Assembly: GCA_041946875.1 (NCBI GenBank)
Contig: JBHGBG010000001.1
Span: forward strand, 10,996-74,995
Length of the DNA stretch: 64,000 nt
Direction: 5' to 3'
DNA from: Candidatus Bathyarchaeia archaeon
GTDB lineage: Archaea; Thermoproteota; Bathyarchaeia; Bathyarchaeales; Bathycorpusculaceae
The position numbers and the translations under genes are program-made. The first letter of the stretch is position 1. The number at the start of each line of letters is the position of its first letter. Below the pieces are notes generated by a model, which was not told the origin of the DNA, did no database searches, and worked only from the letters and a program-made list of their open reading frames with translations. Below, one piece after another: positions 1 to 64,000 of the stretch.

Positions 1-19
1 CGCCATATACTGCGCTTGT

Positions 20-1219
20 ATGAGCAGCCTTGAGATACAGATAATCACCGATCTCGCCATCCTGCTGGCTGTCGCGTCTGTAGTCACCTTGGTTTTCCAC
101 AAGCTGAAGCAGCCTCTCATAGTCGGATACCTCATCGCAGGTATCATCGTAGGACCCTACACGCCGCCCTTCAGTCTTATTGGGCACACGGAAATTCTAA
201 GTGTCTTCGCCGAGATAGGTGTTATACTGCTTCTCTTCACCATAGGATTAGAGTTTCCAGTAAACAGACTGCGGTCAATATCGCATGTTGTCATCGGTGT
301 TTCCGCCTTTGAAATAACCATGATGCTCGCCGTAAGCTGGGTTTTAGGCACCTTCCTGCGCTGGTCATATTTTGACACGCTGTTTCTGGGCGCAGCACTC
401 GCCAGCAGCAGCACGACTATAATCGCCAAAGTCCTGAGCGATATGGGAAAGCTCAAGGAAATCAGTTCCGTCATCATGCTCGGCATACTTGTCGTGGAAG
501 ATGTAGTCGTGGTGATTATCCTCTCGATGCTCCAGAACTTTGCCACCGTCAGCGCAATATCCCTCGAGTCAGCTCTTTGGCTAGTGTTGAAACTCGTCGC
601 TTTCATCGGCGGAACACTAATCATCGGACACCACTTCCTTCCTAAACTCATTGACCGGGTCGCTGGACTCGACAACCGAGAGCTCCTCTACATTCTCATG
701 CTTGGCTTATGCTTCGGCTTCTCCATAATCGCTTACCTCATCGGCTTCTCCGTAGCCATAGGCGCTTTCATAATCGGTGTCGTTGCAGCTAGGTCAGCCT
801 CACGAGAAGCAATCAACCGTGAAATTGACCCTCTCCAACTCGTCTTCGGCGCCATATTCTTCGTCTCTATGGGCGCCCTTATGGATATAAGTCAAATAGC
901 TAGGTATTGGCTTACAGCCTTATTTGTCACGTGCGCGGTTCTTGGAACAAAACTGGCAACCTGCGGGTTCGGTACCCGGTTCCTCGGATACGACAAGAAA
1001 ACGGCCTTAAGAGTCGGCTTGGGCATGGCGCAAATTGGCGAATTCGCCTTCATAGTCGTCAAAGCAGGTCAGGACTTGGGCGTTACGAGCAGCTTTCTGC
1101 TGCCTGTCATTGGCATAGCTGCCATAGTTACATCCTTCACAACGCCTTATCTGATTAGGTTCGCTTATAGGCAAGGGGTTGAGTCCACAGCACCAGAATC
1201 TCATGCTGATGGATGTTGA
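20..1219 (+). CDS. Cation:proton antiporter, CPA2/Kef-type membrane protein
   Basis: 399-aa polytopic membrane ORF. N-terminus LAVASVVTLVFHKLKQPLIVGYLIAGIIVGPY...EIGVILLLFTIGLEF is the typical Na+/H+ exchanger family signature. Confidence 0.75.
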   Translation: MSSLEIQIITDLAILLAVASVVTLVFHKLKQPLIVGYLIAGIIVGPYTPPFSLIGHTEILSVFAEIGVILLLFTIGLEFPVNRLRSISHVVIGVSAFEITMMLAVSWVLGTFLRWSYFDTLFLGAALASSSTTIIAKVLSDMGKLKEISSVIMLGILVVEDVVVVIILSMLQNFATVSAISLESALWLVLKLVAFIGGTLIIGHHFLPKLIDRVAGLDNRELLYILMLGLCFGFSIIAYLIGFSVAIGAFIIGVVAARSASREAINREIDPLQLVFGAIFFVSMGALMDISQIARYWLTALFVTCAVLGTKLATCGFGTRFLGYDKKTALRVGLGMAQIGEFAFIVVKAGQDLGVTSSFLLPVIGIAAIVTSFTTPYLIRFAYRQGVESTAPESHADGC

Positions 1220-1302
1220 CGCGGCAACTGGGCAGTCAAACTTAAACGTCCCCGCACGCCATATCGCATCCAAGACAACAAGGTCAACAGAAGAGGAGGC
1301 AC

Positions 1303-2493
1303 ATGTACAAACCGCTTGAAGTCTTGGGTCCGGAGCATGAGTTCTCCATAGTAGACTCTGATTTGAAACCGTTGCCCATCTCAGATCAGGTCATCAAAGA
1401 CTTCTGCGGACGCCTTGTGAACTTCGTCGAACTGCCCGACTTCACGTTCGGCAAAGAGCTTCAGCTGCACGTGATGGAGGTGAAAGCGAACGCGCCTTTC
1501 AAGTCGCCCGTCGAGTTCGAAGAAACCATGCACAAAGCCGTCGTTACCCTCGACAGCTTCCTTCAGAAGAAAATTGGTGCACATCTGCTGGGGACTGGGA
1601 TGCATCCGTTGCTTAAGCTTGAAGACACAGGCATCTGGCCACACAGACACAAAAAAATCTACCAAGCATACGCCCGCATCTTCAACCTGAAACAGCACGG
1701 CTGGCTGAATATCCAGAGCTTCCACCTAAATCTACCGTATGGAGACAGGAAGAGCGCCGTTGCACTCCACAACCGCCTAGCCTACTTAGCTGCGTACCTT
1801 CCAGCCATTTCAGCCTCGTCACCCATCTGCGAAGGAGCAATGGGCACAAGCGTGGACAACAGGCTAGCCTTCTACAAGGTTAACCAGCGTGAAGTGCCCA
1901 GCATCACGGGCGAAGTCATCCCAGAACCTGCCAGCTCACTCAGCCAATACAAAGAAAGCGTCATTGAAGGGTACAGCCGCGACTTGGCAGATGCAGGCGC
2001 AGACCGCTCAATCCTCCATAGGGAATGGGTTAACAGTCGAGGCGTCATATTCCGTTTCGACCGCCGCGCCCTCGAAGTTCGCATCATGGACGAGCAGGAG
2101 TGCGTCAAATCCGACGTAGCGCTCAGCTGTTTCATCCGTGCCACTCTGAGAGGACTAATCAAAGATGAAATAGCGCTCTTGCCGCATCCTGTGTTGGTTG
2201 GGGACTTCAACGCTGTCGCAGCACATGGACTCGACGCTGACGTCCAGAACTCGCTTGGTCCAACCGCACGTCAAGTGTGCGGGCATCTGTTCGAAATTGC
2301 TTGGGCAAACGCGCAGCCGGAAGAAAAGACGTACCTTCCTCTGGTTCAAAAGAGAATTGAAGGCGGCAACTTGTCCGACCTCATTCGCCAGAGAGTCCTG
2401 AAGAAGGCGCAGCGCACTGAACTCTCGGAGGCAATCGTCGCCGTGTATTCAACGCTTATTAACTGCCTCGCCACTAATCAACCCTACTTCTGA
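1303..2493 (+). CDS. Carboxylate-amine ligase / glutamate--cysteine ligase family 2 (GCS2) protein
   Basis: GAGGAGG ribosome-binding site a few nt upstream of the ATG. N-terminal GPEHEFSIVD and ELQLHVMEVKANAP...LLGTGMHP match the GCS2/YbdK pattern. Confidence 0.6.
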   Translation: MYKPLEVLGPEHEFSIVDSDLKPLPISDQVIKDFCGRLVNFVELPDFTFGKELQLHVMEVKANAPFKSPVEFEETMHKAVVTLDSFLQKKIGAHLLGTGMHPLLKLEDTGIWPHRHKKIYQAYARIFNLKQHGWLNIQSFHLNLPYGDRKSAVALHNRLAYLAAYLPAISASSPICEGAMGTSVDNRLAFYKVNQREVPSITGEVIPEPASSLSQYKESVIEGYSRDLADAGADRSILHREWVNSRGVIFRFDRRALEVRIMDEQECVKSDVALSCFIRATLRGLIKDEIALLPHPVLVGDFNAVAAHGLDADVQNSLGPTARQVCGHLFEIAWANAQPEEKTYLPLVQKRIEGGNLSDLIRQRVLKKAQRTELSEAIVAVYSTLINCLATNQPYF

Positions 2494-2515
2494 ACGAACC
2501 AGGAGAAACTGTCCC

Positions 2516-3052
2516 GTGTCTGAAGGCAAGACCTGCTCCTTCAACGTCTGCAGCCAGTGCAAGCTCAACTGCTGCGTGGATGCCAATCCTCCGTTAACGG
2601 CTGCGCGTCAGAGAACTATCTTGGAGTATCTTCGTGAGCAAGACCTTAATATCCCAGCCCCTTTTGTCCAAGAAGCGTATTTGCACGCCGCCGCAGACGA
2701 GGAAGGTTACTGCGTCTTCCATGAGAGACAAACGGGCCGATGCCTCATACACCCGATCAAGCCCGAAACCTGCAAGGCGGGACCTGTGACGTTCGACATA
2801 AACCCGCAAACAGGCAAAATCGAGTGGTTCCTGAAGAACAACGAAATCTGCAGGCTCGCCCAGGAACTTCGCGGGGACGATGAACGGTTCAGCGCGCATT
2901 TCAGCATAGCCAAGACCGAGTTGTTGCGGCTGACTTCTGAACTAGATTCGGAAGCCTTGAAGTCAATTCTGAAAATCGAGGAGCCGCAAACATCCAAGAT
3001 AGGCGAGAATCAACTATCTGAAGCAATGCTCCACAAACTTGGTATCCGATAG
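2516..3052 (+). CDS. YkgJ/UPF0153-type Cys-cluster (putative Fe-S/zinc) protein
   Basis: CSQCKLNCC N-terminal cysteine cluster plus a downstream C..H..C.IH...PE.CK pattern. Confidence 0.5.
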   Translation: MSEGKTCSFNVCSQCKLNCCVDANPPLTAARQRTILEYLREQDLNIPAPFVQEAYLHAAADEEGYCVFHERQTGRCLIHPIKPETCKAGPVTFDINPQTGKIEWFLKNNEICRLAQELRGDDERFSAHFSIAKTELLRLTSELDSEALKSILKIEEPQTSKIGENQLSEAMLHKLGIR

Positions 3053-3135
3053 AAGCTATCCGTGTTCTATGCAACAAGTTAATAAATCCGACTGTCATAC
3101 CTATAACTCCGCCCATTGGGGGAGAGAAGAATCAT

Positions 3136-3672
3136 ATGAAAGAAATTGAGCAGAGAATGCTCTGCGAACTCGTGAGAAACTCGAGGAGAAGCGACCGAGA
3201 ACTCGCCAAAGCAATAGGCACGTCGCAACCCACGGCGACCAGAGTCAGGACAAAGCTTGAGAAAGAAGGTTACATCAAAGAGTACACGGCACTGCCTGAC
3301 ATCGCCAAAATCGGCTATTCCATAATGGCGCTGCACTTCTTGAAACTGGACTTACGGCTGACGCAGCAGGAACTCCAAGAATTCAAGATATCGCACTGCG
3401 AGGCTATCATGAAGAGCAACTGTCCCGTGTTCATCTGCAAGAACGGCATGGGCTTGGGATACAATGCCGTAATCCTTTCACTCCACGAAAACTACCACTC
3501 TTGTGACCAGTTCCGCATGGCGATGCGGGAATCCATGCCCCAGTACCTGACCGATATGGACACGTTCCTGATAAACCTCGCCGATGAAAAAATGGGTCTG
3601 CCCTTCAGCTTCGGACTCTTCGCCAGTCAGCTGAAGCCCCCGTCAGCCAAGACTCAGCAGAACCAGCAATAG
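3136..3672 (+). CDS. Transcriptional regulator with N-terminal AsnC/Lrp-type winged HTH
   Basis: MLCELVRNSRRSDRELAKAIGTSQPTATRVRTKLEKEGYIKEY is an HTH_AsnC-like motif. The C-terminal half is not recognised. Confidence 0.5.
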   Translation: MKEIEQRMLCELVRNSRRSDRELAKAIGTSQPTATRVRTKLEKEGYIKEYTALPDIAKIGYSIMALHFLKLDLRLTQQELQEFKISHCEAIMKSNCPVFICKNGMGLGYNAVILSLHENYHSCDQFRMAMRESMPQYLTDMDTFLINLADEKMGLPFSFGLFASQLKPPSAKTQQNQQ

Positions 3673-3675
3673 CCT

Positions 3676-4005
3676 TCACAGCAGACCTGCCTGCTGTAAC
3701 CTCATCGCCAAACCGATGTCGCCCTTAAGTTGGAGTTTGCCAGAGAAAAAGGCCTGCATCCCACTCAATTTGCCGCTCATAAGATCCATGAAATCCTGCT
3801 CTTTCATACTCACCGAAAGCTTCGGCGATTGGTGAGTCCCCTCCTTGATGTCCAACTTCTGGTCTTTTATGGTGACAGCCCACTTGCCTCCGTTGGGACC
3901 GTCGATGTTTACCTGGACTAAGGCGTCTATGCCAGCAGCCTTAGCTGCGTTGAACCTTTGCGGAAAGACTTTTTCCATGAATTCTCTGGGGGTTATGGCT
4001 TCCAT
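3676..4005 (-). CDS. SCP2 sterol-binding-domain protein
   Basis: 109 aa ending FFSGKLQLKGDIGLAMRLQ, the typical SCP2 C-terminal motif. Confidence 0.65.
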   Translation of the reverse strand: MEAITPREFMEKVFPQRFNAAKAAGIDALVQVNIDGPNGGKWAVTIKDQKLDIKEGTHQSPKLSVSMKEQDFMDLMSGKLSGMQAFFSGKLQLKGDIGLAMRLQQAGLL

Positions 4006-4814
4006 ACAGTTTCCTGTCCTCTGAACAAGTCTTTTTGTTTGGGTCTCGTGAGTTCCCGTGCAGAGCCGGTCTCGTCGACACTGAATTTGTATCCTCTGAC
4101 GATGGCGGCTGGTATCCCCTCGCTTGCCTGTCCGATGACGAGTTCGGCGGCTGATGTTAGTTCATCAGCGATGCAGGTCTGTTTCACTCTGAGGACGTAG
4201 CCGAAAAGGTCTTTCTCGCCGCGCCTGTCTCGTATGGGCTTGAACCCAGCCACGCCTATAGCGACGTTGATTTCGCCCATCCGCAGCGGGCGACCATGGG
4301 TGTCGGAGACGATGACGGCGATGTTGCGGCCAGTCAACCTGCGGATTTCCTGCCTGATGCCCTGCGCTGAAGCGTCGGGGTTCTGGGGAAGCAGAGCCAC
4401 GTTCTTGTCTCCCTGTACGTTTGACCGGTCTACGCCAGCGTTGGCGCAGACTATGCCGTGCCTCGTCTCGGTTATGAGGCTGTTCTGCCCCAAGCGCACG
4501 ATCTCCTTGGTTTCGCGCAGAATGACCTCGACCATGGCGGGTTCCTTGTCAACCTGCTTGGCTATCTCCAGCGCTCTTGCAGAGGGTGTGACCTCGTCGA
4601 GGTTGACGACGTTGCCCTCGGCTTTCGAGACGGCGACGTGAGTGACGACGATGACGTCGTTTTCCTCGATAGGCGTACCCTGCTTCTCCGCTGCGGTGCA
4701 GATGAGTTGCCCTATGTTGTCTCCTTTTTTGAACAGTGGTAGACCCTCGACGGCGATGACTCTGACTGTGCCCACGTTTGTCGCCTTGATTATGACTTGC
4801 AAGTGCTTACACAT
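3993..4814 (-). CDS. cofE: Coenzyme F420-0:L-glutamate ligase
   Basis: Motifs VVTHVAVSKAEG, GIVCANAGVDRSN, VIVSDTHGRPLRMG and NVAIGVAG. I chose the internal ATG at 4814 (MCKHLQ); the track's upstream extension to 4937 has no homology. Confidence 0.85.
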   Translation of the reverse strand: MCKHLQVIIKATNVGTVRVIAVEGLPLFKKGDNIGQLICTAAEKQGTPIEENDVIVVTHVAVSKAEGNVVNLDEVTPSARALEIAKQVDKEPAMVEVILRETKEIVRLGQNSLITETRHGIVCANAGVDRSNVQGDKNVALLPQNPDASAQGIRQEIRRLTGRNIAVIVSDTHGRPLRMGEINVAIGVAGFKPIRDRRGEKDLFGYVLRVKQTCIADELTSAAELVIGQASEGIPAAIVRGYKFSVDETGSARELTRPKQKDLFRGQETVWKP

Positions 4815-4970
4815 ACTTATAAACAGAAACCCCGTCATGGCTCTCGAGAACGGTAACGCTGCAGAACCAGCTTTCTCCGTCAAAAGGCGGTTGCTGGGGC
4901 AAGAACTTGGCAGGACGACAGCTTTTAAAGCTTGCACTCAGTATAGCTTTCTCCAGAAGAAGGAATCTTC

Positions 4971-5252
4971 ATGGATTACCCGAAAATCGTTGAAATGATT
5001 CCCGCTGAGAAGTGGGGACCGCTATCTGAACAATTAGTCGGCGTCATTCTCGGGTCAAAAAACGACGAGAGGATGCCCAACGCACTCGCCAACGCCATGC
5101 TCCTGCACATGAAAAACGGCACAGCCAACACGAAAGCAGGCTTGGCTATTCTGCTGGAAGCGGCGGTAATGCTGGACGCTGAGAAAACCGTAACCACGCT
5201 GGGCGATATGCAGCTGCTGAAGATAGCTGAGCAAGTAGTCCAAGGAATGTGA
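4971..5252 (+). CDS. Hypothetical small protein (93 aa) between cofE and mer
   Basis: Clean ORF that fills the intergenic gap, with a stop 14 nt before the mer ATG. No motif recognised. Confidence 0.4.
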   Translation: MDYPKIVEMIPAEKWGPLSEQLVGVILGSKNDERMPNALANAMLLHMKNGTANTKAGLAILLEAAVMLDAEKTVTTLGDMQLLKIAEQVVQGM

Positions 5253-5268
5253 AAAGGAGGAAGATGAA

Positions 5269-6267
5269 ATGGCACTCAAATTTGGAATTGAATTCGTTCC
5301 AAAAGACCCCTACTGGAAACTAGCTGCGTACGCGATTCAAGCTGAGAACCGCGGGTTCAGCAACCTCTGGGTGACCGACCACTACGGCAACCGCAACGTC
5401 TACGTCACTCTAGCAGCCGCGGCCATGTACACGAATAAGATTACGTTCGGCACGGGCGTAACCAACCCCTGGATGGTCAACCCAGTCATAACCGCACAGG
5501 CTATCGCCACGCTGAACGAGCTGGCGCCAGGCAGAGTGGTTCTGGGCATGGGCGCCGGCGACAAGACTACTCTTGAAGCGGTTGGCGTGGAAATGGGTAA
5601 GCCACTCGCCGCCGTAAAAGAAGCCATAGAATTGTTCCGCAAATTGACCGCGGGCGAAACCGTGGCTTATCAGGGCGAAGTGTTCAAGACTGCGGGCGCC
5701 AAATTCAACTTCAAGACGAAGAACAAGATTCCCGTCTACGTCGGCGCTCAAGGTCCAAAGATGCTGGAGATGGCTGGAAAAATCGGGGACGGCGTCTTGG
5801 TCAACGCAAGCCATCCGAGCGACATAGGCTACGCCGTCAAAATGGCCGGCGAAGGCATGAAGCAAGCAGGTAAATCGGCAGCGGACGTGGACATCGCGGC
5901 GTACACCTCGTTCAGTATAAACGAGGACCCGAAGAAAGCCGTGAAAGCCGCCTTGCCAGTTGTCGCCTTCATCGTTGCGGGAAGCCCACCGCCCGTCCTC
6001 GAGAAGCACGGAATCAGCCCGGGAAAAGCTGACGAAATCCGCGCAGCCCTCAAGGTCGGCGATTTCCCGAAAGCATTGGGCGCGGTTACTCCCGAGATGA
6101 TAAACGCCTTCTCCATCAGCGGCACGCCCGACGTTTGCATCGAGAAAATCACGGAGCTGAAGAAAATCGGCATCAGCCAATTCGTCGTCGGCTCGCCCAT
6201 AGGCACGAACGTCAAAGCCGCCATAGACCTCATCGGCGCGAAGATTATTCCGCACTTCAAGGAGTAA
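5269..6267 (+). CDS. mer: F420-dependent 5,10-methylenetetrahydromethanopterin reductase (Mer), LLM-class oxidoreductase
   Basis: GGAGG ribosome-binding site upstream. Near full-length resemblance to Mer: KFGIEFVP, VTDHY.NR, GTGVTNP, GMGAGDK, YVGAQGPKMLEMAG, VAFIVAGSPP, FSISGTPD. Confidence 0.85.
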   Translation: MALKFGIEFVPKDPYWKLAAYAIQAENRGFSNLWVTDHYGNRNVYVTLAAAAMYTNKITFGTGVTNPWMVNPVITAQAIATLNELAPGRVVLGMGAGDKTTLEAVGVEMGKPLAAVKEAIELFRKLTAGETVAYQGEVFKTAGAKFNFKTKNKIPVYVGAQGPKMLEMAGKIGDGVLVNASHPSDIGYAVKMAGEGMKQAGKSAADVDIAAYTSFSINEDPKKAVKAALPVVAFIVAGSPPPVLEKHGISPGKADEIRAALKVGDFPKALGAVTPEMINAFSISGTPDVCIEKITELKKIGISQFVVGSPIGTNVKAAIDLIGAKIIPHFKE

Positions 6268-6378
6268 ACCGTTGGCATAGGCGCCTGCTTTCTTGGGCGC
6301 CATCAAAATATTTTTTAGGCATCTCCGTTTGACATTTCCAAAGCGACAGCGCGGTATGCGCTTCTGGCGGTTTCGGAC

Positions 6379-7032
6379 TTGGCTGTCTTTGCGGTTGTGC
6401 CTGTGAAGAGTCTGGGAGTTTCGAAAAGGCGGCTCTCTGCGCTGCTCAGCCCTCAGGAGCGCAAGTTGCTGACGTTGGCTATGCTGGAGGACGTGGTGCG
6501 AGTCCTGCAGGCTTCGGTTGTGCGTGAAACCGTCGTCGTCAGCAACGACCCTGACGTGCATGAAGTGGCTGCACGGTTCGGCGTCCGCTACTTGTCTGCG
6601 GCTCACTCGGGTCTGAACCCAGCCATCGAAGAGGCGACGGAGCTGTGCGTGCAGAGTCAGGCGGAATCCGTTCTTGTGATTCCAGCCGACGTCCCGCTTC
6701 TAAAGCCGAGAGACATCGACTGCACGGTCGGCTTGGGGTCAGACGGCGAAACCGTTGTGCTGTCTCCTTCGTCGACTGGGGGAACGAACGTGCTCTTCAG
6801 AAAACCTCCGAATGCGATAGCGGCGAACTTCGGGCCTCGGAGTTTCGTGAATCACTTCCGGGAAGCTCGACGCCGAGGTTTGAGGGTGAGGTTCTTCTAC
6901 TCTGTAGGAACTGGCACGGACATCGATTCCGCCGAGGACTTGAAGAAGCTGTTCGAAGTCCAGAACAACACACTCAGCAAACATGTTCTGGAGCAGATGC
7001 AACTGCGAAGCCGAAGACGCAGGCTGCGCTGA
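6379..7032 (+). CDS. cofC: 2-phospho-L-lactate guanylyltransferase
   Basis: TTG start. AVVPVKSLGVSKRRLS at the N-terminus and VLVIPADVPLL are typical CofC features. Confidence 0.75.
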   Translation: MAVFAVVPVKSLGVSKRRLSALLSPQERKLLTLAMLEDVVRVLQASVVRETVVVSNDPDVHEVAARFGVRYLSAAHSGLNPAIEEATELCVQSQAESVLVIPADVPLLKPRDIDCTVGLGSDGETVVLSPSSTGGTNVLFRKPPNAIAANFGPRSFVNHFREARRRGLRVRFFYSVGTGTDIDSAEDLKKLFEVQNNTLSKHVLEQMQLRSRRRRLR

Positions 7033-7064
7033 CGAAAAAGCAGATGCAGAAGAAGAGGGAATAG

Positions 7065-7751
7065 TTAGGTGCGTGGGACGCCGATTATGCGGATTCCTGC
7101 ACCCTTCACTTTGTACCTGATGTTTATGGAAATGAGCGCTGCAGTCATGGTTTCGACAACCACGGCGTTCTGAATCATGCCCGCGTCGAAAGCGCCGATG
7201 CCGACTTTCTTGATTAAGCCGATGACCATTTCGCGTGTGTCTCGGTCTGCGCCCACGACGAGGACGTCGGTTTCGATTTTCTCGTCGAATTTCTCCAGTT
7301 GCTCGGGGCTGATGTTCTGGAAGGCGTCGACGACCTTGGTTCCCTCGCCGAAGAACGTCTGGATTTCCATGGCGATGGAGCCTGCGGGATTTATGCGGGC
7401 GCGGCTTTTCTTCTCAGCGTCTAGGCTGCTGGCGATGTTTATGATGACTTTTCCAGCGGCGGCTGGTTTGATGTCTTCTAGGATGGGTTTCATGCCGTCG
7501 TACGGTACGGCGAGCAGGACGACGTCGGCTTTGGCTGTGGCTTCGCGGTTGGTGTAGCCTTCGACGTTCTTTATGCCAAATTTGCCGTTTATGACAGCTG
7601 CCGTGTTCTGGGCTTTCATGGCGTCGCGGCTGCCGATTATGGTGCGGACGCCTGCTTTGGCGAATCGCATGGCGATGGCGCTTCCTTCTTTGCCTGTGCC
7701 GCCGATTATCGCGAGTGAGGGGTTAGGGTTTAAGACTGTTTGGGTTGACAT
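7065..7751 (-). CDS. npdG: NADPH-dependent F420 reductase
   Basis: Rossmann motif IIGGTGKEGSAIAMRFAKAG, then VVLLAVPY and the rest of the NpdG/FNO-like layout. Confidence 0.8.
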   Translation of the reverse strand: MSTQTVLNPNPSLAIIGGTGKEGSAIAMRFAKAGVRTIIGSRDAMKAQNTAAVINGKFGIKNVEGYTNREATAKADVVLLAVPYDGMKPILEDIKPAAAGKVIINIASSLDAEKKSRARINPAGSIAMEIQTFFGEGTKVVDAFQNISPEQLEKFDEKIETDVLVVGADRDTREMVIGLIKKVGIGAFDAGMIQNAVVVETMTAALISINIRYKVKGAGIRIIGVPRT

Positions 7752-7845
7752 TTCTTATTCCTCTGGGCAGTACATCTCACCTGTTTCTTATTATTTTTTT
7801 CGGAGAGTCGAAGCTTGGGAAGATTTTAAAAAGGAACCGCGTCAA

Positions 7846-10566
7846 ATGAGCTACTGCATTGAGACTAGTTCATTCTGCAGACTGGTGAAACAAGGGTTGG
7901 GCATCGAAAACCTGAACAAGATATTTAATCCGCAGAGAATCGCCGTCATCGGCGCAAGCGACCGGGAGGACTCGTTGGGCGCTAAGATTCTCCGCAACCT
8001 CATAGGCGTGGGCTATAAGGGGACGGTTTTTCCTGTAAACCCCTTCAGGCAGGTCGTGCAGGGCATCATGGCTTACCCCAGCGTGAGCAAGATTCCGCGC
8101 AGAGTCGACCTTGCCATCGTCGCCACGCCGGCGCACACGGTGCCGCAGATCGTGGAAGAATGTGGGAAGACCGGGGTTTCAGGCGTCGTCATCACATCCG
8201 CGGGCTTCAGGGAGGCAGGCGAAGACGGCGAAGCGCTGGAGCGGCAGATACTTGAGCACAAGCGAAAGTACGGCATGCGCATCATCGGACCGAACAGCTT
8301 CGGCATCATCCGACCCAAGGCAGGGCTGTACGCCACGTTTGGCGACAAGAAAGCGAGACCGGGAAAAATCGCGTTCATTTCCCAGAGCGCCGCCTTGTGT
8401 GCTTCGGCTTTGGATTGGGCGCAGGAGGCGCAGGTGGGTTTCAGCGCTGTGATTTCGACGGGCTCGATGATTGACGTCGACTTGGGGGACCTGATTGATT
8501 TCTTCGGCACGGACGCTCAGACGAGGAGCATCGTGCTGTACGTGGAGTCGATTAAGAATGCGCGGAACTTCATGAGCGCCGCCCGAGGGTTCGCCCGGAC
8601 CAAACCTATAGTCGTCGTGCGAGCTGGGCGCTTCAAGGAGAGCAGCGTTCCTGCGCTGTCGCACAGTGGGAACATTGCAGGTGAGGATGCGGTTTACGAT
8701 GCGGCTTTCCGCCGAGCGGGCATCGTTAGAGTCGGCGCCATTAGCGACTTGTTTGACTGTGCCGAGGCTTTGGCTATGCAGCCGAACCCAACTGGGCCTA
8801 ACCTGACGATAATCACGAACGCTGGCGGACCGGGAATCATGGCGACGGACAGCCTCATCGCGAAGGGCGGGAAGCTGTCGAAGCTGAGCACGGAGACGGT
8901 GGAGGGTTTGCGGCGTGTGCTTCCGTCCTACTGCAGTCTGGCGAATCCCGTGGATATCTTCGAGGAAGCCACGCCCGAGCGGTTCAGGGTAGCGTTGGAG
9001 CTTTGTCTGCAGGACAAGGCTAGCAACGGCTACTTGGTCATTTACACGCCTCAGGGCGCCTCGGAGCCGTTTGCCATCGCGAAGGTCGTGGTGGGCTTGG
9101 CGAAGCAAACGAAGAAGCCCGTGCTCGTTTCGCTGATGAGCGTGGACCCCAGGTGCAACAGGGCGAAGCGTTTCCTGCAGAGCAACGGCGTGCCCGTGTT
9201 CAGCACGCCTGAGCAGGCGGTTTCGACGTTTATGTACATGTACAGCTACACGCAGAACCTTGGGCTTCTGTACGAGACGCCTGAAGAGGTGCCGCTGGAG
9301 TTGACGGTTCCCGCTTCCCTGAGGGCGGTGCTGAAGAGCGTTTATTGTGATGGGCGACAGGTTCTGACGCTTGCGGAGTCGCTTCGTTTCCTGGAGGGCT
9401 ATCGGATTCCTGTGGCGAAGACTATGGTGGCGCGTTCCGGGAATGAAGCTGAGGCTTTGGCTTCGAAGCTGGGTTACCCAGTGGTGATGAAGGCTTTGTC
9501 TCCTCAGGTTTCGCACAAGTCACAGATCGAAGGCGTGGTTCTCAACGTCTGCTCCAGCTTGGAGGTTCACACCTTCTTCGGCGAGCTGGAGAAGCGCGTC
9601 AAGAAATTCAGCGCCACGGCAGAGTTTCAGGGTGTGATGCTTCAGCCGATGATTCGAAGCAGGGGGCTGGAGCTGCTGGTGGGTTCGAAGAAGGACCCTC
9701 AGTTTGGCTCCGTCATCCTGTTCGGCATGGGCGGTTCAGCTGCGGAACTGTACAAGGATGTCAGTCTGGGGTTTCCTCCGCTGAACCAGGTTCTTGCGCG
9801 GAACCTGATAGAGGGCACAGCGGTTTACAGGCAGGCTTCGGCTCTGGGCGTCCCGCTCAACGCAAAAGCCCTGGAGGAAGTTTTGGTAAAGTTCTCGCAG
9901 ATGATTGTGGACCTGCCCGAAATCAAGGAGGTGGACATCAACCCGCTCATCGTGGACAAGGCAGGCGCCGTCGCCGTTGACGCCAGAATAGTCCTCGATG
10001 CGGACAGGATGACACACAAGGTTGTTCCGCACGAGCATCTGGTGATCGCGCCTTATCCGCAGAAGTACGTAAGCCGGTGGAAGCTGAAAAGTGGCGTTCC
10101 GGTGGTGCTTCGTCCCATCAAGCCTGAGGACGAGGGCATGTTCAACGAGCTTTTTAAGTCGCTGTCGGAGGAGACGATGCGGTTCCGGTTCTTCGAGATC
10201 ATCAAGGAGCTGCCCCACGAAACGCTGACACGCTACTGCAATCTGGATTATGATAGGGAAATCGCCATCGTTGCCGAACTGAAAGAAAACAACAGGCAAA
10301 TCATCGGTGCGATTAGGCTGATCTTGGAGCCGGATGGAAAAAGCGGGGAGTACGCGGTGCTCGTAGGCGACAAGTGGCACGGCGAGGGGCTGGGAAAGAA
10401 GCTGATGGAAACCATAATTGGCATCGCAAGGGGCATGCGGCTGGAGAAGGTTTTCGGCTTCGTCGTTGCGAACAACTACAAGATGCTCAGGGTCTGCGAA
10501 CGGTTAGGCTTCAGCAAGGAAGAGTATGACGAGAATACGCTGAAAGTGACGTTGCCGCTGTCCTGA
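7846..10566 (+). CDS. ADP-forming acetyl-CoA synthetase family protein (fused alpha/beta domains) with C-terminal GNAT acetyltransferase domain (Pat-like architecture)
   Basis: CoA-binding N-terminus (IAVIGASDREDSLGAKILRNL), a succinyl-CoA-synthetase-like flavodoxin domain and an ATP-grasp domain (GYPVVMKALSPQVSHKSQIEGVVLNV). The C-terminal GNAT domain shows RFRFFEII...GEGLGKKLME. Start moved to the ATG at 7846; the track's extension to 7573 is antisense to npdG. Confidence 0.8.
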   Translation: MSYCIETSSFCRLVKQGLGIENLNKIFNPQRIAVIGASDREDSLGAKILRNLIGVGYKGTVFPVNPFRQVVQGIMAYPSVSKIPRRVDLAIVATPAHTVPQIVEECGKTGVSGVVITSAGFREAGEDGEALERQILEHKRKYGMRIIGPNSFGIIRPKAGLYATFGDKKARPGKIAFISQSAALCASALDWAQEAQVGFSAVISTGSMIDVDLGDLIDFFGTDAQTRSIVLYVESIKNARNFMSAARGFARTKPIVVVRAGRFKESSVPALSHSGNIAGEDAVYDAAFRRAGIVRVGAISDLFDCAEALAMQPNPTGPNLTIITNAGGPGIMATDSLIAKGGKLSKLSTETVEGLRRVLPSYCSLANPVDIFEEATPERFRVALELCLQDKASNGYLVIYTPQGASEPFAIAKVVVGLAKQTKKPVLVSLMSVDPRCNRAKRFLQSNGVPVFSTPEQAVSTFMYMYSYTQNLGLLYETPEEVPLELTVPASLRAVLKSVYCDGRQVLTLAESLRFLEGYRIPVAKTMVARSGNEAEALASKLGYPVVMKALSPQVSHKSQIEGVVLNVCSSLEVHTFFGELEKRVKKFSATAEFQGVMLQPMIRSRGLELLVGSKKDPQFGSVILFGMGGSAAELYKDVSLGFPPLNQVLARNLIEGTAVYRQASALGVPLNAKALEEVLVKFSQMIVDLPEIKEVDINPLIVDKAGAVAVDARIVLDADRMTHKVVPHEHLVIAPYPQKYVSRWKLKSGVPVVLRPIKPEDEGMFNELFKSLSEETMRFRFFEIIKELPHETLTRYCNLDYDREIAIVAELKENNRQIIGAIRLILEPDGKSGEYAVLVGDKWHGEGLGKKLMETIIGIARGMRLEKVFGFVVANNYKMLRVCERLGFSKEEYDENTLKVTLPLS

Positions 10567-10580
10567 GCTGGGCAGGCTGG

Positions 10581-10639
10581 GTGGACCTACCCTCTATAGG
10601 TTTCTGCATCGAGTTTCTATTAGGCTCCAAATATGTTCG
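10581..10639 (+). repeat. Intergenic repeat family, copy R1
   Basis: GTGGACCTACCCTCTATAGGTTTCTGCATCGAGTTTCTATTAGGCTCCAAATATGTTCG. Near-identical copies are at 28674, 50534 and 50611, all on the same strand. Confidence 0.8.
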
Positions 10640-10683
10640 AATTCTCTTGGGAGTCGCGTGCACAGCTCTGCGCCGGTTTGCTG

Positions 10684-11748
10684 TTAGCCGATTAGTCTTC
10701 TGATGATGGGAATTTTCTTCAGAAGAATGACGATTCCAAGCGTGATGAAGAAGGTTATAGCGGTGATTAGGGGAATTTCGAGAACTGGGTCCATCGTGGC
10801 GAGGCTGATTTGGAATCCGAGGTAACCTTTCTGCAGTGTCTCCATGACCATGACGTGCATCAGGTAGATGGGCAGCGTGTATTGGCTAATCAGGTGAAGC
10901 AGTCGGTTTGCGCGTGGAAGGCTGATGTTCAGCTGGGCTGAGGAGACTTTGTTGAGCAGCAGAAACATGGCAACTGATGTTAGAATCACGTTGGCGCTTG
11001 AGGCATCGTAAAAGAACTGGCCGACACGTTCTCCGATCGTGCCCGTCACGACGTAGGTTGCGAGTATCGTTAGCACGTATCCTGAAAAGACCAAAATGTA
11101 CAGGGTTAAGGTGCGCCACTGCATTCGTTGTATGTATGCGCCGAGGAGGAAGTAGCCGAGCCATCCTGTCATTATGAAGACACCGCCGTTTAGGCTGTAG
11201 GGCGTGAGCAGGCTTATGAGAGGCACGAGAGCCGTACCTGTGAACCACAGCAGCAGGAAGTATCGGATGAGTTTCCAGTCTGCATAACCGACAAGTATCC
11301 GCAGCAGTGGAGCGATTAGGTAGAGTCCGACGAGTATGTAGAGGAACCAGAAGTGGTTGTATGGACCCATGAGTATGCCCTGCAAGATTGAAGACGAAGT
11401 CAGCGTCTCGTGGTTGACGAAGGCTCGCCACGCGAAGTATGCAGCTCCCCAAAAAACGAAGGGCAGGGCGATTCGGTTTAGCCGTTTCTTGAAGTACACG
11501 CCGAGGGGTTCATTGCTTTTGCTCGGTTGAAGCAACAACGCACCAGTCAGCATCACGAACAATGGGACGCAGGGTCTAGCTATGGAGTCGTAGATGTTCA
11601 CCGACCACCAAGAGGAAACGCCAGCAGGAGACATCAGGTCGGCGATTTGATACGGCTCTACCGCTGCGTGGAGCAGGATAACAAGTATGATGGCTACTGT
11701 GCGGATGAGGTCAACGGGTAGAGAGATGTCCCCAGCCTTTGGGTCCAA
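10684..11748 (-). CDS. Acyltransferase family 3 membrane protein
   Basis: About 10 TM segments. The N-terminus DLIRTVAIILVILLHA is typical of the acyltransferase_3 family. Confidence 0.7.
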   Translation of the reverse strand: MDPKAGDISLPVDLIRTVAIILVILLHAAVEPYQIADLMSPAGVSSWWSVNIYDSIARPCVPLFVMLTGALLLQPSKSNEPLGVYFKKRLNRIALPFVFWGAAYFAWRAFVNHETLTSSSILQGILMGPYNHFWFLYILVGLYLIAPLLRILVGYADWKLIRYFLLLWFTGTALVPLISLLTPYSLNGGVFIMTGWLGYFLLGAYIQRMQWRTLTLYILVFSGYVLTILATYVVTGTIGERVGQFFYDASSANVILTSVAMFLLLNKVSSAQLNISLPRANRLLHLISQYTLPIYLMHVMVMETLQKGYLGFQISLATMDPVLEIPLITAITFFITLGIVILLKKIPIIRRLIG

Positions 11749-11879
11749 ATTCCTGCCCCTTCATCGGACACATTTCTCTGGGCACGGATTTGTTAATAAG
11801 ACTTTAGCATAAAACCTGAAACCGGTTGGACTTTCGAGAAAAGGACAGTTTTGACTCTCAGAAAAGAAGAAAGGTTTGC

Positions 11880-12077
11880 TTTGTGTTTGAGCATGTTCTC
11901 AAGCGTCGGGCGCAGTTTCGCGTTCTCCGCCTGAATCTTCGCCTTGCCCAGCGCCTTCATGTCCGCGTCGATTTCCTTGATGACCTCAGCGCAGTAAACG
12001 TCTTCAGCCTTGGATACACATTCCGCGCCAAACCGCTGTTTACTCATACACGGCTTGAGGGAGTGTTCGAAGAACAT
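11880..12077 (-). pseudogene. Orphan 3'-terminal fragment of an hdrA/mvhD paralogue
   Basis: MSKQRFGAECVSKAEDVYCAEVIKEIDADMKALGKAKIQAENAKLRPTLENMLKHK aligns with the last ~57 aa of the intact HdrA-MvhD (MSEQRFRVEYVSAAEGIHYAEVIREIDADMKALGNDKIKAENAKLKPILENMLKPKK). Nothing upstream of it is HdrA-like. Confidence 0.55.
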
Positions 12078-12136
12078 AAAAGAAGCTGCGAAGTAAGTGT
12101 GAGCTAACGGCTAAGCCCGAAGCGGCTGGCGGCAAC

Positions 12137-12730
12137 TTGACCGACGACAGAGAACCCTTTGTTGTCCTTCGTGGAGTGTCAAAAAACTACTTCAATTTCC
12201 GCGCCTTAGACGACATTTCTTTTGAAATCAATGAAGGAGAAATCTTTGGCTACATAGGTCCAAACGGCGCGGGAAAAACCACGACCATGAAAATCTTGGT
12301 CGGACTCATCAGCGATTTCCAAGGCGAAGTGCTCCTTGGCGGGTACAGAGTGCCTGAGAAAAAAGAGGAAGTGCATAAACTGTTGGGTTACCTTCCTCAG
12401 AACGTGACGTTCCAAGAGTGGCGAACAGTGAACCACGCGCTGACGACCTTCGGAAGGCTTTCAGGTCTAACTGCGGAGCAGGTTGAAAGTCGCATCCCTG
12501 AAGTGCTGAATTTGGTTTCTTTGTCGGATGTTCGGCACAAGAAGATTTCTCAGCTGTCTGGGGGCATGACCCAGAAAGTGGGTTTAGCCCAAGCACTTCT
12601 CCATGAGCCGAAGCTTCTGGTTCTGGACGAACCGCTAGGTGGACTTGACCCGTTGATCCGCCACCAGTTCAAGGAAGTTGTCTCGGAGCTGGGCAAACGG
12701 GGCACCACTGTTCTGTTTTCTTCCCAGGGG
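12137..12730 (+). pseudogene. ABC transporter ATP-binding protein, 3'-truncated
   Basis: Walker A GPNGAGKTT, Q-loop, signature LSGGMTQK and Walker B LLVLDEP are present. Homology stops at TVLFSS, where the H-loop His should follow. The ORF tail to 12889 is simply antisense to the hdrA 3' end. There is no permease partner. Confidence 0.6.
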
Positions 12731-12748
12731 AGAAAGAGAGCGTCGCCG

Positions 12749-15211
12749 CTATTTCTTGGGTTTCAGCATGTTCTCGAGGATGGGCTTCAGCTTGGCGTTT
12801 TCGGCTTTGATTTTGTCGTTGCCCAGTGCCTTCATGTCTGCGTCGATTTCGCGGATGACTTCGGCGTAGTGTATGCCTTCTGCCGCTGAGACGTATTCGA
12901 CGCGGAACCGTTGCTCGCTCATGCCCAGCTTCGTCAGCATGCCTTTCAAGGCGTCGGTTCGGGCTTTCATCTTGTAGTTTCCGCTGATGTAGTGGCAGTC
13001 GTAGGGCAGGTGGCACGCGCCCACAAGGACCATGCCTGCGCCCAAGCGCAGGGCTTCGAGGATGAATTCGCGGTTGACTCTGCCCGAGCACATGACGCGG
13101 ATGGCTCGTACGCTTGGAGGGTACTCGAAGCGGCTTGTGCCTGCGAGGTCTGCGCCTGCGTAGCTGCACCAGTTGCAGAGGATAGCCAGAATTTTCTCTT
13201 CAGGCTTGTCCTCGAGCGCCGCACGAATCTGCGCCATGATTTGGGCGTTGGTGAAGTGCATCTGGGTGATGGCGCCTTGGGGGCATTCTGCGACGCATGT
13301 GCCGCATCCGTGACAGCTTGCCGTGATTATGTGCGCAGGCTTGTTGGGTTCGATTCTTATGGCTCCGTAGGGGCATTTGCTCTCGCAGACTCCGCACTTG
13401 GCGGTTTTGTTTCTGCATTTGGTCTCGTCAACGACGCTGACGATGGGTTCAATCTTCCACTTCGGCTTGCTGATGACCGTGGCTGCGCGTGAGGCGGCGC
13501 CGCTGCCCTGCGAAACGCTCGCGGGAATGTCCTTAAGCCCTTGGCAGGCGCCCGCGTAGAACACGCCGTCAGTCGGCGCGTCCATCGGCTTCAGCTTGGG
13601 GTGGCTCTCCATGAAGAAGCCGTCTGCGCCGCGTGATAGGTTGAGGATGCGGGCTATGTCAGCGGAGCCCTTCTTGGGAATGGACGCCGTTGCCAAGACG
13701 ACCATTTCCGCTTCAAGCTCAATGGGCATGCCGAGCGTCTGGTCTTCGCTGTGCAGGATGAGGTTGTGCGTCACGGGGTCTTCGTCGATGCGGCTGACGC
13801 GTCCGCGGATGAAGTTGACGCCTCGTTCGCGGGCTCGGTCGTAGAATTCCTCGTAGCCTTTGCCTGGGCTGCGGATGTCCATGTAGAAAACGGACACTTC
13901 GACGTCTTCCTTGTACTTCTCCTTCAGCTGCACGACGTGCTTCAGCGTGTACATGCAGCAGTAGTTGCTGCAGTAGGGGTACTTGTTCTTATCGCGGCTG
14001 CCGACGCACTGGATGAACGCCACACTGTGCGGCTTTTTGCCGTCGGATTGCCGAATGACTTTGCCGCCTGTGGGTCCAGCGGCGAGAATCAGCCGTTCGA
14101 ACTCCATGCTCGTTATGACGTTGGGGTACTTCCCGTAGCCGAGCAGCGGCATGTCGTAGGGCAGGTACACGTCGAAGCCTGTGCTGACGATTATGGCGCC
14201 GACTTCGATGTTGATTTCTTCGGGTTTTTGCTCGAAGTCTATGGCTTCGCGGGCGCCGCAAGCGTCCACGCACTTGTAGCATTCGATGCAGTAGTCCTTG
14301 TTCACGGTGTAAATCAGCGGCACTGCCTGGTCGAACGGCACCGAAATCGCTTTTCGAGTGCCCACGTTCATGTCCCACTCGTTGGGGAACTCGATGGGGC
14401 AGGCGTCTTTGCATTCGCCGCAGCCCGTGCACTTGTCGGCTTTGACGTAGCGGGGTTTCTTGTTGATTTTGACTTTGAAGTTGCCGATGTAGCCGTCGAC
14501 CTTGACGAGGTCGGCGTTGCTGATTATCTGGATGTTCGGGTGGCGTCCGCAGTCCACCATCTTCGGTCCTTCGATGCAGATGCTGCAGTCCAACGTCGGG
14601 AAGGTCTTGTCCAGGGCTGCCATGTGTCCGCCGATGCTTTCGGTGTTTTCGAGCATGTAGACTTTGAAGCCCATCTCCGCCAGGTCCAGCGCGGCGTTCA
14701 TGCCTGCGATGCCTCCGCCGATTATGAGGGCCTTGTTCGTGACGGGCACCTCGATGGTCTGCAGGGGCATCATTAGGCGTGCTTTGGCGACTGCCATGCG
14801 TACCGCGTCCTTCGCCCGTTCAGTGGCTTCCTGAGGCGTGTTGGGGTGGCACCAGGACGCGAACTCGCGGATGTTAGCCATCTCGAACAGGAACGGGTTC
14901 AACCCCGCCTCGGAAACTGTGCGTCGGAAGGTGGCTTCGTGCATTCTGGGTGAGCAGGCGGCGACGATAACGCGGTTCAGCTTGTGCTCCCTGATGCCCT
15001 TGCGGATTTCTTCCTGTCCTGGGTCAGCGCAGGTGTAGCGGTTCTCTTTAACGTAAACCACGTCGGGAATCGTCTTAGCGTACTCGACGACCTGTTTTAT
15101 GTCCACGGTGCCCGCGATGTTCAGACCACAGTGGCAGACGAAGACGCCTACCCGCAGGGGTTCAGGCGCCGGTGGTGGTGCGGGTTGTTTCGGTGTTTCT
15201 GGAGTGCTCAT
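12749..15211 (-). CDS. hdrA: Heterodisulfide reductase subunit A fused to an MvhD (methyl-viologen-reducing hydrogenase delta) domain
   Basis: N-terminal VFVCHCGLNIAG, FAD motif IIGGGIAGMNAALDLAEMG and four CxxCxxCxxxCP ferredoxin motifs. The C-terminal MvhD signature is ILCNWCSYAGADLAG...VMCSGRV. Confidence 0.9.
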   Translation of the reverse strand: MSTPETPKQPAPPPAPEPLRVGVFVCHCGLNIAGTVDIKQVVEYAKTIPDVVYVKENRYTCADPGQEEIRKGIREHKLNRVIVAACSPRMHEATFRRTVSEAGLNPFLFEMANIREFASWCHPNTPQEATERAKDAVRMAVAKARLMMPLQTIEVPVTNKALIIGGGIAGMNAALDLAEMGFKVYMLENTESIGGHMAALDKTFPTLDCSICIEGPKMVDCGRHPNIQIISNADLVKVDGYIGNFKVKINKKPRYVKADKCTGCGECKDACPIEFPNEWDMNVGTRKAISVPFDQAVPLIYTVNKDYCIECYKCVDACGAREAIDFEQKPEEINIEVGAIIVSTGFDVYLPYDMPLLGYGKYPNVITSMEFERLILAAGPTGGKVIRQSDGKKPHSVAFIQCVGSRDKNKYPYCSNYCCMYTLKHVVQLKEKYKEDVEVSVFYMDIRSPGKGYEEFYDRARERGVNFIRGRVSRIDEDPVTHNLILHSEDQTLGMPIELEAEMVVLATASIPKKGSADIARILNLSRGADGFFMESHPKLKPMDAPTDGVFYAGACQGLKDIPASVSQGSGAASRAATVISKPKWKIEPIVSVVDETKCRNKTAKCGVCESKCPYGAIRIEPNKPAHIITASCHGCGTCVAECPQGAITQMHFTNAQIMAQIRAALEDKPEEKILAILCNWCSYAGADLAGTSRFEYPPSVRAIRVMCSGRVNREFILEALRLGAGMVLVGACHLPYDCHYISGNYKMKARTDALKGMLTKLGMSEQRFRVEYVSAAEGIHYAEVIREIDADMKALGNDKIKAENAKLKPILENMLKPKK

Positions 15212-16140
15212 CTTATGACCTCCTCAGTGACGAAGCGTCGGGCAACCGTTTCTCGGGCTTTCTTGGAGCCTGTGGCTTTCAGCTCCTTCACAGCGTCCAC
15301 GGGCGACGTGATGCGCTGCAGAGTCTTGTTCCAGGTTCCCGAATGAATAGGAGTATGCAGTACCTTCGTGCGCTTCAGCGTCAGAGCCTCGGGTACGGGG
15401 CAAACGGCTTTGCAGGCGCCGCAGTAGACGCACGTGGCTTCGTTAACGTTCACTTTGCCGTTGGCAACGGTCAGCGTGCCCGTGATGGGGCAGACGTCCG
15501 CGCAGTCGGTGCAGCCTTCGGGGCATTTGGCTTGGTCGATGCTGATTTTTCCTTCGAAGGTCTTGCGCATCTTGATGACGCCGGGCGGGCACTTGTATTC
15601 GCATGCCCTACAGGTGGGGCACTTCTCTTTGGGAATGTCCACGCTGACCACAACGTGTCTTCGCTGGCTGGGGGACAATGCGTTTACGTCCTCGACGGGT
15701 TTGCCGTCGTACGTGACCTTCGTTATTTTTAACTGGTCGAGTGGGCAGGCTTCGGCGCAGGCGACGCAGTCCTTGGGGCAGTTGCGCGTGTCGATTTTGA
15801 TGTCTCGGATGAGCTCCGGAAAGCTCTCTTTCGCCACCACGTTTAGGTTGTGCTCGCCGTTCAAAGTGACTTTTATGGCGCCGAAAGGACAGACTATGTC
15901 GCATACGCCGCAGAAGTTGCATTTGGCAAGGTCTATGTCGACCTTGGCTTTCTGAGCTTTCCCGCCTGTCGCTTTCTGCTGTTTCGTCAGCTTAATGGCT
16001 TCTTTTGGGCAGGCTAAGCTGCAGATTTCGCAGCCTGCGCATTGGGCTTTGTCCAAGGCGAGTTTGTAATTCTTGACGTGTAAAATCCATTCTAGCGTGA
16101 GTGCGTTTGCCGTGTCGAGTTTTTGGGTTTTTAACGGCAT
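15208..16140 (-). CDS. Polyferredoxin (multiple 4Fe-4S clusters)
   Basis: At least six CxxCxxCxxxCP-type motifs (CAGCEICSLACP, CNFCGVCDIVCP, CPTCRACEYKCP, CVYCGACKAVCP and others). ATGA start/stop overlap with hdrA. Confidence 0.8.
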   Translation of the reverse strand: MPLKTQKLDTANALTLEWILHVKNYKLALDKAQCAGCEICSLACPKEAIKLTKQQKATGGKAQKAKVDIDLAKCNFCGVCDIVCPFGAIKVTLNGEHNLNVVAKESFPELIRDIKIDTRNCPKDCVACAEACPLDQLKITKVTYDGKPVEDVNALSPSQRRHVVVSVDIPKEKCPTCRACEYKCPPGVIKMRKTFEGKISIDQAKCPEGCTDCADVCPITGTLTVANGKVNVNEATCVYCGACKAVCPVPEALTLKRTKVLHTPIHSGTWNKTLQRITSPVDAVKELKATGSKKARETVARRFVTEEVIR

Positions 16141-16328
16141 GTGTCTTGTCCACCGTTACAGACAGGGATGCGATGCGCTGAAGTTTGGGTTTTCAGCGCT
16201 CTACAACCGTCTATTGGAAATTTGAGTGCGTTTGTTTGGATATAAATATTCCCTGAAGAACATTGAGAATCACACATCAATCTCAAATGAACCGAGGGAT
16301 ACGTGAAAAACCGCGGAATCATGGTTTC

Positions 16329-16895
16329 TTAGGTTTTAACGTTCACGGTTACGTAACACCTGAGCGCCTCATCATCCTTGAAGAAGACGACCCGCAACCC
16401 TGCCCGAGTCAACATTCTGCCCAGTGCCTTCAGGGAAATCGCCTTCTTCAAGCCAGTCACGACCAGGGAGCCGTCCTGCCGAAGGGCTCGCTTGGCTTCC
16501 CTCAGGGTCTCGACGGGTTTGGGCATGTTCTGGAGAACCGTGAAAACAAAGACTGACCTGAAGAAGGCATCTCGGAAGGGCAGGTGGTCCGCGTCAGCTT
16601 GAACCACGTAGATATTGCCGCACGCTTTGGCGCGGTCTCTCGCCTTGAGCAGCAGCGTGCGCGAGATGTCCACTCCAACGAGCGCCTTAGCCTTCTCGAT
16701 TGCGTGGCGGAAGAACAGCCCCGTGCCGCATCCAACATCCAAAACAGCACTATCGCGGCTTAGGCTGAGGCATTGGAGGGCTGCTTGGTACTTGGCTTCC
16801 TGCTCCTCGCTGTACCGTTCGTCGTACATCTGCGCCGTCAGGTCGTAGCGGCGCTTGACCGCGCGCTTCCTGCTCCAAGTGCTCACTGTCACCAA
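16329..16895 (-). CDS. Class I SAM-dependent methyltransferase
   Basis: Motif I VLDVGCGTGLF, then the DADHLPF motif. Confidence 0.7.
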   Translation of the reverse strand: MVTVSTWSRKRAVKRRYDLTAQMYDERYSEEQEAKYQAALQCLSLSRDSAVLDVGCGTGLFFRHAIEKAKALVGVDISRTLLLKARDRAKACGNIYVVQADADHLPFRDAFFRSVFVFTVLQNMPKPVETLREAKRALRQDGSLVVTGLKKAISLKALGRMLTRAGLRVVFFKDDEALRCYVTVNVKT

Positions 16896-16946
16896 CGCTC
16901 AGAACTCTTATGTACGCGGCGCATGTAAAACTATTCCTGAACCGCC

Positions 16947-17738
16947 ATGCAGCAAAGCAACCGACAAGTCATCCTCGCGAATCCAAGCCTCAGCGAAGCC
17001 GCCGCGGCGATTGAGAAGGCGCTCACGCAGAGGCGCACCCTCATCGTGGCGGGCAGATGTCACGTGCACTACGCTGGCAGGGCGAGGTCCACGCTTGAAA
17101 AAGGCGAACGACTGCTAATCATAAAAGAAGACGGCTCGCTGCTAGTTCACCGCCCAGTCGGCTACGAACCCGTCAACTGGCAACCCTCCGGAAGCGTCTT
17201 CCACGTCCAAGTCAAGGACGGCACGCTGGAGGTGCATGGGGTGAGGCAGAAGCCCCGCGAAAGCGTCCGCGTCACGTTCGACGCGGTCTTCATGGTTTCC
17301 GCCCTCGCGCTTCAAGACTCAGGAGACTTTCTCCTCTACGCCACAGAAGAGGACATGCACCGAGCAGTGCTCCTGAAGCCCGAACTGTTCGAGGAAGGGT
17401 TCAAGCCGATAAGCTGGGAGAAACACGTGGAGCCCGGATTCGTGGACATCTACGGCGAGGACAAAGACGGCAAACTCGTCATCATCGAAGTCAAGCGGAA
17501 AACCGCCACCAAAGAAAACGCCCTGCAACTCGCCAAATACATCGAGCCCATCCGAGCCAAGGTGAACCGTGAAATCCGAGCCGTTCTGGCAGCGCCTAGC
17601 TTGGGCAAGGACGTGCAGCGCCTTCTTGTCTCCATGGGCTTGGAGTACAAGGCTTTGGACCCGAAGAAGTGCGCCGAAGTGCTGAAGAAAGCCGAGAACG
17701 TCAAACTTGAATCCTTCTTCAACGAGAAAAGCCGTTGA
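16947..17738 (+). CDS. nucS: Endonuclease NucS/EndoMS
   Basis: N-terminal half-barrel region (LIVAGRCHVHYAGRA...LLIIKEDGSLLVH) and C-terminal PD-(D/E)XK motif (VDIYGEDKDGKLVIIEVKR). Confidence 0.8.
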   Translation: MQQSNRQVILANPSLSEAAAAIEKALTQRRTLIVAGRCHVHYAGRARSTLEKGERLLIIKEDGSLLVHRPVGYEPVNWQPSGSVFHVQVKDGTLEVHGVRQKPRESVRVTFDAVFMVSALALQDSGDFLLYATEEDMHRAVLLKPELFEEGFKPISWEKHVEPGFVDIYGEDKDGKLVIIEVKRKTATKENALQLAKYIEPIRAKVNREIRAVLAAPSLGKDVQRLLVSMGLEYKALDPKKCAEVLKKAENVKLESFFNEKSR

Positions 17739-17798
17739 CCGACCGAAGAATGCTTAAATTGCCGAGTCGCACTCTGCTCTCAAGGTGAAAAATCAGCC

Positions 17799-18341
17799 AT
17801 GAACTTCTGGAAAGACCTCCCAGCGGGAGACAACCCACCGCTGCTGTTGAACATGGTGGTCGAGGTCACAAGCGGCTCCAGAGACAAATACGAGTACAGC
17901 ACCAAATGGGAAGCCTTCGTCCTCGACAGAATCATCCCCTCATCAGTCGTTTTCCCCGTCGAATACGGGTTCGTCCCCCAAACCTGGTTCGACGACGGCG
18001 ACCCCATGGACATCATGGTCCTCAGCTTCGAACCCCTACAAGTAGGCGCCGTAGTCAAGGTCAGAGTAATAGGCGCGCTCATCATCGAAGACGAAGCCGG
18101 ACTCGACGCAAAAGTCCTGTCCGTCCTCGTGAACGACGCAAGGTTCGAGGGCTACCACGACATAAGCGACATCCACCAGCACCAGCTCAAAGAGATTCAG
18201 GAATTCTTCGAAACCTACAAGCGCCTAGAGCCCCACAAATGGGCAAAGGCGAAGGAATGGAAAAACGCCAAAGAAGCTGGGAAACTCGTCGAATACGCCA
18301 TGGAGAAGTACCGCAAACTAGACAAAGAGCATCTCGAATAA
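17799..18341 (+). CDS. ppa: Inorganic pyrophosphatase
   Basis: VVEVTSGSRDKYEY and YGFVPQTWFDDGDPMDIMVL are canonical family I PPase motifs. Confidence 0.9.
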   Translation: MNFWKDLPAGDNPPLLLNMVVEVTSGSRDKYEYSTKWEAFVLDRIIPSSVVFPVEYGFVPQTWFDDGDPMDIMVLSFEPLQVGAVVKVRVIGALIIEDEAGLDAKVLSVLVNDARFEGYHDISDIHQHQLKEIQEFFETYKRLEPHKWAKAKEWKNAKEAGKLVEYAMEKYRKLDKEHLE

Positions 18342-18363
18342 CCTGCGCAGACTCTTCTGCCGT

Positions 18364-18840
18364 CTACTTCTGGGTCTTCTTGCCCAGGTCCTTCTCCATC
18401 GCCTTAGCTAAGAGCTTCCAGGCTTGGGCGTCGTCTTTGCACAGCTTGTCTGCCAGCTGTTTGACTTCTGCTTCGCTCATCTTCTTCTCGTACTCGAGCT
18501 GAAGACCAGTGAAACTCAAACGCGAGGCTTTCCCGCCGACCGCCCGAATCGCGTAGAGAAACTGCGAGTACTTATAAGGACCCGCCAGGTGCGTGGAGAC
18601 CCAGAACAGCTGGTTAGGGTACAACTGCACGAGTTTCTGCTTCTCGACTTTTGAACCGCCAACGAGAAAAGCATCCGTCAGAATCACCGTGCTGTCGGTC
18701 AGCCAGTTGATTTGCCTTTCGGCGCCGACTTCGCCCATGAGCGCGTGGTCGCTTGGGTCGTAGTCGGTGCACCACTCGTATGCCTTGCGAGCGGGAACTG
18801 AGAAGCGTTGAGTGAAGTGGTAACGGATTGGACACGGCAT
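18364..18840 (-). CDS. Hypothetical protein, possibly SRPBCC/START-like
   Basis: 158-aa clean ORF. The fold guess is weak and rests on the N-terminal pattern (F.VPARKAYEWCTDYDP). Confidence 0.4.
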   Translation of the reverse strand: MPCPIRYHFTQRFSVPARKAYEWCTDYDPSDHALMGEVGAERQINWLTDSTVILTDAFLVGGSKVEKQKLVQLYPNQLFWVSTHLAGPYKYSQFLYAIRAVGGKASRLSFTGLQLEYEKKMSEAEVKQLADKLCKDDAQAWKLLAKAMEKDLGKKTQK

Positions 18841-18905
18841 GGAAACTCACCTGCCTCAAACTGCGTGGAACGGTTATATTACACTTGCGCCGCGCCCATC
18901 GAGGG

Positions 18906-20252
18906 TCAGCTGGAGCGGAAGTAGTCGGTCAGCCTCTTCTGGAACAGCAGGTTCCTCAGCATGTGACCCTGAACAATCCACTGGTGCATAGGAATCTCGA
19001 ACCGGCCGCTGATGAACTTCAACGCCTCGTTCAGCGTCCTAAACTGGAAAGGCTTCTGACGCATGGCATTCCGCACATTCTCCCTTACTTGCCAAACGCC
19101 CACGGGCATGATGTAGCCGGGTCGGGCTTCGCGCAGAACGACGACGGTTGCCTGCCTGCGTTCCTTCACAAGTTGCTCGCACACCGCAAGCCTCGCCGAG
19201 TAGTAGCATCCGCCAATCTGCGCGTACGTGGTTCTGCCGTCGTTGCCTTCCCAGTCGGAGTAAATCTCCACCGTTGCCCCGTTCGGGTTCCAAACTGTGC
19301 CGGGGTACCAGGCTTCCATAGACTCGTAGCTCCACTGCGCTGGGACCATGAGAATCTCGAACACGTTGTCCAAGTAGATGGACTCGTACACGCGGAACTC
19401 GTTGATTTCGGGAAAAGTCTTCACCTGCTCCACAAGGCCTTTGCCGATGATGTCGTCAACCGCGGTGATGCTCCAGCGTGTGGGCACGAGGCGACGCTTC
19501 TTCTCCAGTCCGAAGGCGCCGACGCTGAAGGCTTTCTGAATCTTCGTGACCATGACGCCGCTCTTGTACAAGTCCAGCACCGCGGGCTGAGCCTTCAAGT
19601 CCGTATCGTAATAAGCCTTCTCCACGTGATGATCAAACCTCGCGTCTCCCACGTGCAAGTCCCGAATTGGCGCGGAGGGACCGAAAGGCTGCACTTCAGC
19701 GTCCATGAAAATCGAGCCGCGAGGCTTCTTCGTCAGGTTTAACTCGATGTCCACGCTGTTCTCCGCCAGAGCCAACTCCCGCGTCTGCTCCACGATTTTC
19801 CCTGCCTGCGTGAACGCCTGCACATGGACGCGGTGCTTGCCGCGAACGAGGAGACTGCGGAACCCGACGATTTCGTCTATGGTCTTTCCGAACCACCGCT
19901 CGGGCAAGTCGAACAGCGAAGTATCCTCTTGAACGGGCGGAACGAGCGGTCCAGCGTAGACGTAAGGATAGCCGATTCTGCCGATGAACACACTGGGAGG
20001 CGAAACCCCGTCGATGTCCTCGCTAAACATGAGGGGCACGCTGCGCAGGTAGCTGTTGACCTTGACCATGATGGGGCAGCGGGTTTTTCCGCACAGGTTT
20101 CGGGCGCCCTTACAGAGAACGCAGAGGCTACTCTGCCGGGCACGGGTTGTTATCTGCCGCTCTTCCACGGCGGCGCTGTTGACCTGCCTGATGACGTTGA
20201 GTAGCCAGTTGTCGCCCGAAGAGGCAGAACCGCGAACCTGAGTCTGAATCAT
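18906..20252 (-). CDS. Nre-family (COG1602, DUF650/DUF651) putative DNA-repair protein
   Basis: Cys motif LCVLCKGARNLCGKTRCP followed by GVSPPSVFIGRIGYPYV, which I recognise from archaeal NreA-like proteins. Confidence 0.55.
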   Translation of the reverse strand: MIQTQVRGSASSGDNWLLNVIRQVNSAAVEERQITTRARQSSLCVLCKGARNLCGKTRCPIMVKVNSYLRSVPLMFSEDIDGVSPPSVFIGRIGYPYVYAGPLVPPVQEDTSLFDLPERWFGKTIDEIVGFRSLLVRGKHRVHVQAFTQAGKIVEQTRELALAENSVDIELNLTKKPRGSIFMDAEVQPFGPSAPIRDLHVGDARFDHHVEKAYYDTDLKAQPAVLDLYKSGVMVTKIQKAFSVGAFGLEKKRRLVPTRWSITAVDDIIGKGLVEQVKTFPEINEFRVYESIYLDNVFEILMVPAQWSYESMEAWYPGTVWNPNGATVEIYSDWEGNDGRTTYAQIGGCYYSARLAVCEQLVKERRQATVVVLREARPGYIMPVGVWQVRENVRNAMRQKPFQFRTLNEALKFISGRFEIPMHQWIVQGHMLRNLLFQKRLTDYFRSS

Positions 20253-20392
20253 CGCTAATTCTGGTGAGGCTTGCTCTCATATGTTTTCTGCACGCAAAAA
20301 GCTCAAAACAACATAACCCCTCAAGCTTCAAGAAGCACGGAGAAAAACAGAAGCTTTTTCTTCACGGACCGTCTTGTCGAAGAACGAGCAGC

Positions 20393-21166
20393 ATGAAGGA
20401 AGAAACTGAAAGCTTCATCAAAGGTTACGTCAAGGCTTGCAGGTCAAAGGTGCCCACCGCTACAAGCTGGGAAGAACCCTTGGTAGCCTTCGCAGACGCC
20501 CAGGACCCCTTGTTCCCGAGGCTCAAACAACTCGTGGATGCCCAGCACTTCCTGCCCGCGGACCTGCAGGCTGACGCAAAGACGGTCGTTTCCTACTTTC
20601 TTCCGTTCACAAGAGAAACCACGTTGAGCAACGCGCGGGGCAGAGGCGCCTCGGAGCAGTGGGCAAAATCCTACGTCGAAACCAACCAGCTGATCACAAA
20701 CCTCAGCAAAGCTATCTGCGAAATGCTGGAGCAGCACGGGTTCAGAGGAGCAGTAACATTGCCGACTCACAACTTTGACGAAGAAAAACTCGTCTCCAAC
20801 TGGTCTCAGAAGCATGTAGCTTACATCGCGGGCTTGGGCACGTTCGGACTGCACAGCATGATAATCACCGAGAAGGGCTGCTGCGGCAGACTCGGAAGCA
20901 TAGTCACAAACGCAGAAATCACACCCACCCAAAGGAGTGCAAAGGAGTTCTGCCTGTTCAAACTGGACGGCTCATGCGGAGCATGCGTCAAGAAATGCAG
21001 ACCGAAAGCTCTCAAAGCAGACTCTCTGGACAAGCGGGCGTGTTATGAGGAATGCCTTACAAACGCCAGAAAGTACGCGGCGCTCGGGTTGGCCGACGTG
21101 TGCGGGAAATGCGTGGTCAACGTTCCGTGCAGCTTCACAAACCCCTCCAGAGCTGCGAAAACCTGA
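20393..21166 (+). CDS. QueG/reductive-dehalogenase-superfamily-like Fe-S protein
   Basis: AGLGTFGLHSMIITEKGCCGRLGSIVT resembles the QueG core, and C-terminal cysteine clusters (CGACVKKC, CGKCVVNVPC) follow. Start chosen at the internal ATG at 20393. Confidence 0.45.
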   Translation: MKEETESFIKGYVKACRSKVPTATSWEEPLVAFADAQDPLFPRLKQLVDAQHFLPADLQADAKTVVSYFLPFTRETTLSNARGRGASEQWAKSYVETNQLITNLSKAICEMLEQHGFRGAVTLPTHNFDEEKLVSNWSQKHVAYIAGLGTFGLHSMIITEKGCCGRLGSIVTNAEITPTQRSAKEFCLFKLDGSCGACVKKCRPKALKADSLDKRACYEECLTNARKYAALGLADVCGKCVVNVPCSFTNPSRAAKT

Positions 21167-21245
21167 CCAAGACAATCCTACGTTCCGATAGGCTTCGGTT
21201 GCAAGAAAGGCTTAAAGCCCCAGCATGGTCTTGGCTTAGACTCAA

Positions 21246-22172
21246 GTGGAAAACTTGGACGCAAACCTCTTAGGCAACTCAGCCGCGATTCTTACCGCGT
21301 TCCTGTGGACCGGCAGCTCCATCCTGTTCACCTCCGCAGGCAAGCGAATGAGTTTCTTCAGCGTCAACGCCTTCCGCTCCGCCATCACAGTCGGCATGCT
21401 CGCCCTCGCCCATGTTGTCCTACTGGGCTATGTTCTGCCTGCTGCCAGCGGCGAGCAGTGGTTCTGGATGGGGTTGAGCGGCATCGTGGGGCTGGGCATC
21501 GGCGACTTCGGCTTGTTTGCCGCCTACATCCTAATTGGTCCGAGGCGAGCGCTTCTGATAATGGCTTCCTCGCCCATCTTCGCGTCCGTCGGCGCCTTCC
21601 TCATGCTCGACGAAACGTTTCCGGCACTTGCCATTCTTGGAGTGGCGGTTACGTTGATGGGCATAGTTGTGGTCTTGCTGGAAAGGGAAAACGGCACGGA
21701 ACAACCAACCGACGGAAGCAAGCGCAAGGCTTGGGGGCTGTTTGCCGCCACCGTCGCCGCGGCGGGTCAGGGAATCGGCTTGGTGCTCTCCAAACAAGGA
21801 ATGTACGTCGGAGGAGAAGTAGCCATGAACCCCGTGTCGGCAGCCCTGATTCGGATGATGATTGCTACGGTGTTCGTGTGGGTCGCCGCATTGCTGTTCA
21901 AGAAACTGCCTGAACTGCGCAAAACGGCGAAAGACAGAGAGGGCTTGAAGTTTGTTTCTGGCGGCGCCCTGATTGGGCCTTTCCTGGGTATGACACTCTC
22001 CCTGCTCGCGGTGTCTTACACGGAGGCGGGCATTGCTCAGACGCTGCTCTCGCTGGAGCCGCTGATTATCATCCCGCTCATGTGGTTGCTGTATCGCGAG
22101 CGGACGAACTGGCGAGGAATCCTCGGAGCCGTCTTAGCCGTAGTCGGCGTGACAATCTTAATGCTGACTTGA
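21246..22172 (+). CDS. DMT-superfamily (EamA) transporter
   Basis: Ten TM helices arranged as two EamA-like halves. Confidence 0.75.
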   Translation: MENLDANLLGNSAAILTAFLWTGSSILFTSAGKRMSFFSVNAFRSAITVGMLALAHVVLLGYVLPAASGEQWFWMGLSGIVGLGIGDFGLFAAYILIGPRRALLIMASSPIFASVGAFLMLDETFPALAILGVAVTLMGIVVVLLERENGTEQPTDGSKRKAWGLFAATVAAAGQGIGLVLSKQGMYVGGEVAMNPVSAALIRMMIATVFVWVAALLFKKLPELRKTAKDREGLKFVSGGALIGPFLGMTLSLLAVSYTEAGIAQTLLSLEPLIIIPLMWLLYRERTNWRGILGAVLAVVGVTILMLT

Positions 22173-22267
22173 AGCTGAAGTCTTCTTTGGAAACGGCGGA
22201 TGCGGCTGTGCGGTGAAACCGCAAGGTTTAAACGCTTTTCGCAGAAACTATTGTTTGGTGTTTTGAT

Positions 22268-22546
22268 ATGGAAAAATCCAGTCAGAAATATTTCTCAATG
22301 ATAAAACTAGGTCCAGCGGGCGCAGGAAAACTGTACGCTGCAGTCATGAAGTGGAAAGAAAAACCAATCGACGGCGTCAAGCTTGAAGAAGCCTACCAAG
22401 TGTTTGGCAAGTGGGATTTCGCCATTCTGTTCGAGGCGGACACAAATGAGAACGCACTTCACTTCGTCGGCGACGTTGTGCGACCCATTGAAGGCGTGGC
22501 TTCGATGAAGACAACGCCCATTTCGCCGATTAGAAAATGGCGCTGA
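22268..22546 (+). CDS. Stand-alone Lrp/AsnC ligand-binding (RAM-like) domain protein
   Basis: 92 aa. VFGKWDFAILFEADTNE...IEGV..T.T resembles the AsnC_trans_reg effector domain. There is no HTH. Confidence 0.4.
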   Translation: MEKSSQKYFSMIKLGPAGAGKLYAAVMKWKEKPIDGVKLEEAYQVFGKWDFAILFEADTNENALHFVGDVVRPIEGVASMKTTPISPIRKWR

Positions 22547-22588
22547 ACCTGAGCATTCTTTTTCTTGTTTTCCTCAAAAGGAGTAGAG

Positions 22589-22695
22589 TGGCGCCCAGGC
22601 CGGGATTCGGACCCGGGTCCTGCGGGCGACAGCCGCATATACTGCTCCGGCAACATGAAAGAACTCATGTTGAGACCGGACTATACTACCTGGGC
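22589..22695 (-). tRNA. tRNA-Asp (anticodon GUC) with a 29-nt non-canonical intron in the D-loop; CCA encoded
   Basis: The minus strand reads GCCCAGG UA GUAU AGUCCGGUCU [CAACATGAGTTCTTTCATGTTGCCGGAGC] A GUAU A UGCGG CUGUCGC CCGCA GGAC CCGGG UCCGAAU CCCGG CCUGGGC G CCA. The cloverleaf closes only after the 29 nt at 22644-22672 are removed. The intron contains a perfect 8-bp hairpin (CAACATGA/TCATGTTG). Confidence 0.8.
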
Positions 22696-22721
22696 AGTTC
22701 GTTTCGTGCAGAATCTCTCTC

Positions 22722-23654
22722 TTATTCAGACATATAAAGATACTTTTTGCCCGTGATGCTTTCAAAGCGCTTTGCGTGTTTTTGATTGTGGAAACCAATA
22801 GATTTGGCGAATTTATCAACTTCCCTTCTTGCATACAGACCGCATTTTGGCGAAGGCGTGTCAGACCATTTACTAGGCTTGAAGCCAAGTTGCAGAAGAC
22901 CTCGTCTGTATGTTTCCTGAATTCCTTTAATCTTAGAGGTTAGTTCCAACTGGGGCATGCTTCGATTGGAAGATTTGGGGAAAACTGTTCCGTCGGTGTC
23001 AAACAATCCTCTTATGCATGACTTAAGATAAGAATTATTCTCAAAAATCCATGACGGTATGCCTACATTTTGCTTTTTCTTGTTCCCAGGCTTGAGTCCG
23101 TAGTATTCCAACGTAAATACTAAATTCTTGTCATTGACATAAAACATCACAGCCCTTGCAGTCTTAAGTCTGAAACTCTTGAGTGGTTGTCCTAGAACTC
23201 TTGAGAACAACGGAGAAACAAAGGACTCAAGATATTTCCAGTCGTCTTCACCTCCACATATCCTTGCGGCATATTGTCCAGACTCGGAAGAGTCATCAAG
23301 ATGGCCATCACCTAGAATCACACCAATGATTTCAGCCAAGTCACTAGATTTTTCGCAAAGAAGTTTAACCCTCTTTGGCTTTCCGCCTCCACCGGTGACA
23401 CCTCCTTTCTTTTGCCCCCAGTTGGACTTTACCAGTCCAACCACATCGCTGTCGCATTCTTCCTCGGAAATAGCACACAATTGTTTGAATGTTGAGAAGG
23501 AAAGCGTGCATTCCCCATTTCTTAATTCATGACAGAGGTAGTGTGGGTTAAGACCGAACTGCAATGCTAATTCCGCCCACGATAAGCCGGTTTTCGCTTT
23601 CGCTTTTTCAATTAACTTTTTTTGTTTTTCCCTGGGGAGTTTTACTCTTTGCAT
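22722..23654 (-). CDS. Free-standing double-motif LAGLIDADG homing endonuclease with N-terminal HTH
   Basis: Two LAGLIDADG motifs (LAEIIGVILGDGHL and LKSCIRGLFDTDGTV) and an N-terminal HTH-like segment (TGLSWAELALQFGLNPHYL). Confidence 0.8.
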   Translation of the reverse strand: MQRVKLPREKQKKLIEKAKAKTGLSWAELALQFGLNPHYLCHELRNGECTLSFSTFKQLCAISEEECDSDVVGLVKSNWGQKKGGVTGGGGKPKRVKLLCEKSSDLAEIIGVILGDGHLDDSSESGQYAARICGGEDDWKYLESFVSPLFSRVLGQPLKSFRLKTARAVMFYVNDKNLVFTLEYYGLKPGNKKKQNVGIPSWIFENNSYLKSCIRGLFDTDGTVFPKSSNRSMPQLELTSKIKGIQETYRRGLLQLGFKPSKWSDTPSPKCGLYARREVDKFAKSIGFHNQKHAKRFESITGKKYLYMSE

Positions 23655-23847
23655 TTAATTGTCATCTTTTATTAATTTATAGAAATAGCTACACTACTTA
23701 AACCTTACCACGTCCATTCCTCTAGATGGCTGCAAGCGATACTTCTATTTTGAACAGCCATTGCAATTAAGTAACCACGGACTGAAAGCTGCGTAATGCT
23801 TAAAAGGAAATGATACGGAAATACGAACTGTACAGGAGGCCAAAATA

Positions 23848-24498
23848 ATGGCAGACTATCCTTGGACGCTAAAAACCAGCGCACTTGAAGACTTTCTTAA
23901 GAAAATGTCCACAAGACCCGAACCTGCAAGGGTCACGCAAGAGTTTTTGAAATCTTTGGGTTATACGAGCAGCAACGATTGGCAGACGATACCTATCCTC
24001 AAGTTTTCAAAGTTTCTTGACGCAAACGGTAATCCGACTGAATTCTATAGGAACTTCAGAGACACGAGCAAAGCAAAAGCAGTTATGGCACAAGCAATAC
24101 GAGAGAGTTACTCGGAATTGTTTTTGGCTCATGCAGCTCCTTGGCAAGCGAGCGATGTGGACTTAGAGAATTTCTTTCGGACAAAAACAGGCAGAGGCGA
24201 AAGGATGTTACGTGCAACAGTTGGAACATTCAAGGAACTGTGCCAATTTGCGGATTTTGGAGCCGCACCAATCCAAATGCAGCCTTCTTTGCAACAGGCA
24301 AACGCAACAGTCACAACGTTATCAACAGCTAGTGCGCAACCCCCAACAATTCATTTGCCAATTACAAGAGAAGGTGGAGTAAATTTGAACGTTGACATAA
24401 GACTTGAACTGCCTGCCACACAGGACGCGAGCGTCTATGACAAAATCTTCGAGTCTCTCAAGAAACACCTTCTCAACCCAAACTCAAAAGCAGATTGA
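23848..24498 (+). CDS. DUF5343-like protein
   Basis: YPWTLKTSALEDFLKKM....P.RVTQEFLKSLGYTSSND...ILKFSKFLD..GNPTEFYRNFR.....KAVMAQAIRESYSELF matches my memory of the DUF5343 family pattern. The C-terminal tail is NVDIRLELPATQDASVYDKIFESLKKHL. Confidence 0.55.
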   Translation: MADYPWTLKTSALEDFLKKMSTRPEPARVTQEFLKSLGYTSSNDWQTIPILKFSKFLDANGNPTEFYRNFRDTSKAKAVMAQAIRESYSELFLAHAAPWQASDVDLENFFRTKTGRGERMLRATVGTFKELCQFADFGAAPIQMQPSLQQANATVTTLSTASAQPPTIHLPITREGGVNLNVDIRLELPATQDASVYDKIFESLKKHLLNPNSKAD

Positions 24499-25036
24499 GA
24501 ATATTCTAAGAGAAGTGTCCAGTTTCAAGACAGAAGCAGATGGTATCCTAATCAAGTTTAAGCCCGTCACTCCTCCGAAAGAGCCAGCGCAAATCCTTGA
24601 GAATCTGTTTTTGAGGTTTCATATCGTGGCAAAGCAACTTCAAAAGAGGCAAAGAAACCGACAACCACTTGAAATAAATGATGAATATGATGTCCAAGAT
24701 TTGTTACATGGGCTTCTCAAAATATTTTTTGATGACGTTAGACCTGAAGAGTACTGTCCGAGCTATGCTGGAACATCTCCTCGTGTTGATTTCTACCTCA
24801 AAAAGGAGCAAATTCTAGTTGAAGCGAAAATGGCAAGCACAAACCATCGTAAGAAGAAAGTTGCCGAGGAGCTAGTTCTAGACAAAGAGTATTATCGCAA
24901 GAAAGAAGGATGTCAAGCGATGTACGCGTTGGTTTACGAGCCTGAAGAAGTGATATCAAATCCCCGTGGTTTTGAAAGCGATTTATGTGAAAAGAGAGAA
25001 AACTTCGAAGCAAGGTTTTTTGTGGTTTCAAAGTAG
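24437..25036 (+). CDS. PD-(D/E)XK-like nuclease-fold protein (start uncertain)
   Basis: DEYDVQDLLHGLL...RPEE...SPRVDFYLKKEQILVEAKM gives a D...(D/E)xK arrangement. The ORF overlaps the upstream gene. Possible starts are ATG 24404 or 24437, or GTG near 24515. Confidence 0.5.
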   Translation: MTKSSSLSRNTFSTQTQKQIENILREVSSFKTEADGILIKFKPVTPPKEPAQILENLFLRFHIVAKQLQKRQRNRQPLEINDEYDVQDLLHGLLKIFFDDVRPEEYCPSYAGTSPRVDFYLKKEQILVEAKMASTNHRKKKVAEELVLDKEYYRKKEGCQAMYALVYEPEEVISNPRGFESDLCEKRENFEARFFVVSK

Positions 25037-25055
25037 TGAAAAACGGTAGTCGCTT

Positions 25056-25088
25056 GCATAATACTAGACCGGACTATACTACCTGGGC
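25056..25088 (-). repeat. Partial, intron-less tRNA-Asp 5' fragment (distal att-like repeat)
   Basis: The minus strand reads GCCCAGGTAGTATAGTCCGGTCT-AGTATTATGC. This is exon 1 joined directly to an exon-2-like sequence (spliced tRNA: ...GGTCT-AGTATATGC). Confidence 0.7.
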
Positions 25089-25125
25089 TCCTAAAGCGTA
25101 GAACAATACTGACTTCCTCCACTAA

Positions 25126-25626
25126 TTAACTTTTCTCGGACGCGTTCAGGGTTTCGGGTTTTTGGTGCTGCTTGCCCGTCATGCAGTGGATGTGGATTTT
25201 GCCCATGGTAGTCTTGGCGAGTTTCTCAGGTTTTATCTTCGCCAGTTTCTCTTCTGGCTTCGCTGACAACTGCCGAACAATGACTTCAATAGCATGCCGC
25301 TTCTCTGCAGCGTCTTCGATGAGGCTGAATTTTCCGGCGAAGTGGACGCTGGTATAGGCGTAGTCGCATTCGTCGGTGACACCGTAGTCATGCACTGCCT
25401 GCCCCCAGACTTTGGTGTTTGATTTCAGGAAAATGAGCTTCTTGCCCTCGGAGGCACAGTGAAAGTACAAGCAGTTGTTTTCTTTGTCGTAGCCGTGACT
25501 CAGCGACACGAGGTAAGGCTCGTTGTCCATGCTCATGGCGATTGTGACGTACTTGGTAGATTTCAAGACGTTTTGCATGGTTTCGCGGTCGGTTATTTCT
25601 CGGTCCCTGCGTCTAACGTGAAACAT
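25126..25626 (-). CDS. Pyridoxamine 5'-phosphate oxidase family (FMN-binding split barrel) protein
   Basis: MFHVRRRDREITDRETMQNVL....YVTIAMS.DNEPY.V.LS.......LYFH.A..G.K is the typical PNPOx-like N-terminus. Confidence 0.7.
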   Translation of the reverse strand: MFHVRRRDREITDRETMQNVLKSTKYVTIAMSMDNEPYLVSLSHGYDKENNCLYFHCASEGKKLIFLKSNTKVWGQAVHDYGVTDECDYAYTSVHFAGKFSLIEDAAEKRHAIEVIVRQLSAKPEEKLAKIKPEKLAKTTMGKIHIHCMTGKQHQKPETLNASEKS

Positions 25627-25684
25627 AGTTTCTCCTATCGCTGAAAGGCGATATTAACCTGCAGGATACCAAACATGGAAAACC

Positions 25685-26221
25685 TCAATCTGTCTTGCCA
25701 GACGTTTTGCCTCGCATCCTCGCAATCCCTCTTGCTGCCAAGTTCACCACATCAGGAGTGAATATTGACAATGCGGCAAGTATGAAGTTAATTGGGAAGA
25801 CGAAAACGCTTTCGAACAGGTTGTAGCTTCCTCCAGGACCGCTTATCAGAAGGTAGTATCCCCCGAACTGGATTGCAGACCAAACTGCTGTCTCGCTCAG
25901 TGCTCCAGCAAGCCGAGCCAGATACTTTGCACGACCAGAGACTGCGTTGCCTCGGTAGTTGCTGAGGAATATCTCGCCTGCGACGCCTCCCGCGCCTCCG
26001 GGGAAGAAGGCGTTGACCAGAACTTTCTCCAGCATGTTGCCTGGAATTATGTGGCCAATCCAGAATCCAGGAAAGTTCAAGATGGGGAGGGCAACTGTGC
26101 CCGTGGCGTAGCGGATGGCTGCTGGGATAGCGTATATGACGGCGCCGCCTGCCTGCCAACGCCAGAACCGCCTGCTTTTCAGCGTCGCCTTCATTGCCCC
26201 GAGTAGGTTCATAGGTTCCAA
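25685..26221 (-). CDS. Hypothetical membrane protein
   Basis: 178-aa ORF with several hydrophobic helices. No motif recognised. Confidence 0.45.
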   Translation of the reverse strand: MEPMNLLGAMKATLKSRRFWRWQAGGAVIYAIPAAIRYATGTVALPILNFPGFWIGHIIPGNMLEKVLVNAFFPGGAGGVAGEIFLSNYRGNAVSGRAKYLARLAGALSETAVWSAIQFGGYYLLISGPGGSYNLFESVFVFPINFILAALSIFTPDVVNLAARGIARMRGKTSGKTD

Positions 26222-26283
26222 GAGAACCCTGAGGTTAAAAGCCTTGCCATTCGCTGAGAACGTGGAGTGGCGAGCGCCGAGGG

Positions 26284-26553
26284 CTACTTCTTCAGAACCC
26301 GCAGAGTTCGCTCAGCCGTGGACACGCATGAAAGAAGGTCGTCGATTGTGGCGGTAAACGTGGCCAATTTGCCTTCAGTCGCTATGTCTGTGATGACGGC
26401 TTTGCCCCTGTGCTCTGTCCTGATGGCCAAGCCGGGCGGCGTTTTGAAGTTGTCGGGTGAAACTCCATCGGCGACGGCACGCGCTGTTTTCTCGTCGTTG
26501 TACTCAAGCGTTATCTTGGCTTCCAACTTCCTCGCCTCTGAGCTGTTTCCCAA
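26284..26553 (-). CDS. pcc1: KEOPS complex subunit Pcc1
   Basis: 89 aa. LEAKITLEYNDEKTARAVADGVSPD...TATIDDLL..V..AE aligns with archaeal Pcc1. It overlaps the 3' end of the DHH gene by 50 nt. Confidence 0.6.
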   Translation of the reverse strand: MGNSSEARKLEAKITLEYNDEKTARAVADGVSPDNFKTPPGLAIRTEHRGKAVITDIATEGKLATFTATIDDLLSCVSTAERTLRVLKK

Positions 26554-27961
26554 CGAGGGCGTTGACTGCGCTCACGAAAGCCTCGACCTTGTCTAGCGGC
26601 GACTGGCCGCCCGCGGCTATGTTGTGCCCTCCGCCCTTGCCCGAGGCTCTTTCTGCCGCGGCGTGCATGACTTCGCCCAAGTTTATGCCTTTGCGGACGG
26701 CGAGGTCGGTGGTTCGTGCGGAGAACTTGGCGACGCCCTCGCCTGGGACGGTGGCGTAGGCGAGGAGGGGTTTTTCGACGTTGGGCAGGCTGGTGGTGAG
26801 TATGCTGCTGATGGTGCCGATGACTTTTTCGTTCACAAAGTCTTCGCCGTTCAGGACGTAGATGTTTTCGAGTTCTCTGAGGCGCTCGGGTTTCTCGTTG
26901 ACCCAGTTGAGGTATTTGTTGATGTCTTTACGGTAGTTCTCGAGGACCCGGTTGGCTTCTTCCAGCGCCTTGGTGCGGTCGCCCATGCAGACGGCTATTC
27001 CGAGGCTGGGTCTGCCCATGCGTCCGGTGGAGTTGAGGACGACGGCGAATTCTCTTGCGTCTCGGAGGCTGGTCCAGGGTTCCTCTTGTGTGAGGGTGTA
27101 GATGTTTCCGATGAGGTTGGTGACTTCGTAGTGCAGTCCCTTTGACAGGAGGTAGTCTGCGAGTGCGGAGCAGAGTCGTTTCTTCTCGTCTTCGGTGAGG
27201 TCGCGAAGTGCGCGCCATTTGTCGCCGCTCTTCAGCGGGATGTCGAGGCTGGAGAGGAAGGCGAGGCTTTTGTCTTCTTCGCCGCTTATGCCTGGAATGA
27301 ACGGGTTCGTCGTGGTGGAGAGGGTTTTGTGGATGGGGCGGGTTTCTCTGCCGAAGAAGGTTAGGTCTTTTTCGACTTTGACTAAGCCTGCGTTGACAGC
27401 GTCGTTGACGATTTGTTCGTTGAGTCCGCCGAGTTTGCGTTGGTCGTACCGGTCTTGCAGGTCGCCGAGGGCGCCGACGAGGGCGATGGGTGCGAGGTCC
27501 ACGTTTCGCTGGTCTACTGCTCGGGCTGCGAAGTAGGCGACGCCTGAGCCGCTGACGTCTGTGGCGCCGTCGAACCCGTGGAGGTGTGGGTTGACTTGGA
27601 CAAAGTTGGTGTTCTGCGTTGTGCCCGAAACTTGGTGGTGGTCGAGGATGACGACTTTGACTGCGGGTATTTTCTCGTTGAGTAGGTCGAGGTAGCCGCT
27701 GCCGAAGTCGGTGAATATGACGAGTTCGGGTTTGTCGGCGGTGATTTCGCCTATGATTTTTTCGTCTACCCACTGCGTGATTCTCGTGCGGAAGCGTGCG
27801 TCGAGGCGGAAGAGGGTTTTTGCCATGATGCCTGCGGCGGCGATGCCGTCTGCGTCGAGGTGGGAGAAGACGTGGATGAAGCCGTCTTTTTGGGTGGTTT
27901 CGTGGATGGTTTTGGCGGCTTCGTTTGCTGATGTGAGGAAGGTTGTGGTGTCTTGGGTCAT
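26504..27961 (-). CDS. DHH-family phosphoesterase, archaeal RecJ/Cdc45-like (GAN-type) nuclease
   Basis: DHH motifs: HLDADGIAAAGI (motif I/II), FTDFGSG, VILDHHQ, and a C-terminal GGGHNIAAG (DHHA1) motif. It sits directly downstream of rps15, as in many archaea. Confidence 0.8.
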   Translation of the reverse strand: MTQDTTTFLTSANEAAKTIHETTQKDGFIHVFSHLDADGIAAAGIMAKTLFRLDARFRTRITQWVDEKIIGEITADKPELVIFTDFGSGYLDLLNEKIPAVKVVILDHHQVSGTTQNTNFVQVNPHLHGFDGATDVSGSGVAYFAARAVDQRNVDLAPIALVGALGDLQDRYDQRKLGGLNEQIVNDAVNAGLVKVEKDLTFFGRETRPIHKTLSTTTNPFIPGISGEEDKSLAFLSSLDIPLKSGDKWRALRDLTEDEKKRLCSALADYLLSKGLHYEVTNLIGNIYTLTQEEPWTSLRDAREFAVVLNSTGRMGRPSLGIAVCMGDRTKALEEANRVLENYRKDINKYLNWVNEKPERLRELENIYVLNGEDFVNEKVIGTISSILTTSLPNVEKPLLAYATVPGEGVAKFSARTTDLAVRKGINLGEVMHAAAERASGKGGGHNIAAGGQSPLDKVEAFVSAVNALVGKQLRGEEVGSQDNA

Positions 27962-28067
27962 GTGGTTTTCCTTGGTGGTTTGTGGGGTTGTTTGGTATTT
28001 AGGTTTTTTGAGAACGGAGATGGGCTGTGTAGCGGTGGAAGAGAGGTTGGTTCTTAAAAGGGTGGGT

Positions 28068-28508
28068 TTAGGTTATGGAGGCGATTTTTGGTTCGTATTT
28101 CCAGTTTTTGGGCAGGACGCCTTCGCGTTTGTAGTAGCGGCTGAGTTTGTGTATTTTTGCTTCGATGAGTTGCATGTTGCGTTTGTTGTGGCTGTCTTTT
28201 TTGTTTTTTTCCATGTGGACTGCCATGCTTTGGGCTTTTTTCATGAGGTTGGCGAGGTCTTCGGGCATGGTTGGGGCGAGTTGGGCTTGGCGGAGGGTTT
28301 GGCTGATGCTTTTGCCGGTGATGGGTTTGACGAGTGGGATGGCGTATTGGTCTCTGAGGATGGTGCCTATGCTGCTGAGGTTGTGTCCTTCTTTGGCTAG
28401 GCGTATGATGAAGGCTTCGACTTCTTCGGGTTCGTATTTGCACCAGGTTGGTGGGCGTCTGCTGACTGGGCGGATGCTGTGGGATTTGCCTTTTTCCTGT
28501 TTTGGCAT
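28068..28508 (-). CDS. rps15: 30S ribosomal protein S15 (uS15/S13e)
   Basis: The N-terminal S13e-type extension (RRPPTWCKYEPEEVEAFIIRLAKEG) and a C-terminal S15 domain (HNKRNMQLIEAKIHKLSRYY). Confidence 0.9.
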   Translation of the reverse strand: MPKQEKGKSHSIRPVSRRPPTWCKYEPEEVEAFIIRLAKEGHNLSSIGTILRDQYAIPLVKPITGKSISQTLRQAQLAPTMPEDLANLMKKAQSMAVHMEKNKKDSHNKRNMQLIEAKIHKLSRYYKREGVLPKNWKYEPKIASIT

Positions 28509-28550
28509 TTGTTCACCTTGAGTTTGCAGTTATGTTGCACGGGGAACGGG

Positions 28551-28562
28551 TATTTAAAAATA
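28551..28562 (-). promoter_or_regulatory. Candidate TATA box for rps15
   Basis: The minus strand reads TATTTTTAAATA about 45-50 nt upstream of the rps15 ATG. An AGGTGA SD-like element lies just before the start codon. Confidence 0.35.
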
Positions 28563-28673
28563 GCTGTGGGGGTGTGGGTTTCGGTTGGGGGTTGGGCGGG
28601 TTTGGCTGCGCTGATGTGCTCGGTGATGTCTATAGCCCCCTTATTTATAGTGTGAGTAGCTGGTGGGTTTGTG

Positions 28674-28732
28674 GTGGACCTACCCTCTATAGGTTTCTGC
28701 AATGAGTTTCTAATAGGCTCCAAATATGCTCC
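28674..28732 (+). repeat. Intergenic repeat family, copy R2
   Basis: GTGGACCTACCCTCTATAGGTTTCTGCAATGAGTTTCTAATAGGCTCCAAATATGCTCC. Confidence 0.8.
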
Positions 28733-29017
28733 AAGTGCGCCATCGGTTTGCCATCTGCATTGGGCTTTCTCAGAATGGCCCCAGAAAAGGCTGAGGATTC
28801 CTCTCTGGCTCTCACCTCCCGGCAAGCTCATGCAGTTTCACCTGCCGAAAACTGCAGAAGGCTGTGCCTGAAGAACCCTCACGAAATTTAGAAATTTACC
28901 AATTCACAGATTTTTTAACAAGACAAATTTCAGAAAAAAGGATGCTTGCAAGACTGCAAATCTGACTTTTTTGGACCCACACAATAGCATATCATCTTTG
29001 CTTGAATTCTGTCGAGT

Positions 29018-29704
29018 CTATCCTTGGGCTTCTTCCGTATACAATCGAACTTTCACTTTCGCTGGTACTCTTCCTCGGTTCTCCATAATCAGATACCATG
29101 ACCCTTTTCGCGGTGTCACGTAGTCTATTTCGGTTTCTAAAACTCCTTCGTTGCAATCTTCAGATTCGAAATCCCTGTTACCTGTCCAATCTTCGAAGTT
29201 TAACCAATCCACAAAATAGACATCAATAGGATTGTCTGAGACTATTTTTCCTTTCAGGTGGTCATCTTTCATTAGTCTAAACTCGTAGGAATAGCCGTCA
29301 GATGGTTTCACGACGATTGTTTCTTTACGAATAAATGCTTTCTTTTCTGCTTGGCTGCTCTGTGGGTGTTCTTCTTTTTTTGAAGCTACAGTAATACTGA
29401 CCTTTGATTGATCATGTGCCATTACTTGAATCCCAGAGGATTTTTTCTGTATTTGTTTGTTATGCGAATCCGAACTATCTTCGTCTTTCCCAATGTTCTT
29501 GAAAAACCGGACGGCAATTTCCCCTATTGAATCTGGTTTCAATAAACACCCGGCTCCCAGTCCGCCAACAAAAATAGCTAGGACCCACATCACTACAGAG
29601 GTTAGGTTTAACCCCATGCTGATCGCGGAAACCAAGAATATTGGAAAAGCAATCATTAAACAAGTCAAACCAGTGACGTAACTATCTCTTCTTTTCTTGT
29701 CCAT
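29018..29704 (-). CDS. Hypothetical membrane-anchored protein (two N-terminal TM helices plus a soluble C-terminal domain)
   Basis: Low-GC ORF. The C-terminal segment VYFVDWLNFEDWTGNRDFE...PRKGSWYLIMENRG...KVKVRL loosely recalls the DUF1883 pattern; this is a weak call from memory only. Confidence 0.45.
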   Translation of the reverse strand: MDKKRRDSYVTGLTCLMIAFPIFLVSAISMGLNLTSVVMWVLAIFVGGLGAGCLLKPDSIGEIAVRFFKNIGKDEDSSDSHNKQIQKKSSGIQVMAHDQSKVSITVASKKEEHPQSSQAEKKAFIRKETIVVKPSDGYSYEFRLMKDDHLKGKIVSDNPIDVYFVDWLNFEDWTGNRDFESEDCNEGVLETEIDYVTPRKGSWYLIMENRGRVPAKVKVRLYTEEAQG

Positions 29705-29817
29705 GCATATTCAATTAACATAGGTTGCCTATTTCTTTTGCTCTTCAAAGATAAGACTGAGACAATCCGAATTGTTCACAAAGTCTTAAATCTACTAAGC
29801 GTAGAATAGCCTGAATT

Positions 29818-30708
29818 ATGATGAAATATTCCACCAGAAGGTTATCTTTGCTTATCGTATTCATAACCTTAATAGTGATCACATTTGTTGTTGGCTCTCC
29901 AATTGAAAAAGTGCATTCAGCTTCGTTTAGAATAGCGAGCGGAGAAGTCGAGTTTCAGGATATAGATACTTCTTCAGGAATGGTGTTGCTCCATTTCGTT
30001 TTCGATGAACAAACAGGTTCGGATGACTATAGAGACCGCTCGATGAGTTGGATAATATGGGAATATGGCAAATCGGGAGGTTTCGTATCAACTCCAATAG
30101 GTCCTGCTGACCCTGATTGGAAGTTAATTGGGACGAACAACGACACTAGTTGGAAATGGAGACTTGAGAAAACATTGTGGGCTAACTATCACCACAGTGG
30201 CTTCTTTCCCCTTGAACAGTTTAAGGTAAGTTTCTATGTCTGCTCAAATGAAAGCCGTGGCTTCGAAGTCAGAAGTCTTATTCCTAATTCATTTCCTTCA
30301 ATATTCCAAACGGGGGTAGTTCCTGAGGAAGTTCCTCATAGTTTCAAGTTTGAAGGAGTCCCAGAGCAAATTAGAGTCGATATTTCTTTCGGTCCAGATA
30401 GTATCTCTTCTCTGATAGGAGTAATGCTTTACGTTCTCTTTGGTGTACTCATCGTTCTTTGGGGAGTGCTATTTCAAAGGAGAAGAAGCACTAAACTTGA
30501 ACATTCAATTATGATAACGTCAAGTGTTTTGGTTTTTCTACCCATACTAGTGTTTACCTTTAGAACGTCCATCGCTCCGAAATACCTGATGCCGATTGAC
30601 ATACTGGGATTCTCCGTGATGTTGGTCTTTGGGATTCTGCTCATCTACGAGTTCTACGCAAAAACGAGAACCCCCAGAATGAACTTCGATCCTGGACTAT
30701 ACGATTGA
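29818..30708 (+). CDS. Hypothetical membrane protein (signal anchor, extracytoplasmic domain, three C-terminal TM helices)
   Basis: Low-GC ORF transcribed divergently from 29018..29704. No motif recognised. Confidence 0.45.
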   Translation: MMKYSTRRLSLLIVFITLIVITFVVGSPIEKVHSASFRIASGEVEFQDIDTSSGMVLLHFVFDEQTGSDDYRDRSMSWIIWEYGKSGGFVSTPIGPADPDWKLIGTNNDTSWKWRLEKTLWANYHHSGFFPLEQFKVSFYVCSNESRGFEVRSLIPNSFPSIFQTGVVPEEVPHSFKFEGVPEQIRVDISFGPDSISSLIGVMLYVLFGVLIVLWGVLFQRRRSTKLEHSIMITSSVLVFLPILVFTFRTSIAPKYLMPIDILGFSVMLVFGILLIYEFYAKTRTPRMNFDPGLYD

Positions 30709-30811
30709 ACAGAAATGACAACAGTCTGTGCGCGGCAGACGGAATCTTTGCAGACAAGAATAGAAAACAGATAGCAACGAATTGTCACTTTAGCTGATTT
30801 CATTTCGCTAA

Positions 30812-31399
30812 TCATATCGTGCTCTTGTACCAATGTGCGAACTGGAGGAGAGCCCTTGCCCTATGCGAGAAGCCGTTTTTCTCTTCAAGAGTCATTTCCG
30901 CAAATGTTTTGTTGCTGCCTTCGGGTTGGAAGATGGGGTCGAACCCGAACGCGGACCTGTCGCCTTTCCTCTCTTGGGTCGTGATTTGTCCTGTGGCTTC
31001 GCCGTGGAAGCATATGTGCGCCTTGTTTGTGCTGTTGCAGTAGGCTATGGCTGAGCGGAATGTGGCGTGTCTGTTCGGCTGGTTCTCCATGAGCTTGAGG
31101 AGTCCTTTGTTGCCGACGGTTTTGTAGACGTACGCCGCGTACGGTCCAGGAAAGCCTTTCAGCGCTTCGACGAAAAGTCCTGCGTCCTCGACGATGAGGG
31201 GCAGGTGGCAGCGGTTAAACGCGTCGATGGCGCTTGCGGCGGCTATTTCGCTGAGGCTGTCGCTCTGGATTTCCACCGCCTTCACTCGCAGCATGCCTAC
31301 GGCTATGCCTTCCTGGGCGAGGACGGCGCGGGCTTCGTGGAACTTGTGGACGTTGCCCGTCGCGAAGAAAACCACCTTCCCCTTCAATCCTGCGTTCAT
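30812..31399 (-). CDS. Non-canonical purine NTP pyrophosphatase (XTP/dITP diphosphatase, RdgB/HAM1 family)
   Basis: VVFFATGNVHKFHEA, VEDAGLFVEAL.GFPGPY and FGFDPIF are HAM1 family motifs. Confidence 0.85.
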   Translation of the reverse strand: MNAGLKGKVVFFATGNVHKFHEARAVLAQEGIAVGMLRVKAVEIQSDSLSEIAAASAIDAFNRCHLPLIVEDAGLFVEALKGFPGPYAAYVYKTVGNKGLLKLMENQPNRHATFRSAIAYCNSTNKAHICFHGEATGQITTQERKGDRSAFGFDPIFQPEGSNKTFAEMTLEEKNGFSHRARALLQFAHWYKSTI

Positions 31400-32067
31400 G
31401 CGGTTGGCTCCTGTCTCCTTTCAGAGACGTAGCGCCCTCTTTTCTCTATTTCCCTAATCTTCGCCAAAACCCGCTCCGCCACATCCACGCCCAGCACGGC
31501 GCTGTAGCCCTTGAGGACGTGGCTGAAGCAGTCGTCCGCGTGCTCGAAATGTGTGCTCTGCAGCGCCCGCTTCATCAGGTGCAGGTCCACGCCCTGCGCC
31601 TCGACCTCGGCGGTTTTCTCGCCCAACCCGAAGTCCACGAAGAAAACCCTGCCATCCCCCGCCAGAATCATGTTCGACGTCGTCAGGTCGCCGTGAACCA
31701 CACCGTGACGGTGCAGCCTGGCTATGAGTCCGCCTATCCTCTCGCAGAGCGCACGCCTCTCCGCCTCCGCCATGCCGTTCAGCAGCTGCTTCACCTGCCC
31801 CCCCTCCACGTAGCCCATGACTATCGAGGCGCCCGCCACGTCCACAACGTAAATCGTTGGGGTCGGCACACCCGCCAGCTTCGCCTCATGCATCAACTGC
31901 GGCTCATGAACCGTCCTGTACGTGCGGATGGTCTGATCCAACGCGGCAGGGCGGTACCGCTTGGGCAACCGCGCCTTAACGACAACGCGCCTGCCATGCC
32001 AATCAGCCAAGAACAGGCTGGCTTCAGCACCCTTCTTCAACAGCCGCCGCGCAGTTACTTCACCCAT
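31396..32067 (-). CDS. bud32: Kae1-associated kinase Bud32
   Basis: GAEASLFLADW.GRRVVVKAR.PK.YR and HGDLTTSNMIL...FVDFGL. Start set at the ATG at 32067, overlapping the kae1 stop; the track's extension to 32139 was rejected. Confidence 0.8.
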   Translation of the reverse strand: MGEVTARRLLKKGAEASLFLADWHGRRVVVKARLPKRYRPAALDQTIRTYRTVHEPQLMHEAKLAGVPTPTIYVVDVAGASIVMGYVEGGQVKQLLNGMAEAERRALCERIGGLIARLHRHGVVHGDLTTSNMILAGDGRVFFVDFGLGEKTAEVEAQGVDLHLMKRALQSTHFEHADDCFSHVLKGYSAVLGVDVAERVLAKIREIEKRGRYVSERRQEPTA

Positions 32068-33083
32068 GGCACATCCACCTTCTCCACCCGCCAACGCAGC
32101 TTGACAAAGCTCTCCTCGACAGGCGTCACCAAGCCGCATCCGTACGCGAGCACGCCCGTCCAGGCAATCATGGCGCCGTTGTCCGTGGCGAACTCCCGAG
32201 GCACCACACTGAACCGCGCCTCGTGCTCTTCCGCGATGACGCTGAGCATCTGCTGAAGCCGCTGGTTAGCCGCAACGCCGCCCGTGAGCAGAACCTCCCG
32301 CTTCTCGGTGTGCGCCAACGCGCGCTCCGTGACCTCGGTAACCATAGAGAACGCGTGCTCCTGCAGACTGTAACACAGATCCTCCAGCCTCTGGTCGCCC
32401 TTCTTGAGCGCGGCGGTGGCGGCGGTAAGCAAACCGCTCAGCGACAGGTCCATGCCCTTCACGACGTAGGGCAGCGGAACCAGCACCGTGCCTTCGGCGG
32501 CAAGCTGCTCGACCGCGGCGCCCAGCGGCAAACCCTTCCTGTGCCGCAACCCCGCCTCTCGGGCGAAAACGTCCAGGCAGTTGCCCAGCGCGATGTCCAG
32601 GGTCTCGCCGAAGACTCTGTACCGCCCAGCAGCGTAGGCGGTGACCATGGTGTTGCCGCCCGAAACATACAACGCAACCGGGTCTTCGGCGCCTGTTTTC
32701 AGCTTGCCGATCTCTATGTGCGCCACAGAATGGTTCACACCCACCAGCGGCACCCGCAGATAAGACGCCAAAGCACGCGCCACCGTAGCCCCAGTCCGAA
32801 GGCACGGACCCAGCCCCGGACCCTGAGCAAAAGCCACCAAATCCACTTGGTTCGGCTTCAACCCCGCCTCGCCCAAGGCTTCAGAAAGGACCGCTGCAGC
32901 CACGTCCGCGTGGTGCCTCGCCGCTTCCCTCGGGTGTATCCCGCCCTGCTCGGGCACGTAGCCGCTGGAGACGTTCGCCAGAATCTCACCGCTGAACGTT
33001 GCCACTCCCACACCGAAGTCGTCCGCCGTCGACTCCACGCCCAAGCAGCACCGTTCCTCGGGTTTACCTCTGCGCTTCGCCAT
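32055..33083 (-). CDS. kae1: tRNA N6-adenosine threonylcarbamoyltransferase Kae1
   Basis: LGVESTADDFGVGV, VNHSVAHIE, YVSGGNT and the C-terminal CTDNGAMIAW-like ATDNGAMIAWTG. Confidence 0.9.
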   Translation of the reverse strand: MAKRRGKPEERCCLGVESTADDFGVGVATFSGEILANVSSGYVPEQGGIHPREAARHHADVAAAVLSEALGEAGLKPNQVDLVAFAQGPGLGPCLRTGATVARALASYLRVPLVGVNHSVAHIEIGKLKTGAEDPVALYVSGGNTMVTAYAAGRYRVFGETLDIALGNCLDVFAREAGLRHRKGLPLGAAVEQLAAEGTVLVPLPYVVKGMDLSLSGLLTAATAALKKGDQRLEDLCYSLQEHAFSMVTEVTERALAHTEKREVLLTGGVAANQRLQQMLSVIAEEHEARFSVVPREFATDNGAMIAWTGVLAYGCGLVTPVEESFVKLRWRVEKVDVPWVK

Positions 33084-33182
33084 AGCCTTCGTCCTCCAAG
33101 CAGAATCGTCACGTTCTGGGGATACATATTTTTATCTGGCACCTACCCCATATATAAGATGAAACTGCGGTACTGATTTAAC

Positions 33183-33551
33183 ATGCCGAAACGCAACGAC
33201 CTCGAACAGAAAGCTCTTCATTTCGTTGTTAACACTGGCTTCAAGGGCGTGCTCCAATCCGAACTGTGGAGAGAACTGGGCGCAAGCAGCCGAGAAGGCT
33301 CCCGAGTCGCCATAAAACTCGAAGAAAAAGGCCTCATCCGCAGAGAAAAAGAACTCGAAGGCGGCAGATGGACCTACAGGCTGTTCCCCAAACGCATGCC
33401 CGCCAGCATAGAAAGCATAGTCGACTGCCCCTGCCTCATGTGCCAAGACAACGCCCGATGCGACCCGACGACGGCGATTTCTCCGAAAAGCTGCGAGAAA
33501 CTCACGGGTTGGATCCTCTCGCTGGACAAGGAAGTCGACCCACCCCAATAG
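33183..33551 (+). CDS. Winged-helix protein with C-terminal Cys cluster (possible TFE-beta/RPC34-like)
   Basis: Winged-helix segment VLQSELWRELGASSREGSRVAIKLEEKGLIRRE, then CPCLMCQDNARC....SPKSC. The identity as TFE-beta is inference. Confidence 0.4.
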   Translation: MPKRNDLEQKALHFVVNTGFKGVLQSELWRELGASSREGSRVAIKLEEKGLIRREKELEGGRWTYRLFPKRMPASIESIVDCPCLMCQDNARCDPTTAISPKSCEKLTGWILSLDKEVDPPQ

Positions 33552-33563
33552 GAACGAACGGCA

Positions 33564-34205
33564 GTGCCCAAGTCCAAGAACTGGATCAAAGAGAGAAAAC
33601 AAGAATTCTACTACAAAAAAGCCAAGGCAGAAAACTACCGCTCCCGCGCCACCTACAAGCTCGCCCAAACCATAGCCAAATACCACTTCATAAAATTCGG
33701 CGACGTCGTCGTCGACCTGGGCGCAGCGCCCGGTGGATGGATCCAAGCCGCCCGAAAAGCCGCTGGCAAGAAAGGTTTCGTCCTAGGCGTTGACCTCAAA
33801 CCCATCGAGCCCTTCGAACAAACGTACATCCGTACAATCGTCTGCGACATGACCGACCCCGAAGCGGTGCAGCAGATTCTGAATTTTCTGCCGCGCAGAC
33901 CCAACGTGGTCCTGTCGGACATGTCGCCCAACATCTCAGGCGTCTGGGAAGTGGACCACGCGAGGCAGATAGACCTGGCGACGAAAGCCTTGGAGACCGC
34001 GGTCCAGATTCTTCGCCCGCACGGCAACTTTTTCGTCAAGGTCTTTGAAGGCGACCTGCTGCAAGACTTCATCAAGACAATCAAGCGCCACTTTGCGGAA
34101 GTCAAGTTCGTGAAGCCGAAGGCAAGCCGCAGCCAGAGCAGCGAAATGTACATCCTGGCGCTGGGCTTGAAGAGTCCGGCGGTTCAGGCTGAAGGACAAA
34201 CCTAA
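33564..34205 (+). CDS. rlmE: 23S rRNA (uridine-2'-O)-methyltransferase RlmE/FtsJ
   Basis: YRSRATYKL, VVDLGAAPGGW, VLSDMSPN.SG and FVKVFEG motifs. Confidence 0.85.
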   Translation: MPKSKNWIKERKQEFYYKKAKAENYRSRATYKLAQTIAKYHFIKFGDVVVDLGAAPGGWIQAARKAAGKKGFVLGVDLKPIEPFEQTYIRTIVCDMTDPEAVQQILNFLPRRPNVVLSDMSPNISGVWEVDHARQIDLATKALETAVQILRPHGNFFVKVFEGDLLQDFIKTIKRHFAEVKFVKPKASRSQSSEMYILALGLKSPAVQAEGQT

Positions 34206-34229
34206 TCTTCTCAGCATGCCTTAATCGTT

Positions 34230-34931
34230 TTGGTGACGCGCGTGAGGATAGTCTCGGCGGATTCCGCAGCCGCAATCTTGGATGAAAAGTTCACTCCCGT
34301 GTTCCTTGTCGCTTCCGCTTCAGTTTTAGTCACACCACCTTACAGAGAGGCACAAGCCAGGTTGGCTGACCCCATCTTCGCAGACCCCGAAATCGGACAC
34401 GAAGCCGTGGTCCACGAGGCTGAACTCTGCCTGAATCTGCTGGAGCGGGTGCAAGCGGATGTAGTGCACTTGGACGCTTCGCTGGGCGGCGTATCCGTTG
34501 AAAACTTGTCACCAGTGGAACTCTCCAACATGCGCATCTCCCTCAAAGCAAGGCAACATCTCCTGAAAATCCTGCCCAAGCTCCGAAAAATCGCGGGCGA
34601 CATCAAGAGAAAACACGGGATAGAGGTGCTCGCCATCGGCAAAGAGAGCATCCCGGTGAGAATCGCCGAGTTGACGGCAGGCGCCGAAGCTGTGATCTAC
34701 GCCTGTCGGAGAGCGCTGGAGAAACACGAGGCAGTCCTCCTTGGGTTACCGTCCAGATGCCAATTCAGAGTGGCGGACGGCAGGGTGTACCTGCACTCGC
34801 TCATGGAGGCAGAACATGACGTTCGGGGCTACGCGGAAGACGCTGATGGCGTGCTGAGCCGAACAAGTTTGAAGGAGCTGTTGAACCCTGTTGCGAGGGG
34901 GTTCCGCGCTCTGAGGATTACGCCGAAGTGA
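34230..34931 (+). CDS. Conserved hypothetical protein
   Basis: 233-aa clean ORF (TTG/GTG start) with codon usage like its neighbours. No motif confidently recognised. Confidence 0.45.
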   Translation: MVTRVRIVSADSAAAILDEKFTPVFLVASASVLVTPPYREAQARLADPIFADPEIGHEAVVHEAELCLNLLERVQADVVHLDASLGGVSVENLSPVELSNMRISLKARQHLLKILPKLRKIAGDIKRKHGIEVLAIGKESIPVRIAELTAGAEAVIYACRRALEKHEAVLLGLPSRCQFRVADGRVYLHSLMEAEHDVRGYAEDADGVLSRTSLKELLNPVARGFRALRITPK

Positions 34932-34956
34932 GGCGGGGCAAAGTCTTTTAGCCGCC

Positions 34957-35655
34957 GTGCGTTGGAAGGTAGAAAGAGGCAGTTTTGTGCAACCCCAGCA
35001 TTCCAATGTGATTTCGCCTTTGGAAGCAGTCTTGGTAGTGGTGGCCACGTTCTTCTTGAGCATCTTCGTCGGCGCCATCATCCTCCTGACCCTGGGAGAC
35101 GCGGTAACGCTCGTGCTGGGCGAACTCATCATTCTCCTCGTTCCGCTCGGGTTCATGGCGTTCAAGCGCGTCAGCATCCGAAGCTACGTGCCGATGGAAG
35201 TGAAACCCAAGTTTATCCTGTTGGGCTTAGCATTCGGCGTCGTGCTAGTTCTGATAGACATAGTCGTCTCGAACGTGTTGACCGCTATTTTCGGCGTCAG
35301 TCAAGCCGTCGAGGAATCCAACACCCTCCTCACTGGTTTGAGCGGCTCGGCTTGGGGCTTGGCTGCGGTCGTGGCTTCGCTGGCTTTGGCTGGCGTGTGC
35401 GAGGAATTCGCCTTCCGAGGGTTCTTGCAGAATGCGCTGAACCGCAGATTTTCGTTCCTGCCGTCGGTCCTAATCTCGGCAGCCGCATTCGGCATCTTCC
35501 ACTTTGATCCGCAAGGAGTGTACATACTCTCGGCTTTCATAAGCGGCTTGGTCTTGGGATATGTCTACCACCGATGGAATTCGTACGTGGTTTCCGCCCT
35601 GGCACATTCCACACTGAATCTGATTGTCCTGGCGCTGCTCCTGCTGGGCTTGTAG
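34957..35655 (+). CDS. CPBP-family intramembrane glutamic endopeptidase (CAAX protease-like)
   Basis: EEFAFRGFLQ and FGIFH...H motifs within a polytopic membrane protein. Confidence 0.75.
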   Translation: MRWKVERGSFVQPQHSNVISPLEAVLVVVATFFLSIFVGAIILLTLGDAVTLVLGELIILLVPLGFMAFKRVSIRSYVPMEVKPKFILLGLAFGVVLVLIDIVVSNVLTAIFGVSQAVEESNTLLTGLSGSAWGLAAVVASLALAGVCEEFAFRGFLQNALNRRFSFLPSVLISAAAFGIFHFDPQGVYILSAFISGLVLGYVYHRWNSYVVSALAHSTLNLIVLALLLLGL

Positions 35656-35679
35656 AACAGGTGCGAAAAGCCTTCCGGG

Positions 35680-36540
35680 CTAACCGACCTTTGAAATCTC
35701 CAAGCTTATGTCCAACTCCTTCACGCTGTGAGTCAACTCGCCCAGACTAATCAAATCGGCTCCCGCCTCGGCGTACTCCAGCAGGTTTTCCGATGTGATT
35801 CCGCCGCTCGCCTCCAGCAGGACCCTGTCGTGGAGCCCAGCCTTTTTCATCAACGCAACAGCTTCTCGAACTTGGCTCGGCTGGAAGTTGTCCAGCAGGA
35901 CCAGGTCTGCGCCCAGCTCCGCCGCCTTCACGGCGTCGGCGGGTTTCGTGATTTCGACCTCGAGTTTCTTGCTGAAGGAAGCGTTCTGCTTGGCGCGTTT
36001 CACGGCGTTCTCCAACCCGCCAGCCAGCGCGATGTGATTGTCCTTGATGAGAACCATGTCGTCCAAGTGCAGCCTGTGCGGGTCGCCTCCGCCCACGAGA
36101 ACGGCTTTCTTGTCGAAGTACAGCAGGCCAGGTGCGGATTTGCGAGTAGCCGCAATCCTTGTGGTCAGACCGGCTTCCTTGATTTTCGTGGTCAGGTTTC
36201 TAGTTGCTGTGGCGATTCCGCTCATCCGCGAAAGCAAGTTCAGTAGCGTCCGCTCCGCCGACAGAATTGTCCGAGCATTTCCCGAAAGCATGAGGATTAC
36301 TCGTCCCTTCTTGGCGAGTGCTCCGTCGGCTATGGCTGTCTTCGCCTTGAGCCCCAGAAGCTCGGCTAGAACGGAGGCTTCTTCGACGCCAGCCACGATG
36401 CCTTCGGCTTTGGCAGTGACTTCGGCTTCAGCCTTCAGTCCTTCGGGTATGATTGCGGCGCTTGTCACGTCGCCTTGGCCGATGTCTTCGGCGAGGAACT
36501 GGGTGAGTTTTTCTTCCAGAATTCTGCGCGGAATAAACAT
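35680..36540 (-). CDS. nadC: Nicotinate-nucleotide pyrophosphorylase (carboxylating)
   Basis: AEDIGQGDVTS, ERTLLNLLSRMSGIAT, RKSAPG, KDNHI and LLDN motifs. Start set at the ATG at 36540. Confidence 0.85.
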   Translation of the reverse strand: MFIPRRILEEKLTQFLAEDIGQGDVTSAAIIPEGLKAEAEVTAKAEGIVAGVEEASVLAELLGLKAKTAIADGALAKKGRVILMLSGNARTILSAERTLLNLLSRMSGIATATRNLTTKIKEAGLTTRIAATRKSAPGLLYFDKKAVLVGGGDPHRLHLDDMVLIKDNHIALAGGLENAVKRAKQNASFSKKLEVEITKPADAVKAAELGADLVLLDNFQPSQVREAVALMKKAGLHDRVLLEASGGITSENLLEYAEAGADLISLGELTHSVKELDISLEISKVG

Positions 36541-36660
36541 GACTGCTAATTCTTCTTCTTCGCTTAAACGCTTTTCTCCATCAAGCCATGAAGACCCTGA
36601 GATTGGATGCGTCTGACCACAAAGTCTCTTAAGCGCAAGCCACACAATTGAAACCCAAGC

Positions 36661-37425
36661 GTGGTTCAAATGACCATCAAACTCTCCAAAATCTTCTTCG
36701 AAGTGCACAGCGGACTCCCGAGAGAAGGCCCAGGCGACAACGAATCCACACGCAAAGCCTACATGATGCTGAGCAACCTGCCTCAGAACCCCAAGATTCT
36801 GGACATTGGCTGCGGTCCCGGCATGCAGACGCGGTGGCTAGCCCATCTGTCCAACTCAAGTATAGCGGCGGTTGACAATCACCAACCCTTTCTTGACCAG
36901 TTGACAGAGGCAGCCGAGGCGGAGGGCATCAGTGACAGAATCCATGTGGTCAAAGGAGACATGACGTCGTTAAACTATGCAGACGGCTCTTTCGACGTGG
37001 TTTGGTCAGAAGGCTCAATCTTTATTATAGGCTTCGAAAAGGGTCTGCGTGACTGGAAACGCCTGCTTGCGCCAAGAGGCTACCTCGTTACGTCCCATGC
37101 GTCCTGGCTGAAACCCGACCCTCCTGAAGAGGTCAAGCGATTCTGGGCGGAGGTTGACTCTTCAATCACGACAATTCAGCAGAACTTAGAAATCGCCACA
37201 AGGGCAGGTTACGATGTTGTCGGCTACTTCGTGTTGCCTGAGAAGAGTTGGTGGGACAACTATTACACGCCCATTCTTGAGAAGCTGCCTGCTCTTCGGA
37301 AGGCGCACGCGGGCGACGAAGAAGCGTTAAGGTATGTTGAGTTTGAAGAGCTGGAAATCGACATGTTCCGCAGGTACTCGGACTACTACGGCTACGTCTT
37401 CTACGTCCTCCAATCCCGAGGTTAG
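36661..37425 (+). CDS. Class I SAM-dependent methyltransferase
   Basis: Motif I ILDIGCGPGMQT and post-I AVDNHQ. Confidence 0.7.
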   Translation: MVQMTIKLSKIFFEVHSGLPREGPGDNESTRKAYMMLSNLPQNPKILDIGCGPGMQTRWLAHLSNSSIAAVDNHQPFLDQLTEAAEAEGISDRIHVVKGDMTSLNYADGSFDVVWSEGSIFIIGFEKGLRDWKRLLAPRGYLVTSHASWLKPDPPEEVKRFWAEVDSSITTIQQNLEIATRAGYDVVGYFVLPEKSWWDNYYTPILEKLPALRKAHAGDEEALRYVEFEELEIDMFRRYSDYYGYVFYVLQSRG

Positions 37426-37457
37426 GGATAGACAGAAATAACATACCAAACAAATGC

Positions 37458-38603
37458 TTGAGCATGAGACTGCTGTACGCCTGCAGCGAGCTGGGTTTGG
37501 GACACGCTTCGCGCACCATAGCCTTAGGCAAGCGGCTGGAGCAGCGCGGGCACGAAGTCCACTTCTTCTCAGGCGGCAGAGCCTACAGCCTCCTCAAAAA
37601 AGAATTCAAGAACGTCTACCCAGCCACCCCAGTCGCGTGGTACGAGAACGCCAGCGGCATAATCACGTCGGCATCCCTCATCAACATCTTGTTCCCGCTG
37701 CCGTACTTCGACAGCGAAAGCGGCAAGTTCAGACTGAAAACGTCAAGCGCCATGGAAACCGCACACCGCTACTACGACCTCAGACGACACATCCGACAAA
37801 TCACACCCGAACTGCTCATAGCCGACGGAGACCTCCACGCCCTCAGACTGGCAAGCAGGTGGCACATTCCGGCAGTCTACATCACAAACCTCATCAGACC
37901 AAGCTACGGCTTCAACAGACTGCTCAATCCCGGCGAGAGATTCACGGAACGCTATGTCAAGAGCTGCGCACGCATAATTGTTCCCGACAACCCACAGCCG
38001 TACGCCGTCTGCGAATACAACCTTGGCGACTTGCGCCACGTCGGAATTGCCGACAAAACAGAATTTGTGGGAAGCTTCTTCGACACTAATCCGACAAATG
38101 GTTTAGAAAAACACGTGTTTGCGCCCGTGAGCGGACCCTTCGGCACCAGGTCGAAGCTTCTGCAGATGCTGATTCCGACATTTGACGAGTTGGGCGTGAA
38201 GTGTATCGTCAGTCTCGGACAGCCCGGCGAGAAGAGAAGTGGCAGACGTGGCAACTGCGAGGTGCACACGTGGCTGACCGCGGAAGAGCGTCAGGAGTGC
38301 ATGCGCAACGCCACCATCGTGGTTTTCAGCGGCGGCCACATCACCTGCTTCGAGACGATAAAGCACGCGAAGCCGAGTGTGTGCGTTCCGACACAGCCTG
38401 AGCAGATGGCGAACGCAGCCAAACTCCGAGACCTACACTGCGCGTTGATTGCCAAGAACAAGCAGCAGCTGAAAGCGGCGGTTCGAGAAATCGAAGCAAA
38501 CCGCGACAGGTACAGGTGCAGCGTCGAAGCGCTGAACAGGTTTTCGAACAGGTTCAACGGTCTGGACCGAGCGGTCGAAATCATCGAAAACGTTGTTGGC
38601 TAG
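37458..38603 (+). CDS. Glycosyltransferase (GT-B fold, MurG/GT28-like)
   Basis: The N-terminus CSELGLGHASRTIALGKRL is typical of GT1/GT28-like enzymes, and the C-terminal segment VVFSGGHITCFE is also consistent. Confidence 0.5.
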   Translation: MSMRLLYACSELGLGHASRTIALGKRLEQRGHEVHFFSGGRAYSLLKKEFKNVYPATPVAWYENASGIITSASLINILFPLPYFDSESGKFRLKTSSAMETAHRYYDLRRHIRQITPELLIADGDLHALRLASRWHIPAVYITNLIRPSYGFNRLLNPGERFTERYVKSCARIIVPDNPQPYAVCEYNLGDLRHVGIADKTEFVGSFFDTNPTNGLEKHVFAPVSGPFGTRSKLLQMLIPTFDELGVKCIVSLGQPGEKRSGRRGNCEVHTWLTAEERQECMRNATIVVFSGGHITCFETIKHAKPSVCVPTQPEQMANAAKLRDLHCALIAKNKQQLKAAVREIEANRDRYRCSVEALNRFSNRFNGLDRAVEIIENVVG

Positions 38604-38607
38604 CCGC

Positions 38608-39255
38608 TCAGGCTTGAGCGAGGCTTCGGCGCTTGACTTCGCCCTTCGGCGTTTCCTCCTCGAAGACGATGGCGCTGAAGCGGTAGACCCGGGCGCCTTT
38701 CGTGAGCCAGCTGTCGGGCGGCAAGCCCGCCTTAACGCAGCATTGACAGAGGAATTCTTCTTCGCACCATCCCCACTCGACGGGCACCTGCGGCAGCAGC
38801 AGCCCTTTGTAGAAGCCTTTCTCGACGATTAAGCCGTGTTCGCCCACCTTGATTTCCCGCAAGTAATCCTCAGGCTTCTCGGCTTTGACGGGTTCGGGCG
38901 GCGTGAGCACGCTGACCTCGAAGACGACGCTGTCCAGGTCGCTTTTCCTGAGCGGGTTGAATCTTGGGTCTTGGGTTGCTGACTGTATCGCCGCGTCAAT
39001 CACCGCTTCGACGAGCGGGTTAGTGGGGTAGGGGTAGCCGATGCATCCGCGGAGTTGTTTCTCGCCGTGTCTCAGCGCGTTTATCGTGACGAAGACGCCG
39101 CATTTCTCGAAAAGTTTCTTGGGCGTGTTTTCTGGGGGGTTCAACGTCTTGCCTGTTTCCAAGTAAGTTTGCACGGTGTTGCGTGCGAGGGTTATGAGGA
39201 GTTTTCCTTCTTCGTCGGTCAGTTGAAACGACACTGTGGTTCCTCCTGCGGGCAC
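38608..39255 (-). CDS. AMMECR1-domain protein
   Basis: LRGCIGYPYP signature. Confidence 0.8.
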   Translation of the reverse strand: MPAGGTTVSFQLTDEEGKLLITLARNTVQTYLETGKTLNPPENTPKKLFEKCGVFVTINALRHGEKQLRGCIGYPYPTNPLVEAVIDAAIQSATQDPRFNPLRKSDLDSVVFEVSVLTPPEPVKAEKPEDYLREIKVGEHGLIVEKGFYKGLLLPQVPVEWGWCEEEFLCQCCVKAGLPPDSWLTKGARVYRFSAIVFEEETPKGEVKRRSLAQA

Positions 39256-39290
39256 CGTTGTTGGATGCCTTTTTCCCCTCGGAAGAGGGC

Positions 39291-39944
39291 TTAGAATTTT
39301 ACGGATTCTTCCGTCGTGCCTTCCTTGGTGATGGTGAGGAAGTCGATGCCGTCACCGCTCATGATGTCCCTGCTTATGGCGGACTTGATGGCGCGTGTAA
39401 CTAGAGCCTTGGCTTCGTCCACAGGCATGTCCTTTCGGTAGCCTTCCTCGAGGACGCCAATGGCGATTTCCGTGCCTGAACCCACGACCGCGTAGTCGTC
39501 CGGCAGGACCGAGCCGAGGACGTCGAGCACCCAGAGTGAGGGTCCTTCGTCGTCTATGCCTCCGACGATGGTCTGCGTTATGAGCGGCATCATGCGCCGG
39601 TTGAAGAGGATGTTGCTCATGAGCTTCGCCGCGGCTCGGACGCTGATGCGTCTGCCGACATCCATGTCAAACAGGTTGGCGTTCGCCTCGACGTCGCGGA
39701 CGAGGACTTGCATGTCGCTGACTAGCCCAGCGCAGGCTGCGCCGATGCGGTCGGTTATCTTGAAGACTTTTTTGCCGCCTTTGCTGACGATGAGGTAGCC
39801 GTAGCTGACGCGTTTTTCGCTGGCGAGGATGATTCCGTCTTGGCAGACCACGCCGATGGTGGTTGCGCCTGGAATCCACGCCATGCCGCCTTGTTGGGCT
39901 TGGGGCTGAGTGGTTTGTGGTCCGTAGGGTTCCATGGTTTGCAC
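39291..39944 (-). CDS. psmB: Proteasome subunit beta
   Basis: Propeptide followed by the GATTIGVVCQDGIILASEKR catalytic Thr context. Confidence 0.9.
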   Translation of the reverse strand: MQTMEPYGPQTTQPQAQQGGMAWIPGATTIGVVCQDGIILASEKRVSYGYLIVSKGGKKVFKITDRIGAACAGLVSDMQVLVRDVEANANLFDMDVGRRISVRAAAKLMSNILFNRRMMPLITQTIVGGIDDEGPSLWVLDVLGSVLPDDYAVVGSGTEIAIGVLEEGYRKDMPVDEAKALVTRAIKSAISRDIMSGDGIDFLTITKEGTTEESVKF

Positions 39945-40063
39945 CTTTTTCTGGTTGTTTTACGCAGGTCGAACTATTAAGTTTACTTCTGACTTTTCGT
40001 GGCATCTGAGGATGGGGAGAAACTGTTTTTAGAGTCGCTAAGCCAATCGTACATTGACCCGAA

Positions 40064-40213
40064 ATGAGTGACGCTCAGCCTGTGAGGTGCCAGAAGTGTG
40101 GGAAACCCGTCGGCTATGTGACCGTGTTGGCGAAGGGCTTGATTGGGATGCAGCAGCGGCTTGAGAACGTGAAGGTGGTCGCCGTCTGCATGGACTGCGC
40201 CAAGAAGAAGTAG
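40064..40213 (+). CDS. Small zinc-ribbon protein (49 aa), not in the ORF track
   Basis: ATG at 40064 to TAG at 40211-40213. The product is MSDAQPVRCQKCGKPVGYV...VAVCMDCAKKK, with a CxxC...CxxC pattern. Confidence 0.35.
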   Translation: MSDAQPVRCQKCGKPVGYVTVLAKGLIGMQQRLENVKVVAVCMDCAKKK

Positions 40214-40295
40214 CCAAGCCTGCGTTGGGAAAAGCTTTTACACGCAGGCAGTCCTCACAGTAACCAAGACAAAGCGTTCGAGAAGGGAAAACGGA

Positions 40296-40889
40296 ATGAT
40301 AGGACTCTACACCAAGAAAAGCGGAGGCACATGGTTCGGCGTTGCCTGCGACGAGCAGCACGTCTTCGCCACATCTTTCACTGCTACCGAACAGAAAGCC
40401 GTGCGTGACCTGCTGACTTGTCTGCCGTTCAACGCGGAATTCCAAGTTTCCTCGGCTGCCACGGGCTTGGCTGAGAAAGCTCTGAGAGTCGTAGAGGACA
40501 TCTACGATGGGAAGGGCCAAACGCAGAACGTGCCCTTAGCCATGGAGTGGCTGCCAGCGTACACTCAACGCGTCCTGCAGACCGTGGCTCTCATCCCAGT
40601 CGGCTACGTGTCCAGCTACGGCAGAGTCGCAGCAGCAGCGGGCGGAGGTGCAAGGGCTGTGGGCAACGTGATGGCGTCGAACCCGTTCGCACCCATCGTC
40701 CCCTGCCACAGAGTCGTAGGCTGGAACCTTGGGCTGGGCGGGTACGGCGGCGGCTTGGACAGGAAACAAGCGTTTCTAGTCCGCGAGAAAAGAAGCTACA
40801 AAGAGCCGCGGGACATTCCTGTGGGCGAGAAGAAGCTCACGGTTTTTCCAGTGGAGAACGTGCTGAACAGACTCAAGACGAAGAAATGA
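40296..40889 (+). CDS. ogt: Methylated-DNA--protein-cysteine methyltransferase (Ogt/MGMT family)
   Basis: Active-site PCHRVV within VSSYGRVAAAAG...RAVGNVMASNP....VPCHRVVG. Confidence 0.75.
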   Translation: MIGLYTKKSGGTWFGVACDEQHVFATSFTATEQKAVRDLLTCLPFNAEFQVSSAATGLAEKALRVVEDIYDGKGQTQNVPLAMEWLPAYTQRVLQTVALIPVGYVSSYGRVAAAAGGGARAVGNVMASNPFAPIVPCHRVVGWNLGLGGYGGGLDRKQAFLVREKRSYKEPRDIPVGEKKLTVFPVENVLNRLKTKK

Positions 40890-40969
40890 CTCGGTTTGCC
40901 GGGCGTCCTGTTGCGCGAAGTGATGAGTGGACGGCCGGTTTCCAATTACGGTTGGCTTTCTCAGAAAAG

Positions 40970-41220
40970 TCAGATCTTCGGAAGCCTTTGAGTATCTCCC
41001 TTCTTTGTCAGTGTACGAGTATGCTTTATGCCTCCTTTCTTGAGTTCGACGGGAAACTCCTGTATTGGAACCTCAGCTATCTCAGCTGCCTTTCCAACAC
41101 TTGTCGAACCTCGCAAAAGGCTTCTACGGCGACAGCCACTCTGATGTCTCTTTCTGACGAGAATTCGGGAACCCTATCCTGAACTACCTTTGTCAAGAAA
41201 GAACCTTCCTGACTCGTCAT
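40970..41220 (-). pseudogene. Frameshifted UPF0175-like antitoxin remnant
   Basis: Frame 1 reads MTSQEG...ERDIRVAVAVEAFCEVRQV and then hits TAG. A shifted frame continues SVGKAAEIAEVPIQEFPVELKKGGIK, which matches the UPF0175 GKAAE.A....EF...L...GI motif. Confidence 0.35.
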
Positions 41221-41339
41221 GATTTAAAGGTGCTTTGGAACTAAGTTGTTTTGGTTGCTAGAGCAGTTGACTCTCTAAATCGTCGTCTTTCTTGTTTTTC
41301 TCGGGTCAAAGAATCCCAGAAATCAACTTGAGCCAGACT

Positions 41340-44300
41340 TTAATGAGTTCCGGGTTTCAGCTCGATTTTGTCTTTTCTGCTCCAGATCATTTTAGTCAGT
41401 TCAAGCAGCGCGACTGGAGCCAAGCCCAGTGCCAGCACTATTGACCAGTCGATGACGGTCAGGGGAAGTATCTCGAAGTTTATGCCTATCGCGGCGAAGC
41501 CGTACTGCATCTGGGGGATGTACATTAGCATCGCGTGGAACACGGGGATTGAGAGGACGAGGGGCATTATCTTCCAGTTCCAGTCTTCCCGCAGGGACTT
41601 GTACATGGGCTTGTTCAGGCGTCTAAGCGACAGGATAAGGACGCTTTGAGCGATTATGGCAACGGACAGCAGCATCGTTCGCGCTTTCGCTTGCTCCCAC
41701 AGTATGGCGCTTGGGGTCTCGATGTCTGAGCCGAGCACGTGACCGACCTCATTCGCACCAAATACTGGGATTATGTCAAACAGGGCTAAGAGGTAGGAGA
41801 TGGTGAGCATAAGCGCCAAGGACAGGGAGAACACGATGAGTGCTGTTCTTCGTTTTCCACTGATTAAGCCTTCCTTGCTGCGGGGCTTCTCCTTCATGAC
41901 GTCGGGACTGAGCTTGTCTGTTACCAAGGCGAGTGAGGGGGCGAACTGCGTTATGGCTATGTAGATGAGTTGCCATGTCTGCAGGATGAAGAATTCTTTC
42001 ACGAACGAGGCGCCGAAGAAAACCAGCGCCTCTGCGATGCTTATGGCTACGTAGAAGAACACGATGTTCTGGATTTTTTCGAAGACGCCTCTGCCCTGTC
42101 GAATTCCCGTCACGATGGAGTTGAAGGAATCGTCCGCGAGCACGACTCCCGCTGACTGCCTCGCCACATCCGTTCCAGTGGCGCCCATGGCTATGCCCAC
42201 GTCAGCCGCGACAATTGCCTGAGCGTCGTTCACTCCGTCACCCGTCATGGCGACGACGCAGTTCAGTTCTTTGTACCGCGCAACTATCGCCCTCTTGTCG
42301 TCGGGCGAGGTTCTGGCGAAGACGGCAACGTTCAAGAATTCTTCGTCCGAAAGTTTTCCGATTTGGGACCCTTCGACGACAAGCTGGTTGTCCTTTATCA
42401 GCCCGATTTCCTTCGCGATGCTTCTGGCTGTGGCTAGGCTATCGCCCGTTATCATGACCGGTTTGATTCCTGCAGTGTTAAGTTCGGACACGGCGGAGCT
42501 GACTCCTTCTCTCGGCGGGTCGGTGATTGCGACGAATCCGATGAAGGTTAGGCAGGTTTCGCAGAGTTCTCGCACTGCGCTTTCGTCGAAGTCGTCGACT
42601 TCTCGGAGCGCGAAGGAAACGATTCGTTGCCCCTGCTGAGAAAAGAGATCCACTCTATCAAGCACTTGGTTCTTATAATCTTGGGTGAAAGGTTCGACTT
42701 CGTTTTCCCTACAGAGGACGGTACTGCACTTTATCAAGAGGTTCTCGATTGAGCCTTTCACAAAGAAGACGAAGCGGTTAGTCTTGGTGTCATGGAAGAC
42801 CTTTGTTATGAGTTTCGTTTTTGGGTCAAGCGGCCAGCTCGTGAGGAGCGTGAATCTTCCCGTGTACATCTCAGGCTCAAGAATGGCTCTCTCAAAGAGG
42901 CACAGCATTGCTATGTCGGTGGCGTCGCTTGTAATTTTCTTGCTCGTGTCGATTTGGCAGGCTTTCAGTTGGCTTTCGTCGTCTCCGAAGATGGGTCTGT
43001 CGTTGTTGAGCAGAGACGCGGCTAGGAGGTATTCGAGGGCGTTTTCTTCCTCGATTTTGATGTGGACTGGTTCTACGAATTCTTGAGGCTGATGCAGTAC
43101 TTTGTCGAAGCCTTGAGTAATGTCTATCTTGGCGATTCTACCCGCATCGACGGAGTCTGGACTCGTCACGTAGTAGAGTTTTTCTTGTCCCTGTTTGATG
43201 GGGGTGTAGACCCATTTTACGGTCATCTTGTTCTGCGTAATCGTTCCCGTCTTGTCTGTGCACAGGACGGACAGTCGACCTGCGCTTTCTATGGCGTTTA
43301 GGTTACGGACAATCACGTTGCTCTTGACCATGATGAGCGCGCCCGCCAGCATGACGATTGTGACGAGTAGAGGTATGCTTACGGGCATGATGTTCAGCGC
43401 GGTGATGAGGGCGTTCGCGATGGCCTGAGCGATTGTTGCTACGTTGGGCGTGCTGCCAGTCAGGTACATTGTCCCAAAGGTGAAGGTTATCGAAAGCCCG
43501 AGGTAAATCAAGACTATATAGGTAAGGTTTTTTGCGAGTACGTTTATCCTCTTGCGAAGAGAAATTTCTGGAGCAGCATCGATTTTCAGTTTGCCCGCCA
43601 TCTTGCCTATTTGGGTGTTTCTTCCAGTCTCTACAACCATTGCGGTCGCGTTTCCAGTTACGATGGATGTCCCGAGGAACAGGCTGTCATGCTTCTGAAA
43701 AATCGAAGTCCCTTCCTTTTCCGAGGTGGAATGCTGGGATTTTTCGACATCGGCCGATTCACCTGTTAGGATTGCCTCGTTCGCTCTGAGGCTCACGGAG
43801 GTGATTACTCGTGCGTCGGCGGGAATGATGTCGCCCTGCTTGAGTAGGATGATGTCGCCGGGAACCAGTTCTTCGGAGGGAATGAGGGTGACTTTGCCGT
43901 CGCGCTTGACGTTGCACTTCGGGCTTGAGAGTTTCTGAAGCGCAGTCAGCCCTCTCTCCGCCCTCACAGACTGAACTACGATCACCACAACGTTGCCCGT
44001 GATTATGGGAAGCCACACCGCCACCTGAAACCACAGGGACGGCAAAATGACAAGGGCGAGAACCGCTAACGCTGTGCTCACTATCAGGTATACGACTATC
44101 AGCCAGTTCGACAGAGGCGCGAGGTACATTTTCAGGCGGTTGATGGCGATTTTCGGAACGCAGTTTGGCCCGGTTTTTTGGAGTCTTTCTGTTGCTTCCT
44201 GCCGAGTTAGACCATTCTCGAGATTGGTTTTGAGTTTCTTGCTAATGTCAGCGAGCGGCAGTCTGAACGCTTCGTCTTCGTTTAGGATGAATTCTACCTC

Positions 44301-44453
44301 TTTGATTGCAGGCGATTTTTGTTTGTTCAAGTCAGTTTGTACCTGTGGAGATTGGTGTCTATGGAAATGTTCTCGGTCAAGTCCTCTTAATCGTTTGTAG
44401 CAACAAGGTGTTACCACAAGTGTTTCGGAAAGAGCTGAAAGCGACCTAAACAC
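41340..44453 (-). CDS. Cation-transporting P-type ATPase (type II, Ca2+/Na+-like)
   Basis: TGES, phosphorylation site CTDKTGTITQNKM, TGD, MTGDGVNDAQAIVAADVGIAMG and about 10 TM helices. Confidence 0.9.
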   Translation of the reverse strand: MFRSLSALSETLVVTPCCYKRLRGLDREHFHRHQSPQVQTDLNKQKSPAIKEVEFILNEDEAFRLPLADISKKLKTNLENGLTRQEATERLQKTGPNCVPKIAINRLKMYLAPLSNWLIVVYLIVSTALAVLALVILPSLWFQVAVWLPIITGNVVVIVVQSVRAERGLTALQKLSSPKCNVKRDGKVTLIPSEELVPGDIILLKQGDIIPADARVITSVSLRANEAILTGESADVEKSQHSTSEKEGTSIFQKHDSLFLGTSIVTGNATAMVVETGRNTQIGKMAGKLKIDAAPEISLRKRINVLAKNLTYIVLIYLGLSITFTFGTMYLTGSTPNVATIAQAIANALITALNIMPVSIPLLVTIVMLAGALIMVKSNVIVRNLNAIESAGRLSVLCTDKTGTITQNKMTVKWVYTPIKQGQEKLYYVTSPDSVDAGRIAKIDITQGFDKVLHQPQEFVEPVHIKIEEENALEYLLAASLLNNDRPIFGDDESQLKACQIDTSKKITSDATDIAMLCLFERAILEPEMYTGRFTLLTSWPLDPKTKLITKVFHDTKTNRFVFFVKGSIENLLIKCSTVLCRENEVEPFTQDYKNQVLDRVDLFSQQGQRIVSFALREVDDFDESAVRELCETCLTFIGFVAITDPPREGVSSAVSELNTAGIKPVMITGDSLATARSIAKEIGLIKDNQLVVEGSQIGKLSDEEFLNVAVFARTSPDDKRAIVARYKELNCVVAMTGDGVNDAQAIVAADVGIAMGATGTDVARQSAGVVLADDSFNSIVTGIRQGRGVFEKIQNIVFFYVAISIAEALVFFGASFVKEFFILQTWQLIYIAITQFAPSLALVTDKLSPDVMKEKPRSKEGLISGKRRTALIVFSLSLALMLTISYLLALFDIIPVFGANEVGHVLGSDIETPSAILWEQAKARTMLLSVAIIAQSVLILSLRRLNKPMYKSLREDWNWKIMPLVLSIPVFHAMLMYIPQMQYGFAAIGINFEILPLTVIDWSIVLALGLAPVALLELTKMIWSRKDKIELKPGTH

Positions 44454-44482
44454 TTTTTTGGTCTCGTTTCCTTCTCTCTGGT

Positions 44483-44983
44483 GTGTTCACCTTGCCCGAA
44501 CCTTTCAGTCTTGAGGAGAACCTGAAGGAATGGCTCAGAGGAGCCTCCAGCGCCGTGGTTGCTGGCATCGGCAACGCCATCCGCATGGACGACTACGTCG
44601 GCGTCAAAATCGTCGAAGACCTGCAGGGCAAAGTCTCCCCGCGGGTGCACCTCATCGAGTGTGAGACCGTGCCCGAGAGCTTCATGGACGAAATTGTGGA
44701 ACTGAGGCCGACGCATGTGCTGTTGATTGACGCGGCAGTACTGGGGCTGAAGCCAGGCGAGGTTCGGCTGTACGACGCCGAGAAGGTCGTGAACATCCCC
44801 GCCATCTCCACGCATATGCTGCCGCTCAGGGTATTCTGCGACTACATCAAGCAACTCTCCGAGGCGAAGATTGCCCTACTGCTCGTTCAGCCGGCAAGCG
44901 TTGAGTTCGGTGAAGGCTTGTCAGCCGAGGTGGCAGCTTCAGCGGCATGTATCGTGAAGGTGTTACTGCGGGTTCTTCCCTGA
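44483..44983 (+). CDS. Hydrogenase maturation endopeptidase (HycI/FrhD-type)
   Basis: VVAGIGNAIRMDDYVG...LIDAA is the typical hydrogenase maturation protease motif set. GTG start. Confidence 0.65.
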   Translation: MFTLPEPFSLEENLKEWLRGASSAVVAGIGNAIRMDDYVGVKIVEDLQGKVSPRVHLIECETVPESFMDEIVELRPTHVLLIDAAVLGLKPGEVRLYDAEKVVNIPAISTHMLPLRVFCDYIKQLSEAKIALLLVQPASVEFGEGLSAEVAASAACIVKVLLRVLP

Positions 44984-45159
44984 CGGGTCGCTTTGGCGGT
45001 TTCGGGCTTGAAAAAGGGTTCGTTATGCATAAACAAACCATTCGTGCCTTTATTCTTTGGAATGCAACTGTTCCATGCGTTTTCTCCATCAAAATCCATT
45101 AGGTTTATATCCCCTCCACCTGCCTAGTACTAAAACACGTACGAGGGGAACAAAACAGA

Positions 45160-47073
45160 ATGTACTCTTACGCTGGAAAAATCCTCCGCGTCAACTTATC
45201 CACGGGGCAAATCAGCACCGAGCCGCTGACCGAAGAGCTGGCTAAAAACTACATAGGCGGCATCGGTCTAGGCATCAAACTCCTGATGGACAACTCCGTT
45301 CCAGGAGCAGACGCCTTCGACCCGTCCAATCCACTCATCTACATGACTGGACCGCTCAGCGGCACAATGGGTCCAACAGGCGGCAACAGTTACGCTGTCG
45401 TGTCGAAGTCACCCGCCACGGGCTGTGTCGGCAACGCTGAGGCGCACGGCTTCTTCGGACCTGACCTGAAGCGGGCTGGCTACGACGCTGTTATAATCAC
45501 GGGCAAAGCGCCCAAACTTAGCTACCTCTGGATAGACGACGACAAAGTCCAGATTATGAATGCGGAACACCTGAAAGGCTTTACTGTGGCAGAAACTGAC
45601 AAGACCATCCGCAAAGAACTCGGCGACTTCTACATCCGCGTCTCCGCCATAGGCGAGTCAGGCGAAAAACTCTGCCGATTCGCAGCCATCATAAACGACG
45701 AGTTCCGCGCCATCGGACGCAGCGGCATGGGCGCCGTCATGGGCAGCAAGAACCTCAAGGCGGTCGCGGTCCGCGGAACCCACGACGTGAACGTCGCGAA
45801 CATGGATGGCTTCCGAGAATTCGTCAAACTCATCCACGAACGCATGAAGGGACCTGCCACCAAGAAGTACAAGACGCTGGGTACACCCGAAAACGTCCTT
45901 GTCTTGAATTCTCTCTCGGCTCTGGCAACGAGGAACTGGACCAACGCTACGTTTGAAGGTGCCCAGAAAGTCAGCGGCGAATGGCTCAACGAGCACTACG
46001 TTAAGAAGGTCGTTGGCTGCGCCACATGCGGCATGCGCTGTGACCACATCGCCGTCGTCCCCGAAGGACCATACAAAGGAAGCACCAGCAGGCTTGAGTT
46101 CGAGTGCCTCTGGAGCATGGGACCCCTCTGCGGAATCGACCGCTTGGACGCCATCATCGAGGCCATGCGCATAGTCAACGAGTATGGTATGGACGGCATC
46201 AGCATAGGCGTCGTCGTCGCCTTCGCCATGGATCTCTACGAACGCGGCATCATAACCAAGGAGCAAACCGACGGCATAGACCTTAAGTTCGGCAACGCCG
46301 AAGCCCTCATCCAAATAATCCACAAAATCGGCAAACGCGAAGGCTGGCTCGGAAACATCCTCGCCGAAGGCACAGCCAAAGCCGCAGAACTCATCGGTGG
46401 AGACGCCTACAAGTACGCTTGCCACATCAAAGGCTTGGAGCTCCCCGGATACGACCTACGAACCCTCAAGACCGCAGCGCTCGGATTCTCCGTCAGCTTC
46501 CGCGGTGCATGCCACCTCCGAAACGGCGCTTACAGCCCCGATGTCAAGGGCAAAGTGAACCGCTTCAAGATTGAGAAAGGCCGCGGCAAGATGATCACCG
46601 ACGAGAGCTACATGTACAACATCATCGACTCACTCATCGTCTGCAAGTTCAGCCGAGGCACCTACTACGACGGCTGGAAGGACCTCACCAACTACTACAC
46701 GCTCGCCACAGGCATCCCGATAACGCCGGAAGAAATGATCGCAGATGGAGACCGCATCGAGAACCTCGCCAAACTCTTCAACCTCCGCGAAGGCAAGGGC
46801 ACACGCAAGTACGACGATGTCCCCTACAAGATAAAGCACTTCCCAGTCCCCGACGACGGACCAGCCAAAGGCGTCTTCGTCAGCGACGACGAAATGCAAA
46901 TCGGCTTGGACGACTATTACGCTTCACGAGGCTGGACACCCCAAGGAATCCCCACATTGGAGCGCCTGCAGAAACTCGGGTTGGGCAACTACGCCTACAT
47001 CGCCGAGAAAGCCCTTAAAGAAAACCCCTTACCGCCTCCAGCAGCACCTCAGGCACCCGCAGGAGGAGCCTAA
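45160..47073 (+). CDS. aor: Aldehyde:ferredoxin oxidoreductase (tungstopterin AOR family), copy 1
   Basis: Full-length AOR family layout: YAGKILRVNLSTG, GGIGLG, CATCGMRC, ELPGYD.R. Confidence 0.9.
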   Translation: MYSYAGKILRVNLSTGQISTEPLTEELAKNYIGGIGLGIKLLMDNSVPGADAFDPSNPLIYMTGPLSGTMGPTGGNSYAVVSKSPATGCVGNAEAHGFFGPDLKRAGYDAVIITGKAPKLSYLWIDDDKVQIMNAEHLKGFTVAETDKTIRKELGDFYIRVSAIGESGEKLCRFAAIINDEFRAIGRSGMGAVMGSKNLKAVAVRGTHDVNVANMDGFREFVKLIHERMKGPATKKYKTLGTPENVLVLNSLSALATRNWTNATFEGAQKVSGEWLNEHYVKKVVGCATCGMRCDHIAVVPEGPYKGSTSRLEFECLWSMGPLCGIDRLDAIIEAMRIVNEYGMDGISIGVVVAFAMDLYERGIITKEQTDGIDLKFGNAEALIQIIHKIGKREGWLGNILAEGTAKAAELIGGDAYKYACHIKGLELPGYDLRTLKTAALGFSVSFRGACHLRNGAYSPDVKGKVNRFKIEKGRGKMITDESYMYNIIDSLIVCKFSRGTYYDGWKDLTNYYTLATGIPITPEEMIADGDRIENLAKLFNLREGKGTRKYDDVPYKIKHFPVPDDGPAKGVFVSDDEMQIGLDDYYASRGWTPQGIPTLERLQKLGLGNYAYIAEKALKENPLPPPAAPQAPAGGA

Positions 47074-47074
47074 G

Positions 47075-47584
47075 ATGGTGCGTCCTCAAGACCGAAAGTT
47101 CGTGACCGCTGACCCCGACAAGTGCATTGGATGCGTCGTCTGCGAGTACGCCTGCAGTATGGTCAACGAGAACACGTTCAACCCCACGAAGAGCCGCATA
47201 CGCGCCATGCGCATTGGACCCCTGACCAACTTAGCCATCACCTGCCGGCATTGTGAAGACCCCGCCTGCGTGGCAGCCTGCCCCAGAGACGCGTTGACTC
47301 AGGAAGAGAACAGCGGCATAATCCGCGTCGACGAAAACGCCTGCAACGGCTGCGGCTGGTGCATCGCCGCGTGTCAGTTCGGCGCCATGAACATGCACCC
47401 CGAGAAGAAAGTTGTCTTCACCTGCAACAGCTGCACCGACCACGCCGAGGGCGAACCGCAGTGCGTCAAGTGGTGTCCCGAAGAGGCGTTGACTTTCGTC
47501 ACGGCAGAGCAACTTGCGCAGAAGTCTCGGGCGAAAGCCGTGAAGAACCTGTTCCAAATAGCTGAGACTCCAAAGGCAAAGTAG
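47075..47584 (+). CDS. 4Fe-4S multi-cluster protein, AOR-associated electron-transfer subunit
   Basis: Four Cys clusters (CIGCVVCEYAC, CRHCEDPACVAACP, CNGCGWCIAAC, CNSC...CVKWCP). The start follows 1 nt after the aor stop. Confidence 0.8.
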   Translation: MVRPQDRKFVTADPDKCIGCVVCEYACSMVNENTFNPTKSRIRAMRIGPLTNLAITCRHCEDPACVAACPRDALTQEENSGIIRVDENACNGCGWCIAACQFGAMNMHPEKKVVFTCNSCTDHAEGEPQCVKWCPEEALTFVTAEQLAQKSRAKAVKNLFQIAETPKAK

Positions 47585-47620
47585 TCGCAATAACCAACAA
47601 TTACCCTCTTCTTTCTCTTT

Positions 47621-47908
47621 CTATCCGCCCGTCATAAGGGACATGAGGATGATGATGTCGCCATCCTTCAGAGGAGTGTTCACGCCTTTCAGCTGATCCA
47701 TCAGGACTCCGTTGACCATGGCGACAAAGGTTGCCTTCATCGCCTTCTGGGCGGGGTCGTAGACTTCTTTGGTGAAGGGTGTTCCGTAGGTTGCGGCGAT
47801 TTTTTCCATCAAATCGGACAGTAAGGTGCCTTCTGGGAGTTCGAATGTGTCTTGGCTTCGGTTTGTGTAGCTTTTGACGAGGCTTATGTATTGTGCCGTA
47901 ACCTTCAT
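47621..47908 (-). CDS. MoaD/ThiS-family ubiquitin-like small protein (ends in GG)
   Basis: 95 aa with a C-terminal ...GDIIILMSLMTGG diglycine. Confidence 0.65.
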   Translation of the reverse strand: MKVTAQYISLVKSYTNRSQDTFELPEGTLLSDLMEKIAATYGTPFTKEVYDPAQKAMKATFVAMVNGVLMDQLKGVNTPLKDGDIIILMSLMTGG

Positions 47909-48104
47909 CCTGTGGGCACCTGTCTTCTGTTGTGCTCATGATGATAAGGTGGGGTTTCTCATATTTTCTTTTCCCTTGCATGCGGTTTTTCCGCTTGGAA
48001 AGGGCTGGCACAGTCAAGACAAAGCGAATATTCGGTCATGTTTTCTCCGCGGATTAAGCCATTAAGTTAATATAGTTTTCACAGGACTTATAGTTTCTTA
48101 ATCT

Positions 48105-49979
48105 ATGGAGGACAAGAGTTTGCTCGGTTACGCTGGCAAAATTCTCCACGTTGACCTGACCGTTGGCGAGACGCGGACTGAAAAACTCACCGAAGAAATG
48201 GCCAAGAAGTACATCGGCGGCATAGGCTTAGGCATGCGGCTATGGCTAGCAAAAGCCAAAGCAGGCGTCGACCCGCTAAGCCCAGAGAACCCGCTTGTTC
48301 TTGCGCTCGGTCCAGTTTCAGGCACCATGTTCCCCACGGGCGGAAATGGGCACGCGTTCATCTCAAAGTCACCCGCAACCAACGGCGTCGGCGAAGCAGT
48401 TTCTCATGGCACTTTCGGCGCAGAGCTGAAGCGCGCAGGGTACGACGCTATTGTATTGACGGGCAAGTCAGAGAGACCTGTTTACCTGTGGATTGACGAT
48501 GACTCCGTGCAGCTTCTGGACGCGGCGCACCTGGTGGGCAAGTCTCCCAGCCAAACCGAGGACGCCATCAAAGAGGAACTAGGCGACTACTACGTTCGAG
48601 TCGCCTCGATAGGCTTAGCTGGAGAGAAACTCTCCAAGATAGCCTGCATAATCAACGAGAAAACCCGCGCAGCTGGCAGAACTGGCTTGGGCGCGGTCAT
48701 GGGGTCGAAGAACCTCAAAGCGATTGCGGTCCGCGGAACACGCGACATCGTTCCCGCGAAGCCCGACGAGTTCATGGACATGGTTAAAGAGTTTCACGAG
48801 CGCATGAAGGGACCCGCGACGCAGAAGTACCGCACGTTGGGTACGGTTGAGAATGTCCTGATTAACAACACGTTGTTCTGTATGCCTAGCCGCAACTACA
48901 GCAGCGCGCACTTCGATAATGCGGAGAAAGTCAGCGGCGAAGCGTTGAACGAGCGGTACGTTGCCCGAATCATCGCCTGCAGCTCCTGCCCCATGCGCTG
49001 CGAACACGAGGCAGTGGTCCGTGAAGGTCCGTACAAGGGAACCTTGGCGCGAATCGAGTACGAATCGCTTTGGGCTATGGGACCATACACGGGCGTGGAA
49101 AAGCTTGACGCAATAATCCGAGCCGCGGAGCTGTGCAACTACTACGGCATGGACGCCCAAAGTACAGGCGTGACCATCGGCTTCGTGATGGACTGCCACG
49201 AAAGAGGAATTCTCACTCACCAAGACCTCGAGGGAATCGACGCACACTTCGGAAACGCGGAAGCAATGCTGCAGCTCATCGAGAAGATGGGCAAACGCGA
49301 AGGCATAGGCGACACTCTCGCCGACGGCGTCAAAGCCGCCGCGCAGAAAATCAGCAAAGGCTCAGAGCAATTGGCACAGCATATCAAGGGTTTGGAGGTT
49401 ACGGGCTACGATTTGCGCTGCCTCAAAACCGCTGCCTTGGCTTTCGCCGTGTCTTTCCGTGGGGCGGATCACAACCGAAGCAGCGCCTACGCCATCGACC
49501 TCAAAGGCAAAGTGGACCGCTTGAAAGCGGAGAAGGGACGTGGAAAAATCGTCAAAGACCAAGAGGACGCCTACGCGCTGATCGACTCGCTCATCGTCTG
49601 CAAGAACGCCCGAGGCACGTTCTACAAGGAGCTGCCCGAGATGGCGAAGCTGTACAGCCTTGTCACCGGCTACGACATGGCACCCGAAGAACTCGGCGTT
49701 GCGGGTGAACGAATAAACGTCTTGGCGCGGCTCATCAACATCCGCGAAGGCTTAAGCCGAAAAGACGACACGCTGCCCTGGAAGGTCATGAACGAACCCA
49801 TCCCCGACGACGGACCAGTCAAAGGCGCCATCGTCACGCAAGAAGAACTCGATTTAATGCTGGACGACTACTATCAGGCTCGCGGCTGGACGCTGGACGG
49901 CGTGCCAACTACGGCGAAGCTCAAGGAGCTTGGTATGGAAGACCTGAGCAGCATCGTCGAAGCGAAACAGGAGGCATAA
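48105..49979 (+). CDS. aor: Aldehyde:ferredoxin oxidoreductase (AOR family), copy 2
   Basis: Paralogue of 45160..47073 (YAGKILHVDLTVG, CSSCPMRC, EVTGYD.R). Confidence 0.9.
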   Translation: MEDKSLLGYAGKILHVDLTVGETRTEKLTEEMAKKYIGGIGLGMRLWLAKAKAGVDPLSPENPLVLALGPVSGTMFPTGGNGHAFISKSPATNGVGEAVSHGTFGAELKRAGYDAIVLTGKSERPVYLWIDDDSVQLLDAAHLVGKSPSQTEDAIKEELGDYYVRVASIGLAGEKLSKIACIINEKTRAAGRTGLGAVMGSKNLKAIAVRGTRDIVPAKPDEFMDMVKEFHERMKGPATQKYRTLGTVENVLINNTLFCMPSRNYSSAHFDNAEKVSGEALNERYVARIIACSSCPMRCEHEAVVREGPYKGTLARIEYESLWAMGPYTGVEKLDAIIRAAELCNYYGMDAQSTGVTIGFVMDCHERGILTHQDLEGIDAHFGNAEAMLQLIEKMGKREGIGDTLADGVKAAAQKISKGSEQLAQHIKGLEVTGYDLRCLKTAALAFAVSFRGADHNRSSAYAIDLKGKVDRLKAEKGRGKIVKDQEDAYALIDSLIVCKNARGTFYKELPEMAKLYSLVTGYDMAPEELGVAGERINVLARLINIREGLSRKDDTLPWKVMNEPIPDDGPVKGAIVTQEELDLMLDDYYQARGWTLDGVPTTAKLKELGMEDLSSIVEAKQEA

Positions 49980-49982
49980 GCC

Positions 49983-50480
49983 ATGGTGAAGATGCACGAA
50001 AGACAATTCGTTTCCTGCGACCCTGACAAATGCGTAGGCTGCCAAGTCTGCGAGTATGCCTGCTCATACACTAAGGAGAAAGCCTTCAACCCCATCAAAT
50101 CCCGCATACGCGTCGTCCGCCAGAACCAAATCGTCAACATGGCAGTCGCCTGCAGACTCTGCGAGGAACCAGCATGCGTCGCCGCCTGCCCGCGTGATGC
50201 CCTCAAGCAGTCCGAGGAGACAGGAGCCATCACGATTGACCCGGACAAGTGCAACGGCTGCGGCTGGTGCATCGAAGCCTGCGACTACGGCGCCATAATG
50301 CTGCACCCCGAAACCAAGACCGTCTACACGTGCGACCTGTGCAAGGAGAAGCCCGAGGGACCGCAATGCGTCAAGTGGTGCCCTGAAGAGGCTTTGACGG
50401 TGGTCACGAGCGATGTGCTGGCGCAGAAAGCCCGCATAAGCGCCATAAAGAAGCTCTTCCAAGAAAAAGCAAAAGATTAA
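49983..50480 (+). CDS. 4Fe-4S multi-cluster protein, AOR-associated, copy 2
   Basis: Paralogue of 47075..47584 with the same four Cys clusters. Confidence 0.8.
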   Translation: MVKMHERQFVSCDPDKCVGCQVCEYACSYTKEKAFNPIKSRIRVVRQNQIVNMAVACRLCEEPACVAACPRDALKQSEETGAITIDPDKCNGCGWCIEACDYGAIMLHPETKTVYTCDLCKEKPEGPQCVKWCPEEALTVVTSDVLAQKARISAIKKLFQEKAKD

Positions 50481-50533
50481 ACCAAACAGGGATTTTTCCC
50501 TCTCCTACCTTTTCCTCTCTCCGTTCCTTCTCG

Positions 50534-50592
50534 CAGACCTCCCCCTCTATAGGTTTCTGCAATGAGTTTCTAATAGGCTCCAAATACGTTCG
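50534..50592 (+). repeat. Intergenic repeat family, copy R3
   Basis: CAGACCTCCCCCTCTATAGGTTTCTGCAATGAGTTTCTAATAGGCTCCAAATACGTTCG. Confidence 0.8.
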
Positions 50593-50610
50593 CCTCTGCC
50601 CCTGCTCTGG

Positions 50611-50666
50611 ATAGCCCCTCTATAGGTTTTCTGCATTGATTGGCTATTAGGCTCCAAATATGTTCG
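50611..50666 (+). repeat. Intergenic repeat family, copy R4 (more diverged)
   Basis: ATAGCCCCTCTATAGGTTTTCTGCATTGATTGGCTATTAGGCTCCAAATATGTTCG. Its core starts 73 nt after the core of R3. Confidence 0.75.
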
Positions 50667-50747
50667 TCTGAAACAATCAGCTGTCAGAGAAGGCGCGTTG
50701 GTTGAGGCAAACCTTAAACCCACGTACCTCCCAAGGTTCTCTCTAAG

Positions 50748-51827
50748 GTGAACGCCTTGAACCGCATTGAAGCACTCAGAAAAGCCGCCTTCACCCCAGA
50801 AGGCTACGACGGATACCTCATCCTCAACGGCGTGAACATGCTCTACTTCCTCGGGTTCCCCGGAACCAGCGCGCTACTCATCCCACCCAACGGCGAAAGC
50901 ATAGTCTACGTTTACAGCGTGAACTACGAGCAGGCGAAAGCCGAGGGCAAAGGCTTCAACATTCAGCTGGTCAAGGGCGACGAGAACTTGATGGAGAAAA
51001 TCGCCCAGCAAGCCCGAAGTTTGAAGATTCGAAAGCTCGCAGCCGACGTCCTTAGCGTGGAGAACTGGCGCGCTCTGGCGCGGATGTTTCCAAGCGAGAA
51101 CCTGCCAGAAGCCAACAACAGCCACGTGCAGGCGCTCCGCGCCGTGAAAGACGCAGACGAGATTCAGCTCATGCGCCGGGCTGCGGAACTTACAAGCATC
51201 GGCATGAAGGTCGCCTACGAAGCGGTGCAGCCGGGCATGAAGGAGTACGAAGCCGCTGCAGAAATCGAGTACGCCATGAGAAAGCGCGGTTCAGGCGGAA
51301 CAGCCTTCGAGACAATTGTGGCTTCGGGCGCGTGCTCCGCGTTTCCCCACGGAGGCTGCTCGGGCAGAGAAATCCGCGAAGGAGACCTTGTGGTCGTCGA
51401 CATCGGAGCCACGTTCAACCACTACTGCTCCGACATGACCCGAACCATCGCGGCAGGGAAGCCTTCCGAAAAGCAGACCCGAATCTACGGCGCCGTGAAG
51501 GAAGCTCAGGACCAAGCCTTCAAAGCCATGAACGCAGGCACGCCTCTGGCGGATGTGGATGCAGCCGCCCGAAACGTAATCTCAAAAGCAGGCTACGGAG
51601 ACTACTTCGTTCACAGGCTGGGTCACGGGGTAGGCTTGGAAGTGCACGAGCCACCCAGCATGGGACCGACCTCGCAAGGCACGTTGGCCGCGGGCAATGT
51701 AGTGACGAACGAGCCAGGAGTCTACCTGGTCGGCTACGGCGGCGTCCGCATCGAGGACACAGTTCTCGTGGCGAAAGACGAGCCCGAGAAACTCACCGTC
51801 GGACGCTACAGCCTCAGCAGGGAGTGA
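50748..51827 (+). CDS. pepQ: Xaa-Pro dipeptidase / M24-family metallopeptidase
   Basis: Creatinase-like N-terminal domain plus M24 motifs (VVVDIGATFNHYCSDMTRT, HRLGHGVGLEVHE, NEPGVY, VRIED). Confidence 0.85.
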   Translation: MNALNRIEALRKAAFTPEGYDGYLILNGVNMLYFLGFPGTSALLIPPNGESIVYVYSVNYEQAKAEGKGFNIQLVKGDENLMEKIAQQARSLKIRKLAADVLSVENWRALARMFPSENLPEANNSHVQALRAVKDADEIQLMRRAAELTSIGMKVAYEAVQPGMKEYEAAAEIEYAMRKRGSGGTAFETIVASGACSAFPHGGCSGREIREGDLVVVDIGATFNHYCSDMTRTIAAGKPSEKQTRIYGAVKEAQDQAFKAMNAGTPLADVDAAARNVISKAGYGDYFVHRLGHGVGLEVHEPPSMGPTSQGTLAAGNVVTNEPGVYLVGYGGVRIEDTVLVAKDEPEKLTVGRYSLSRE

Positions 51828-51877
51828 CGGGCAAAGTTAAAATGCGCGGTCCCCGCATTAGTGGACGGGGAGTTTTC

Positions 51878-52444
51878 ATGAAGAATCCAGCCATAATAGT
51901 AATCGACATGCTCAACGACTTTGTCACAGGCAAACTCCAAGTCGACCGCGCCAAAAACGTGGTTCCAGTCATCAAGCGACTCATAGAAGCCGCCCGCAGC
52001 AAGGGCGTGCCCGTCATCTACAGCAACGACGCCCACTACCCTCAGGACGTGGAAGTCACCCGCAAGTGGGGCAAACACGCCATCAAAGGTACAGAAGGCG
52101 CCGAAGTCATCCCCGAACTCGCACCGTCAGCCAAGGATTACATTGTAGAGAAGCGGACGTACAGCGGCTTCTACGAGACAGGCTTGGACCCGTTGCTGAG
52201 GAGCCTGTACAAGGACGCAGGCGCGAAAACCGTTGTCCTCTGCGGCTTGCATACCCACATGTGCGTCAGGCACACCGCGGCAGACGCCTTCTTCCGAGGC
52301 TACAGCATCGTCGTGGTCAAGGACGGCGTAGAAGCCTTCACGAAAGAGGACCACGAGCAGGGCTTGAAGTACTTGGAGTACGTCTACAACGCCAAGATAA
52401 TGACCGCGGACGAGATCATAGCGAACCTGAACAAACCTAATTAA
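51878..52444 (+). CDS. Isochorismatase-family cysteine hydrolase (nicotinamidase-like)
   Basis: AIIVIDMLNDF, K.TYSGF and VLCGLHTHMCV (catalytic Cys). The upstream part of the track ORF (from 51332) overlaps pepQ out of frame and was rejected. Confidence 0.8.
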   Translation: MKNPAIIVIDMLNDFVTGKLQVDRAKNVVPVIKRLIEAARSKGVPVIYSNDAHYPQDVEVTRKWGKHAIKGTEGAEVIPELAPSAKDYIVEKRTYSGFYETGLDPLLRSLYKDAGAKTVVLCGLHTHMCVRHTAADAFFRGYSIVVVKDGVEAFTKEDHEQGLKYLEYVYNAKIMTADEIIANLNKPN

Positions 52445-52478
52445 CCCGCGAAGTACAGTACCCTCGGAGAACGGGAAC

Positions 52479-52952
52479 ATGAGAATCCTCGTGATCTACG
52501 ACTCGAAGAGCGGAAACACCGAAAAAATGGCCCAAGCTGTAGCTGAAGGCGCAAAAAACGCGGGCGCTGAAGTAGCCGTGAAAACTGCAGACCAAACCCT
52601 GATGAAAGATCTGTTGGCTGCGGACGGCGTAGTCATGGGTTCACCCACCTACTTCGGCCAGATGTCCGCAAAGCTCAAGCATCTTATAGACGAGTCCGTC
52701 GAGGTCCACGAGCGGTTGACGGGCAAGGTGGGCGGCGCGTTCACTAACAGCGGTGGAACTGCCACGGGCGCGGAAACCACGCTAATCAGCATCGTGCAGG
52801 CTATGCTTGTGCACGGCATGATTGTGCAGGGCAACGCTGAAGACATGCACTACGGCGTAGCCGCGAAAGGAGAGCCCAAGGAAAAAGACCTCAAAGCATG
52901 CAGCGAACTGGGCACCAGAGTGGCTATGCTCGTCCAGAAACTCAAAGCCTAA
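52479..52952 (+). CDS. Flavodoxin-like fold protein (WrbA/NAD(P)H-dependent FMN reductase-like)
   Basis: MRILVIYDSKSGNTEKMA and GSPTYFGQMS motifs. Confidence 0.75.
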   Translation: MRILVIYDSKSGNTEKMAQAVAEGAKNAGAEVAVKTADQTLMKDLLAADGVVMGSPTYFGQMSAKLKHLIDESVEVHERLTGKVGGAFTNSGGTATGAETTLISIVQAMLVHGMIVQGNAEDMHYGVAAKGEPKEKDLKACSELGTRVAMLVQKLKA

Positions 52953-52954
52953 CG

Positions 52955-54070
52955 CTATGGGGGCTTGAGGGACTTCGCCCTCTTCGGCTTCGGTTCAGGA
53001 CACGACTTCGTTCGCCACGCGGTCCAGCCGTAGCACTTGTTGCAGATGAACGGGATACAGCGCTCGAAAACTGTGACCTGGAAGAAGCCGAAGGAGAGCA
53101 CGAGCTTGAACCAGAAGCCCGCAAACCCAGCCAGCAAGCTCGACGCGATGGCTATCCCAGCGGTTATGCCCAGGACCTGGTAGAGCTCGCTGGAGACTAT
53201 CTGAGAAACGCCCGCAAGCGCGATGCCCTGCCCCTGAACGTTGTTGACTATCGTGTTCGTTATCACGACTTTGTCGATTCCAATTAAGGAGCCAATCGCG
53301 ATGAACACGAGGAAAAAAGACAAAACTTCAAACACCCATGTCAACGACTGATAGACGATTGGCTTGAACATGGCCTTCGGGTTGTTCTTTATGGTCAGTA
53401 TTCCCTCGCGGAACTCCGTTATCTGGTGATGCACCTTTTCTTGAAGCGCCACCCCGTTGGTTTGTTTTCCCTTGATTCTCGCAACCAGCCTCTCAATCGC
53501 CCGCAGAAGCTTCTCGGTTGCCCGCGTGCTCACGCTCAGATAAACAATCACGACCAGCGGCAGAGCCAAAAACACCATCGTAATCCCGATAGCTGCCATG
53601 ACAGAACTGTTAACCGAATAGTTCATAACCAACAGAGCAATACCCACGACCAGCGACCCCAAGACGACGAGAAGTTCCAAGACATCCTTGATGATTATTG
53701 AAGCCGCCGCTTTGGATCCATTCACATCCTTATCTTTCGTCAGAAGGTAAGTCTTGAAGGCGTCGCCACTTAAGCCTCCGGGAATGAGCGTGTCGACGAA
53801 ATGCCCAACCCAGCTGAGGCTGAAGACCCTCCTGAAAGTGGTGCCTACGGCGAGACTGTCAAGCGTCGCCTTCCAAGCCAGCGCGTCAAACGCCGAGCCG
53901 ACCACGACGCAGAGGAACGCCAAGACGTAGATTGCAGGGTTTATCCCTCCGATCACGGTTCCAACTTGGGCGAAGTCGGTAAAGAAGACGAGGTACAGCA
54001 TGAAAGCCAGGAACCCAAGCATCGCTGTTACCGTTATCCATTTCTTGAACGCCGGCTTCTCAGTCAACAT
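52955..54070 (-). CDS. Flippase-like (UPF0104 / LPG-synthase TM-domain) membrane protein
   Basis: Polytopic membrane protein with an RR.FS.SW.G.F......PGG.SGD.FK-like motif (FRRVFSLSWVGHFVDTLIPGGLSGDAFK). Start set at the ATG at 54070. Confidence 0.6.
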   Translation of the reverse strand: MLTEKPAFKKWITVTAMLGFLAFMLYLVFFTDFAQVGTVIGGINPAIYVLAFLCVVVGSAFDALAWKATLDSLAVGTTFRRVFSLSWVGHFVDTLIPGGLSGDAFKTYLLTKDKDVNGSKAAASIIIKDVLELLVVLGSLVVGIALLVMNYSVNSSVMAAIGITMVFLALPLVVIVYLSVSTRATEKLLRAIERLVARIKGKQTNGVALQEKVHHQITEFREGILTIKNNPKAMFKPIVYQSLTWVFEVLSFFLVFIAIGSLIGIDKVVITNTIVNNVQGQGIALAGVSQIVSSELYQVLGITAGIAIASSLLAGFAGFWFKLVLSFGFFQVTVFERCIPFICNKCYGWTAWRTKSCPEPKPKRAKSLKPP

Positions 54071-54288
54071 TATGTTCTTACCCGTTCCTTTTGAAATCTG
54101 AAAGAAACTCGGTGCGGTTTTCCTAAGTGCCCCATCAGCGCAACCAATGTCCTCGAATGCTATGGCGTAAATCTGCGTTTCGGGGGTTCTTAAACGCATG
54201 TGGCTACAAACACGAAACAACATGTTGAAAACCTCAAAACAAGAAATTTCAAAAAAGGAAGAGTGGGCAACTTCCAGAACCGGCTAAA

Positions 54289-54798
54289 TCACACACGAAT
54301 CTCGGCTCGCAACAGCAGCGTAAAGTTCTCGTTTACAGTTGACAGTCGTGCTCCGATTCTAGCCACGTACAGGTGCCCGCCGAGCCAGAAGTACCTTCCA
54401 GCCAACTTCAGCGTCACGGGTTGACCATCCGGTCCGGTTCCCTGCGCCTGCAGCAAGATTAAGTGTCTGCCGCGGAGGACTCCGCCGTTGCCAGAAGCAA
54501 TCGAGTAGGGTACTTCGTTGACGAAGACGGTTCCGCCCGTGACGTTAAACCGTGGAACGTCGGTGCTCTCCGAACGCTCCAAGACCAGCGTGAAGTTCGC
54601 GGGGAAAGTCACGTTCTCGCCGTTGACGATTCTGGCGATGCCTTTCGCAACGAGTGTTCTGCTTTCAGCCAAGGCGTTTTCGTCGCTGGCTGGCAAAGCG
54701 TAAGCCGCGTAGGGCGCGACCACCACCATCAAAGCCACAACCGCCGCCGCTGCGATGAGGATTTTGCTTTTCTTTGTGAAGGTTACCATCGTTTTCAC
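54289..54798 (-). CDS. Hypothetical secreted/anchored protein
   Basis: N-terminal signal anchor KILIAAAAVVALMVVVAPYAAYA. No motif recognised. Confidence 0.4.
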   Translation of the reverse strand: MKTMVTFTKKSKILIAAAAVVALMVVVAPYAAYALPASDENALAESRTLVAKGIARIVNGENVTFPANFTLVLERSESTDVPRFNVTGGTVFVNEVPYSIASGNGGVLRGRHLILLQAQGTGPDGQPVTLKLAGRYFWLGGHLYVARIGARLSTVNENFTLLLRAEIRV

Positions 54799-54880
54799 CT
54801 CCAGTCTGCTTCTTTACAGTTTCCTCTAGGCTGAAAGCTTAAAAGGCAGCCGCACTCTTAATGTGCACCAGAAATGTACA

Positions 54881-55285
54881 CTAACCTTGCTTCTCGTTCA
54901 GCTTCTCCGCCAGAAGTTCTTCCTCCATGTGGAGGAGCAGACCTACGCGGCGTTCCCAGCGACTGAAGAACCGAAACTGCGAGTACAAGGCGTAGATGCT
55001 GTAGCCCAAGAAGACGCCTGCAGCGAGCAGAAGCAGAAATTCAACCAGACCTAACCCAAAGAGCCTGCTGCGCAGGAGTATCAGCACCACGACTATGAAG
55101 AGGATGCTGGAGGAGACCAAGCTGATGAGGACGCCGTTCCTGAACTTGCTCCATTCCCTGTCCAACTCAAACAGAAAGTCATGCAGCGACCTTACTGGGT
55201 AAACCTTGTCCGTTTCGTGTTCAGACATTTCTTTCTCTTCCGCTCCTTTTTCCCCTGTTCGATGTTCATATACCCGATGCACCAC
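54881..55285 (-). CDS. Hypothetical membrane protein
   Basis: Two central TM helices. The start is uncertain (the M at residue 20 is possible). Confidence 0.35.
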   Translation of the reverse strand: MVHRVYEHRTGEKGAEEKEMSEHETDKVYPVRSLHDFLFELDREWSKFRNGVLISLVSSSILFIVVVLILLRSRLFGLGLVEFLLLLAAGVFLGYSIYALYSQFRFFSRWERRVGLLLHMEEELLAEKLNEKQG

Positions 55286-55297
55286 AGGTGAACCCTG

Positions 55298-55564
55298 CTA
55301 GAGAATCGAGGGCAGAGACCTCCGCAAGTCCAAGTAGAGCTTTCGTCCTTCGTCCGTCAGCATGCAGGCGCCTTCGTCGGTTTCCTTGATGAGCTTTTTC
55401 TCCTTCAGGTACTCCAGGTGCTTCAGAAAATCATCGTACGCGAGGTTCGTGGATTTCCGCCAGACCTTCGTCCGCAGCTGGGGTTTGCTGTCGAAGAAGA
55501 GGTATTCTAAGATTTCGAACCGTATCTGGACCGCGCTCTTCCGCAGCCGCCCCATGAGATGCAC
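55298..55564 (-). CDS. Small winged-helix DNA-binding protein
   Basis: 88 aa. FEILEYL.....LRTKVWRKSTNLAYDDFLKHLEYLKEKKLI...D has a wHTH-like pattern. Confidence 0.45.
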   Translation of the reverse strand: MHLMGRLRKSAVQIRFEILEYLFFDSKPQLRTKVWRKSTNLAYDDFLKHLEYLKEKKLIKETDEGACMLTDEGRKLYLDLRRSLPSIL

Positions 55565-55684
55565 CGGAAAACAAGACTATTATCGTCTACGATTGCACAT
55601 AAAGATTCCCGACACGTCGGAGTTCGGTCGGGTTAGCGTTAGTTTTATTAGGCTTCTGTGGGATGATTATGTGGGACAAATCCG

Positions 55685-55945
55685 ATGTCAACGGCAAGAG
55701 TCGACGAAAAAAACAGAATCGTCATCGACAAAAGAACGAGGGCAAAAACGCGCATAAAAGCAGGAGACATCGTCGTAATTGAACCGCTTGATGACCACAG
55801 CTTCAGAGTGAGAGTGCTTGACTTTTCGGGAAAGGTCGAAGACGACCCCGGATGGAAGGCTTTCCATCCACCAGCCAAAGCCAAGAAATACATTCCTCCA
55901 GAAAGACTGGACAAATTCATGGAGGAAGAAATTTGGCTAGAGTAG
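55685..55945 (+). CDS. vapB: AbrB/SpoVT-family antitoxin (VapB-type)
   Basis: RVDEKNRIVIDKRTRAKTRIKAGDIVVIEP is a SpoVT-AbrB looped-hinge motif. Confidence 0.7.
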   Translation: MSTARVDEKNRIVIDKRTRAKTRIKAGDIVVIEPLDDHSFRVRVLDFSGKVEDDPGWKAFHPPAKAKKYIPPERLDKFMEEEIWLE

Positions 55946-56391
55946 CTGTGTCTGAATCGAAACGTCACGCTTTGCTAGATACAAACGTGATTGTCTATGC
56001 AATGGTAACTGACTACTCAGATAGACTCCATCGAAAATGTCTTGCGCTTGTGGAGAAGGGGCTCAAAGGAGAGACAGACTACATTCTAGCTTTAGACCCA
56101 ATAATAATAGTCGAAACATTTTCGGTGTTAAAAGAAACATTGGGCTACACTGAAGCCGAATCGCGCGTAAGCACCCTCTTGCGTTCAAGGCGTATTGATT
56201 TCCTACTAACTTCAAGAGAAGCTTGCCAAAACGCTGTTCGATGGGCAAAAGAGAAAGCTGTGCCAGTCAATGATGCGATGATTGGTGCCAACGCAGCAGA
56301 ACACTCAGCCTTGGTCTACACCGCAGATGAAGGGCATTTCAAGAAACTTGAAAAATATGGAGTAAGAATTGTTAACCCCACCAAACCTTAG
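55933..56391 (+). CDS. vapC: PIN-domain ribonuclease toxin (VapC-type)
   Basis: LLDTNVIVYA near the N-terminus and NDAMIGANA....LVYTADEGHF at the C-terminus. The start is ambiguous: TTG at 55933 overlaps the vapB stop, and GTG at 55948 is the alternative. Confidence 0.7.
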   Translation: MARVAVSESKRHALLDTNVIVYAMVTDYSDRLHRKCLALVEKGLKGETDYILALDPIIIVETFSVLKETLGYTEAESRVSTLLRSRRIDFLLTSREACQNAVRWAKEKAVPVNDAMIGANAAEHSALVYTADEGHFKKLEKYGVRIVNPTKP

Positions 56392-56407
56392 CCGCGCCGG
56401 AATTTTA

Positions 56408-56509
56408 TGGTGGGCCCGGGGAGATTCGGACTCCCGACCAACAGGTCTCTCAGTGCCCTAATAGGCATCTTATGAGCCTGGCGCTCTAACCTAGCTGAGC
56501 TACGGGCCC
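56408..56509 (-). tRNA. tRNA with anticodon CAU (elongator Met or Ile2) and a 24-nt intron at the canonical 37/38 position; CCA encoded
   Basis: The minus strand reads GGGCCCG UA GCUC AGCUAGGUUA GAGC G CCAGG CUCAUA[AGATGCCTATTAGGGCACTGAGAG]A CCUGU UGGUC GGGAG UCCGAAU CUCCC CGGGCCC A CCA. The G1:C72 pair argues against an initiator tRNA. Confidence 0.8.
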
Positions 56510-56663
56510 GCACTGCGCTTTCGCTACTATTGCTGTTTCAGACGGAATTTAAACGTTTTCCGCAGCATCCATCCCAAGCAAAGCCCAGAGTGCGTTCCCA
56601 AACAGTTGTTCGTGAGATGCTATGGAACAAAAAAAGGAAGAGGAAGTTTGCCGTTTTCGCCGT

Positions 56664-59258
56664 CTACTTACGTCTTCTGAGGACTAACAATGCGGCAGCG
56701 GCAACAACCACTACGACAACTGCTGCAGCGGCGGCGACATACAATTCATTTCCTGGGGCTTGCTCTGGCTGTGGCACCTGCGTTGGTGAAACTGTTGGCG
56801 GAGGCGGTGTTGGAGTAGTCGGTGTTGTTGGTGGCGACGTCGGAGCTGTGGTTGGTGGCGGCGGAACAGACGCTGCTGGAGCGGTGGCAGGACCGACGGT
56901 TATGAAGGTTTCGTCGTAGGAACTGCCGTAGGCGTCAGAACCTGGGAATGTGGCCGTGATCTTGTACAAGCCTTGGTCTGGCGGAGTCCAAGAGTAGCCG
57001 AATTTCCCGCTCATCTCGCTGATGACAGTCCCGATTTCTATCACGTTGCCGTTTGGTCCTCTGGCGCTCAGAATCACTGGAACCCCTTTGGCGTCTCCAG
57101 GTATGGGCTGCTGCATGTATATGTACTGCATCCAAGCACTCATGCTGGTGTCCGCTATGGCGGGTGAGCCTTTCGCGCCTGCCGACTCGTCGGTAACTCC
57201 ACCCGTGATCGTTATCGCTTGTCCTTTGGGAACGGCTGTGAGCGGTGCCTGAACCGTGGTGGCGCTCGGTCCTTTGCCGATGGCGTAGATCCGGTTGTCG
57301 TAGATGTTCTGGTATACTATCACGCCGTCGGCGATGGCTGGGTTGTTGGACCAGTGGGGCGAGTAGAACGGTAGCTTCCAGAGTTCTTGTCCTGTTTCTA
57401 TGTCTATGCAAGCCATCGGCGCACCTCGCTCTTTGGGATCGTCAGGCGAGTGCTCCCCGGCTATCACGTAGACTCTTCCGTCGGCAATGATTGCCACATC
57501 GAGGACGTAGCGTCCACTCCACTTTGCGTCGCCGAAGTAGTCGTCTTTGGCTTCCCACGCCCACAGTCTATTGCCCGTGGTGACGTCGTAGCAGTAAACA
57601 ATTCCGCTGTAGCCGTATGTGAACAGTTTGCCGTAGGCGATGTTACCTCTCGTGCCGACCGTGTAGTCCCATGCGTCTTGAGATTGGGTTGGACCCCAAA
57701 TTTGCTGTCCGCTGGCGAGGTTGTAACCCCAGTGTTGCCTTGACTCAGTTCCCCATATCGTGAAGACGTTGCTTTCAACGTTTGCCGCTTCGAGACTGCG
57801 CGTGACGCCGTCAGTTGCTGTGTAGTCTTTTGTCCATAGCAGCTGCCCTTCCTGTCCGGGTTTAAGGCTGAGGCACCAGACTGTCCAGTTGGCGGTTCCG
57901 AGGTTCAGCCGACCTGTCTGTCCCAGACCTGACGAACCAAGGATTCTGTCGGGGAAAACAAAGTTGATGGCTCCCGCTATGTTTGACGGTATTGTTACGT
58001 TCCATTGGAAACCCCTCGTTCCGTTCACCGTTTTGCCGTAAGGTCTCCACTGCCAGTTCTGAGTTCCCGTTGCGGCGCCAAGCAGTTCTGGAATGGCTGA
58101 AGAGTTCCAGCAAGCAAGCCAGTGGCCCGCGGCGTTAAGCTGGTATCTCATTATGCTTCCGTCCGAACTGGAAATCTGGCTTCCAGCTGGTACGCCGTTG
58201 ATGGTGTACACCCAGATTCCAGTCTGAGGGTCGTATGCGCGCCATTGAGAGCCGCTGATTGCCCACAAGTATGCGACTGCGCCGTGCTGGTTGGGTGAGT
58301 CATAGCGGTAGATTTGGCCAAAGTCTATCCTTGTATCGTTGTTGAACCACAGTTGTTCTCCGGTCTGCAGGTCCACACAGGCAAAGCCTGGCAGGGGTGC
58401 TCTGCGTGGGTACTGAATTCCACCATCGGTGCTGCCGTAGTAGGTGTCGGACGGGTATAGGTTGTAGTAGAGCTTTCCGTTTATGATAATCGGCGGGTTC
58501 CATTGTCCTTCATAGGCGTTTCCGCTGTAGTAGCTAGTGTCTCCGAATTCGCCTCCAACCAAGCCTCCCATCGTCAACTGTTTCGTCCAGAGTATGTGTC
58601 CAGTTTTTGGTCCTCTCGTGTAGGGGGCGAAGACCAAGTCATTTCTGGCTGGCGGTGACTCGAGCCAGTTCCCTGTTATGGGGTACCAGCCTCTGTTCTC
58701 AGGAAATACGGGGCGAGTCCAGTAGTCATTCGGGATTGGCGTTGCAGGAAACTCTGGAACCGGATTCTGCTGCACCATTATGGATACCGTGTCGCTTGTG
58801 CTAGGCTGGAAGTAGTCTCCTATGTACTCCTGTCCAGTCTTGTCGGTTGGGTTGAGGTTTTCGCCTGCGAGGGTTTGCCCTGGAAAACTAACCTGGAAGC
58901 TGTAATTGCCAATCGAGGTTGGCGCGTACATTGTCCATGCGAACCCGATTGGGTCTGAGTTGAATGGTCCCTTGGTTTCTGTTGTGCCGTCGGGCTTGGT
59001 AATTGTCAGTTTGATTCCATGCCATCTGTCACCGTAAGCGCCCAATGCTGTTGGCGGTTGTATGGAAAGCCACATGTAGACTTCCACTTGCTGACCCAGA
59101 CCCACCGTTACTGGTGAGACGCTGAGCATGGAGTACGTCTTGATGGACCACGCTGGTGTATGAGCGTTTGCGTACAATATGCTTCCGGAAATGGCGGCTA
59201 TGGTCATCGTCAGAACCAAAGTGATCGCAGCTAGAGTCTTGTTTTTTTGGTTTTTCAA
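56664..59258 (-). CDS. Large secreted PQQ-like beta-propeller repeat protein with Pro/Thr-rich linker and C-terminal TM anchor
   Basis: N-terminal signal peptide, repeated ..G..LW...-type propeller blades (TGQELWKLPF, TGNRLWAWEA, TGEQLWFNN), and an Ig-like C-terminal region. The tail reads PPPPTTAPTSPPTTPTTPTPPPP...AAAAAVVVVVVAAAALLVLRRRK. Confidence 0.7.
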   Translation of the reverse strand: MKNQKNKTLAAITLVLTMTIAAISGSILYANAHTPAWSIKTYSMLSVSPVTVGLGQQVEVYMWLSIQPPTALGAYGDRWHGIKLTITKPDGTTETKGPFNSDPIGFAWTMYAPTSIGNYSFQVSFPGQTLAGENLNPTDKTGQEYIGDYFQPSTSDTVSIMVQQNPVPEFPATPIPNDYWTRPVFPENRGWYPITGNWLESPPARNDLVFAPYTRGPKTGHILWTKQLTMGGLVGGEFGDTSYYSGNAYEGQWNPPIIINGKLYYNLYPSDTYYGSTDGGIQYPRRAPLPGFACVDLQTGEQLWFNNDTRIDFGQIYRYDSPNQHGAVAYLWAISGSQWRAYDPQTGIWVYTINGVPAGSQISSSDGSIMRYQLNAAGHWLACWNSSAIPELLGAATGTQNWQWRPYGKTVNGTRGFQWNVTIPSNIAGAINFVFPDRILGSSGLGQTGRLNLGTANWTVWCLSLKPGQEGQLLWTKDYTATDGVTRSLEAANVESNVFTIWGTESRQHWGYNLASGQQIWGPTQSQDAWDYTVGTRGNIAYGKLFTYGYSGIVYCYDVTTGNRLWAWEAKDDYFGDAKWSGRYVLDVAIIADGRVYVIAGEHSPDDPKERGAPMACIDIETGQELWKLPFYSPHWSNNPAIADGVIVYQNIYDNRIYAIGKGPSATTVQAPLTAVPKGQAITITGGVTDESAGAKGSPAIADTSMSAWMQYIYMQQPIPGDAKGVPVILSARGPNGNVIEIGTVISEMSGKFGYSWTPPDQGLYKITATFPGSDAYGSSYDETFITVGPATAPAASVPPPPTTAPTSPPTTPTTPTPPPPTVSPTQVPQPEQAPGNELYVAAAAAVVVVVVAAAALLVLRRRK

Positions 59259-59362
59259 TTTCTCTCCTCCAATTCTCTGGGTTTCCTTTCTGTTTGGTCC
59301 GTGTATTTAACACTTCTCGCAAAAAAGGCACTGGACTCCAGACAGAGATAGAGCACTTGCTC

Positions 59363-60226
59363 TCAGGCTTTCATCCTCTCGTAATGATACAGATACTCTT
59401 GGGCGTATCCTGCGTACTCTCCGAAATACTTCCTGCCCCATGAGTTCAGCCGTTCGTAGTCAGCGTTGCTCAGCGTTTCCCGCTCCGACAGCCTCTGCAC
59501 AGAGTCCACAGGAAGCTTATCCGCGTAGTGATTCAGGATGACTCGTCGCATCCAAACGTCCACGGGAAACGCCTCCAGCTTGTCCAGCGAGAACAGCAGC
59601 ACACAGTCAGCCACCTTTGGACCTACGCCTGGAAACTCGCAGAGCCCTTTCTTCGCCTCCATGTAAGGCATTCGCCTGATCCCCTCCAGGTTGAAATCGT
59701 CTTTGGCGATGCGTCTTGAGGTTGCGCTGACGTATTTGGCTCTGTAGCCTAAACCGCACTCAGCGAGGTCTTTCTCGGATGCAGCCGCAAGCATGCCGGG
59801 TTCAGGGAACGTGTAGAAACCCATGCCGTCCAGCGTAGTCCTCTCACCGAATTTCCGTGCGAGGTTGTTCAGCATGTGTCGGATGGCGGGGATGCTCTTG
59901 TACGCAGCGCAGATGTAGCTTATGAGGCACTCCCACGGGTCCTGCCTGATAAGGCGCAGTCCCCAGAAGGCTTTGAGCGCTTTGGCTATGTGCTCGTCCT
60001 TGTTTATGCTTCCGCTGATAGCCTGAAAGTCAACGTCCAAGCTGAAGTAGCGTTTCACGAATGCCTCGTCCACATTAGCGTATTCAAGCCTGCTCCGTGT
60101 CTGCCGCACCTTGAAGACTCTGTCTCTGCAGACGCCGTACCACCAGTCACCCACTTTTTCCCATCTGAAGACCTGCCCGCAGCAAACCGTCGCCTCCAAG
60201 TTAAACGGGACGACTTCAAGGTTCAC
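59363..60226 (-). CDS. ogg: 8-oxoguanine DNA glycosylase / HhH-GPD base-excision repair enzyme (Ogg-type)
   Basis: OGG_N-like CCGQVFRWEK and HhH-GPD motif FPGVGPKVADCVLLF. Confidence 0.75.
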   Translation of the reverse strand: MNLEVVPFNLEATVCCGQVFRWEKVGDWWYGVCRDRVFKVRQTRSRLEYANVDEAFVKRYFSLDVDFQAISGSINKDEHIAKALKAFWGLRLIRQDPWECLISYICAAYKSIPAIRHMLNNLARKFGERTTLDGMGFYTFPEPGMLAAASEKDLAECGLGYRAKYVSATSRRIAKDDFNLEGIRRMPYMEAKKGLCEFPGVGPKVADCVLLFSLDKLEAFPVDVWMRRVILNHYADKLPVDSVQRLSERETLSNADYERLNSWGRKYFGEYAGYAQEYLYHYERMKA

Positions 60227-62378
60227 CGCCGGTCTCCTCCATGAACTTGCTGGCAGGTGGCACCTCAGGAGACAAGCCCTTCGTCCTACGGGTTTCTGTG
60301 ATGACTTTGGCCGCCAGCTTCTCGGGCATTCTCTCCCAGCGGTCGAACAGGTTCTGCCACAAAGCTCTGCCCGAGGACATGGACCGCAGTTCCCTACTCA
60401 GCCCGAAGGTCTCCGCAACCGGGATGAACGCGGTGATGACTGCGGAGGCGCCTTTCTGCTCGAAGAACTTGATTTTGCCACGTCTGGTGGTGACAATTCG
60501 GGAGCATTCTCCGGCCAGCTCCGCGGGCAGCGTGAAGACTGTCCTGTAGACGGGCTCCAGCAAGACAGGCTCAGCGGTCAGGAAAGAGCCGAAGATGGCT
60601 TTGCCCACGGCGTGCATGATTTCGGTTGGGCTTCGGAATTCGGCTTTTTCACTCAACTGCAAGTCTTGAATGTGTACGCGCACGTGCCGCATGTTCTCTC
60701 CGCATAGGGGTCCTGCCCTGCAGGCAAACTCGAAGCCCGCGATGACGGATTCCAGCGTTTCCTCCTCGAGGTTTTCGGTTTTTCGGCTGCAGTCCAGCAG
60801 CACATTCCGATGCTCATCCACGGAGAGAATGTTGTCGTCTTCCTTGAAGATATGGACTTTTCCATCCTGAGGCATCTCCTCCTGAAGGGGTTCCACGCGG
60901 ACCGTGAACCTGTTCTGCCTGTTAGGGCTCGACGCCGTGGCTGCTGCGCCTTGCTTCGTGACGGTTTCCCTGTACACCACTCGGGGCGAGGACTCCACGA
61001 TCTCCAACCCGCTGCCCATGGCTTTCAGCTGGTTCAAGGCGACTTCCAAGTGCAGTTCGCCCATGCCGCTCAGGAGGTACTCGCCCGTTTCCTCGTTCAC
61101 CTCGACTAAGAGGTTCGGGTCTTCCGCCTCGAGTCTCCGCATTGCCTCCAGCAGGGTCTGCAGGTTCTCAGGGTTCTTGGGCTCGACCGCGACGGTCACG
61201 ACTGGTTCGGATACGTAGGTTATGCCCTCGAACGGCACCATGCCCGCCTTGTGCGCTACATCCACGAGGGTTTCGCCAGCCTTCACCGCGTCCGAAACCG
61301 CCAACGCCGCCAGGTTTCCAGCAGAGACCTCGTCGACTTCTTCCCTGAAGGAGCCCATGCTGACGTAGACGTGGCGTACGTCGGTTTCACCCAGCGCCTC
61401 GACCAAGTGCAGCCGGTCACCTTTCTTGACTGTGCCGGAGAAGACTCTACCCGCGGCAACCATGCCCACATCTGGGTCTGCCTGCACGTTCGTCACGCAG
61501 ATGACCGTGGGTCCCTCGTCGCTGCAGTCCGCCATGGCTAAGCCTGCCTCTGATTTCATGACGCCGTCCCAGATTCTCTCGACACGGTACACTTGGGCAA
61601 CCCGCGGGTTCGGAATACTCTTCACGGCCATAGCGAAAACGGCGTCGTGGACGGGCAGGACTTTCTTTAGGCTGTCTTGCTCACTTTTTGCGTACAGGTC
61701 GGCTATGTCGGCGAATCTCACGCCTTTTTGTCGCGCCATGGCTAACGTGAAGCCCCACCCGTGCAACGCCGAGCCGAAGGCAACGCTGCCTGTCGCCGGG
61801 TCCACTTTCCACTGCTCCTTGAGCGGTGTTTCTCCGTGGAGTTCGATGAGGTCGTTGAAGCTGTTGATGATGTGGGTTAGTTTCTTCTCAATCCCCTCCG
61901 CGTTCAAGTGCAGTTCGGTGATTAGGCGGTCGACCTTGTTGATGAACAGGACTGGGCGGACTCTTTCTTCGAGTGCCTGACGAGTCACAGTTTCGGTCTG
62001 CGCCATGATTTCTTCCACCGCGTCCACAACGACGACGGCGCCGTCTATGGCGCGGAGGGCTCGGGTGACCCTGCCCGTGAAGTCCACGTGCCCGGGCGTG
62101 TCCACGAGGTTAATCACGTAGCTGGCTTGCGCGGTCTTGTGAAGCAGGGTTATGTTGGCGGTTTTTATCGTGATTTTCCGCTTCTGCTCCTCTTCGAGGT
62201 AGTCGAGGACCCGGGCTGTTCCCGCCATCGTGGGAGACAGCAGCCCCGCGCCAGCCAGCAACGCGTCCGCCAGCGTGGTCTTGCCGTGGTCGATGTGGGC
62301 GATTATTCCCACGTTCCGTATGGATTCTTTCTGGCGCATGAGTTCTTGGATTTTGCCGATTTGTCTGAACCTTGGCAT
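60216..62378 (-). CDS. Elongation factor 2 family GTPase lacking the diphthamide histidine (probable aEF-2 paralogue)
   Basis: G1 AHIDHGKTT, G3 DTPGHVDF, G4 NKVD and full five-domain length (720 aa). The domain IV tip reads LSEKAEFRSPTE where canonical aEF-2 has LHEDAIHRGP.Q. Confidence 0.85.
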   Translation of the reverse strand: MPRFRQIGKIQELMRQKESIRNVGIIAHIDHGKTTLADALLAGAGLLSPTMAGTARVLDYLEEEQKRKITIKTANITLLHKTAQASYVINLVDTPGHVDFTGRVTRALRAIDGAVVVVDAVEEIMAQTETVTRQALEERVRPVLFINKVDRLITELHLNAEGIEKKLTHIINSFNDLIELHGETPLKEQWKVDPATGSVAFGSALHGWGFTLAMARQKGVRFADIADLYAKSEQDSLKKVLPVHDAVFAMAVKSIPNPRVAQVYRVERIWDGVMKSEAGLAMADCSDEGPTVICVTNVQADPDVGMVAAGRVFSGTVKKGDRLHLVEALGETDVRHVYVSMGSFREEVDEVSAGNLAALAVSDAVKAGETLVDVAHKAGMVPFEGITYVSEPVVTVAVEPKNPENLQTLLEAMRRLEAEDPNLLVEVNEETGEYLLSGMGELHLEVALNQLKAMGSGLEIVESSPRVVYRETVTKQGAAATASSPNRQNRFTVRVEPLQEEMPQDGKVHIFKEDDNILSVDEHRNVLLDCSRKTENLEEETLESVIAGFEFACRAGPLCGENMRHVRVHIQDLQLSEKAEFRSPTEIMHAVGKAIFGSFLTAEPVLLEPVYRTVFTLPAELAGECSRIVTTRRGKIKFFEQKGASAVITAFIPVAETFGLSRELRSMSSGRALWQNLFDRWERMPEKLAAKVITETRRTKGLSPEVPPASKFMEETGGEP

Positions 62379-62443
62379 GCTGTAACCCGCGGCTGATGTG
62401 CAGTTTTTGAGTGAACGAGGGGTTCCTATTAAATCTATGACCC

Positions 62444-63250
62444 GTGTATTTTACTGTGTTGTCACCGAAAGGGAGGAAATGTGTGAAGGACCCTGTCGTC
62501 GTCGCGGTGGAGCAACTGCATGAGGAGCCTTACGCGTCAGTCTTGTGCTATCCGAAACCCAACGACTGCGAGCTACAGCGTCGGCAATCGGAGCTGTGCA
62601 GTCTCGGGGTGACAGCCGTGGAGTTCTCGGGAACAGCCAGCGCATTCGGCGTTCCAGGTCCAATTCTGGGCAAGGGATATGTGGGCATTGTCTTAGTAGC
62701 CCACGTGGGCGGCGAGAGGTTGGCGCTCAAGATTCTCCGATTGGACGCTGGTCGTCCTGACCTGATGCACGAGGCAGCGATGCTCAAGAAAGCCAACTCT
62801 GTAGGTGTCGGTCCGAAGCTGAAGAGCGTGAGCCAGAACTTCCTGTTGACGCAGCTAATCGACGGCGACCTACTGCCCGCGTGGCTGAAGAGCCACAGAG
62901 AAAGAGAGGTGGTTCGCTCAGTTTTGAAGGAGGTCTTGGAGCAGTGCTGGCGGCTAGACCAAGCAGGCTTAGACCACGGAGAACTGAGCAAGGCACCCAA
63001 ACACGTCATCATCGACCGAGAACAGAAGCCTTGGCTCCTGGATTTCGAGACAGCCAGCGACAAGCGAAAACCCGCAAACGTCACTGCCATCTGCAACTTC
63101 CTCTTCACAAATGCAGGCACCGTAGCTACGGCAGTTGCGGGGGCGATAGGCGAAAGAGACAGAACAGAAATAGCCAGAACGTTGAAGGCTTACAGGAAGG
63201 AGAGAACCCGAGCCAGCTTCGAGCGAGTAGTTCACGTGTGTCTGGACTGA
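62444..63250 (+). CDS. Predicted small Ser/Thr protein kinase (RIO/COG2112-like)
   Basis: GKGYVGIVLVA....RLALKI (P-loop and Lys), LDHGELS....HVII (catalytic loop) and LLDFETAS (DFG-like). The start is uncertain: GTG at 62444, or GTG at 62483 preceded by GGGAGG. Confidence 0.5.
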   Translation: MYFTVLSPKGRKCVKDPVVVAVEQLHEEPYASVLCYPKPNDCELQRRQSELCSLGVTAVEFSGTASAFGVPGPILGKGYVGIVLVAHVGGERLALKILRLDAGRPDLMHEAAMLKKANSVGVGPKLKSVSQNFLLTQLIDGDLLPAWLKSHREREVVRSVLKEVLEQCWRLDQAGLDHGELSKAPKHVIIDREQKPWLLDFETASDKRKPANVTAICNFLFTNAGTVATAVAGAIGERDRTEIARTLKAYRKERTRASFERVVHVCLD

Positions 63251-63259
63251 ACTTTACGT

Positions 63260-64000
63260 TCAGCTCGTTCTTTTCTGCAGTCTCCTCGCAATCACTGCTG
63301 TTGGAAGCACGAGAGCCATCAGAGCCAACGCCAGGATTATGCTTGGGAACTCTGGCACCGGGTCAGCGCTTATGAGCACCGTTTTCGACGAGGGGTTGGC
63401 GCTCATGTGGCTGGCGCTTCCGCCGCTGCTCCCTCCGCCGTCTGAGTCCCAGAATATCGAAATTGTGCCGATGTCACCCTGCGCCCAGCCTATGTCTTTG
63501 CCCTCGGCGTCTCCGCTGTTCAGCGGCTTCTTCAACTCGACGATGACGAATTTTGAAGCGTTAACATTAATGACTCCTTTCCCGTCTTGGCGGGCGTCGT
63601 TGGCGGGGACGATTCCGCCTTCGGTGAAGTGTATGTCCACGTATCCGTTCGGCGAGAGGTTGTCGTCCCCGAAAACCGCGCCGTCCGCCGAGGTTGACAT
63701 GCAGAAGCTTGGTCCAAGCTGGAACGCCACCCACGGGTTTTCGGAGTCGGCGACGAATCTTAAGCCGACGTAGAGGTTGGTTCCGTCCTGTTTCAGCCAG
63801 AGATGTGCAATGCCCCAGGGGCTGATGGCCACATTGGTGAAGGAGCCCGCGTCGTCCCACTCGCTTCCGATGACTCCGTCGATTTGGCTGTCGGGTATCG
63901 AGTTTCCCCGGAAGGCTTGGCAGTCTTCCTGCGCGCAGACAAGGCTGACCGAAACAAGTGAGGCGAGAAGCAGTCCAACTACTGTGAGACCGTAGATAAA
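63260..64000 (-). CDS. Secreted protein with C-terminal PEF-CTERM-like sorting signal (5' end runs off the window)
   Basis: The reading frame stays open to position 64000, and the upstream part encodes a signal peptide (...GLLLASLVSVSLVCAQE). The C-terminus PVPEFPSIILALALMALVLPTAVIARRLQKR gives a PEF motif + TM helix + basic tail. Confidence 0.6.
   Translation of the reverse strand, partial: FIYGLTVVGLLLASLVSVSLVCAQEDCQAFRGNSIPDSQIDGVIGSEWDDAGSFTNVAISPWGIAHLWLKQDGTNLYVGLRFVADSENPWVAFQLGPSFCMSTSADGAVFGDDNLSPNGYVDIHFTEGGIVPANDARQDGKGVINVNASKFVIVELKKPLNSGDAEGKDIGWAQGDIGTISIFWDSDGGGSSGGSASHMSANPSSKTVLISADPVPEFPSIILALALMALVLPTAVIARRLQKRTS

Follow-up and report, generated by a model that had tools for sequence, protein, structure and literature searches.

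An EF-2 gene without the decoding-centre tip

We analysed a 64,000-nt stretch of a Candidatus Bathyarchaeia archaeon contig (hereafter the window), and it was confirmed to carry a real, intact gene of the EF-2 family, which is the second EF-2 copy of its genome. With a probability of roughly 0.6, this copy is the displaced native EF-2 of the lineage and represents the Bathyarchaeia aEF-2p, which by analogy would be a ribosome-dependent GTPase without normal translocation, while another EF-2, here called X-type, works instead.

The paralogue CDS lies at 60216..62378 on the minus strand, starts with ATG and encodes 720 aa with five EF-2 domains according to the ORF listing and Pfam, with GTP_EFTU, GTP_EFTU_D2/EF-G_D2, EFG_III, EFG_IV and EFG_C all matched. 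In the translation, the G1/P-loop AHIDHGKTT (62274..62300, minus strand, aa 27-35) is followed downstream by G3 DTPGHVDF and G4 NKVD, so the intact GTPase motifs and full EF-2 length reported in a preliminary description of this DNA were borne out. The G1, G3 and G4 residues are invariant across 96 aligned paralogues, whose mean column identity is 73% (the G1-G5 consensus was derived per group), and switch I of the paralogue reads RKIT (102/120 clusters), as against RGIT in the native, TACK-type EF-2 (T-type). The AF2 model had a pLDDT of 82.7, and the top Foldseek matches were archaeal EF-2 structures; compared with the solved archaeal EF-2s 8hl1, 6q2d, 5h7j and 6u45, the protein is 40-43% identical over its full length and has the five-domain fold in common. 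The domain IV insert is about 20 residues shorter than in canonical copies by BLASTP and was modelled poorly by AF2. The aEF-2 equivalog model TIGR00490 scored the paralogue at 716.4 bits, below the cut-off of 738.45, and the canonical X-type copy of the same genome at 852.5 bits.

The degenerate diphthamide loop LSEKAEFRSPTE is located at 60621..60656 (minus strand, aa 575-586), with Phe581 at the acceptor position. The tip was aligned by HMMER to the solved EF-2s 8hl1 and 6q2d and by BLASTP to the genome's own canonical EF-2, and the alignments, ungapped across the tip, placed LSEKAEFRSPTE opposite the canonical [VL]HED..HRGPAQ, where the solved archaeal EF-2s have their HxDxxHRGP loop. The replacement of the acceptor His by Phe581 and of Gly by Ser583, noticed earlier from the letters alone, was thus reproduced, and the first His was found to be replaced by Ser as well; none of the alignments run put a His at the diphthamide position. 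The second domain IV loop is also altered, reading SPNRQN (60912..60929, minus strand, aa 484-489) where canonical copies have SPNKHN. When 120 paralogue clusters were searched by regular expression, this loop was SPNKQN in 56, SPNRQN in 23, SPNKHN in 2 and unmatched in 18.

The canonical diphthamide motif was found in 0/120 homologue clusters (64-100% identity) and in none of the 22 genus orthologues examined, and therefore the tip change is not the sequencing or assembly error that had also been considered. The tip is hypervariable, and acceptor-loop positions vary freely between close relatives: position 581 in the 96 paralogues is L in 29, a gap in 15, F in 14, Q in 12, Y in 11, M in 4, H in 4 and A in 3, with other residues fewer. 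Along the whole protein, 47 columns (one of them a gap column) are conserved by both canonical types and changed in the paralogue, 26 of them at aa 481-593 and 13 at aa 282-361, so the losses are focused in domain IV and uneven along the protein. At the same time, new tip residues are conserved in the clade, namely S576 (71/96), E580, E586 (91/96) and K593.

Gene neighbourhood of the paralogue

Directly downstream lies ogg, of the 8-oxoguanine DNA glycosylase family (59363..60226, minus strand), whose product matched OGG_N and HhH-GPD and scored 224.8 bits with TIGR00588, below the cut-off. The 11-nt overlap of the two genes described before holds if the GTG start of ogg is used; candidate ogg starts in the genus loci are mostly at -11 to +36 nt relative to the paralogue stop. 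A GGAGG at 60236..60240 (minus strand), within the last codons of the paralogue and 9 nt before this GTG, is likely the ribosome-binding site of ogg, and most genus orthologues have the same (T)GGAGGA where F-[LM]-E-E is encoded. An ogg orthologue follows the paralogue in 22/22 genus loci, and the linkage was seen in 11/12 loci of other genera. Tip-intact native EF-2 copies are equally linked to ogg, which is the next gene downstream in genomes G187 and G260, while in G042 it lies some 770 nt further along; the linkage thus predates the tip change and is silent on a new function, and the ogg operon was ruled out as a functional clue.

A redox switch tied to ogg, suggested by the paralogue-conserved C285, C294, C553, C559 and C625, was rejected as well, because the first four Cys are already in intact-tip T-type copies and C625 is in 4/13 of those. 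On the other side, a RIO/Bud32-like kinase gene (62444..63250, plus strand) is divergently transcribed 65 nt upstream of the paralogue. Its matches were weak (RIO1 E 2e-4, below the cut-off; Bud32 E 4e-4), and an orthologue occupies the same place in 13/22 genus loci and in 6/12 paralogue loci from other genera.

A canonical EF-2 and dph genes in the same genome

The genome search found a second, canonical EF-2 on another contig (G000 C59:62722-64929), with the tip VHEDPVHRGPAQ and the second loop SPNKHN. In this X-type EF-2, switch I contains RQMT, the acceptor His is present and the second loop is intact. Among the dph genes, dph2 was detected above the Pfam cut-off and PF01902 (dph6-type) gave three matches, while TIGR00522 and PF00590 detected no dph5 in the assembly, which is 94% complete. 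As dph5 is present in 23/25 other genomes of the genus, we read its absence here as a probable assembly gap. The pair of paralogue and canonical EF-2 was seen in 22/24 genus genomes. Of the two possibilities raised for this genome, a second canonical EF-2 with dph genes is therefore the one that stood, and translation without diphthamide does not follow from the tip change. We infer that X-type is the working, diphthamide-modified translocase. The paralogue had also been described as lying outside an rps12/rps7/tuf context; this is correct, but the canonical EF-2 of the genome has no such neighbours either, so a gene cannot be recognised as the paralogue by its neighbours alone.

Descent of the tip-less copy from the native EF-2

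Phylogenies of both copies, proposed at the outset, were inferred by quick IQ-TREE searches under LG+C20 PMSF, with SH-aLRT as the only support measure, and the trees contain long branches. Rows were hand-chosen from 149 representatives, with 32 kept in the first tree and 20 in the second after fragments, intein-length proteins and most eukaryote-like rows were dropped; three eukaryote-like rows, without a bacterial outgroup, served as root for drawing only. All Bathyarchaeia T-type EF-2s and paralogues formed one clade (SH-aLRT 95 in the first tree and 97 in the second), inside which the ogg-linked paralogues were monophyletic (SH-aLRT 95), and X-type stood apart. Structure scores agreed with this placement. 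With the crenarchaeal 8hl1, a T-type copy reached 913 bits, compared with 755-769 for euryarchaeal EF-2 structures, and the window paralogue keeps the T-type order (656 > 620 > 600), whereas X-type is flat (737/730/720). Cys285, 294, 553 and 559 are likewise common to the paralogue and T-type and not to X-type. By the trees, the ogg linkage, the scores and these Cys, the tip-less copy was shown to descend from the lineage's own TACK-type EF-2, and it is still located at the ancestral position upstream of ogg. The nearest outside paralogue was P0241/P0390.

The X-type copies grouped in a clade of their own (support 100, stem 0.40), placed among euryarchaeal-labelled representatives. A constraint that united all 43 Bathyarchaeia rows cost 72.5 lnL (p-AU 0.00089; the tested group was named only after the tree had been seen), which indicates that X-type does not group with the native T-type EF-2 (AU p 0.0009). 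Its unusual switch I also occurs in a protein from a Methanobacteriota-labelled MAG. The nearest outside relative, the 50%-identity representative P0268/P0391, comes from a Methanobacteriota-labelled MAG of a 0.1-um groundwater fraction; it is only 44% identical, and a contig scan gave that one locus only, so a donor cannot be named. X-type is thus only possibly of foreign origin, or it may instead be an ancient duplicate.

Stages of replacement across the family

In a hand count over 121 genomes, EF-2 matches numbered two in 76, one in 38 and none in 7, although such match counts per genome are not copy numbers. We then compared 20 + 6 family loci, picked non-randomly from the match lists to cover genera. 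In the single-copy genera g17, g40, g45, g108 and g129 the native tip is intact, and G042 has a native EF-2 with a fully canonical tip as its sole EF-2. Intact T-type and X-type copies lie adjacent in g32, g24 and g46. In g101 only the acceptor His is replaced, by Gln; it is Tyr in g48 and g126, g47 is eroded further, and locus L068a (g52) retains both His (HENPVHRGP). Only X-type was seen in genera g36, g37, g41 and g42. These results showed that the native tip is intact where it belongs to the sole EF-2, and that it is still intact or eroded stepwise where X-type is present. The paralogue was not found in G001, a genome of the same genus that is 96% complete, and ogg is missing there too; together with the X-only genera, this indicates that the paralogue is dispensable in some lineages.

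These stages suggest an order of events. A divergent, possibly foreign EF-2 would have landed beside the native gene, after which the native copy would first have lost the diphthamide His (to Gln or Tyr) and then, on more than one occasion, the entire tip for the decoding centre. Within a single large clade, the native copy would then have been kept by purifying selection with the newly fixed Ser576, Glu580 and Glu586, as a ribosomal GTPase whose job is new or narrowed. That all the stages by which an essential translation factor was replaced survive in a single archaeal family, from the arrival of X-type through stepwise tip loss to re-employment of the displaced copy, is a tentative reading to which we give slightly short of an even chance.

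Proposed role and alternative explanations

Given its invariant G motifs and the conservation of domains I-III and V, the window protein would still bind the GTPase centre of the ribosome and hydrolyse GTP. The tip-less protein presumably cannot reach into the decoding centre, and normal translocation would therefore not be expected of it. The retained job is most likely an EF-2 task for which the tip is not needed, performed on idle ribosomes or the large subunit. Candidates are the GTP-dependent release of aIF6, which is encoded in the window genome, and subunit splitting or hibernation. Canonical aEF-2 was described to release aIF6 from 50S subunits in Saccharolobus (Lo Gullo et al. 2021). 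The specific role thus proposed for the paralogue is drawn by analogy.

The strongest competitor, though an unlikely one, is that the native copy is a slowly decaying relic without a role, kept mainly for expression of ogg from its transcript and from the ribosome-binding site at its 3' end. The existence of X-only genera and of G001 would fit such decay, and so would the hypervariable tip, the GGAGG and ogg start embedded in the paralogue's 3' end, a frameshift in 2/22 genus orthologues and a dN that is 2.5-9 times that of X-type (median 3.7 over 45 genome pairs). However, omega was about 0.11 for the closest paralogue pair, far from 1, and a frame of about 715 aa is open in 20/22 genus orthologues and in 12/12 sampled paralogues of other genera, an intact 2.1-kb frame for which a mere transcript spacer has no need. 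Decay would also not be expected to leave G1-G5 invariant, cluster the changes in domain IV and fix new residues such as E586 and S576. By these rate estimates, the paralogue evolves faster than X-type yet under purifying selection.

Somewhat less probable still is that the paralogue is an alternative translocase, which would move tRNA and mRNA without diphthamide and stand in for the modified X-type whenever, for instance, an ADP-ribosylating toxin or a failing oxygen-sensitive Dph2 step had put that EF-2 out of action. Its architecture is complete, the fold including the tip was modelled confidently and the G motifs are intact; the earliest erosion, in g101, replaced the acceptor His alone, and some acceptor-His substitutions in yeast eEF2 are viable. 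In addition, only an eroded copy was found in four family genomes, and if these are real and not assembly gaps, the eroded copy might still translocate; but the completeness of the four is 88-95%, and X-type is otherwise present in their genera where these were sampled. Moreover, both tip loops of the paralogue are altered, its acceptor loop varies freely among close relatives, and the missing insert residues fall in the poorly modelled part of domain IV. Such loops were judged incompatible with translocase function by Narrowe et al. 2018 (PMC6143161).

An oxidative-damage module, in which Ogg would repair DNA and the paralogue would, for example, rescue ribosomes that oxidised mRNA has stalled, could account for the tight coupling of the two genes within and beyond the genus, but it is improbable, as native EF-2 with a canonical tip is equally ogg-linked in G187, G260 and G042, in the last of which it is the sole EF-2. 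Nothing was found to suggest that the gene is an artefact of sequencing or assembly or comes from a contaminating contig, and this can practically be dismissed, given a contig of at least 75 kb, a paralogue GC similar to that of the remaining window and same-neighbour orthologues in 22/24 genus genomes.

Comparison with known EF-2 paralogues

The displaced native EF-2 was compared with described systems. It falls in the aEF-2/eEF-2 clade with five domains and conserved G1-G5, both of its tip loops are degenerate, the acceptor His is absent and one bona fide EF-2 stands alongside, so its earlier assignment to the aEF-2p type holds; Narrowe et al. 2018 (Genome Biol Evol, PMC6143161) describe this type, two Bathyarchaeota draft genomes included. 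The 'potential aEF-2p' of Bathyarchaeota MAGs RBG_13_46_16b and SG8-32-3 is likewise a tip-less copy within the TACK/Bathyarchaeota EF-2 clade, accompanied by a far-branching canonical copy. Compared by description, these copies and the window gene are very probably orthologues or closely related. For Bathyarchaeota, PMC6143161 covers two or three drafts, reports dph5/dph6 as not found and calls the pattern puzzling and unresolved, whereas here the pair was seen in most genomes of the genus (22/24), dph5 in nearly all relatives (23/25), and intermediates and ogg synteny are laid out. A literature search of partial coverage turned up no later publication on this pair of Bathyarchaeia EF-2s.

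The aEF-2p of Asgard archaea and Korarchaeota, as described in PMC6143161, share with the window gene the conserved G motifs, the degenerate HxDxxHRG and second loops and one bona fide EF-2; they are presumed there to be ribosome-dependent GTPases and not translocases. Those lineages are, however, described there as being without dph genes and having an altered tip in the working EF-2, while the window genome has dph genes and a fully canonical working EF-2. The absence of dph2, dph5 and dph6 that goes with the Asgard/Korarchaeota type does not apply here, as dph2 and PF01902 are present and dph5 is found in the relatives. The Helarchaeota-labelled P0248 and similar tip-less representatives formed a separate clade (98 support) in the quick trees with few named rows, which indicates that the window paralogue arose separately from the Asgard/Korarchaeota aEF-2p. 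Nor is the window gene a canonical aEF-2, which has both diphthamide-loop His, K-H in the second loop and a longer domain IV insert; the window gene lacks these, falls below the TIGR00490 cut-off and carries Phe581 instead of the acceptor His.

In eukaryotes, the EF-2 paralogue EFL1/Ria1 acts with SBDS to release eIF6 from 60S. As an EF-2-derived GTPase without a diphthamide loop on the large subunit, EFL1 resembles the window protein as a working analogy only, and in the proposed role the window protein would be a prokaryotic parallel to it. Unlike EFL1, the window protein is nested in Bathyarchaeia EF-2, is 720 aa long and has no large insertions, and the eukaryote-like representatives, with no named EFL1 row, formed a separate 100-supported group. 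EFL1 belongs to the eukaryotic EF-2/Ria1/Snu114 group (PMC6143161), and archaea use aEF-2 for the same job (Lo Gullo et al. 2021). The EF-G paralogues Tet(M)/Tet(O), with which the comparison is drawn in PMC6143161, have unconserved loop tips in domain IV and use GTP on the ribosome for a non-translocation task, but they are of the bacterial EF-G lineage, unlike the window protein. A Tet(M)-type ribosome protection protein was ruled out, since the NCBIfam tet_protect models scored only 80-168 bits (168.2 against a cut-off of 775), far under their cut-offs of 775-1425.

Significance

A tip-less EF-2 paralogue as such is no novelty, and neither is the finding as first stated: archaeal examples, a few Bathyarchaeota included, were published in 2018. 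What is new is the direction and order, in that the original gene became the 'paralogue' and a newcomer serves as the working EF-2, with intermediate steps in sampled genomes. A phylogenetic oddity thus becomes a testable example of how a core translation factor is displaced and the displaced copy reused, and genomes are named in which intact and eroded native copies are directly comparable. If the reading of replacement by stages is true, the family would be a living model for the birth of EFL1- or Snu114-like factors from EF-2, and the Bathyarchaeota EF-2 puzzle of 2018 would be resolved. Both copies are named 'elongation factor 2' by automatic pipelines in the source names; EF-2 is a common phylogenetic marker, and taking the wrong Bathyarchaeia copy would distort trees.

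The tip-less EF-2 copy is full length with an intact GTPase centre

The gene at 60216-62378 on the minus strand of the window encodes a 720-residue ORF (hereafter the window paralogue), whose translation contains AHIDHGKTT, DTPGHVDF and NKVD. All five EF-G/EF-2 domains were detected with Pfam, and TIGR00490, the NCBIfam aEF-2 equivalog model, matched end to end with 716.4 bits, slightly below the cut-off of 738.45, confirming the preliminary description of a full-length EF-2-family GTPase with intact motifs. The domain IV tip showed no gaps when aligned by HMMER to the solved archaeal EF-2s 8hl1 and 6q2d, and likewise none in BLASTP against the other EF-2 of the genome. These alignments also bore out the loss of the diphthamide-acceptor His (His to Phe, Gly to Ser): LSEKAEFRSPTE (aa 575-586, nt 60621-60656) aligns with canonical [VL]HED..HRGPAQ, with Phe581 at the acceptor position, Ser576 at that of the first His and Ser583 at that of the Gly. 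The second tip loop reads SPNRQN, whereas canonical copies have SPNKHN, and the domain IV insert is shorter by about 20 residues in BLASTP against the other EF-2. An AlphaFold2 model (input of 96 paralogues) had a mean pLDDT of 82.7 and a pTM of 0.72; the tip reached a pLDDT of about 90, but modelling was poor for switch I and for residues 501-514. Its top PDB matches in Foldseek were archaeal EF-2 structures (E 1e-80 to 1e-74).

The same genome encodes a canonical EF-2 and diphthamide genes

The preliminary description had offered two alternatives, either a second, canonical EF-2 together with dph genes, or translation without diphthamide. The genome search (2.53 Mb, 102 contigs, 94% complete) found a canonical EF-2 on contig 59, which has 738 aa and 39% identity to the window paralogue (BLASTP), carries VHEDPVHRGPAQ and SPNKHN, and reaches 852.5 bits with TIGR00490. 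Among the dph genes, dph2 (PF01866) scored above its cut-off, and PF01902 (dph6-type; DUF71/diphthine-ammonia ligase family) gave three matches (C50:12328-12993, C44:5301-5957 and C27:6370-6969); one PF01902 gene suffices for diphthamide, and the remaining ones may serve other amidations. dph5 was not found in this 94%-complete assembly with TIGR00522 or PF00590, but it was detected in 23/25 other genomes of the genus, so its absence here is taken to reflect a gap in the assembly. Given the canonical EF-2, dph2, the dph6-type genes and dph5 in the genus, the first alternative is right and diphthamide-free translation is unsupported.

Both copies are widespread in the genus and family

Paralogue-type matches occurred in 22/24 other genus genomes at 62-72% identity, and matches to the divergent canonical type of contig 59 (X-type) in all 24; the latter matches, fragmentary in a few genomes, are 40-41% identical to the paralogue used as query. 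Homologues of both copies carry source labels that put the organism in Bathyarchaeia. In the family sample, 114/121 genomes had a match at E <= 1e-100, and two matches were counted by hand in 76/121. Across a 301-genome order-level sample, the X-type (at least 77% identity to the canonical copy) was present in most genera of the family and patchy in five other families, while most other families had a single native TACK-type (T-type) copy. The diphthamide loop motif was found in 0/120 of the best 120 paralogue clusters (64-100% identity, 696-739 aa) and in 120/120 of the best 120 X-type clusters (85-100% identity; exactly 738 aa in 116/120).

In one genome of the genus (G019 C9:146016-148227) the match to the X-type EF-2 is broken into two pieces that overlap, with a TGA in frame, which is a frameshift or assembly error in a copy expected to be essential. 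Some EF-2 or paralogue-type matches also lie within open frames of 1050-1230 aa (G351 C38:912-3089, G355 C3:61940-64132, G310 C7:94818-97010), as do representatives P0243, P0249, P0261 and others; such lengths suggest that EF-2 genes in related archaea contain inteins or are fused.

Trees, synteny and affinities point to the tip-less copy as the native EF-2

Trees were built by quick IQ-TREE searches (LG+C20 PMSF, SH-aLRT) on hand-selected rows, with no bacterial outgroup included. In two trees the order's canonical T-type EF-2s grouped with the paralogues in one clade (SH-aLRT 95 and 97), and the paralogues linked to ogg, the 8-oxoguanine DNA glycosylase-family gene downstream, were monophyletic inside the Bathyarchaeia T-type clade (SH-aLRT 95). 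The X-type formed a separate clade (support 100, stem 0.40), next to a representative whose cluster includes a MAG protein labelled Euryarchaeota/Methanobacteriota; the group around it also takes in Thermoplasmata- and Poseidoniia-labelled representatives. Forcing all 43 Bathyarchaeia rows into a single clade was rejected (delta lnL 72.5, p-AU 0.00089), for a group defined only after inspection of a tree with long branches. An EF-2 phylogeny with both copies, as first proposed, thus placed the window paralogue in the T-type clade and the X-type apart.

In the synteny, ogg directly follows the paralogue in 22/22 genus loci and 11/12 sampled loci of other genera, and it lies about 45 nt downstream of a tip-intact native EF-2 in G187 and G260. 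G042 has the native copy as its sole EF-2, with ogg about 770 nt downstream of it.

As for affinities, a T-type copy scored 913 bits against crenarchaeal 8hl1 versus 755-769 against euryarchaeal EF-2s; PDB scores of the window paralogue rank in the same way, crenarchaeal above euryarchaeal, and those of the X-type are flat. Switch I reads RGIT in T-type copies and RKIT in 102/120 paralogue clusters; RQMT is present in 120/120 X-type clusters and also occurs in the Methanobacteriota-labelled protein, which is 44% identical to the X-type overall. These three independent lines indicate that the lineage originally had the tip-less copy as its EF-2. For the X-type, a foreign origin is the likely reading.

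Two further loci were observed. In a Methanobacteriota-labelled groundwater MAG (L092:301-3274, JACRDV010000014.1), the match to a 732-aa EF-2 spans 2974 nt, about 780 nt longer than its coding length requires. A genome of another family, f11 (L058, G034 C8:91071-93218), has an X-type EF-2 and a very divergent second copy with 47% identity to the window paralogue. In this second copy neither tip loop can be recognised; it sits basally in the Bathyarchaeia T-type clade and may represent an older erosion that took place independently.

Tip erosion can be arranged in graded stages

The native copy is found alone and tip-intact in genera g17, g40, g45, g108 and g129 (stage 1). In g32, g24 and g46 it is adjacent to the X-type in divergent orientation, about 200 nt apart, with both intact (stage 2); g52 has this arrangement with D to N as its sole tip change. 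In stage 3, only the acceptor His of the adjacent native copy is replaced, by Gln in g101 and by Tyr in g48 and g126, and the native tip in the adjacent pair of g47 is more eroded than in these three. The ogg-linked copies of g107 and g27 have half-recognisable loops (stage 4), and the tip is fully degenerate in the window genus (stage 5). Finally, only the X-type was found in g36 (2/2 genomes), g41 (2/2), g42 (3/3) and g37 (1/1) (stage 6). The paralogue was also not found in G001; it is dispensable in these lineages.

At least eight genera have T-type and X-type neighbours on opposite strands that share a divergent intergenic region of about 200 nt (L061-L068, e.g. G187 C7:4502-9151); the T-type copy in these pairs is followed by ogg.

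The eroded copies of adjacent pairs do not cluster together in the tree, which fits repeated erosion, although long-branch effects could be another source of this scatter. By TIGR00490, four family genomes of 88-95% completeness had an eroded EF-2 and no canonical one (G250 C2:59419-61512, loop IHEDPAMRES; G088 C3; G305 C54; G199 C170). A gap in the assembly is the probable cause; were the absence genuine, the organism would depend on a His-less EF-2.

The paralogue is under selection, though relaxed

In the closest genome pair, dN/dS was 0.11 for the paralogue and 0.009 for the X-type, and over 45 genome pairs, most with saturated dS, the ratio of paralogue to X-type dN was 2.5-9.0 (median 3.7). 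The reading frame is open in 20/22 genus orthologues. The other two (L024 in G023, L032 in G016) have a frameshift at the same A-rich E-Q-K site near residue 640; each of these assemblies consists of about 10 contigs, so true inactivation is no more likely than a homopolymer error from long reads. We further took the alignment columns in which 13 T-type and 17 X-type canonical copies share one residue at a conservation of at least 90%; in 31 paralogues, 47 of these columns were changed or relaxed, with 26 falling in domain IV (aa 481-593) and 13 in domain II (aa 282-361). New tip residues are fixed in the paralogue clade (E586 in 91/96, S576 in 71/96, E580 in 63/96), the acceptor position is free to vary across the 96, and motifs G1-G5 show no variation, nor does the catalytic His of DTPGH within them. 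Overall, the paralogue is under selection, though relaxed.

Relation to published aEF-2p

Narrowe et al. 2018 (PMC6143161) describe the archaeal EF-2 paralogue aEF-2p from Asgard archaea, from some Korarchaeota and from 'a few Bathyarchaeota'. They place the tip-less 'potential paralogs' of Bathyarchaeota RBG_13_46_16b and SG8-32-3 within the TACK clade, whereas RBG_13_46_16b and AD8-1 have canonical copies on deep branches; they report dph5 and dph6 as undetected in two Bathyarchaeota drafts, and leave the bathyarchaeal pattern unresolved, the data being judged insufficient. All four features by which aEF-2p is recognised there, namely family membership, conserved G motifs, degenerate loops and a canonical partner in the genome, were found for the window paralogue, consistent with its initial assignment as aEF-2p-type. 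It is, however, not of the Asgard/Korarchaeota type, because its clade is separate and dph genes are present in the genome; it matches the bathyarchaeal case left unresolved in that paper. Our search, with partial literature coverage, found no later work on the Bathyarchaeia EF-2 pair. What is added to the known aEF-2p is the ordered stage series and the direction of replacement.

Proposed function of the tip-less copy

The window paralogue has a full EF-2 fold, with the GTPase centre constrained and the decoding-centre tip unconstrained. It would dock at the ribosomal GTPase-associated centre and hydrolyse GTP; lacking the tip, it would presumably be unable to stabilise the codon-anticodon helix during translocation, and so may carry out or regulate another task. 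The best-grounded candidate is a tip-independent EF-2 task at the large subunit. Canonical aEF-2 of Saccharolobus frees aIF6 from 50S subunits, according to Lo Gullo et al. 2021, and an aIF6 gene is present in the window genome. It is equally possible that the paralogue splits idle ribosomes or parks on them.

The ogg link is uninformative on function, since it is inherited, ogg also lying beside tip-intact native EF-2. RIO kinases function in ribosome maturation in other organisms, so a weakly RIO1/Bud32-like kinase gene (268 aa, 62444-63250, plus strand), upstream of and divergent from the paralogue, could be a weak functional lead. This kinase gene is kept at its position in 13/22 genus loci and 6/12 loci of other genera.
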